64,000 nucleotides of DNA, taken from positions 1-64,000 of the forward strand of contig MQRK01255149.1 in assembly GCA_001938485.1 (NCBI GenBank), in the 5' to 3' direction. The DNA comes from Girardia tigrina (taxonomy: Eukaryota). How positions within the stretch are numbered: position 1 is the first letter of the stretch; each line of letters opens with the position of its first letter. The translations under genes were made by a program, and so were the position numbers. Below, in pieces: positions 1-64,000 of the stretch. Below the pieces are notes generated by a model that was not told the DNA's origin, searched no databases, and saw only the letters and a list, made by a program, of their open reading frames with translations.

Positions 1-2
1 CA

Positions 3-203
3 AATCAAATCGGATTCCAAGATTATATGAGAGTGCTGCGGGAACAAATCAATATAATTTCTGAAATGCGAAGGATCCAATCAAGAGAACATCAAGTCTC
101 TACAGTAATGATGCGAAAGGAAAGCCTTGACTGGTTCGACGATAAACGACATATTTTGCCAGATGGAATAAGCACATTACCTCATGGATATTATCTTTTG
201 TGA
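3..203 (+). CDS. C-terminal end of Polinton/Maverick protein-primed DNA polymerase B (5' part lies outside the window)
   Basis: Manual translation from nt 3: NQIGFQDYMRVLREQINIISEMRRIQSREHQVSTVMMRKESLDWFDDKRHILPDGISTLPHGYYLL*. Matches the Polinton pPolB tail (I.F.DY..L...IRS..H.V.T....K.SL..FDDKR.IL.DG..TL..G.Y). Confidence 0.85.
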   Translation, partial: NQIGFQDYMRVLREQINIISEMRRIQSREHQVSTVMMRKESLDWFDDKRHILPDGISTLPHGYYLL

Positions 204-1519
204 ATAATATACTTGTAAATATTGTACATATGTTAATAAATGTTTGTTGAAAATACTTGTCTTATACTTGTCTTTATTCATAAACTTGTAAAAAAACAAC
301 TTTTGTTATATATAACATATAAAATATAACATATAATATAAAAATATATAAGATATGAAATAATATATAAAATATATAAGATATAAAAATGTATAAGATA
401 TAAAATATTCAACTGTACATCACGTTGACATTAAGAATGCAATTTGTTGACATGATGAATACAATACATTGATATGATGGATACTGCCTAGGCTTAGTAA
501 AGTATTGATGAGCACAAGTGCAGTATTGATTAGCACATGTGCAGCACATGTGTAAAATTGATTTTTTTACACTTTTTGTGTAATTTTGATAGTTTTTACA
601 TGTTTTCGATGATTTTAAAGGTATTTTTCATGATTTTAAGGTGTTTTTCATGGTTTTTAAGGTGTATATATAATATAATAATAATATAATATAATATAAC
701 ATAGTATAATATAATATATATAATATAATATATAAAATAGTATAATAATATATTTATATATCATGGTTACGGTAACCATGGTATTTGTGATTATACTTGT
801 GTACAGTAGATGATTATATGGATGTTATGTATAATATTGATGCATGCTTGAAGTATAATACAAGATTTTACATGTAGATTTTACATGTAAAATAAAATGT
901 TATATATCTTGGTTACGGTAACCATGGTACTTGTGATTATACTTGTGTACATTCGGAGATTCATGAGGTATTGTTTGATGGTAAACAACATACATATATC
1001 ATATGGGTTTCAGATATGTACGAAAAATAGATTTTTGAGCACTTTTTTGAGAATTTCAGAAATTTTCGAAAAAATCGATTTATCAGCACTTTTATGAAAA
1101 TGTTGATATGGAATCTGAATGTGCGTATGTGGTTTCCTATTCAAGTGTATGAGCACTTTTCTGGTATTCTGCTTCGTTGTACCTTTAAAATCAATGTGCA
1201 CTTTGTGTAAATTTATACATTATGCTATTTATAGAGAAAAGTAATCAATATATGAAAATTTGAATTGCACATTCAAATAGAGAATCAAAATGTGCATCAA
1301 ACACATGATATCGATTGTTGACACTAGTACTTTTAAAAAATTTAATGTATTGATTTTTATACTTTTGCACATATGCAACTTAAAAAGCACTGTGCTAGCA
1401 CATTAGAAATGTGCAGCAAAATGTGCACTATCGATTAGCACTTACAAAATATTCCTTAGCACATTTGGACACTGTGCAGTTATCGATTAGCACTTTTTTC
1501 TACGTTCCTTAGTTACGGG

Positions 1520-1850
1520 GTGACGGTTGCTATGGATATGGGAACCGTTACCATGGTTACAACTGTCTTGGATCACTGTATCCGTTGCTAAGGAAAAGCG
1601 TCCCTTGGTTCCCGTTACCCGGGGAGCCGAAACCGTTGCTAAGGAACCGGGAACCAATCAGAAGCGTTTCCAAGTGAACTGGAACCGTTGCTAAGGTGAT
1701 CGCGACCGTTGCTATGGCAATCACGACCGTTGCTAGGGAACCGTCGACCAATCAGAAGCGTTTCTAAGGTGATCGCAACCGTTGCTAGGGAACCAAGGAG
1801 CCAATCAGAAGCGTTTCTAAGGTGATCGCGACCGTTGCCATGGCAACCGC
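1520..1850. repeat. Subterminal array of X-box-like (GTTGCyAnGG) and CCAATCAGAAGCGTTTC motifs
   Basis: ccgttgc at 1582, 1633, 1685, 1706, 1727, 1779, 1832; ccaatcagaagcgtttc at 1654, 1748, 1801; perfect palindrome GTTGCCATGGCAAC at 1834-1847. Confidence 0.85.
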
Positions 1851-1959
1851 GCGATAACTAGTTACACCACCCCCCGGGTTACAACCCGCATTTTTCCCCT
1901 ACTAGCTTTCTATCTTTGGATCTTGAAAGCTTAGAGATCTGTTTTGCATCTCGTTGTCT

Positions 1960-2495
1960 CTTAATAAATTAATGTCTTGATTCACATTTTTCACGTAATG
2001 GATTAAAAACATTTAAACAAGTCTCGTTTGAATCTTTATTGCAATTACATTTAGAGTCATTATGACTCTCAGAAGGTCTTTCATCGTTTGCCATCGTTGT
2101 AATTGGTTTTCTTATTTCTGTTTTTAATCATGATTATTCGAACAATTTTTCTAAATTATTTTTTTAAAATATTTAACCTATAAAAAATGTTAATTAAAAA
2201 TATTAATTTTTACCATTTTTCAATAAATCCCAAAATAATAAAAATGATTAAAAATGCATTTCATTTAAATTTTACTAAAAATTATTAAACTTAATTTTAA
2301 TTCTGAAATTAAAGATATGAACTTATAAAATGATTATTTTAATTATGTTCGAATAGTCAATCACTTTAAACTTAGTAAAAAAAATACTAATTTCCATCTG
2401 GGTGAGAGAATCACCATTCTAAATTCAACATACTTAAATCAGCATACAGCATCCATACATTTACACATTCAAACAAATTAAAATATTCCTCACAT
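1960..2495 (+). repeat. Dispersed repeat, copy 1 (unclassified)
   Basis: Colinear and highly similar to 17640-18147 (catttagagtcattatgactctcagaa ... ccatctgggtg.gagaatcaccattctaaattcaacatacttaaatc); diverged relative at ~36600-37010. Confidence 0.8.
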
Positions 2496-4614
2496 AATGG
2501 ATTTTTTTCTTCTCTTTTACCTCATCTATCCTTATTTAAACCACTTGCTGTTTTATAATAATGTTTCCGTAAGGATCTCTTTTGACATGTGGTGTTTTAA
2601 AATCCTCCCTGTGAGTTTTCCTATCTTTGTAACCGTCTACTGCCTTATCGACTGCTTTAAACTTATCTTTCAAATCTATTTACATCAGACCTATGAGGGG
2701 TTAATTTTAAATTTTTATCTCGCCTGAATAGTTTATTATTTTTTTTAATTTAAAGGGTAAAATATTTTTATGTTAATTTGCTTATTAAATATTTTAAAAA
2801 ATTAAAAATNNNNNNNNNNNNNNNNNNNNNNNNNNNNNNNNNNNNNNNNNNNNNNNNNNNNNNNNNNNNNNNNNNNNNNNNNNNNNNNNNNNNNNNNNNN
2901 NNNNNNNNNNNNNNNNNNNNNNNNNNNNNNNNNNNNNNNNNNNNNNNNNNNNNNNNNNNNNNNNNNNNNNNNNNNNNNNNNNNNNNNNNNNNNNNNNNNN
3001 NNNNNNNNNNNNNNNNNNNNNNNNNNNNNNNNNNNNNNNNNNNNNNNNNNNNNNNNNNNNNNNNNNNNNNNNNNNNNNNNNNNNNNNNNNNNNNNNNNNN
3101 NNNNNNNNNNNNNNNNNNNNNNNNNNNNNNNNNNNNNNNNNNNNNNNNNNNNNNNNNNNNNNNNNNNNNNNNNNNNNNNNNNNNNNNNNNNNNNNNNNNN
3201 NNNNNNNNNNNNNNNNNNNNNNNNNNNNNNNNNNNNNNNNNNNNNNNNNNNNNNNNNNNNNNNNNNNNNNNNNNNNNNNNNNNNNNNNNNNNNNNNNNNN
3301 NNNNNNNNNNNNNNNNNNNNNNNNNNNNNNNNNNNNNNNNNNNNNNNNNNNNNNNNNNNNNNNNNNNNNNNNNNNNNNNNNNNNNNNNNNNNNNNNNNNN
3401 NNNNNNNNNNNNNNNNNNNNNNNNNNNNNNNNNNNNNNNNNNNNNNNNNNNNNNNNNNNNNNNNNNNNNNNNNNNNNNNNNNNNNNNNNNNNNNNNNNNN
3501 NNNNNNNNNNNNNNNNNNNNNNNNNNNNNNNNNNNNNNNNNNNNNNNNNNNNNNNNNNNNNNNNNNNNNNNTTTTACCTTTTTTTACTTCTTTGAAAAAT
3601 TGTAAATAGCAAAAAATATACATATTCGTAGTGACTGCTAGAATCTTTGTACCCACATCTAACACTGTTTACACGATGTTTGTAAAGATTTCTATGAATC
3701 TTCTTGAATGTAAATCCTGAAAACAGTTCTGACCATCACTAATAATCACAAAACTTTACCATAAATATTGTAAGTTTCTAAAAAGTCCCGATAAGCAAAA
3801 AAAGAATATAGAAACAAAAGCAGTTAACTTTACCTATTTAAATTGAAATAAATTAAATGAAATTTTTTATTATTTAGAAATAATTCTCTTTTTCCGGCTA
3901 TTTACTGAGCGCATTTTATATAATTTGGCTGAGGATCATTGATATAAATATTGTTTTTTTTAATTTTAAGATTTTTATCCATGAGACGGATCAATACATA
4001 AAATAGGGAATTTGTTTTTGTGATTCAGCGATGCTTATTAATCTTGGTTTAATATTGAAAAGTTATTTAGAAATAAATTGAATTTTTAAATTTTGAACTG
4101 GCTTTAAGATTTGAAGTTAAATTGTAAGAAAGCAGATTGAAATTTAAAAAAAAACTAAAACCTTACATTTTCTAAAGAAGAATATTTAAATAAAAATTAT
4201 AAAAAAATACTAATAAATATCTCGGATATTGAACATATTGTTTTATTTTTTATCAGTTAGGGGCAACTTTCCTGACTGAACCCACCATGAGATTGTGATG
4301 TTTGGAGGTAAATGGACGATGTTACAGTCATTGATGTATTTCAAATAATCTCTCAAAATAAATTATTCAAATGAAAGTCTAGCAAGATCGACCTTTTAAA
4401 CCAAAACATTGTCTTTCAGTTGTTCAACCAATACCCGCAAATCACTGACTTTATCTTTAATTTTGGTGTTTTTCATGAAATCAAAAATTGGATTTTCTGA
4501 AACTTAATGTTTTTAACATTTTTGAGTCTGTGGAACCAAAAATATTACATAAGTTTCTTTCTTGAAATCTCAAAATCTTACATTTATCCTTGACTTTTAC
4601 TTTACAAAAAATTA

Positions 4615-5178
4615 CAATGCATATTTATATGGAAAAACAAAATTACCGTAAATTCCGGACTATTAGCCGCACTTAAAAACCTGAAATGAGTCATAATTTA
4701 AGAGTTACGGCTTATATGTTTTTATAATATTTTTATTTGTTTTATAATGTTTATAATGTTTTTTTATATAATGTTATAGCTTATAATGTTTTTTTGGGAA
4801 AAACAGGCAATGTGCGTCTTATAGTGCGGAAATTACGGTACAGAAAATTTAAATGGTTGCTAATCTGTTTTGTTTTTCAGAAAATATTTTATAAAAGTTA
4901 AAATATTTTAAAATAATAAAAAATCATATAAAAATATAATTTTATTCTAAGTTTTGGAATTATTTTTTTAATAATATTGAAAAACATTATATTTATTTTT
5001 AATTTTTTTAATGTTAAATATATTAATACTAATTTTTTTAAATAATTAGTAATAAATTGAGTAAATAATAAAAATGTTTTTAAATATTATTATAAAAATA
5101 ATTCCAAAACTTAGAAATCTAAAAATTTGACTCCATTTAAATTTTCTATAATTTAGTTTTCCCCATAAATATGCATTG
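4615..5178. mobile_element. Foldback/MITE-like long imperfect palindrome interrupted by a pogo-type MITE
   Basis: Left arm caatgcatatttat..ggaaaaacaaaatta[insert]cagaaaatttaaatgg mirrors right arm ccatttaaattttctataatttagttttccccataaatatgcattg; inner arms ttctaagttttggaattatt / aataattccaaaacttagaa. Confidence 0.65.
4646..4838. mobile_element. pogo/Tigger-type MITE
   Basis: TA-CCGTAAATTCCGGACTATTAGCCGCAC ... GTGCGTCTTATAGTGCGGAAATTACGG-TA; TA target duplication. Confidence 0.8.
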
Positions 5179-5478
5179 AATTTTGTTCGAACTTCCAGAC
5201 CCTTTCAGCTTATTTATTGGTTAATTTAAGCCTTTTTTTGAAAAAATTCAACTAATAATATTCTTTTTAATAATACTAATATTAATTAAAAAGTTTACTA
5301 AATTTAATAATTTTAATAATATTAATTGAATTATTAAATTCGGCGTTTTTGAGAGCGACGTTTTTTTACGTGGCGTTTTGGATAGATCCAGGTGAGTGGA
5401 AATGACCAGAATTGAATTATCACCAATGGTGTAATGCAATTATGCATATAAAAATGTATGTGTATGTATGATTGTTTA

Positions 5479-6599
5479 TAGGGTTTTGTGATATTTTTTC
5501 CAATACTTGCAATCAATTTTCCAACAAAGGTTATGTACCCATCTTTTTTTTAGTTTTCTTGCAATCAATTTTCCAATTTTCGCAATCAATTTTCCAATGA
5601 TATAATTTTAATCAATAAAATCAATAAAATTAATAAAATCAATAAAATTTCATAAAATCATTAAAATCAAAATTATTTTAAAACGATTTTTGATTTTTAT
5701 ATGTATGAAAAAATATAATAGAAGGATTAGCTAAATTTCTCTGGGAGACCGAGGGAAAATTGCTATTAATTTAGTCAAGGTCATTCAATGAAAGCAATTT
5801 CTGATGCTTTGGCGCTGAGTTACTGGGCATTTCAAAAATGTATAAAAATTTTTGAGAAAACATGTGAAACGGTCCTGCAGTAAGAACTAGAATCATTTCT
5901 GTTCTTGCTGCTATGAATAAAAATTCAATGATTTTTAATAAAATTCATGACAAAAAATTAAATGATGAAAATTTAAATGCCGGACTTGTTGAACTGAAAA
6001 ATTTTTGACAACAAAAGATCATTGAAAATCCAATGTTTATCATTATTCTGGATTAAAAGAAGTAATAAAATAACTCAATTTGACAATTGAATACCTCACT
6101 CCGTATTCACCTTTTTAAACTCAATAGAGAATTGTTCCTCAAAATATAAAAACTATGTTGTACACACTTGTGCTGGAAATGAAGAATTGAAAAGGTTGAT
6201 TGAAGGAGGATTTGGAGTAATTATTGCATCTGATTGTGATGGGTATTTTAGGAAAATGCTTCGATATGTCATTAAAGCTGAAAAGAGAGAAAGAAAATTA
6301 TATTTATGTTGTTATTTCAGATGTTATTGATTTCTTTAATTTTATTAATGTTATTAATGTAATTGAATTTAATATTAATTTAATTCTATTGTAATTTTTC
6401 ATGTATAAAAAAGTCAAAAATCGTTTTAAAATAATTTTGATTTTATTAATTTTTATTGATTTTATTTATTAAAATTATATCATTGAAAAATTGATTGAAG
6501 AGATTGGAAAATGAATTCAAGAAAACTTAAAAAAGACAGTTACATAACCTTTGTTGGAAAATTGATTGCAAAGATTAGAAAATAGATCGAAAAACCCTA
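5479..6599 (+). mobile_element. Degenerate IS630/Tc1-like element with long (~200 bp) TIRs
   Basis: Inverted arms (tagggtttt...tgcaatcaattttccaacaaaggttatgta vs tacataacctttgttggaaaattgattgca...aaaacccta), TA flanks. Internal remnant near 6090-6160 reads YLTPYSPF-LNSIENCSSKYKNYV (frameshifted), the PYSP.LNPIE motif. Related decayed copy at ~30200-30560. Confidence 0.7.
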
Positions 6600-7160
6600 T
6601 AATTTGAAATTATAAAATGGAAATGATTGTGTGTGTGAAATGAATGAATTTGATTGGTGTATGTGTGTGTTGTGATAGCGTCGTCAAATTTAATAAAAAT
6701 AAAAATTATCGAAATTGTGTTTTTAAAGGTGCATGGATAGTGAATCTTATCTGCTGTGGATTTATATTCTCACATCGATAAAATCATTGACATTATTCAA
6801 GATAAAAATAATATCTAATTCTTTTACTATAAATATCCTATTTTTAAAAAATGACAGAATATTTAATGAATATGAAAGTGATTTTAAAAATCCTGTTTAG
6901 ATACACGGTCTCCTAAGTATTGGAATACAGTTAAAAATATGTTTTTATACTTTGAAATTATTTTATAATTGATATATGAAATAATAAAATAATTTATTTG
7001 AGATTCTTGAAATATAATATTATTGAATAAATTTTAATGCGTTTTATATCTAATTTCTTGTGATTTTAAATATTTAACTTCATGAATTAAAAAAAACTAT
7101 TTTTTTCTTTTGAATATTAATTTAATCATTTAATTAGAAAAAAAACTTTTCCTATATTGA

Positions 7161-7942
7161 TAGGGTTGCCTCATAAGTTTTGTCGTACGTATATATCTAT
7201 GTTAACTGCAGATATCCTTGAATCACATAAATAATTCTCATATATTTGCAATCCCTAATAAAATGTGAATTAGATAAAATAGCATTTGCGATCTACTTAT
7301 GTCCGATAATTTTTATTTTCTGTTCTAAATGAATTTTTGTTTTAATAAAATAATAACATTTTTGTAAATTTCGCACATTTTTATCATTCTAATGTATTTT
7401 AATCGCTCTGATATTCTAAAATTAATTTACTCTTCTTGAAAATGGATTTAACATCCTCACAGATGACTGATGAAATTAACACGGCCCTTAGAGTAAGAAG
7501 AGTCTCAAAAAGAACATGTGAAAGGCGTATTTTCAATTTTCGTGAAAACAACTTTAACACAGATGATCAAGTCCGCGAAGGGTGGCCCTCTCTTGACATA
7601 GACGAGAAGATGATCGAGTTACTGACTGAAGACAAGTGTGCAACAACGAGGAACATTGCAGAGGGAATTGATCAGGATAAAAGCATGGTGTACCGGTACT
7701 TGAATGCAATGGGATACCGATACCTGGAAAATTGCTGGGTGCCCCACCCTCTGACGCAACAGAACAAGGATAATCGCAAAAGAATTTGTCAACAGCTATT
7801 GGATAGTTATCAACGGAATGATTTCCTGTCCCACATCATCACCGGTGATGAGATATGGGTTTACTGGGACAACGAAGGCGCTTTCAACAATAGATCGTGC
7901 AGAAAATCAGATTTTTGCGACAAAATTTATGAGGCAACCCTA
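7161..7942 (+). mobile_element. Internally deleted mariner element
   Basis: 25-bp TIRs TAGGGTTGCCTCATAA(G/A)TTTTGTCG at both ends; ORF 7436-7948 has the HTH region, WVPHPL and IITGDEIW (first catalytic D); the rest of the catalytic domain is deleted. Confidence 0.9.
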
Positions 7943-9780
7943 TATTAATTTGTAATGCAAATATTTGTCAAAAAAGTATTAATTAAAAAATAAAATTCAG
8001 AAATTAAATACTTAAATTATAAACCTTTTCTAAACTCATTTTTAACAAAATCATTAATTTCAACTTTTTTCACATAATTGAGAATGGAAAACCGCTGACC
8101 ATAATATTCTTATTTTATATTTTAGATCACATACGGGAATTCATTGATGGGATTTCTTTTATTTTTTTATATAAAACAATCTTGAAAACGGATTATTTCT
8201 ATCAAGACAATATTAATTATTCTAAACCAGATTTGGACAGTGTACTCGGTACAGAGATGTTTGTACAAGGTACACTCTCAGTTCAAAACTTTGACAAAGA
8301 ATCAGGAACAAATAATATTTTTTTAATTTAAAATAAATTAAAATAGGAATTATATGCTCAAAATATTACTAAAAATTATTTTGATCCTTCTGATTGTTTG
8401 ATTTCAAGTGAATTTATTTTGAAAAAAAATATCAAATAATTTATAAATATAAAAATTATATTCAATGTAGACATAAAGATACTCCATAGATCCTGTTAAG
8501 ATGTGAATTCTGAAAAATTATAAAAAATATTATATGAATAAAAAATTAATTTAATTATTATTTATTTTTCACACTGATATCAAAACTAATTTGGGTGTGC
8601 GAGAAAATATTTTATATAACTGATATAAAAATGCATACATTGCATAGACACTATGTCATCTCCGTACACGAATTAGTAAGCACAAACAACCAAGTTGGAC
8701 GAGTAAAGTCAACCGATTTTAAGGATGAATTTTCAATTCTGATTTTGCGAGTCATTATTGATCAGACATCAAAACCCTTTCATAAACTTTCAAAATAAAA
8801 TAATAAAGCTGTTACAATATTTTCTATTTTTATTATACGTTGTAATAAATTAATCGTGTTTGACTTTAAGGATTTATATGTTTTTATTGCATTTGTAAAA
8901 ATTTTAAATTTTATTTTATGAAGAATATTGATTTTTAATATTTATTTATTATATTAGAAAAATTTTTATTTTTTTTATTATTGTAATTTTTATAAGTTTT
9001 ATTTTTTAGGAAAATTAAAATTCTTCTATTTTTTAAAAAACGTTTGCTTGTAAAATAATAATATTTTTTACAAATAGAACATTATGTTCTAAAAAACAAA
9101 TTTTGATTTTGATAATTCTTAATTTTTTGTGATTTATTTTTTTTATTCAATGAGAATTCTGATAATTTTCTATTTTTTGCTTCAGACTATTCATTAATTA
9201 TCTTCGAATTTTTAAATTTGTTCTTTTAATGGAAGAACCACCTGATGAAGTTCTGTCAAGAACAATACATGTGGTGATTTTTACTGAAATAAAAAATTGC
9301 TATTCAAATGATGTACATTATGAATTTTTATAAAGAGGAAATTCTAATTATCTGAGAAATTTTAAATGTTCAAGATAACTTTTTATTGATTCTTGATTCT
9401 ATGGTCTGCATTTTGAATTAACTTTATCACTTAAATCTTTATTTAAATATTAAAATATTTTAAACAAAGGTAAAAATTATAGATTTTTAAGGTTTTTAAA
9501 ATACTGTAGACATCAACATATCGTGATTAATATGTTACGTGTTGCATGAAATCGCGTTGAACGAGTTTTGGTGTTAGAGCGTGCGCAGTACGGTCGCGGC
9601 GTCCCAGGGGTGAAGAAGCACAACGTAATCTAACTACCCTCACCCTCGCTCCCTGACTCGCTCATCTCGATCGACAGATCTCTGCGGCTCCTCGCTCAAG
9701 CCCCGTACTCCGTTTCAAATAACTGCGACAAGCACTCATTCTCCATCATCTCAACTCCAACACAATCCGTCAATGTTGAT

Positions 9781-10121
9781 CGAACAATTCGTTAATTTTT
9801 TAACAATGTCTGGAACACGGTGTTCCGATAAAGATTTTTCAAAATGTTTTTTCGCATTGATTTGATCATCTAAGTTTTAATAAGCATTCTCCGCTCTTGA
9901 ACAGGCTTTGGCGATTAATCTATAATCAGTCCATTTTTTACGTCCGCCTTCAACGGATTTATTGCACACCATAACACATTGCACATATTCTCCTCTTTCT
10001 AAACGCACAGCACCAACACCAGCAAAAACGTGGAATTCTTTGGATAAAGTTCGATAACTTCATTACAATGATCAAGAGCGACTGAAAAACTCTTCGACTT
10101 TTCAACCAACAATGCCCTCTC
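9781..10121 (-). pseudogene. STIP1: STI1/HOP (Hsp70-Hsp90 organising protein) TPR2A-domain fragment, disrupted
   Basis: Manual translation across one frameshift and one stop: ERALLVEKSKSFSVALDHCNEVIELYPKNSTF/GAVRLERGEYVQCVMVCNKSVEGGRKKWTDYRLIAKACSRAENAY*NLDDQINAKKHFEKSLSEHRVPDIVKK. Aligns with STIP1 ...[64 protein letters not shown]....YNKSLAEHRTPDVLKK. Confidence 0.85.
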
Positions 10122-10324
10122 CGTGAATTTCGACAAACAAAACATCAAATCAAAAAAAACTCCGCGGCAAAATTTTATTATTTCCATACAATCGATTTAT
10201 TTTTCAAATCAAAAATTTTTTCAATCCCAAAATTTGTCCAACATTATTCACAAAAAATCATAATATCACTGGCCACACATATTTTTCATCGTGAACAATT
10301 TCGCATACACCAAAATTATTTTCA

Positions 10325-10450
10325 AATAAAGAACAATGGCGACTTCCAAAATTTAAAATTGCGCCAAATCAAAAATTTAATTCATTAAAACAATCGAATT
10401 TCTTTTTCCGATTTCATAATTTTTGCTCCCACATTTAAGCGGGCCAATCA
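10325..10450 (-). promoter_or_regulatory. Promoter-like module upstream of the STI1 fragment (ATGGCG, GCGCCAAA, CCAAT)
   Basis: aacaatggcgacttcc ... gcgccaaa ... ggccaatcaa; the same motif order recurs at 20752-20922. Function is inferred. Confidence 0.4.
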
Positions 10451-11344
10451 AAGCTCGACAAGTAATTTAATGTTATTACATTTTGGTGCATTTTGTGTAT
10501 TGAAATTAGTTTTTGATTTTTACGATGCATTGTTCATTATCTTTTTTTGATTTTAGTTGTTATTTTTTATCAGTATTTTTTATATACACATTTATTTATT
10601 TAATTCTTTTAATTATCTTAACTTTTTACATTGCTTGTCGAGATTCTTTACATAACAGTAAAATATTTTTACAACAAAACAAATATCAAGACCAAAAAAA
10701 GAACATTACAACGTTAATCACGTTGTATAAAAAAGTTGATTTTTCTGATAGTTTTTGGTAATGAACGATATTCCAATAAATGATAAAAAATATTCTTATT
10801 TTGATTCATCGGTGGACAGATTATTCAATAATGAATGGGATCGAAAAAATGGAAATTAACGACACTTGAAAATGAAATGTACCCTAATGTATCTAGATTG
10901 ATTACGATGTTGTAGTGATTGGAGTGATGAAAATAAACTGGGTGGGTATAGGTGTTTTATGTTAGATAATTAACACCGAGTAGAAATGAATATACAATAT
11001 TCTTGTTTGTGATCGAACAAATAATATAAAAGATAGTTTTATACGTTGTTATATTCACTATTTTCAAATAGATTCATAATGATTTCTCGGGAGGAATTTT
11101 AAAGGTAAAATTTAGCAACTGATGAACAATAATAATTATTTACCTTTTTATACTTCTCCACTGGATCAGAGATATTTTGTTTCTTCTCAACTTTTGTTAT
11201 AAATGATTCAACCAAAGGAAATGGTTAAACTGATAAATAAATGTTCGGTGGCAATTTATGACTGAATAAAAATAATAATGTTTTAATAATTATTTATTTA
11301 AAAATTTTTAAAATTATTTCATTTTGTTCATTGTTGTTGGCAAT

Positions 11345-12479
11345 ATTTGGGTGGCACGACAATTAACACTTCAGCAACGAATTTTGATAGTAAAGCAGTA
11401 GATAAAGCATGATAGAAATTCAAGAGCTGTAGCTGCAGCATTTGCAAAAGAGTATCCTAATGACGCTCCTACATCACGACAATCAATGCATGTTTTGGCT
11501 AAAAAGTTTCACGAGACTTGCTTTGTAACCAACATGAAAAGAAGTGGGCGCCCTAACAATATGAATACCGATGAAAATAAAGAAAATGTTACAACTTTCT
11601 ATCAGAATGCGCCATCAACATCTGCAGTTCGTGCTAGTTTGCAGTTGCATATACCACGCACAAGTTTACGTAGAATAATGAAGGACATTGAATTGAAAGT
11701 TTGGCGATCTCGTTTGCTCCATCAAATGAATGATGACGATTATGACAGGCGCATAGAATTTTGAGAATGGTTACAGCAACAACTACATGAGAACAATGAC
11801 ATCAGGGCAGAATAATTTGGACCGACGAAGCTTCATTTAAGTTGAATGGTCATGTTAATTTGCATAATGCCGTGTACTACTCCACTGAGAATCTTCATCT
11901 GATATGGGAGACCAACAATCTTTCTCTAGGAATTTGTGTGTGGGGAGGAATACGTTCAACTGGTGTGCTGGGTCCATACTTCTTTGATGGAACGGTCAAT
12001 TCTCAGCTATATCTCGACATGCTGTGTGATTTTGCCGTACCTCAGATTAACACAGATAACGACGTTTAGATGCAAGACGGTGCTCCCCCTCATTATGGTA
12101 GAAATGTACGCGACTTTTTGTATAACACTTTTGAGATGTGGATCGGCTGGAGAGGAACCACTGAATGTTGGGTATCCTGAAGGAACGCGTTTCCTCACAA
12201 AATGTTCTAACCATATCCGAGTTGAAGGAAACAATTACTACAGAATTTGCAGCCTTGAACAACGATAAAGACTTGTACCGACGAATCTGTCACTCTGTTC
12301 AGAGAAGAATCCTGTTGTGTATTAAATCTGAAGAACAACACTTTGAAGATAAGATTTAATTGTTTTCAAGTTTTTGTTTTGAAATTATTATTATACGCTG
12401 ATTAAATAAAAGTTGTATCATTTAGAATTTTGTGTTTATTATTATTAAAACTGGGTAAAGCGACTTATGGCCACCCATG
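11345..12479 (+). mobile_element. Degenerate Tc1/Tc3-like transposon
   Basis: Broken ORFs: HTH (KRSGRP), IIWTDEASFKLNGHVNLHN, VWGGI..GVLGPYFFDGTVNSQLYLDML, QDGAPPHY, C-terminal ICHSVQRRILLCI..QHFE; right end gacttatggccacccatg-ta. Confidence 0.85.
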
Positions 12480-12494
12480 TATAACCAATCGGAA

Positions 12495-12890
12495 GATATG
12501 ATGCGGAAAGAAAAACAGCCGCTTTAGGTAGAAAGATTGATTTCAATCTTACTCAACGATTAGTCAACACCACTTAATGTACTGATGATTGCGACAAAAC
12601 TGCAGGAAATTGATTTGAACTTCTTCATCATCCTTCATACTCACTAGACCTAGCAGCAACTGACTATCATTTCTTCATCAATTTGAACAACTTTTTGATA
12701 AGAAAAATATTCAATTTCGAAGATGCCAGAAAAATGGCCTTCATGGAATTTATAGATTACCCCTCAAATGTCAAAAAATGGGTAGATAAATGGTTGCATA
12801 CTTTGATGAATGAAAAGAATATTTGTATCAGTAAATTATAAATAAACTTTGACTGTAGTTCTTTAAAATTTTGTACTTGACAACCTAATA
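12495..12890 (+). mobile_element. mariner 3' fragment
   Basis: HHPSYSLDLAATDYHFFINLNNFL (YSPDLAP.D motif) and TIR-like end acttgacaacctaa-ta. Confidence 0.75.
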
Positions 12891-13423
12891 GTAATACATT
12901 TAAAAGGCAACTCATTTTTAAAAAAAATTCAATTTTTTGATATATTTATTTGTAAAAGTTATTTTATTTAAATAATAAATATTAATTAAATCTAGTTTTA
13001 CAATCATTTTCACAAATTTGATTATTACTAAACAGAATTTATTCATCAAATTATTCAGATGAATTTTGTTTGAATCTCGCATCTTGACTGCCACCATCAA
13101 TGGAAAGGATAATGAGAATTCTCTTTCAGATTCCAGACAAACGAAATTTACCAATAAAGATTCTGTGATCTTAACAAATATCCATGGCCAAATGAAATAT
13201 TTCTTCACAGTTATTTTATGAAATAACAATAATTCTTATTATTCATAAATTATATAAAAGTATCTATTTAATTTCCTTAAAATCTTAATTATCCTTTCTT
13301 TTCTAAAGGACGTTTTATTTATTATTTAATGCACATTTCCTTTCAAAGAAATTACTCAAAAAATATTAAAATTTATTCTTGTGAGAACAAGTTATAGAAA
13401 AGATTTATAAATTATTTGAGCAA

Positions 13424-14400
13424 CTGATAACAGAGTGGGTCGTGCAGAGGTATGGCTGAGGTGAAATTGTGCCAATGGATGGTCTCGGTGTCGTGGGGGA
13501 GGACATACAATGGGGAATATCTAACCCAAAAATTCCTATGTTCTTTCGTCCATCGCGAATACTAACCTTTTTCAAAAAGGTAGACCGGTTGGTAAAAAAT
13601 GCGTTGTCGCATAGACTCGAGGAAGAAGAGCTAAAAGCTCAAATGTTAATTCATTGCATTTATGATGAAGATGTTGTTCGTGAAATTAAATTACGGAAAT
13701 TAAAGAGTGTCAAGGAAATATCTGAGTTCGTTGCACTCGTAGACGAAATAAACCACGAAAAGAAGAGCAGGATCAATGCTATCCGAAGTTATCGAGAGGT
13801 TGTTCAAAACAACAAGGCTCCTGAGGTAACTAAAAATGGGTAAATCAGAGTAAGCCGAGAAAACAACCCCCAAGAGAGGAATCAACCGAGTCCAAATGTT
13901 ATACTTCTCATCAACCAGGACATTTCAGCCGAAACTGCCAACAAAGAAGACCTGTGCAGTGTTGGAATTGTAAAGAGACTGGGCACATCAGTCGAAACTG
14001 TCCTAACATACAGCCATTGGTTTGTTTCTTGTGTGGAAAAAAGGGACATAAGCGAACTCAATGTCCAGAGATACGCTGTGAAAAATGTGGCCAGAATGGG
14101 CATCTAGCAGCGGCATGTTTAGTGAACTCTAGCAGACAGAATTATGGTTACGACAATGGAAGATCGAGAATGCAGAACAATGATCAAAAATTTAAAATCA
14201 ACACGATGAACGAAGATGAAGAACGCACATTTGATGATAATGAAGAAAAAAACGACAAGACGTACCCAAACCACTGGGCTCCGCCAATTGGAGAGTTGGT
14301 GGGAGCCGAGTACCACTGATCTTAGAAGATAATTCCCACGGATTCGGATGCGAGCTGGATGTGCGAACGATGTATAAGGTCTATGGATTTGTGAAAAAGA
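13424..14400 (+). mobile_element. Ty3/Gypsy-type LTR retrotransposon gag remnant with three CCHC zinc knuckles
   Basis: ORF 13954-14319: CWNCKETGHISRNC, CFLCGKKGHKRTQC, CEKCGQNGHLAAAC; upstream gag-like ORF 13469-13843. The segment starts tgataacagagtggg, also seen at ~20194. Confidence 0.75.
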
Positions 14401-14635
14401 ATTTTGAGCAAGTATTCTATGTTAACGCGTTGATTGAGGATCAGAAATCAGAGATATGTTATAGTAAAAAATAGTATTAAAGTATTATTGGGTTATAATG
14501 GCAAAAATATTTTAATTAAAAATTTTACTTTAATAAATAATAATATAAAATCCCTAATATACCTTTTAAAGTAAATGTATCTATTAAAATTGTATTATTC
14601 CAACAATTCAATATTCGTATACTAAACATCCGAAA

Positions 14636-14677
14636 ATTGCTGATGATGATGTATGTAAACATCGAAACATGTCCAAT
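14636..14677 (+). ncRNA. Minimal type I hammerhead ribozyme (Penelope-like element terminal repeat)
   Basis: attg-CTGATGA-t-gatg-tatgtaaa-catc-GAAAC-ATGTC-caat: intact core boxes, stem I attg/caat, stem II gatg/catc, palindromic stem III acatgt, GUC cleavage triplet. Confidence 0.75.
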
Positions 14678-15539
14678 AATTATATAAAAAAAGCTTTAAT
14701 CAAATTATATTTTCGAAATATAATTTTTTATATATATAATTTTATATATAATTTACTATATATAATTTAAATATAATAATTAACTGGGTGACTACACTAT
14801 ATATATATATATATATNNNNNNNNNNNNNNNNNNNNNNNNNNNNNNNNNNNNNNNNNNNNNNNNNNNNNNNNNNNNNNNNNNNNNNNNNNNNNNNNNNNN
14901 NNNNNNNNNNNNNNNNNNNNNNNNNNNNNNNNNNNNNNNNNNNNNNNNNNNNNNNNNNNNNNNNNNNNNNNNNNNNNNNNNNNNNNNNNNNNNNNNNNNN
15001 NNNNNTAGGTTTCGGTATAATTAAATATTTACAAACTATCAAAAATTTATATATATTATATTACATTATATTAATTAATTAATAATAAAAACATAATTTG
15101 TTAGTATATTATTTGTTTGATTATATCGTGTTTTTTCGCATGACTAAATTTAAAAATAATTTTAACAAAAGTACGAGGCCCTTCAAAGTAAATTTTCTCT
15201 TTGTAAATTAAAAACAAACATGTATGAAAGAAAAATAAATCACACCAAAGCAAAGAGGTTGAGATAATTTAAAAAATAATTTTTAATACAATATTTGCAT
15301 GTACTACCCTCAAAACCAATAAACAAGTCACAATAGAAATGTTTTTGCCGGTTTTTGTAAATGTATAGGTCACAAATTATCTATGAGTTCTATATACAAA
15401 GCAAAGAAAATTTAAGTGCGTCGAACAACCAAAAAAATTACCAACTTTACATTGTAGCATCTTTTTAAATGAAAATTACATAATAAAACGAGTTATCATC
15501 ACTTCCTCTTTAGGTTCCTTTATAAAGTAAGAATAAAAT

Positions 15540-15775
15540 GTACATGAAGTGTTGGCCGCCAGACTGAGTTTTGGGGATAAGAACCTCTTGCTTGTGCATG
15601 GTGTCGCCGTTCGGAGTTTAGTTCGAGCAATCCGTGAACGGCCAGGTTACGGATCGACCATGTATCAACCCATTTGATCTGGTTCATGCACTCGCTCTCG
15701 TAACAGCTGGAAGGAGCTGTTCCCTTTAATGCCGAGGGGAAGAGTTCGATCGCATTGTTCGCGAGTCATCAGTCG
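15540..15775 (-). pseudogene. GC-rich orphan exon fragment, LRR-like
   Basis: Stop-free frame LANNAIELFPSALKGTAPSSCYESECMNQIKWVDTWSIRNLAVHGLLELNSE with two LxxNxI-like units; no start codon or partner exons. Confidence 0.35.
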
Positions 15776-17244
15776 TACGAAAAAAAGAGAAAAATGGATC
15801 GTGCACCAATTAATATTTAAAAGATTATACATAGACTACACCTGCATCGATTCTTGTTTTTAAAAGTTCGCAATTTATTTGTTGTTTGTGCATATTTAAA
15901 ACACCATATCTAATTTTTCTTTATAATTTTTTGTGATTTATTATTTTTTATCATTGCCACTCCGAATCCACACAGTGCACATATATTATTTAAACGACTT
16001 CTGTTTTTTAAAATCCGTAATGTTTAGTTCAAATGTTTTTCTCATCCAAATTTATTCTACTCTTCAGCATATCATAAATATTTTTCTCATTATTTTCCTG
16101 GGATTTTTCCAAGATTTTTTAAAAATTATTTTTAAATTTCGTCTAAGAATTTCTTCGCAATTTAGAACTCGTCATTCGTAACCTCTTAAAATATTATCTC
16201 TTTTGCCATCAATTATTAAAGTATCCTGACAAGCAACACTTTCATGCATATAACAAGTTTCTTAAATAAGTATTTCATTCTTAATTTATTCTTTAAAGTT
16301 TGATACTTGATACACATTTAAGGATTATGGAGCGGAAAATTCATTATTTGACACAACATTTGGTCAGTTTAGGAAAATTCGTAAATAAATTATATAAAAA
16401 ATATAATTAAATAAAAATAATTAATTAAATAAAATAAAATTAAATAAAGTAATTAAATAAAATCATTAAATTAAATAAAGTATTTAAATTAAAAGTTTAT
16501 ATATATATATATGTGTGTGTAAAATAAATACCATCACTTTCATCTGGTTTCGTGATGGTGTTTTTGTGTATTGTAAAACTTGTTCATTGGGATTCAGTTT
16601 ACCTTTGTTTGTTTGAATTGACCAATCAATTGCATGATTGAAATATCGATTAGTGTGTATATACATGAAATTGAATTGGTTATGAATGTATGTTGTGTGT
16701 AAGAAAATGTTGATTGGATGTTGGCGTGTGTGTAATTTTTATGTGTGTTTGTTTTGGTAACATGAATTTTAAGCACAATTTTTATGTACAAAAAAATAAA
16801 TAAATGGTCAATTGTTGTGAAATTAATGAAAAGTATCCTATTAGAAAATTTCTGTCAGTGTTCAAATAGATAAATTGGTAAAAGGAGAAAAATGTCAATC
16901 GATTTGTTGATGTTATCAAGTGGAACAGTAAAAAAATTGAATTCGACTTTGTGTTAAAGATAATAAAAAGTTTTGCTCTCTCTTGAGTCTGTTTGAATTA
17001 GTCAAGTGACTAGATATCACCTGTTTAATTTTTAAATGAGTTTGATTCACATTTCATTGATAAATAATAATCCAATAAATGAAATTGTGTCAAACTATCC
17101 TCCTAAGTCAATTGGGCCTTTTGGAGTGAACAACAAACATTTTTTCTAATGTCTTCGAGTAATTTTAGTAGTTTTTATATTGATTTGGACATAAAAAATA
17201 AAGATTTTACTTAAACATTTAACTATTCGTGATTCTAAAATATA

Positions 17245-17284
<40 letters not shown>

Positions 17285-17639
17285 ATCAGTACAATAATCA
17301 CACTGATTTAGGTAGATATTTACTTTCATTAAATAAAGAAATGTGCTAATTTTTTATACATATACCTTTCTTATAGTGAACCTATAATCATTATCAAAAT
17401 TTAGATGAATGGAATCACGGATAATCTGTTCCAATATATATCAAGATCACTTTTAATCGATCAATCTTATACACAGGAAATATTGTCGAAGATCCTATCT
17501 TCACCTCTCATTACCAAAAGGTTTCCCTTCTTAATTAGAGAATACGAATAACAGTAAAGTTATGCTTTTTCGTATCGCAAAAGCTTTACTTTTATGTTTT
17601 GATACCTCATAATAAACCTAAGCCGAATTCCTCATTTAG

Positions 17640-18147
17640 ATTAATTCTCTTTATATTTATTAAGAACATTAAAACAAGTCTTGTTTGAATTTTTATTACA
17701 ATCACATTTAGAGTCATTATGACTCTCAGAAAGTCTTTCATCGTTTGCCATCGTTCTAATTGGTTTTCTTATTTCTATTTTAATCGTGGTTATTCGAATA
17801 ATTTTTCTAAGTCATTTTTTTAATATATTAATTAATATTAATTTAAAATAATAAATTTTACCATTTTTCAATAAATCCCAAAATAATAAAAATGTCATCA
17901 AATTATTAAAAATACATTTAATTTAAATTTTACCAAAAAATATTAAACTTAATTTTAATTGTAAATTAAAAATATGAACTTTAAAATGATTATTTTAATT
18001 ATGTTCGAATAGTCAATCACTTTAAATTTAAATAAAAAAATACCAATTTCCATCTGGGTGGGAGAATCACCATTCTAAATTCAACATACTTAAATCAACA
18101 TTCAGCATCACTACATTTACACAAATAATTTAAAATATTCCTCACAA
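17640..18147 (+). repeat. Dispersed repeat, copy 2 (same family as 1960-2495)
   Basis: Direct colinear similarity over ~500 bp. Confidence 0.8.
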
Positions 18148-19430
18148 TATTAATTTTCAATTAACTGAAATCCCTCTTTGGAAATTGAACTTTTTCATCT
18201 TATATTTGGCTTTTTAAAGGTTTAATATTGTTCCATTTTCTCTCCATTTTTAAATACTTTTGATAATCCCTTAACTTGAAATTAAAACTTACAGCCAAAA
18301 CTTCTTTCCATATTTTCTAGATGGTATTGTTGATGACCCATAAGCTTGCATATTTATTAACGATAAATATTCTTTCTTTTTTCGAAAAGAAAGCATGTTT
18401 ATAAAAAAATCAGAAACTTAAAAAAAACGTAAATATACTATTTGAAATAATTACTTGTTACGACGACAACTACAATAATAATTATTTAATATATTTGTGA
18501 GGAGAATTATTATCGAAACTAATAATTGTATGTTGCGTAATTTATGTATGGAATGTTTGAGGTAAGATCTTTGTATTGTTGTGTAATAGGTCACGACCGA
18601 AATAGTGTGTATGGAGAAATGAATGAGTGTATGTTTGACCCAGATTGATGACGGCATTAATCAATATATATATATATACAGATGATATTCCTCATTTTAT
18701 TGTCTTTGAAATAAATTTTATGACAGTCTCGAAGTCTTCTAACAATATTATTTTTATATATTATTTTATATTTAAATGTGACAATCACTGGGAATTTCTT
18801 TTCAAAATATTAAAAATAATATTTATTAAAAGTATTTCTATTTCTGGAAAAATGTATATTTTAATTAAAAGTTGCATTAACTGAACTTTTATTGAATATT
18901 AAATTTTAAATATTAAATTAACTTTCAAAATATTAAATTACTGAGAATAATTTTGAATAAAAATTTTGAAACATTTTATTGTAAAACAATCCCTGAAATG
19001 CAATTAAAACAGTAAACAATCATACAGAAATTAATTAAATAATATATTTTAATTGAAGAACGTTTTTTTTATTTTTCAGTTTTATTATAATAAAATAAAA
19101 TTTTTTTTGATGTTTTCTTGAAATTTATTTATTTTTCTATTTTTATTTTATTGTAAAAAATAAAAACATATGGATATAAATAATATTAAAAATTATTTAC
19201 ATTAAAAAATTTTCAATAAATAGAAATCAGACGAAATTTATCGTAATCCATTGGGAACTGTCGGAAACGCAAATTTTGCGACTTATATTTTTATGGATTA
19301 AAATTTAATAATATACAAAAGTAAGTTTACGATTATGTTGAAATAAATAAAAACTTTAAAAATTATATATATATATATATNNNNNNNNNNNNNNNNNNNN
19401 NNNNNNNNNNNNNNNNNNNNNNNNNNNNNN

Positions 19431-19461
<31 letters not shown>

Positions 19462-19549
19462 AGTCTTATGAACGCTAATTTGATATTTTTGAAAAATAAT
19501 TTTTTTAAAGATTTTTTAAAAAATTGATTATTTAACATGTTTTGGAATT

Positions 19550-19960
19550 TATTTTCTTCCCATCAGTTTCCCCACTATTGACAAGTCAATTCCCAGCAAT
19601 GTTGAAAAATCTTAAAGTATTTAAGATAGTTCTCCTCCAGTAAAGCATCTAGTTCTTTATTACCAAACTCTTTTGGCTTTCTAGGTCGTTCCTTGTCTTC
19701 CAAATTGAAATCACCGCTCTTGGATAGCGCCAATCAATTTCGACACATTTGCTTATCTGAAGCTTGGTCCAGTAAATGCCTTTTAAAATTCGATGGTTTT
19801 ATACAGCAGTTTTATTCATATCAAAGTAATATTGTAAAATTCCCCGTAAAAACACTTTTTTTGGTTTAAATTTAGCCGTATATTATATAATGGAATAAAA
19901 AATTGTTTTTGCGTCACAATCAATGATCTTCTACTTGCAATTTTAAGTAGACTATTATAT
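19550..19960 (-). mobile_element. mariner (Mos1-like) 5' fragment
   Basis: AKFKPKKVFLRGILQYYFDMNKTAV...SKSGDFNLEDKERPRKPKEFGNKELDALLEEN, with stops and frameshifts. Confidence 0.75.
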
Positions 19961-20468
19961 ATGTAATGATTTATAATAAGGTTTNNNNNNNNNNNNNNNN
20001 NNNNNNNNNNNNNNNNNNNNNNNNNNNNNNNNNNNNNNNNNNNNNNNNNNNNNNNNNNNNNNNNNNNNNNNNNNNNNNNNNNNNNNNNNNNNNNNNNNNN
20101 NNNNNNNNNNNNNNNNNNNNNNNNNNNNNNTTAGCACGCCACGCTCAAAGATCTACTACTTGCAGTTGTAAGTAAACTATGATATATATATATTGATAAC
20201 AGAGTGGGCGCAGGACTCGCTCGATTGCAGTACCTTGTAGTCTGGGGACAGTGGTGGGATCGGGGGGAATAAAAAAATATGTCACATGGTTTATCGACGA
20301 TCTTAGACCCAATCTCTGTGCCCCCACTCAAATGTTGTCCGTTAACGAGCATCACACTTTTCGAAATAAATTGTTACAAATGGGTGTAAGGACTCTTAAA
20401 TGTCTTAATATGAGTTCTTTGTCTCGTTTAGACTGCCTCACGACGTCGATGTACACAATAATATTTGA

Positions 20469-20699
20469 CTAGGCACATCGGTACTCTTTACAAATTAATT
20501 TAATCACATCGATTTCCGTGAATAGTTGCAATGAATCAATTGATATTTTCTCCACGATCATCTGGCCGATAGAAAAGCCGATCGATTGAAGTCACTTGCC
20601 GAAATGAACACTGTCCAGATTCAAAGATTTTTCTTTATTGATCGCGTAATTTACTATTTCCATGTGAAGAAAATAGAACGTATCATATGTACAATCTAT
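20469..20699 (-). pseudogene. TRAPPC6: TRAPPC6/Trs33 N-terminal fragment, disrupted
   Basis: Manual translation IDCTYDTFYFLHMEIVNYAINKEKSLNLDSVHFGK*LQSIGFSIGQMIVEKISIDSLQLFTEIDVIKLICKEYRCA*. Aligns with TRAPPC6B LFLLLHNEMV...KLENMGFRVGQGLIERFTKDTARFKDELDIMKFICKDF. Confidence 0.8.
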
Positions 20700-20751
20700 C
20701 GGTATTGAATTGTAAATAAATTTTTAAAGAGAAAATAAATTTTTCAATCAA

Positions 20752-20922
20752 AAACAATAATGGCGACTTTCCATAAAATCAAAACGAATTTTCGCGCCAA
20801 AAAAATTTATTGATCAAAATTGACTCGTTTAAACAACAAAGAATGAAAAATATTTGATAATTAGTTTTTCACTAAAAAAATATAATACACACACGCAAAC
20901 ACACCAAAACCGGCCAATCAAC
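20752..20922 (-). promoter_or_regulatory. Promoter-like module upstream of the TRAPPC6 fragment
   Basis: aataatggcgactttcc ... tttcgcgccaaa (canonical E2F-type site) ... cggccaatcaa; same layout as 10325-10450. Confidence 0.45.
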
Positions 20923-21036
20923 AAAGGCCACGACAACATACTCAAGAAAGAAACACACGCATAGGCACAACATATTCAATAATAATCTTGAAAATACACA
21001 AAAGGCTGCATTTTCACACAAGAAAAACACGATCAA

Positions 21037-21552
21037 TCACAAAGCCGAATCATAACCGATCGGATTCATCAAGCGATTCTTTGATTGGACTCGATAGATA
21101 ATATCTTCAGATTTCACCAATAATCGTTCATCATCAACATTTTCTTCCTTCACTTCTTCAATTTTATTTTCATCGTCCACGAATTCCTCTCTCAACTCGA
21201 CACTCTCGCGATTGACTTCCATTATCTCGATCTTCTCAAAATCCTCCTCGATTTTTGGTTCAATGTGAATATTATAGGTATAAAAATTGGTAAATAATCG
21301 CAACTGATCGATAAGACTGATGTCAGTCGGGTCGATTATTTCAGAGATTCGATCGATCCTTTACTTCAATTCAATCGACATCGAATCGAAACATTTCTTG
21401 AAAGATTTGTGGTGATAATGTCTCGCAAATCGATTGAGCACTTTCAAACAGGAAATCGCGACAGTTTTATCAGACGACTGGACAACATGAATTATCACAG
21501 GAATGACTGGACTCGCCACTGGCAAACAAAACCGCAATTGATGATCTATCAA
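21037..21552 (-). pseudogene. Unidentified gene fragment (HEAT/ARM-like helices then an acidic tract) with one in-frame stop
   Basis: ORFs 21361-21552 and 21037-21303 are in the same frame and joined by *RIDRISEIIDPTDISLIDQ; protein-like composition. Confidence 0.5.
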
Positions 21553-21788
21553 GATGCCAAAAGTTTTTTAATCGCTAATTTCACGTAGAAAATATTTGCT
21601 GAATTTGGAAAACGCACCGAAATTATGTAGATTGATTCAAACAATCGAATAAATGGAGAAATAATTTTATTTAATTATCGGCAATTAATAAATTAGTCGA
21701 AATTTGATTTAACCATTGAAATTATTTACGATAGATTTTTTTTATTAAAATTGAATTTTATTTAGTTTATAGGCGATATATATATAGG

Positions 21789-21838
<50 letters not shown>

Positions 21839-23874
21839 TAGTTTACTTACAATGCCAACTATTAGGCGATTGAAAAAATGCATTTCAACAAAGTAATTTC
21901 ATTCACAAGTGATTCAAAAAAACCTAAAATTTAAAATGAAACTAAACGTGAATCTAAGTAAGCAAATGAGAAATTTTGTTTATTAAAACATTGAATTCAA
22001 AGTGATACGATCATTTTCAAGGTTATTTGGATATAAAGAACTGACTTTATTGGGTAAGAGTAAATAAAATTAATACTTATCAAATAAAATTTAAAAGTAA
22101 TTGAGTGAGTTTTTATTGCAATATTTCTGGTGAAGTGTTACTTAAAAATTAATTAAAATTACTAAATTTTTAAAGTTTTTTTTTCTACGGGTCGCTTGTC
22201 GCCTATAAACTTTCTAGTATTTAAATAATTGTATTTCATGTTACTTACAATCGATAGTAAAATGAGGCATTAAAATAAGACTTAATAATAACTTGTGACA
22301 AAAGTATAAAGATGTAATATCCAAGCAATCTTTCGTGTAACCCTAGCAATTTATTCCGATACCTAATATTAAAATAAAAGCAGTTGTATAAAAACGAAGT
22401 TTATCATTATTTTATCTACAACCCCTAAATCTGTATCAGTTTATTAATAAAAAACTCGGCAAAAAAGTATTATTAGTACATAAAATTATAAAGGATTAGA
22501 TTTATTATAAGCCAGTTAAAGTTTAACACTTTTTACTCCCAATATAAATTGCGATTTCAATATATTAAAAATATTGAAAACAACTCAAAGAAATTTCAAT
22601 TAAAATTAAAAAATTATATAATTTTAAAAATAGTATTGATTGTAGAGGTGTTTGTGCAGCGTTGTTGCTACATTCTACCGCCGCGGCCATCCGTCCTTGC
22701 CTCAGAACACATTTATTTTATCTTTTAATCACAAAACACGAATGCACGGAAATTCAAATTTTATTTCTTGAAAAACAAAACAAAACAAACGTTACTAAGC
22801 AACGATTTAGCCAAACAAATTTCAAAGAATTTCTTAGATTACAGAAAAGTTAATTTTATAATACAAAAAAATTTTTATAATTAAAAATTATTTTTCATAT
22901 TTTTTTTTAATTTTCCATTTCTAAAATTTGTAATTTATCCATTAAATCCCAATGAAGAGAATTCATTGATAAATCAATTTATTTATTATACTATTTGGAA
23001 AAAAGAAACGTCATTTTCCTTTTTCACATTTTATTTTATTTTAAAAAATTTTCCCTAAAATATTTGATTATTAATTGAAATTTTTAATTTCAACCCGGAA
23101 CACATTATGATGATTAACATTATCATTATTATTACAATATTATAATTAAGAAGAATATTGTTAATTGTACGTTGAATTATACCTTGAATAATAAAGTATG
23201 TTAAATAAAAAATTATTTATATAATGATATACATATAAACTCAAATAAATTTTAGAAAGCGTTCTGACTTTTTTACTGAAAGCTTCATATAAATGAATGG
23301 AAAATGTAAATGTGAGATAATTTACTGCAGAAATTCGATAATGAAGGAAGAAGATTGAAAGAAACGATAAAATATCGATGACTTCGTCTACCTCTTATTT
23401 GGCTGCGTGTTTCCGGATGTCCGGTACAATAGCAAATAAATAATTAAAAATTAAATATACAAAATTAAATAAAATAAAAATATTGGTGATTTATTTTTAT
23501 TATAATTATCAATAATTAAAATAATATTATTATTATTAAGTTCATCTAAAATTCGAATTTTTCCCAAAATAATAAATTTATTTTTTAATTTTATAAGTAA
23601 ATTAATTTCCTGACAAAAATTGTTTTTTAAATATTGTCCTTAAATATTATTAAAATGTTTTATTTATTTTATTTTAAATTTCAGAGAATTTGTGCTACAA
23701 TCATTAATAAATTAAATGAATATTTTAGAGAAAATCAGGGGAAAAGTTTTAAAACTTCTCGGACGGAATCGATGGCTCCATATAGAGCAACTAATTCGAC
23801 AAAGTATGTACTCAAACTTCAGATAACTGATCAACCACTCTAAAAGATAAAAGAAGACAACATTTTATGAGTTT

Positions 23875-24960
23875 TTACTCATCAATTAAAGGTGAATAAA
23901 ATAATAATTTCAATGGAAAATATTCAGAAAGTATTCTTGTTTCTCTCTTGTCATCACTTAACGTCAGAGTTTGAAGAAAACGAGAGAGAAATGAAGACAT
24001 TGAAATGACTATAAAAATTATAATCACTGAAGTTGTAAAATGAAAAGAAGTATTCGATACATGTTCACGCATCTGTTTGACTATAAATATAAAACAATAA
24101 TTTAAATATGATTCAAATTCATTCTTGTAACAAAAGAGAACAGATAAATATACACAATTATGACCAAAGGTTACCAATTTTATTTGGTAATTCTTGTCTC
24201 ACATATATTCTTTTTGCACTGTGAGTATTTTTGAATATACCATGAGAGATACAAGCTTACATAGAAAACAGATCGTAATTCATTAAACTATTGATAAATA
24301 ATTGATGGACTTCGGTTTTCGATAGTTTTATAATTCCTCCTCGATTATTATAAAAACAATCGAATATCGAATTAAAGCCTGGCATTTCATCCGATAGCTG
24401 AAAATTAATTCTTTTGGCATCATTGAAATCCTCTTGATACTCCAATAACATTGAATATAATTGTTTGACTCTTGTGGATATTTTTTATTTGGTTTCAAGT
24501 GTCCAAAGCCGCAATAAACACATGCTCGTAAATCACATGTTCCATTCACCTGGGGCGGAGTTAGAATGGTTGCATCGAAAATGATCGGGAATCGCCTAAT
24601 AAATCAGAAAATCGATTAGAAAATAAATTATTTCGATCTAAACGATAAATCGAGAACTCGGTAATATCAACTCTATTTTCTAGATAGAGCTCAGTTCGAA
24701 TATTTCATTGTCTTCTTTTCACAAAAATACATTTTCGCTATATTTCGAGTTCTCTTAGTATGAAAAATAATATATAATCCAAATTCTTGTCAACTATTCA
24801 TTTTCCTAAATTACGAATTCTGTGGTCTCACAATCCACATGCGACAGTTGATCGATTTATAGATTAGGATGATCTGAATCTTCTCTGGAAAATTATCGAA
24901 TTTTGATGGTTCTTTATTTTTGTAAGAACATAATTACAATGAAAATGTCGTTGAATCTTT
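23875..24960 (-). pseudogene. Decayed unidentified coding segments
   Basis: Overlapping frameshifted ORFs (NGTCDLRACVYCGFGHLKPNKKYPQE / LLEYQEDFNDAKRINFQLSDEMPGFNSIFDCFYNNRGG); no family recognised. Confidence 0.35.
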
Positions 24961-25011
24961 ATTAAGAATTCCTGGTATAACATGGAAAAATCACAAATTG
25001 TTTATACGGTG

Positions 25012-25327
25012 TGTTAAAAGACAAGATTATTTGCTAAGATATATTAATAATACAATAATAAACTAATCATTCTATCTTATATACAAGCACACCTCGATCC
25101 GGTTGCATAACTGGATTAGGGAGATCTGCTGGGTTAGCATCACATGATTTACACCGCACACTATTACATACATACATTATATAATCAAACTCTCAATCAT
25201 GTTACTCAATTTCATACTTCATAATCACACATACTTTCCACATACATCTAATTATGATAATAATATGTTTATAATAATAATTTCAATAATAATTAACAAT
25301 CATAATAATAATTCAAACATCCCTACA
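25012..25327. mobile_element. Solo LTR (316 bp)
   Basis: TGT...ACA termini with exact 5-bp target duplication CGGTG (25007-25011 and 25328-25332). Confidence 0.8.
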
Positions 25328-25519
25328 CGGTGAATGAATACTTTGCTTGATTTATTAAAATTTTCCTAATACGATTTCAATAATATTTTAGAAAATATAG
25401 TTTTATCGAAATAAATCTATTCGTTTCTTTATCGTTCAAAATTGGATCTATTTTTAAACAGTGAAAAAAAGGAAAGCAGTAAACAACCGAGATTCGAAAT
25501 TGTAAAAGATTTAAAAACA

Positions 25520-25960
25520 AACTGATGTGCCGGCTGCTGGACCGAGTGGCGTCGACCAGCACCTCTTAATTGAGCCTGAACTTAGTACCTGGAAAGATCA
25601 GCCTATCATTTCAACGGCGGCTGTGTACCGATCGGGCCCAGTGACCACCGGTTGATACGTCAACGAGTGTCGGTCCTGCGACCGATTCTTGGGGATTTGC
25701 CGCCAGATTGCATATGACAGTACGGACTCAGTCGACCAATTCGTTATGTCGCGGAGTGGCGAACAACGTTATCTTCCCGTTCGTCCGGTTTCTATCGGTC
25801 CGATTTGTGTAGACATGTCCACATGTTAAACACCGTCGAATCGAGAGTGATTGTACCGGGTTTAGTCGGATCGATTTTTCACATGGACGAGTGATACGGG
25901 TTCCGATCAATGGTATTTCTCGCGTGATGTGATTTATTACGGAGAACGAATTAAATTAGC
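25520..25960. other. GC-rich island with a nearly open reading frame, unidentified
   Basis: About 50% GC by eye in a very AT-rich background; + frame DVPAAGPSGVDQHLLIEPELSTWKDQPII...*YVNECRSCDRFLGICRQIAYD... has one stop in ~100 codons. Confidence 0.35.
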
Positions 25961-40384: not shown

Positions 40385-41892
40385 AGACGATGCGTTTTGA
40401 CAAAACAATCTCATCATCAGGTCAATCCACATCATGTACTCAGCTAGCACATTTCACGGAAATATACGATAATTAAAAAGCATTTTACTCATAAATTATT
40501 AGAATAAAATAAATGTATTCCATTTTTCCTAAAAATTAAGCTGCCTATGATTGGTTTACTAGAATGGAATTGATCTCGTTTAGCGTATGTTTGCTTGAAG
40601 AGGGTAAACATCATGTAAAACATCTCGGTAGTATTGTGGAATAATATTATGTGAAATAGATTCAATTTGTCTAATCTTCAACAAGCTCTTTTTTGTTTTT
40701 TCTTTTTTTGGAGGTACTTAATAAAAGAACTGATGTAAAAATTTAAGCATGTGTATTTATTTAAAAACGTGTAATTATGAAAGTGTTAATTAAAAATAAA
40801 TATTTTCAAAGATCAACACACTACAGATTAAAAGTGGGCCTAAGAACACAAAAAAGGTTTTTGATACATGAAAATATTTTTGGTTCTAGTTAAATCACGA
40901 AAATAAAGTAAAAGAAATAACTCAGTAAAGTATACAGAAACAAAAAAAGGAGTTATTGAATAATCTGTTAAGGTCTTTTAGGGTTAGGTGCAATAAAATC
41001 AACTGTAGTGTAAACGTACGTCTGAATACATATGACTTTTTGCTAACAAATTTCAAAAAATATCTACGATCTTAATTTATTAAACTTCAGAGTCAGTATG
41101 AACTACAATCGTCAGAAAGATACACGTAATGTTTTGAAAATACATGGGATTAAAACCTTTTTCTGAACGCAAATGGTAGGCAAAGTTTCAATGATGTTGT
41201 TCATTGCGTCAATGATTCTCCTACAATAGTTGCAGGAGGAATTGGGGAAAGATACATTTTACGAAAAGAAAATTACATTCTGCTTGCTGAGAAGATCTGT
41301 GTATTTATTTTTAAATTATTCAGTAATTACATATTGTATTTCACATTAGAAAAAAAAACAAATTAATTAAAATTATCATTAGTCTACTTTTATCTCTATT
41401 TTAATAGTCATTAAATATTTGAATAAAACAGCTTAAGGGAATTATTTACTACTGTTTCCCATAGGAATTCTTAAAAGTTTTTTGATGAAATGAGACTGTT
41501 TTACCATTTACATTTCATATGCCTTAGAGCCGTTATGTACTGAAAGAAAACAGAAACTGAGAATGAAAAACAAAATATGTATTAATGACATTAATTAAGA
41601 GAAGCTTTGGGTCAGAGCAAAAGGTTTTAATTTATTCATTAGTGAAGAAATATTATTTATATAATATTTTTAAATTATTTTTATTTTGAAGCAGTTCAAA
41701 ATTTGTAATTAGTCTGACTTTCAAACACAATTTGTAATGTTTGATCTATAACTCTTTATTTATAATTTTAAATATTTTTTTTAATTATAATATTTTAAAA
41801 TATTTAAATTGATAATTTACCTATCAAAGTTCCACAGCATGTTAGAGACCGATCACAACGCTTTTTAGCAGAATTTGAATTTTTCCATTCAA

Positions 41893-44690
41893 TCCTCGTT
41901 ATGTATCGAAGTGGGCAGTGAAAATCAATTTATCGATCACAAAAATTAGTTAACTAAATATTAATCAATTTTTGTGTAGAAAATGTTAAATTAAAACATT
42001 TTATTTAAATCTGATGGGTAGTTGGATAATGTAATTGAACTACTTTACTTTGGTAAAAAAATAAAGCGATAGTTATTTATTAAAAATTTACATTTTAATT
42101 ACATCATCGTGTCACTATAGAATGCTTATAGATCTTCACTTTGTATTTTATAAAAGATCACTCTTCTACATATGATGAGGAACATAAAATGTTTATATTT
42201 ATTTATTTTAATTTTATATACTTATACAAGATTATTAAGTCGATCCCTGGTATATACCTGTAATTTTTATTCTTTGGTACTTTTTTCCGGAACTTGTAAA
42301 AAACAGTAATCCATAAAAATGTTTCTTTTACGTCCAACAAGTGATGTAACTTCTAAAAAAAATTACATTGAGGAGAAAAAATTGAACAATAATACAAAAA
42401 ATCGATAAAAAATAATTTTGGCATCTTGTTAAATTCATAATCTTTTTAGTGAAACAATGAAAGAAAAATTTCAATATTATGTAATGTTAGAATTTTGGTG
42501 AGCTCGTAAATTTTTGAATTTTAAAAACGTAACGCTTAAAATATTTTAAAGCTATTTCATTGAATATTTTATAATTGTAAAGATTTAAAAATACTTCACT
42601 GAACTACATATTAAAAATTAATGTTGCTTAAATCATTTTTAAATAAAATTTTAGTGTTGTGTTCTCTTTTATTTGATCACAAACCTAACATGTAATAAAA
42701 ACAACTGGAGCGGAAAATTTATTATTTGACCAAAGATTTTGCCAGTTTAGGAAATTCATAAATAAAATATATAATTATTATAAATAATTAAATTAAATAA
42801 TTAAAAGTAACATAAAATAAATAATTAAAATAATAAAAAAGAAATTAAAAATTAAATATAGTAAAAAATTACAAAATAATTAAATAAAGTAATAAAAAAG
42901 TTATAATTGCTTTGTTCCATTATTGCTTAATAATATTGGTGATTAGAAATCACTATATATTTAAAACGAACCAATCGATAACGCCATGAGATCAGTGTGT
43001 ATGTGTCAATGTATGGGGAATGAAATGTAACAAAAAAAATGAAATAATGATTAATGTGCATGTTTGTGTTGTGTGTGTTTGATGATGATTGAATGTGTGT
43101 GTTAGCGTGTGTTGTGCGTGTAAATGTGAGAGAAAAAAATGCTTTGTTCATTTTTTGAATGAACCAATTGGGTTGTGTTTGTGTTGGGCTTTGTGAGGAA
43201 AAAATTTAGCTCAATTGCGGTTTTGTAAAAAAAATGTCACAATTGGTGTAAAAAAGATTATTAAAAAAAATTGTGAATAAAATAAAACGTTTTGAGTTCA
43301 ATTCAAAAAAGAGTTTAATTTCATTGCGATAAATCCAATGTTATATGAAAAAAATACTTTCACCAAAATTAACGAATTGGTTCTCATTTTATAGCATTTT
43401 AAATTCATTTTCAATCTTACAAAAATTTCAACTTTTTACAAAAAATTTGAACTTTTTGCAAAAATAAAAATTATTGTTTTAACAACCTTATAAAACTTTG
43501 TACAGAATAAAGTTTTTAAAAATAAGTTTCAACTAACAAAAAAGTCCTGAATTTAAAAATTTTCTTTATAAAATTTAATTTATATGAAAAGTAATAAAAA
43601 AATCAAACAATCAGAGTAAAAAATCAAAAACAAAGAAGTATTTTTCTAGACAGGATTTATTACACAAATCGATGCTTCTTTTTAGAAAAGGCAATATTTT
43701 GCAACATTTTGGCAAAATAACTATTTAAATATTCTGAAGTAATCGTTTCAATATCATCTTCAATAAGTCTTTGAAGATTTGCACCTATACTTTTGATGTT
43801 GTAGTTTGCTTCTTGCTTCTGCTTCTTTTATACACGCTTGATTCAACGTAGGTTGAGCTTTTGATTCTGTATGTCTTAAACGTACGTAGGTTGAGCTTTT
43901 GATTCGTAGGTTGAATCTTAACTTTAATTTAAAACTTTTTCTTGACCTTTTAAACTTTATTTCTTTCTTCCTTCTTATAAATAATAATATTTTCTTTTTA
44001 AATATAAATAATAATATAATATTGCTTATTTTCTTTTAAATATAAATAATAATATTACGCTTGGTAGTAAATAATAATTCTTATTATTTACTAAAAATAA
44101 CAAAATATAACAAATATAAAAAATATATTGTTAGCAAAAAATAATAACCAAATTTAGCAAAAATAATAAACAAATTATTGGCAAAAATAATAAACAAATT
44201 AACAATTTATTTACATTCTCAACATTTTAATTTAAAAACTCAAAATCATTTTGATACTTTTTACAAATCACTCAACAATAATTTCAACACTTTTTCAATT
44301 AAAAAAAGAAACTCAAAAAAAGATTTTGATACTTTTTTCTTCAAATCTTGACACTTTCAAAACAAATGATAATCTTCTTCACTGCGAGTAGCGAAATCTT
44401 CGCTGAAAATCATATTAGAAATTTGATTATACATTTATTCTATGAGGATGGTTTAAATCGTGGAACATTATACCATCATCAATTATAGTAAATTGATAGG
44501 TCTCAATAAGAAGAACAAATTTTCATATTTGGAAGATCTGATCAAACTAAAATTTGTCCGATGACCGATATACCTTGTCTGTATACAACATATATACTTT
44601 TTCTATTCAAAAATTGATTAATATTTAGTTAACTAATTTTTGTGATCGATAAATTGATTTTCACTGTCCACTTCGATACATTACAAGGAT
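41893..44690. repeat. Pair of ~80 bp inverted repeats 2.8 kb apart
   Basis: atgtatcgaagtgggcagtgaaaatcaatttatcgatcacaaaaattagttaactaaatattaatcaatttttg (~41900-41973) recurs as its reverse complement at ~44608-44682. Confidence 0.8.
42707..43300 (+). repeat. Third copy of the GGAGCGGAAAATT terminal repeat
   Basis: ggagcggaaaatttattatttgacc...cagtttaggaaattc, plus internal ctttgttcattttttgaatgaaccaat shared with the 16329 and 32837 copies; no partner end found. Confidence 0.7.
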
Positions 44691-46109
44691 CAACATTACA
44701 TGGCATTGAGAAAAGGTACATGACCAAAGTATCCCTGCAGGAAGCTGTTTTCAACATATGCAAGGACGCACTTAAGAACCCCCCTTACCCAACACATCAC
44801 AATACCTCATTGATGACACACAACAATACACAAACACACACAAACACAGCCACTAAAAACACAATAACTGCATACATATGGTCTTCCATATGTTTGAAGG
44901 TCCAAACTTTTGGAAGTGGTAGATAACCTGGAAGGAACACGCATCGTTAACGATGCATCGACTCATCGTTAAACGATACATCGTCCCTTCCTAGTTTTAA
45001 TGTATTTTATCTGGAGAGATTTAATCGATATTTACATCTCTAATAATTTCATCTTCGGTTAGAACAAAATGTCAGTTTTTCGAGACAAAGTGTTACCGAA
45101 AAATAAATAGATTTGGTATTTTAACCTGAGATTTATTAATTTAATTATATCCCTTTGATGCGTTAAAAAACGGCCTTTAACCAAAATTAAAAATAATTAT
45201 TTAACCTGGATTTACCTGTTGTACTGGGGTTTTTCGCAAGTCTAAATTGATCATATAAAACATTCAGTAAAAGTATAACTAAACCATGAACATTCTCTAT
45301 AATAGATTCAAACCGACTTTTGTTTTTAAAGTCAACATCTGAAGACTTGAAAAGACTGTGCCCATTGTGGTACACGATGCGTACCTGAGTAAATAAAAAA
45401 AGGAATGAACATCTTTATTACTATTTGTGTCCTAGATGTGACCGTAAAAGAATAATATAGATCAAGTAAAGATTATGTTTAAATTATATTAAAATATTTT
45501 TAATAATATTTTTTTGATATTTTTTCAATGATGAAAGTTTATTTTATTCTTTGAAATAATCAAAGATCAAAACACGACGAAGACCACGACATTTGTCGCG
45601 GGATTTATGAAACAATTTTTCTAATTTAATAATATAGAAATCTTTTTTCAACCATTAAGAACTAATGACTCCCCAGACTCCGACTCCTTAGACCTGGAAG
45701 ATTTATTCAATCTTTTCTAAAATAATAATTTTTAAATTATTATAAATTATTTTTATTAATTTTCAACAGGTAATGTCGATTATTAAAATATATTTCAAGT
45801 TATCACTGCTCTAAACGTCTCTAAACATTTTCTTTCTCAAATATTTTCGGATATCATTATTTATTTTTGCTGTTAACATGAAATATTGTTATTTAAGTGA
45901 TTAAAGAGACATTCCCAAAGACATAGAGTAACGAGGAAGACAACGGAAATAATGTTTAGGCTCCCAAAAAAACGAAACAAAACTGTTATCTTTAGTCGTT
46001 ATTTAGACTTGAAAAATATTTATTTTAATGATTTTAATCGGTTATTGCTTTCAATACGAATCATTTAATGAAGCTACTGACTGTTTTGTTATTAAAAATA
46101 TATTAACAC

Positions 46110-46590
46110 AAATTCCTATATTCAAATCATGTTTGTTGGCAAACACCTGGCCCGCAGATGCTTCTTAAGATGGTTAAACAGAAAAAATATGGGCAGAAAC
46201 CAAATGGAGGCTGTATGGTGGATGGAGGAGCCAATTGAGCCATTTACGCTTAATTGTGGCCATGGAAACACTGCTGGTGTGGATGGGAACATTAACGTAT
46301 AAAACATAGATATGACAAATTCTGCTCTTGCATCGTGACTTCCTTGCTTGCTGCGCGATGTTGGAGTAGAATAACTATAATCTTCGAGCTGGATTCAGCA
46401 AAGTCAGTCAAAATAATGTCATTGGATTGCCAAAACACCGTCAGCATGAGAGCCTTTCGGTAACAAGTTGAGGACCGCATTTTTCGTGAGCTGCTTTCTC
46501 CTGGTGAACGATTATCCGAGAGTTGTAAAGACTCTAAATGTGATAATAATAATTTTTCAAATGCAAATTGTCTCAATCTTCTAAACACGC
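46110..46590 (-). mobile_element. Degenerate mariner catalytic fragment
   Basis: KALMLTVFWQSNDIILTDF and WFLPIFFLFNHLKKHLRARC remnants. Confidence 0.6.
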
Positions 46591-46821
46591 ATCATGAGTC
46601 TCGAGGACTGTTATTTTAAAACAAAAAAAATATTATGTAATTAGGTAATATTATAAGTGATTCGTGGTAAATTTAGATAATTAAGAAAAGAAGTGTCAAG
46701 TTGCATTATTTTAAACGAAGGATGAGTTAACATTCATCTTTGTACATGGTCTCTTTGTGGTTGAATATTTTATGTTAATTATTAATATGTGAGCCTTTTT
46801 CTGAATAAAAAAGGAAAATTA

Positions 46822-47520
46822 CACTGGGTAACAAATTTTTATAAAAGTCATGTTTCATAAAAGTTAGTGTTTCTTAATGTAATTTTGCTCGCTGATTCAG
46901 AAAATAACATCAGTTTCTCCTTACCTTCAACGGTTCAAAATATAAACTAAATTTTATATATAATTAAAATATATGAGAAATCAGCTTTAACTACTTTATA
47001 CAAAATTAGCGAAATATCAACATGACTGAGAGTTACAATATCTCCTTTGTGTGTACAATAAATGAAATGATTCAAGTAATCCTAAGTTCTTCAAAAATCA
47101 TCAATAAATCGTTTTTTTCTCTTATGAGTTGTGTCATATGTGCGCACCAAACTCCATATATAGTCACTCATCATGGCTTCGTCCCAACGTCCTTGATATC
47201 GCTTCTCCATCACCGTAATGTCCTGGTAGAAACTCACACCATGGTCTTCGCTAGCATCTCCGAGATTTGGTCTAAAGAATTCCAGGTGAGAGTGCAGATA
47301 ACGTAGCTTTGTTGACATTCTACAACCCAAATCTTGGTAGCTGTTGAATAATTCTTCAATCAGTTTCTTATAATTATCCGCTCTGTTGTTACCAAGAAAA
47401 TTAGAAACTACATGCTTGAAAGTAGTCCAAGCTCTCTTTTCTTTTTCTTTCATTTTACTCTCTAGACTTTCTGATTCGAACATCTGTCTCACTTGCGGTC
47501 CAACAAAACACACCTGCTGG
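46822..47520 (-). mobile_element. Chapaev3-type (CMC superfamily) transposon 3' end
   Basis: ORF 47091-47513 FVGPQVRQ...AWTTFKHVVSNFLGNNRADNY...LGCRMSTKLRYLHSHLEFF..NLGDASEDHG..FYQDITVMEKRYQGRWD..MMSDYIWSL; terminus tta-CACTGGGTAACAAA at 46822. Confidence 0.8.
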
Positions 47521-49447
47521 AAATTTAGTTAATAAAAAAGCATAACCAGTAGAGTCTCTTGGTACTTGATTAAATGATTTGAGAATGTATTAATTGTTTT
47601 ATGGTGAAAAGGATGTGTTTTGTATGAAAAGAAGAAGTCCAGAAGACGGAAAAATGTTTTGCTGGATTCGGTATTCTTAAAATAGCGACCATCTCAATCT
47701 TCTGAGTCTAATATTAAACAAAAAAAGTTTAAGCGAATTAATTTATTCAAATATCTTTTTTACTTTCACCTGAGAAAGAATATCGAAAATCGTGAATAAA
47801 GGAATCACTGATTCGATTCAATGAACAATTGTTCATAATAAACTGCGGCATAAAAGAATAATGTGGAGTTAATATAAGGCGGTAGAATTATTCGTTCTGC
47901 TTCGTTGCATCTCAGAATCTTTCTTATTCAAATGAACTCATATAAGTAGTTGGCTTTTACATACATTATTATAATAATTATACATTATATATGTCGGTCA
48001 GTAATATCCGGATGTTTTTATTTAAATTCATTTCCGTAAACTGGTATTGTTGGCAATTCAGTAAATTCCGATTTAAAGCATATATAAAATAATTAATAAT
48101 TTACTTTTGGTTATTAAAAGTATATTATTATGAAATGTTACATTGTTTAATAATTAAAATTAATAACTTAAAAATAATAAATAATTAAAAAATATAATTG
48201 TATCATTATATTGATAATAATTATTATTTATATAATTAATTTAGTTTAAAATTTTATTAACTTATAATACAATGATTATTTATTACAATAAGTAGAGTAA
48301 AATATAAAATTAGATTAACCTTTCCAGTTAACCTCAAAAAGTGTAATTTTATTTACAACTATTTCCTGTTTTATTTTAAACATTTACTTATCAAAATCTG
48401 TAATTTGAATAAATATTTTTCTTACTTGATAAATAATAAAATGTGTAAGAAAAAAGAATATGTGATATTTTTAAAGAATATTATCGGTCAACGGAAAGCA
48501 TGTAGATAGGAAAAACTCATTGCCGTCACGGTACATGTTCTGCGTGATTCCGTGATGAAGAGAAAAGATGTTTCATCTCTTAAATTACATGCCCGAAACC
48601 CTCTAAATGCACACCTCGAGCTGTGAAAGAAGCTTGGAGTCTGATAATCATACAACAGCTGCAAATATTGCTAGAGATGCTTAGATGTCTGAGCCAATGA
48701 ATCATTAGTATATGAAAAGACTTGAATACAATGAGAGAGCTACCCAAAGAAAGTCCCTTCTGACACCTACGAATATATACAATTATGAACGTAAATATTC
48801 AGTTATGTTGTTGAAATCTGTTATTTAACATGGACTCCTCAATAACAAAATCAAAACACAAGTAAAACATAACCAGGGGATTTGAAGGTTTTAGAAACAA
48901 AACATTTATTTGTATTAATTTGAACCAGCAACAACAATGAAAATAATTAATAAGAGAAGATGTCACCACTTTAAAATACTTTATGATCAAAAGGATTCAT
49001 GTTATGAATGGATGGTTAGAATTTTTATCGCTGTTCTGTTGCAGGATATTGTTCGCGAATCAGAGGGCTCGGTGATGTAAATTGACAGTTTCTTTCTTTT
49101 TCTTGTCTGTCTGATTCCGTTTCTGGCGATAGTAGACCAGGTTACTGTTTCGATTAAGCGTTGGAGTAAAAAAATCAACATTTTGAGACATTTGTTAATT
49201 ATTTTTTTCAGATGAGTTTCGAATGAACTTGATAATTTTAATTATTCAGTGATGATTTATTTGTAATTGTTCTGATTTTGATGTTTTTTTAATTTAAGTG
49301 GATTATTAATTTGTATCTTAATTTTGTTTGATGTTATGTAAATTAAAAAGAAAAGAAAAAGATTATTAATTAAAAATAGAAAAAGATTTTCATTAAAAAT
49401 AATTAGTTCTACCCTGATATAAGGGAAATTAAGTTGTTGTGGAATTA

Positions 49448-50561
49448 TTAGGGGTACCCAAATGTTATGTCGTTTTTTATTGATTTTTATAAACAAAAAT
49501 AAAACCATATAAAACATTTATTTAATCAGAAAAATAGTCCCCATCGCAATCGATGACCTTTTNNNNNNNNNNNNNNNNNNNNNNNNNNNNNNNNNNNNNN
49601 NNNNNNNNNNNNNNNNNNNNNNNNNNNNNNNNNNNNNNNNNNNNNNNNNNNNNNNNNNNNNNNNNNNNNNNNNNNNNNNNNNNNNNNNNNNNNNNNNNNN
49701 NNNNNNNNNNNNNNNNNNNNNNNNNNNNNNNNNNNNNNNNNNNNNNNNNNNNNNNNNNNNNNNNNNNNNNNNNNNNNNNNNNNNNNNNNNNNNNNNNNNN
49801 NNNNNNNNNNNNNNNNNNNNNNNNNNNNNNNNNNNNNNNNNNNNNNNNNNNNNNNNNNNNNNNNNNNNNNNNNNNNNNNNNNNNNNNNNNNNNNNNNNNN
49901 NNNNNNNNNNNNNNNNNNNNNNNNNNNNNNNNNNNNNNNNNNNNNNNNNNNNNNNNNNNNNNNNNNNNNNNNNNNNNNNNNNNNNNNNNNNNNNNNNNNN
50001 NNNNNNNNNNNNNNNNNNNNNNNNNNNNNNNNNNNNNNNNNNNNNNNNNNNNNNNNNNNNNNNNNNNNNNNNNNNNNNNNNNNNNNNNNNNNNNNNNNNN
50101 NNNNNNNNNNNNNNNNNNNNNNNNNNNNNNNNNNNNNNNNNNNNNNNNNNNNNNNNNNNNNNNNNNNNNNNNNNNNNNNNNNNNNNNNNNNNNNNNNNNN
50201 NNNNNNNNNNNNNNNNNNNNNNNNNNNNNNNNNNNNNNNNNNNNNNNNNNNNNNNNNNNNNNNNNNNNNNNNNNNNNNNNNNNNNNNNNNNNNNNNNNNN
50301 NNNNNNNNNNNNNNNNNNNNNNNNNNNNNNNNNNNNNNNNNNNNNNNNNNNNNNNNNNNNNNNNNNNNNNNNNNNNNNNNNNNNNNNNNNNNNNNNNNNN
50401 NNNNNNNNNNNNNNNNNNNNNNNNNNNNNNNNNNNNNNNNNNNNNNNNNNACTAACTGAAATTAATAAATAAAAATGGTAGAGTCAAAATAATGTAGGCG
50501 GCAGTTAAACGATTTAGAAAAATATATCAAAAAAAACGACATAACATTTGGGTACCCCTAA
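49448..50561. mobile_element. mariner-type element spanning an assembly gap
   Basis: Perfect ~30-bp TIRs TTAGGGGTACCCAAATGTTATGTCGTTTTTT with TA on both sides; interior mostly N. Confidence 0.85.
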
Positions 50562-52480
50562 TAAATTGTCATTAAACAAAATAATAAACAAGTTATATTT
50601 GTGTCAGGATCCCGACTCGAAAAGCCCTTTTAGTCCACAAGAGTAACAATCTTCTTGGAAAAAACTATTGAAAGGAATAAAAAATAGGGGGAAAGTATCA
50701 ATTAAAAAAAATCAAATTGGAATTTTCCTACGTTAATTGTTGGTGTGGTGTATCGAGTATGAAGTTTGAAAAAAATTGTAATTTTATAAAAATTCAAATG
50801 ATAAGAGTTACTTATTAAAATCCGTCTAGTTCTATATTAATTTCCCTAAAGAATTAAAAGTAATTACTTTCGATTGATATGTTCAATAGAAGGATAAATC
50901 AATTTTTCAGCGATAATAATTGGTTTGATTTCTTTTAGAAAATTCTTCTTCAACGATTACGAAGCATCTTCTAATAAGTTAACGACTTCTCAGGGGGCCA
51001 CTGGAAACGACTATTATAATTTACTGAACAGATTTGCTTGAATAAGTGGCTCTATTTTTTATCAATATTTATTGATGATAAAATAAATAATCATAGATCA
51101 ATTTATTTTATCTTTTGTAAAGAATAAAAAAAAGAAAATTAATTGTTATCATTTTTTTTCATTTTCGAGATGGAGTTATATTAATAGAAAATATAATGTT
51201 TTTTTTGTATTTATTTTTATTTTCTTTGATTAAATTCGATTTTGGATGTTGAATTTTTTTTGTGAATATTATTATTATTTGTACTAATTAATATTAAATA
51301 TCGTTCAGAAAAAAAGGATTTAAATTTTGATTTTTTTCCGTTTCAATTAAATCGTGTTTGATATTTGCTAAATTAATCTTTTTTTAACTTCACTGTAAAA
51401 ATTAATAATGTATATTTTGTGTTTTTAAAATGATTTTTGTAAAAAATTTATTTTATATTTTTATTTTATTGACGGTGTTTGTTTGAATATGTGAATTGAG
51501 GCGCGCAATTTAATCCGATTATTTTTTCTTAATTGGATAATTTTTGTTCTATTTTTTGAAGTATTTAGAATAAGTTGAAATTGTTTATCGATAATTAACT
51601 AATAAATATTTTAAGACGATTTAGAAATAGTGTTACACATGAGTAAATTTGTATTAATATACATTTAAGAATTGACATTAACACTAAGGATAAATAATTT
51701 TATTTATATCTATATCTGTTTTATTTTTATTATACTAATATAATGGTACCCCGACATAAGTGCCCTGACAAAATCGTTCACTTTTTGAAATTTTTGTTTA
51801 AATTCTTTACAGAACAAATTCTTAAATGAATTATTTTTGAGAGTCGAAAAAACTTTTTAACAAGAAAAATATTTTAATAAGAAACATTATAAAATTAGAT
51901 AAAACGACATTTTGTGAAAACTTAAAAAATGTGGTGCAAAATACAATATAAAAAATACAAAATTGAAGCTACAGCACGATACAAAAAATGGATAATTAAT
52001 AAATTTTCCGTCCACTTTAATATACGTTCTTGAATATTGTGACTATTTTCCATCAGTTGAAATTATAATCAAAATGATATAATAAATTATTTAAAACTAT
52101 TGCCATATAATCTGGAAATATAATATAATGTGTTATATTTGTATTTTTTTCTTTTCATTTTATTACTATTATTTTTAACATTTTGTTATTGTTACAATTT
52201 TACAAGTTGTTGGGCACTTTTAAAATTCAAAGATTCCTATAATATTTTGGATTTAAACAATATAATAATAGTAGAAATAATAATACTTTCTGTTAAGAAT
52301 TTAAACAAAAATTTCAAAAAGTTGGCGCTTTTGTTGGGTCCACTAATATAATACTTTCATTATTATATTAATGGATCCAAAATAAATTGAATTATGTCTC
52401 TTGATGTTTTTGTTTGAGTAAAACAAAATATATTGAATTTCAATTTATACCATTTCGAAACCATTAGTATAATTGTTTAA

Positions 52481-52725
52481 CCCTTCGTAACATGGTGTGA
52501 CACTTCTGTAACAAACCGTTGTAACTCTTACAGAATCTCTAACTATTAACATATCACATTTTAAATCACTGTTGCATATCTGTTACACACCGATCTATAC
52601 AACATCGGGGATTTATTAGTACTTACAGGTGGCGTTGGTGGTAGGATGATGAATTATAAGATGTTTTTTTTTTAATTTTAAGATGATGTTTTTTTAAGAT
52701 ATATATATTAAGATATTACGAAGGG
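52481..52725. mobile_element. piggyBac-type MITE
   Basis: TTAA-CCCTTCGTAA ... TTACGAAGGG-TTAA. Confidence 0.8.
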
Positions 52726-53589
52726 TTAAATATTTAAAGAATATATTTTTTTTTCATTTTAACTTAAATGTAAATATTTTTTGCTTCCTAATTTTATTCA
52801 ACTGCTACTGCTTACATACATATCTTAAATTCATGTCTTACGTTAAACTATAAAGACAAAGAATATTTATATTATAACACCACAAAATGAAAACTTATAA
52901 ACATTTCAATATATATTTTAACTGACATATCGTTCTCCTTATTATGTTGAGGGAACATTTCAAAATTTATAATTTATTATGTATTGTTTAAATTAATAAA
53001 TAAATATTGATAAACAATTTCATTTTTTCATAGATGGAATATTTATGATAATAAATATAAAATTATATTTTTTATATAAATAAATAAAATATGTAAGAGA
53101 ATTTGAATAAATAGAAGGAGAAAAGAAAGATAAATAATTATAAGAAAAGAGTAAATAATAAATTAAAATTAATAATAAAATTAATTAATTAATAAAAGAC
53201 CCAGTATAAAAAAGGTTATTATTAATTAACAAGTACAGAGTTGTTGATTTTAAAAAGTCAAGAAGTTATTTAAGGAGAATTTATTTAGTTGAAGAAAAGA
53301 AAGACGAGAAAGACTAGACGTCGTATCTAATTATTTGTTATATTTAAGCGAGCAAGAATCAAGAGTGCTCACACTTTCAATTTACACTGAAATAGTGTAC
53401 AATTTGTGAAACAATAACACTGAAATAGTGCAAACATTATTTAAAGTAATTCTTAAAAGATTATTTCAATTTTAAAGTTTATAAATTTATATTTATGTTT
53501 ATATATATACATATATAAACACTATGTAAAGTGTGGCCCAAACTTTAAAGAAATTTTAACTCGAGTTGTCGCTAAAGGCTCTGGGTGTT

Positions 53590-54240
53590 CCAATATAAAA
53601 TCGACCATGGGCCAAATAATGTGTGGTTTTGAATTGTCATGGAGCAATATGAAAGTCGACTTGTTTACCAAAAACGGTTGTTTTTCTTTGAGTTTCCGCA
53701 TCATATCTTCCAATTGGTTGCAGGAAGCATATACTGTGATCGACGAACCAGATTTAATGAAGTCATAATGGATTACACATGTGTCAGACCACCAAACACT
53801 CACCATCAGGTTCTTTTGATGAATGTGGTGTTTTGGACTGTGTCTTGGTGCTTCATTCGTGTCCACCGAGCTTGCTGAAAATTTGCGATTATCATATTGG
53901 ATCCCCTTTTCATCACAAGTGACGATTCGATTCAAAAGGTGATTACATTTAAAACAAGAAAACATCATCGTGCAAACATCCAAACGCTTATGTTCCTGCT
54001 TTTCACAGAACTCATGTCGAATCCACTTATCCAACTTTTTCACTTTACCAATTTTACCCAAGTGATTCAATATTATTTGTTTTGTAACAAGGAACGTTAG
54101 CGACAAATCATAAGGACTTGGTGATGGATCCAACTCCACGGTTACCTTCAGTTCGTCATTGACTGTCTGCGTTCTTGGACGACCCCGAGACTCATTATTG
54201 AGGTTGAAATTATCTTACACGAATCAATTTGAGACTTCCT
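53590..54240 (-). mobile_element. mariner transposase remnant
   Basis: ORF 53522-54139: KLDKWIRHE, RIVTCDEK, MVSVWW, LLHDNSKPH; truncated before YSPDL. Confidence 0.9.
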
Positions 54241-54559
54241 GATGTGTAGTACCATTGTATCACAATACACTTGTAGTGACCACAATTTATTAATTTAATT
54301 AATTATTAATTTAATTTTAACAATCAAAACTTAATAACAAAAAATGTGTAAAAAATGCGAAATTTAATTTGTAAAAACAAAGGCGTGAATAGACAACATT
54401 AGAACAGAAAAAAATGTCGGAAATTAATTTAAAAAAGCATTAATTAAATTAATGTTGTTTTAATAATAGTAATAATTTTTAAATAATGTTGAAATAATTT
54501 TTTTTTGTGCTGAATGCATTTTCAATTTCTCATCGCTAAAATTTTCGATAAAAAAACTG

Positions 54560-55180
54560 ATTTTTATTTCTCGACCGACGTAAATTATCCCCTGAACGAT
54601 TATTCCATCGAATCTGTTCGGCTACCACGAGAACTATATCCAAAAACCGGACATCAATCAATTCTACAATCAAGCCCATTATTCAGCGCCTGGAATCAAC
54701 GTCTTCGACTCGAAAATGTATTCGTTTCCTGAGTCCGATCCGATTTTCCAATCGTCTAATATCGGCAACAATCACATCAACTCGATCAGTTTACTCAACC
54801 CGTCGCTCTCGACCGACTTCAATCTGTCTCATTTGGATCAATCAGCGGCCAACAAAAACGGTAACAACATCACCAATCAGATCAACGGCACCAAGGGCAA
54901 GGATTTCGATTTCTCCGTGCTATCAAATCGTCTCAGCTCGATCGCCCTCAAATCGAATCGACGTCGTTCTGGAGTTTTAGGGCAAGATGGCGGCCTCCAC
55001 AGTATTCCAACGCCAACCGAAACCGGTAGGTTATTATTATTTTTGAACAGTTTCTCGCGAAAAAAAACTCCAGGGTTACTGGTCGGTGATTGGACCCGTT
55101 GAGTCCACAGCGATACGGCGCAGCATCCCCACAACAACACTATTGATGTTGTACAATGTTTCTGATGATGACGTTCCAAA
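54560..55180 (+). pseudogene. Orphan exon-like segment (Asn/Ser-rich protein fragment), frameshifted, cut by a hAT insertion
   Basis: Overlapping ORFs 54514-54732 and 54716-55102 with coding-like composition; donor-like cgGTAGGT at ~55026; no family recognised. Confidence 0.4.
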
Positions 55181-56618
55181 TAGAGGTGGGTACGTTTAGC
55201 GTTTAAACGACCGTTTAAACGTTTTCGTTTTTTAGGACGTTTATACGTTTAGCGATTTCTAAACGAGCGTATAATTATTAAATTTGTATTTTTGACATAT
55301 TTTTTTCATAAATGAAATAATTTTTTTTATTCGGCGAAAATTGCGCAATTCACGAATTCGGCAAAACAGATCATATTTACTACAGCTAAAAATTTTATAA
55401 ATAAAAATATCACGGTACCAAAACGGCCTGCTCCCTATTTTTGTAATTTGATTTATAGTCTATAAGAGATGGGCACGTTTTGCGTTTAAACGTTTTCAAT
55501 TTTTAAGACGTTTAAACGTTTAGCGATTTATAAACGAGCGTATAGTTCTTAAGTTCGTATTTCAAAACTCACGAATGGGTTATACTCCTTTAAAACTTTT
55601 ATCACGCTACCTAAGGCCTATTCATTTGTAAAGAACCCATTGTTTTAATATATTGAACTTTTTCGTGGGACTATAAATACAAAATATGAAAAGTGGCATT
55701 AATATCATATTTGAGAATTGCATCAAAATTTCCAGTAAATTTTTTTGATAAATGTAAAATTATTTGAATTATATTTGTTGATTTTCTAAATTTTTTCCAA
55801 TACAAAAGTCTTAAAAACGAGATGTATTGTATTGAAGAAAAGGTATTGGTTTTTGATGAAGCTTATAATTAAAATTTTCAATGTTTAATTTGCTAAACGA
55901 AGATCGTTTAAACGTTTATAAAATTTTAAAACGTACCCACATCTATCAATGCTGTTAGAGATCGTTTAAACGTTTTTTACCACGTTTTACTTAACTTGCT
56001 TTGGGTTCTGTCAGTCTTTCTGTTTGTTTGTGATGTTTCACTTTTCACACGCTTTTTTAGACCACTTCCACTCATCCGATCGTTCTGAATTTTTTTATGT
56101 AGGCTTTTCTTCTGCCTGACATTTTGAGATTTTAGCATCTCTGCATCTCAAAAATGCTCTAATAAATTCAAATTAATTAATTTTAATTTTATATGGACTA
56201 AATTAAAATATAAAATTTATAAAATNNNNNNNNNNNNNNNNNNNNNNNNNNNNNNNNNNNNNNNNNNNNNNNNNNNNNNNNNNNNNNNNNNNNNNNNNNN
56301 NNNNNNNNNNNNNNNNNNNNNNNNNNNNNNNNNNNNNNNNNNNNNNNNNNNNNNNNNNNNNNNNNNNNNNNNNNNNNNNNNNNNNNNNNNNNNNNNNNNN
56401 NNNNNNNNNNNNNNNNNNNNNNNNNNNNNNNNNNNNNNNNNNATTCAGAAATCCGCCCCACGTTTTTGGTTAGGTATAAAATTTCTCACATGTCTAGAAA
56501 AAAATTATTTTCCTCTTTTTAGTCCATATGAAAACGTGGTTTTTAAAACTTTTTTATTTTAAACGTTTAATTTGCTAAACAAAGACCGTTTAAAAATTTT
56601 AAAACGAGCCCACGTCTA
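55181..56618. mobile_element. Non-autonomous hAT element
   Basis: TAGAGGTGGG ... CCCACGTCTA termini, exact 8-bp TSD GTTCCAAA (55173-55180, 56619-56626), many subterminal cgtttaaacg motifs. Confidence 0.9.
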
Positions 56619-57068
56619 GTTCCAAATAGGAACTCGTACTTCATAGTTCGAATTTTTACCTTTTCCATTTTTTAAAAATACTGATTATTCAAACAAGTTA
56701 TCGATAATTTTAATTCATTTTATTGATGCATTCAATAGCCAAGATGTGTGGGAATCAATCAAAATAAAGAGCTGACAAACCAAGTGATGAGTCATTGTCA
56801 AATTATAACTGAAAAAAAATATTTTCACATTCTAAAACGTGTTTCAATTTCACCAAAAAAACAAACGAAATGACTTTCCAAACAGTCCAATATTTTTCAA
56901 GTTTAAATCAATAAAAAACGTTTATCATTTGATAGAGAAATAAACACTTTTTCCACCTACAAATTATAATTAAAAAAAACCACAAAACATTTTTCTTCCC
57001 TGTTTTTTTTGTTATTGATTTGATAATTCAAACTAATCCGATTTTCGTGTTTCGTATTTTCAGCCGAA

Positions 57069-57368
57069 TCACTGGCTGTCGACTAAAAAGGATTCGACCT
57101 GTTTTACCGAAACATGTTCTTGTGTTGATTCTGTGACCATGTCTAATTTTTCATTGAAAATCGCTTTTCGTAAATCGGAAATGATCCACGGAGACGCATC
57201 TTTGATCTCTTTGTCAGTTTCGTTTTCATACATCTTTAGTTTCTGGTTGAAATAGATTATCTGACTGATGGTGAAAACCGCTTCGTCACCGCATTCCGTG
57301 AAACGTAAATCAAAGTTTAAAAGAGAACGGTTATCGGTCATTCCTTCTTGGATTTGTTTGCCTCCATC
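57069..57368 (-). CDS. TCTE1: TCTE1/DRC5, last coding exon
   Basis: ctAG|DGGKQIQEGMTDNRSLLNFDLRFTECGDEAVFTISQIIYFN...* matches TCTE1 DGGKQLLEGMSDNKTLLEFDLRL; phase 0, 300 bp. Confidence 0.92.
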   Translation of the reverse strand, partial: DGGKQIQEGMTDNRSLLNFDLRFTECGDEAVFTISQIIYFNQKLKMYENETDKEIKDASPWIISDLRKAIFNEKLDMVTESTQEHVSVKQVESFLVDSQ

Positions 57369-57414
57369 CTAGTAAAAACTTTACCCGGGTATTTTCAAAG
57401 TGTGATATTCTTAC

Positions 57415-57558
57415 TGGCCCTAATCGATTATTCGACACGTCTATCGACACTAAAGAACTATTTTTTTCAATTACTTTTGCAATGATTGCCGCTGTCGGTT
57501 CGGACATTTCATTTGCGGCTAAATTTATGTTTTTCAATGTTGTGTTTATCAGAAGAGC
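57415..57558 (-). CDS. TCTE1: TCTE1/DRC5 internal exon (LRR)
   Basis: aAG|ALLINTTLKNINLAANEMSEPTAAIIAKVIEKNSSLVSIDVSNNRLGP|GTAAGA; 144 bp, flanked by 52 and 46 bp GT-AG introns. Confidence 0.92.
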
Positions 57559-57610
57559 CTTAATGAAATTCGAAACATGAGAAATAGAATTCGATATGAT
57601 GCATAATTAC

Positions 57611-57919
57611 TTTACAAATGGCTTGTCCTCCTTCGTCTAAGATTCTATTAAGTCGCATGTCGAGAACTTCTAATGTTGAATTTTTTTTAATCGCAAAAGC
57701 AATAGCTTGAGCCCCAGTGGTTTTTATCATGTTGTTTGATAGTTTTAGAACCTTTAAAATACTCCTATTGTTGAGGAGTTTACCTATAGCCCTAGCTCCA
57801 CGATCACCGATATGGTTGTGTGAAAAATCAAGTTCTATTAGATTCGGATGATCGAGGAGATGGCTGATAAGAACTCGACACCGGTCACAATCAACACGAC
57901 TTCTGTTGAGATGGAAAAC
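57611..57919 (-). CDS. TCTE1: TCTE1/DRC5 internal exon (LRR), missed by the ORF track
   Basis: tAG|VFHLNRSRVDCDRCRVLISHLLDHPNLIELDFSHNHIGDRGARAIGKLL...GAQAIAFAI...LDMRLNRILDEGGQAICK|GTAATT; 309 bp. Confidence 0.93.
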
Positions 57920-58215
57920 CTAAACGCAATTCAATAAGATATAAAAGTTACAATTTACAAATAATCAGTTACATTAAAAAGAATAAAAGATTTGGAAATT
58001 CAAAAAATAAAAGTCATTTCACAGAAATTTTATATTCATGTTATTTTATATATAACAGACTTACTTATGTACTCAGTTGTTCGGAGCACGACATTTTGGT
58101 GAGAAAAAATAAAGCGTAAAAATAATAAAAACTTTTATTTAAACTATAAATAAGCTACAAATGATACACATTTAAATTTCGCGGCCAATAATTCCATTTT
58201 GGCATTATCTTCAGC

Positions 58216-59145
58216 CAGTGGTGGATTTAGATTTTGGTGCGTGTGGGTGGGGGGGCGAGAAAACTTTCAGGGGGCGCCAAAAAGGATAAAGGTAGTACTA
58301 GTCCTACTAATTTTAATATTGAGTAAATACTATAATATACACGATTTGTACGCTCCCCGCTATCTTGTTCTAGCGGTAGGTAGCACCAAAAAATTGATAA
58401 CTATTAAAAATAATGAAGTTTTGTTGACCCGTCATTATTACCGACTTTTAATAATATTTGGGTTTACTCCGGCCGTAAAATCTTGCGTGAAGACGTGTAT
58501 TGTTAGTAGTAGATTTAGTAATTAAATTTTAATCTAATTTATCGATTACATATATGCAATATAAACAGTGTAATATAAATGTATAACTATTCCAATACTA
58601 TATTTTTTAAAGTAAAAACTGACTCGCTAGTTTATTTACTATTTAAATTGCTTTCTTCGTGATTTCATTGAAGCAAAACGATTTATTGTTGATTCAAAGT
58701 CAATCGTTTCTGCCACTTCACTTTCTATTGAAATTAGTGCCAATCCAGACAGTCGTCCATGTGTCATTGTTGACCGCAAGTAACTCTTCATTATTTTCAG
58801 TCTACTGAAACTTCTTTCAGAAGTTGCAGATGTAACAAGAAGGGTCAAGTATATTTTATAGAGAATTGCCGAATTGGGGAGTCCTGGAGCCATCTGTTTT
58901 TTAACTAAGAAAGACAGCACCTCTTACAGTTGTAATTCACAAGATAGTGATGGAGTTTAGTTAGTTAGTTCTTCTGCATCACAGACCTTGTGTCAGTTTT
59001 AAGGATGAAACTTAATCATAATGCAGCTAATTCTTGTACACAAAACTACACATTTATAAAAGTCATCTTGGGGGCGCCATTTAGAATCCAACAGGGGCGT
59101 AGGGGGGCAGTCTGACCCCCAGTTCTATAGCTAAATCAGCCACTG
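58216..59145 (-). mobile_element. Internally deleted hAT element (hATC dimerisation domain retained)
   Basis: TIRs CAGTGG(TG/CT)GATTTAG; 8-bp TSD tcttcagc/tcttcatc; ORF 58639-58920 TSATSERSFSRLKIMKSYLRSTMTHGRLSGLALISIE. Confidence 0.92.
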
Positions 59146-59599
59146 TCTTCATCTTGTTTACTATCATGGCAATGCGTATTTATCATTTTTATGAAATCGT
59201 AATTCAACACTGTACGCAATCTGACTTTGCACAACGGTCTTTGATCACATCGCCAAACTCCAAGGTATTATTACAGTTTTTTCTTCCAAAATCAAATGAA
59301 TATCCTTCATATATAAATAAATTATTATTTATAGTTTAAGTATAATATTGTATTATTTATACGCTTTAATTTTTCGCGACATGTCGCGTACCGTCAATTG
59401 CTATTGCAACAAGCCCTAATAACACTTGCAAAATTATTGAATAAGTTTAATTATAATTAGTTTCAATAATCTAATTATAATTATAATTACCCCATTTTAC
59501 AAATTATTTATTTGGAGAGTCAATTTCAATGGTAAAACTCTACGAAAGATTTGCTGATATAAACGAGTAGGTTCAAATTTCTGAGAACTTAATTTAAGA

Positions 59600-60150
59600 A
59601 TTTCTTGAGAAATCAGATCTTTAAATCATGATATTTATGTAAAAACGACTCGGTCAAAGATTTGGTCTTATCAATATTTTCCTCAAAACTTAATGGTTGT
59701 CTATGTGATTTAATTTTGATCGGTGGTCCTGTCTTGTTTATTCGATGTTTTATCAGTGCAGTAGATCCAACTTCCTATTTATGCTCCATAAACACTCCTT
59801 GATGCTTTTTTCACAATATCGAGAATCTTTGGTTTATTTGGCATCTGTATTGTCTTCAAAACTCTTTTAAATCGTTTCTCATTTTTCAATCAAATTTGGC
59901 TTCTAAAATACTTCTTAATAATAAAATTGGTCATTCTTTTTTTTCATTTTCTTTCTTCTTCCAACGTAACTCGATTTCGGACCCCCATGTAATTTTATGC
60001 CTTTTACTAGGTCTGGCTTTATGCTGTTATAACAATGAAAGTTAGATTAGTCTGTTTTTCTTAATATCTGCGTCCACCGATATTTTATCCATACAAAGCA
60101 AACTCAGGAACAACTAAATAATGTGCTGAAATCGCTTCCTTTTTATTAAG
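59600..60150 (-). mobile_element. Ty3/Gypsy pol remnant (protease-RT linker)
   Basis: VGSTALIKHRINKTGPPIKIKSHRQPLSFEENIDK at ~59670-59775; boundaries approximate. Confidence 0.55.
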
Positions 60151-60739
60151 AGTATTAAATAGAATTAACAATTATTATTAACAAGATTGCTTAACAGAAG
60201 GACAAAAATATTGGTATATCACTAAAATAAACAGGGATGTTTGGAGGAGAGAATAAAATTAAGTTACCTTGTAATTGGATGGATTTGAAATTTTTTACGA
60301 AGTAGAGTTTTGTTTAGTCAGAAGATTTTTTTGGGTTTCTAAATTTAATATTCATTGTAATCGGGAAAAGGAATTGGGTAAATTGTTTGTTTGGTAGATT
60401 TATTCGTTTTTTAGTCTATTGAGTAGCCAATTAAAGGAAATTCGGTTGATTTTCTTTAGGAAGAATCAATTGAGTTGCTGAACGGAGATCGAAAGAAAAT
60501 GTCTTTGATTGTTTTGAATGTTTAAAATCACAATGGGAAATATTAGTCGATGATAGTAATGATCAAAATATATTTGGGGTTGGCCAAAATATTGTCATGA
60601 TCTCAATTTTTGGTAAATAATAGTCTTATGAGAAAATTTAAGTAAATTGTAATGTTTGAATATTTTAGTTTTAAAATGTTTAATATTTATTATTTTTCAA
60701 TGATTTTTTTTCTACATTATAAAGCAATAATTATTTATA

Positions 60740-61918
60740 GGCTGTGTCGTAAAAAACGGAGTTTTTTTAAATACGTGTATTAATATAAACACTATAGATA
60801 ATGCCCTCCTTTCTCCAGAATAGATCTTAGGTCCATACACATATTTTCAGCAGTGCCTTTCATTCTCTCTCCATGAAATGTCGGCAAGTGGTGTCGAAGA
60901 AATATTAGAGAAATACAGTCTGTTGACACATGGCTTGACATTTGTTTGACGGTCCAATGGAACATAAGATAAATTCGACGTTTTTCGAACCGGATTATAC
61001 ACCGCCACATTGATCGACAATCTATCTCCGAGCACCAGAAGAAAGTGCGAGATTGCTCTCTTCCGGTGATGCTGCCCATGCCCAGTTCCAGTCATTAGAT
61101 CCTTTAGACGAGAGGTTGGATCACTTAGATGAACCAGTGCCGCAGATGTCTGCGAATAACCTCGATTATCGCCCGCATCAGAGGTTGCAATGACGGAATC
61201 GCAGTCAGATACAACTATCCGACAGAACCTTTCTGGATCAAAGGACGATTGATCGCCGAGTCTGTCGCGTGCATCCGTTATCGAATCGATTGAGTACGGA
61301 TTGTCGTCATCAATCAACATGATAATTTATTTTGGAGTATTTACTCGAAAGAAAGAGATAGCGAAATGTTCTTTATCGGAGATTATCGCTTTGTTCCCAA
61401 TGACCGATAAACAAGTCTCAATGATCGTCGCGAACCAGGGATTCGATGAGTTCGTATCGGTTGCCAGTAATACTCGTTTATAGCACAAAAGTTTAGCGCA
61501 ATCGATTAGAACTATCGTTCCAGTTGTTACATTATCGTTGAGAGAATTCTCATTATCACTTTTTTATGTTTATTATTAATTTCAAATTTATACGTCCATT
61601 CCATTTGAAAAAGGAAATCCAACAAACGTTTATTCTAATAAATTTTATTCGAAAATCAAATTATTTATAGTTTATCGATATTATTTAAACAATGGAACTT
61701 CTGGAATATTCCAGATATCAAACTTAACAAAACTTATAATATTTTTTTTACAGAAATCACACAAATAATTTTATAAACAAATATATATATATATATATAC
61801 TTTTTTAAATTAAATTCAAAATTATACATTTAAATCAATCAATCCGGCACACAGTCCATATTATAGAAAACCAGGCTATACGATGATTCAAAAAAACGCC
61901 GTTTTTTACGACACAGCC
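60740..61918. mobile_element. Non-autonomous TIR element carrying a captured Ku70 fragment (Pack-type element)
   Basis: 33-bp TIRs GGCTGTGTCGTAAAAAACGG(A/C)GTTTTTTT(A/G)AAT with 2 mismatches; flanks tatttata / tatatata (TA, or a degenerate 8-bp TSD); no transposase inside. Confidence 0.88.
60800..61604 (-). pseudogene. XRCC6: Ku70 5' portion (start, part of vWA domain, start of beta-barrel), disrupted and internally deleted
   Basis: MEWTYKFE.. (ATG 61604) /fs/ SDNENS..GTIVLIDCAKLL..NPWFATIIETCLSVIGNKAIISDKEHFAISFF..* IIMLIDDDNPY..FDPERFCRIVV..SRLKDLM..RKRAISHFLLVLGDRLSINVAVYNPVRK..VPLDRQTN..KYVYGPK/ILEK. Parallels Ku70 [38 protein letters not shown] / IMLFTNEDNPH / FDISLFYRDII / [43 protein letters not shown] / YGSRQIILEK. 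Confidence 0.9.
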
Positions 61919-62060
61919 TATATATAAATTATATTTTAAATTAAACTCGGTATCCTCTGTTAAAATATCTTCCCAAATAGTACGAGTCCCAATGGGTTTA
62001 TTGGTGTAAACTAAAAAAATAAAATATTTTATACGAGCAGACAAATAGACTCTACTTCTA

Positions 62061-63339
62061 TTAGGGTGAACCAAAAGTCTTTTCGTATTTTTTATTAAAA
62101 ATTTAAACATAATTTTACAACAAATAAAAAACATTTAAGTTTCAAAGTAAAGGCCATTTGAATCTATAGCTTGAACCCATCTATGGGCAAGTTGTGCGAT
62201 TCCGCTGCGGTACCAATCCTTGTACTTAGAAGCGAAGAACTGGTGACACCCGTTTTTGACCTCGGCTAGATTATTGAAGCTGCGACCACGAAGAAAGTGT
62301 GCCATAGAGCGGAAAAGTTGATGGCGCAAGATCCGGACTGTACGCTGGGTGTGGAAGAAGTTCAAAGGCGTCGAGATTTTTGATTTTTTCCTTTGTTTGT
62401 TTGGCGGTGTGCGGTTTTGCAGTGTCCTGTTGTAGAAGAACTCGCTTTCGATTGATCAAAGCGGGGTATTTCTCGCCAAGTGCTGCATACATTCGATCAA
62501 GTTGGGCGCAGTAAAGGTCAGTGTAAATAGTACGACAATTTAGAACCAGGTCGAAGTGAATCACGCCTTCGAAATTCCATCAAACACACAAAAGTGCCTT
62601 CCTTGAGAAACGATCTCGTTTCGCTACCGGTTTCGACATTTGTCCGGGGTCCAACCATTGATTTTGTTGGTCTGGATTACTGAAGTAAACCCACTTTTCA
62701 TCGCAAGTTACAATTCGACGGATGAAACGGTCATCGCGCGGATTTTCAAGCAATTTTCAACAAGTTTCGAAACGCTTTTCGGGTTGAATTTGCGTCAATT
62801 CATGAGGCACTTCTCGACATCGTCTATTGACATTGCCAAGAGCGTGAAGGTGTCATACAATGGATGTTTGAGGAATATCGAGCTCGGCCGACAATCTGCG
62901 AGTACTTATTGACGGATTTGTCTCGATGGCTTCACGAATTGCTCCGGAATCTACGGTGATAGGTCGGTCTGAACGTGAATTGGGCTCGAGGTCAATGTCG
63001 CCTTCGTTGAACCTTTTGAACCAATTTTGTGCAGTACGATTTGAGACCACATTATCGCCTTCAACTTCGCATATCTTCTTTGTTGTTGCAGTTGCGTTTA
63101 AGCCCTGTTTCCAGTAATGGCGTAAAAGAACGCGAATTTCAAAATTTTCCATGATTTTTCTAAAAGACCATAAAAATTATATTAACGACTAATTAGAAGT
63201 TTTAATATATATTGTGATAGAGCAGTTCAAGAGCTTTAAAAACATATAACACATGTATATAAAATATCTTTATTTGGTAATAAGAAACAATTGAACAAAA
63301 AGATATAGAAAATACGAAAAGACTTTTGGTTAACCCTAA
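62061..63339 (-). mobile_element. Near full-length mariner element (1279 bp) with a disrupted transposase
   Basis: TIRs TTAGGGT(G/T)AACCAAAAGTCTTTTCGTATTTT; transposase 63152-62135 in broken frames with VTCDEKW, QQDTAKPH, HPAYSPDLAPS. Confidence 0.95.
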
Positions 63340-63531
63340 TGTATCCAAATCCTTTTGTCCACAGCTTCGATATAATATCGAAATCACATAGAAATTATCA
63401 AAAATAAATTGCAATGAAACAATTAAATATCCAAATTTATAAATTCTCGGCAATTTTTTTTAAAATTCAAAAAATAATTTATAAATAATAAATTCATTTT
63501 GTTGAAAAGGTCAAAACATGTTTGCTCTTAC

Positions 63532-63750
63532 TTTTAGTTGTTTATTTGCAGCTACACATTTCGATAATTGCAGGCAATCGTTTATCGTGAACTGAAAGAT
63601 GTTCCATTCAAAATTCATACCGCAGTTTTTAACATCATAAGCGATTCTCAGTTCAGTTAAATTCGGCAATTTCGAAACAATAAAATCAAATGCTAAATGG
63701 TCTATTTTTGGCAATTCTTCTTCTATTTCATCTTCTTGTTCATCTTCGTC
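63532..63750 (-). CDS. TCTE1: TCTE1/DRC5 internal exon; upstream exons lie outside the window
   Basis: aAG|DEDEQEDEIEEELPKIDHLAFDFIVSKLPNLTELRIAYDVKNCGMNFEWNIFQFTINDCLQLSKCV...LK|GTAAGA contains the TCTE1 signature V.K.CGMNFEWN.F.FT..DC; 219 bp, phase 0, joins in frame to the exon starting at 57919. Confidence 0.93.
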
Positions 63751-64000
63751 CTTTTCAAAACAATGAAGAAATAAAAAAATTTAAAACAGATTTTTTAAAA
63801 ATCATTTTTTAATATTGTCAAAAAGGTAAATTATGAAATTAAAAATACAACATAAAAAGATGGTTGGACGTGATTTATATTTTTCATAATTGGTCTAATT
63901 GAACAAATAATGCATTCACTATTTTCAATTTAAAATTTTAACAAAAATTAAATAATTACGTAAAACATAAAAATACATAAATTTTATTAAACTAAAAAAA

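Follow-up and report, generated by a model that had tools for sequence, protein, structure and literature searches.

A unit of 1,179 bp bounded by a pair of terminal inverted repeats (TIRs), at positions 60740 to 61918 of the window (the whole 64-kb stretch of DNA analyzed here), carries on its minus strand a broken copy of the 5' part of a Ku70 gene. The explanation that we favor, with somewhat more confidence than doubt, is that the unit is a dead, non-autonomous cut-and-paste transposon, whose interior would have been filled, as in Pack-TIR elements, by DNA copied from a flatworm-type Ku70 sequence without introns. It has no coding capacity and most likely no function. The presence of Ku70 as cargo is a coincidence and not an adaptation.

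Terminal repeats, interior and genomic location

The left terminal inverted repeat (60740-60772, plus strand) is 33 nt long and ends in GGCTG; its counterpart, also of 33 nt, lies on the minus strand at 61886-61918. The two repeats agree at 31 of 33 positions, with 2 mismatches, and their outer 20 nt are identical. This terminal 20-mer occurs at exactly two sites in the 64-kb window, one at each end of the unit and in inverted orientation. With up to 3 mismatches allowed, it found no match in any of 100 dinucleotide-preserving shuffles, nor anywhere else in the window. The inverted repeats, which an earlier sequence-only reading of this DNA had described as near-perfect over 33 bp, are confirmed and are far above chance.

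The comparison of the flanks revealed a possible target-site duplication of 8 bp (or of the last 2 to 4 bp only), with a left copy at 60732-60739 and a right copy at 61919-61926. These 8-mers agree at 7 of 8 positions. With the same spacing, chance gives such a match in 0.2% of cases across the window, or in 4% if both 8-mers consist entirely of A and T. Shorter duplications, TATA (background rate of 1%) or TA (9%), fit equally well. The ends have the appearance of transposon termini flanked by a target duplication, the length of which is not fixable from one copy. The identity between the repeats collapses where the 33 nt end on the inner side, and beyond the outer GG there is only TA-rich sequence, an abrupt fall on both sides as is found at transposon ends. 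Together with the agreement of the flanking 8-mers and the arrival of other DNA transposons in the same intron (a mariner at a distance of 141 bp and the remnant of a hAT element), this argues against the absence of any transposon, i.e., against repeats that are relics of a local inverted duplication or rearrangement around an ordinary Ku70 pseudogene. We give little credence to such a rearrangement, which would suit a repeat pair known from one instance, a candidate duplication that is imperfect and lies within TA-rich sequence, and ends that match no superfamily cleanly.

A blastn search of the whole window found no second copy of the repeats. The terminal 20-mer also had no match in the JGI metagenomes, the GTDB genomes, and IMG/VR, which are collections poor in eukaryotic DNA, and a single copy is not thereby established. 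The presumed membership of the unit in a transposon family is deduced from this one pair of ends.

Between the repeats lie 1,113 bp, of which at least 671 bp derive from Ku70, in the range of 100 to 5,000 bp of non-transposon interior that characterizes Pack-TIRs. In the GC profile, AT-rich ends of some 60 bp and some 310 bp enclose a block of about 0.8 kb with a coding-like composition. The two AT-rich ends combined amount to about 375 bp, a length close to that usual for short non-autonomous elements (median transposable element consensus of 374 bp [PMC8277862]). On the right, an AT-rich spacer of 281 bp (61605-61885; GC of 0.08 to 0.32 in bins) separates the Ku70 start codon from the repeat. 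It may belong to the interior of the element itself, or it may be upstream sequence imported with the cargo, and blastn found no match to it elsewhere in the window except TA-rich low-complexity sequence. No transposase is present inside the unit, as had been claimed from the sequence alone: the pieces of the Ku70 frame lack a Pfam match, and the plus-strand open reading frames (ORFs) do not exceed 60 aa. Elsewhere in the 64-kb window, we found no transposase that fits the unit either, the Pfam domains being only of mariner, hAT, and gag types.

The unit lies in an intron of TCTE1, the flagellar gene of DRC5 (dynein regulatory complex subunit 5). The exons were compared one by one with the DRC5/TCTE1 of solved axoneme structures. 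An exon ORF at 63514-63780 (minus strand) matches residues 210 to 283 (E = 1e-16), and another at 57563-57919 (minus strand) matches residues 283 to 386 (E = 9e-31). Since these exons stand on both sides of the unit and cover consecutive residues, the unit is within a 5.6-kb TCTE1 intron, where the sequence-only reading had already placed it. The Ku70 fragment has the same orientation as TCTE1/DRC5. The mariner in this intron (62060-63340) is 1,281 bp long and has 36-nt terminal repeats (94% matching) and a minus-strand transposase in several ORF pieces, with the HTH_48 and Transposase_1 domains. The hAT remnant (58642-58923, minus strand) corresponds to the C-terminal dimerisation domain of the transposase (Pfam, E = 3e-11). 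More LRR-like ORFs were observed at 57072-57606 (minus strand).

Some minor features surround or overlap the ends. Each terminal repeat holds a 7-bp palindrome in an A/T run with a 3-nt loop (60751-60767 and 61891-61907), which does not fold more stably than shuffled sequence. The search of positions 57000 to 64000 against Rfam identified no RNA family. A 24-bp tandem repeat of 1.9 copies is located at 60651-60696, some 45 bp outside the left end of the element.

Identity and decay of the Ku70 cargo

The searches with tblastn, blastp, hhalign, and hmmsearch identified the cargo (60934-61604, minus strand) as a pseudogene fragment derived from Ku70 (XRCC6), which begins with the start codon, includes the N-terminal alpha/beta (vWA-like) domain, and extends about 30 residues into the beta-barrel. 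It corresponds approximately to residues 1 to 288 of the 589-aa Ku70 of the planarian Schmidtea mediterranea. Frames were searched separately, or with X at the stops, and no frame-joined, repaired, or consensus sequence was used. In tblastn, residues 1 to 286 of the S. mediterranea protein aligned to 60934-61604 in three segments and two frames, and blastp of the pieces against the same protein gave E values of 6e-16 and 2e-12, with identities of 36 to 43%. The comparison with an alignment of 18 Ku70 proteins by hhalign gave a probability of 97.9% (E = 4e-13) and covered residues 154 to 288 of S. mediterranea Ku70. The HMM of the same 18 proteins, searched against the minus-strand frame with hmmsearch, gave an E value of 1.3e-21. 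Columns 22 to 89 and then 225 to 290 of this family HMM were matched in Ku70 order, the Ku_N alpha/beta domain being followed by the Ku beta-barrel.

A stop-free piece of 159 aa matched only XRCC6 chains in the PDB (E of about 2e-3). Among 1.84 billion representative proteins, its single meaningful full-length match was the 589-aa "putative Ku70" of S. mediterranea, which contains the Pfam domains Ku_N, Ku, and Ku_C. Two further matches of the representative search were repeat proteins, matching by chance or composition, and were discarded. No longer relatives of the 159-aa piece were found in length-limited, word-indexed protein searches or among the 1.84 billion representative proteins. The HMMER check proposed with the sequence-only reading gave opposite answers depending on the model: the Pfam families Ku_N and Ku did not match the three stop-free pieces even at E values up to 1, whereas the HMM of the 18 Ku70 proteins was strongly positive. 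The Pfam miss is not counted as a refutation, because the searches specific to the Ku70 family were strongly positive, and these, with the PDB matches to XRCC6 only, substantiate the Ku70-like interior that had been claimed.

The best fit among the 60 Ku70 proteins tested was the planarian one. The amino acid identity to S. mediterranea Ku70, the only flatworm Ku70 compared, is 34 to 43%. Judging from these alignments, the cargo is of flatworm type, yet distant from the S. mediterranea gene, and its source is probably a flatworm.

The two borders of the fragment differ in clarity. At the 5' end, 8 of the first 11 codons agree with the N terminus of S. mediterranea Ku70 in tblastn, which places the beginning of the copy at the start codon (61604), previously called probable. 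At the other end, the stretch between the left repeat and the cargo (60773-60933, minus strand) is unassigned and perhaps represents a decayed continuation of Ku70. To the left of 60934, similarity to Ku70 was not significant in two minus-strand frames with blastp and hhalign or in all three with hmmsearch. A GC content of 0.38 to 0.42, comparable to that of coding sequence, continues to about 60800, versus 0.28 at the element end. This GC content and a short motif seen by eye across a frame change make a continuation of Ku70 to about 60800 plausible. The end of the fragment had been placed about 30 bp from the left repeat, which is plausible, although homology can be demonstrated only as far as 60934, at a distance of about 160 bp from that repeat. 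For the "YG..ILEK" endpoint proposed at the same time, the evidence beyond 60934 consists of the coding-like GC and the by-eye motif.

The copy is truncated at its 3' end and interrupted by two in-frame stops and two frameshifts, one of which was recognized by eye only. Two internal deletions remove about 52 and about 19 codons in comparison with a 522-bp metagenome relative (described below) and S. mediterranea Ku70. Since the truncation leaves about 50 to 55% of the coding sequence, the fragment lacks most of the ring-forming core, together with the C-terminal arm and the SAP-type tail at the C terminus; no intact frame spans them. With these frameshifts, stops, and deletions, the copy cannot yield even a truncated Ku70. 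This Ku70 copy is dead.

The fragment is collinear with the Ku70 protein and shows no intron across about 290 codons. We compared it with one annotated lophotrochozoan (mollusc) Ku70 gene, that of the chiton Liolophura, from which the introns of the flatworm gene may differ. The first 300 or so codons of the chiton gene gave nine separate exon matches, which implies at least 8 introns over that span. As the fragment is intron-free over a span interrupted by at least 8 introns in the chiton, its template may have been a cDNA-derived or otherwise intron-less Ku70 copy, a point that we treat as an indication only.

The only other relative in public collections is L001, a 522-bp metagenome contig (ENA ERZ2272602, positions 1 to 522, coverage of about 1), which is a more complete Ku70 relic with a DNA identity of 85 to 88% to the window copy. 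It keeps interior Ku70 sequence that is absent from the window copy, is intron-free over about 170 codons, and has in-frame stops of its own. A 27-mer common to the two copies had no match in the JGI metagenomes. Over their 116 common codons, the dN/dS ratio is 0.84, and the counts of differences by codon position are 17/11/16, an even spread; after their split, the two copies evolved by neutral drift. They have no disabling change in common in the overlap, and their ancestor may thus have been intact across it. The contig consists of cargo sequence without flanks and is silent on cargo travel between the repeats.

Possible routes to a Ku70-bearing element

In the explanation that we favor, the starting point would have been a short element with about 375 bp of its own sequence, 33-nt TIRs ending in GG, and a probable duplication of 8 bp (or of TA or TATA). 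A double-strand break or gap inside this element would have been repaired by copying an ectopic template, the 5' part either of a Ku70 gene or, with greater probability, of a cDNA-derived Ku70 copy that lacked introns. By this process, about 0.7 to 0.8 kb of Ku70 sequence would have been filled in. The unit would have sat, or landed, in the 5.6-kb TCTE1/DRC5 intron and undergone neutral decay. We infer the capture of the gene by the element itself, as well as its direction and junctions.

A cDNA-derived source, to which the intron-free 290 or so codons point, counts against this explanation and leads to an alternative with a minor, though appreciable, probability. In a nested insertion, a piece of a processed Ku70 pseudogene or a free cDNA would have been put later into a resident inverted-repeat element, with nothing captured or carried. 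The lack of introns in the window copy where the chiton gene has at least 8, and likewise in L001, would be expected from such an event, unless the flatworm parent gene itself has no introns there. Against it, the fragment retains its 5' end and start codon and lacks its 3' end, the opposite of the usual 5'-truncated LINE retrocopy, and neither a poly(A) tract nor an internal target duplication is found beside it. A point in favor of nested insertion is that animal Pack-TIRs are for the most part single-copy and did not arise by transposition (PMC8277862).

Base composition and the position of the frame are relevant to a different route, which we consider very improbable: the unit would be an internal-deletion derivative of a larger autonomous element that had a Ku70-like accessory gene of its own beside the transposase. 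The frame opens some 280 bp from one end and breaks off near the other, as internal deletion of an autonomous element would leave it, and it is intron-free, as transposon genes often are. The GC content of the Ku70 pieces (60850-61563) is 0.38 to 0.46, nearer that of the mariner pieces (0.39 to 0.46) than that of the TCTE1 exons (0.31 to 0.39), in samples that are small; the source may have differed in base composition. The identity of 34 to 43% to the one known flatworm Ku70 would also suit a transposon gene, and neutral decay accounts for it equally if the source organism is not S. mediterranea. Against a deletion derivative, we know of no eukaryotic transposon family encoding Ku, and the 1.84 billion representative proteins contain no longer relative.

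It is similarly doubtful that the unit is a decayed member of an amplified TIR family bearing the N-terminal domain of Ku70, the intact members of which would encode an accessory protein or decoy, or whose cargo would have been horizontally transferred with the transposon. Three weak hints, namely, the low identity to the flatworm protein, the mariner-like GC content, and the lack of a disabling change common with L001, are compatible with such a family, and none of them tests it.

Relation to known elements and to Ku70 function

Ku70 acts at the ends of cut-and-paste transposons and at excision breaks. In Drosophila, IRBP/Ku70 reportedly binds the inverted repeats of the P element, and Ku70 is said to take part in the repair of Sleeping Beauty excision sites. 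In contrast to these roles as a transposon-end factor, Ku70 is dead cargo in the unit, and there is no sequence link to the element's own transposition. The Ku70 cargo is not evidence of a transposon-host interaction. The sequence-only reading had suggested a truncated product that dampens nonhomologous end joining (NHEJ). This idea finds no support: the frame is truncated and broken in six places, the dN/dS ratio is neutral, the orientation is sense, and no second copy turned up in the window, the JGI metagenomes, the GTDB genomes, IMG/VR, or the protein collections. Because of the sense orientation in the host gene, any read-through RNA would be sense and not antisense. The unit has no bearing on NHEJ regulation, since the fragment is broken, truncated, neutrally evolving, and sense-oriented.

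The unit is best filed as a Pack-TIR-like non-autonomous element, and gene fragments in animal DNA transposons are an already known kind. Flatworms were presumably absent from the 100 UCSC-hosted genomes of the animal Pack-TIR survey. In that survey, Pack-TIRs were documented in animals as mostly single-copy elements resulting from transposition-independent gap filling (Tan et al. 2021, Nat Commun 12:4280; PMC8277862). They were defined by two ends of the same TIR element, each with at least 10 bp of the termini, and by a unique parental copy that is at least 90% identical, has a length ratio of 80 to 120%, and is not flanked by transposons (PMC8277862). The unit resembles them in having two matching TIRs, putatively of a short, transposase-less element, around gene-derived sequence of the expected length and in being apparently single-copy, degenerate, and intronic. 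It differs in that no parental copy with at least 90% identity has been identified, the nearest relative being L001 (85 to 88%), which is itself broken. It also differs in the repeat family, for which no consensus is known, so that the ends are compared with each other only. The third difference is the intron-free and maybe cDNA-derived cargo, which matters for the class: in the published pipeline, an intron-less copy of a multi-exon parent is discarded as a retroduplicate, and such a unit would be filtered out (PMC8277862). If confirmed in the source genome, the unit would add a flatworm example to the animal DNA transposons that bear gene fragments. The intron-free cargo, if confirmed, would bear on whether such fillings use cDNA-derived templates.

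Other classes share fewer traits with the unit. Plant Pack-MULEs are also non-autonomous elements with a host gene fragment between terminal repeats. Unlike the unit, they have long Mutator-type repeats and target duplications of 9 to 10 bp (the 9-bp flanks mismatch here), are often multicopy, and usually hold genomic captures with introns. Processed pseudogenes are, like the cargo, intron-free and neutrally decaying copies of housekeeping genes. They differ from the Ku70 fragment, which has kept its 5' and not its 3' end, has no poly(A), and is accompanied by inverted repeats and not by the direct repeats of LINE type.

The superfamily is possibly Merlin. Merlin elements have TIRs of 24 to 462 bp ending in 5'-GG and target duplications of 8 to 9 bp, and they are recorded in S. 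mediterranea (PMC8101967). The 33-nt repeats ending in GG and the 7/8 match of the flanking 8-mers agree with this description. These two features are generic, a TA or TATA duplication fits equally well, and no partner transposase with a DDE_Tnp_IS1595 domain occurs in the 64-kb window. We also considered other superfamilies. In hAT elements, the target duplication is 8 bp and the ends fit 5'-YARNG. The ends of the unit read GGCTG, which does not fit hAT, and the hAT remnant of the intron is a separate element. PIF/Harbinger, with a 3-bp TWA duplication, does not agree with 3-bp flanks of ATA and TAT. Regarding Tc1/mariner, TA is present at both ends (9% by chance), and the adjoining mariner has quite different 36-nt repeats.

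The window has a GC content of 27.7% and is dense in transposon debris. Fragments of mariner- or Tc1-like transposases were recognized by eye in the ORF translations at 7412-7945 (plus strand), 31554-32033 (minus strand), and 53525-54214 (minus strand). A retroelement remnant at 13460-14316 (plus strand) consists of gag-like ORFs with three CCHC zinc knuckles. Nine runs of N, which are assembly gaps or masked sequence, are found at 2810-3571, 14817-15005, 19381-19430, 19985-20130, 34229-34278, 38079-38128, 39237-39462, 49563-50450, and 56226-56442. The last of these is downstream of the TCTE1 exons at 57072-57919 and outside the 5.6-kb intron that bears the element.
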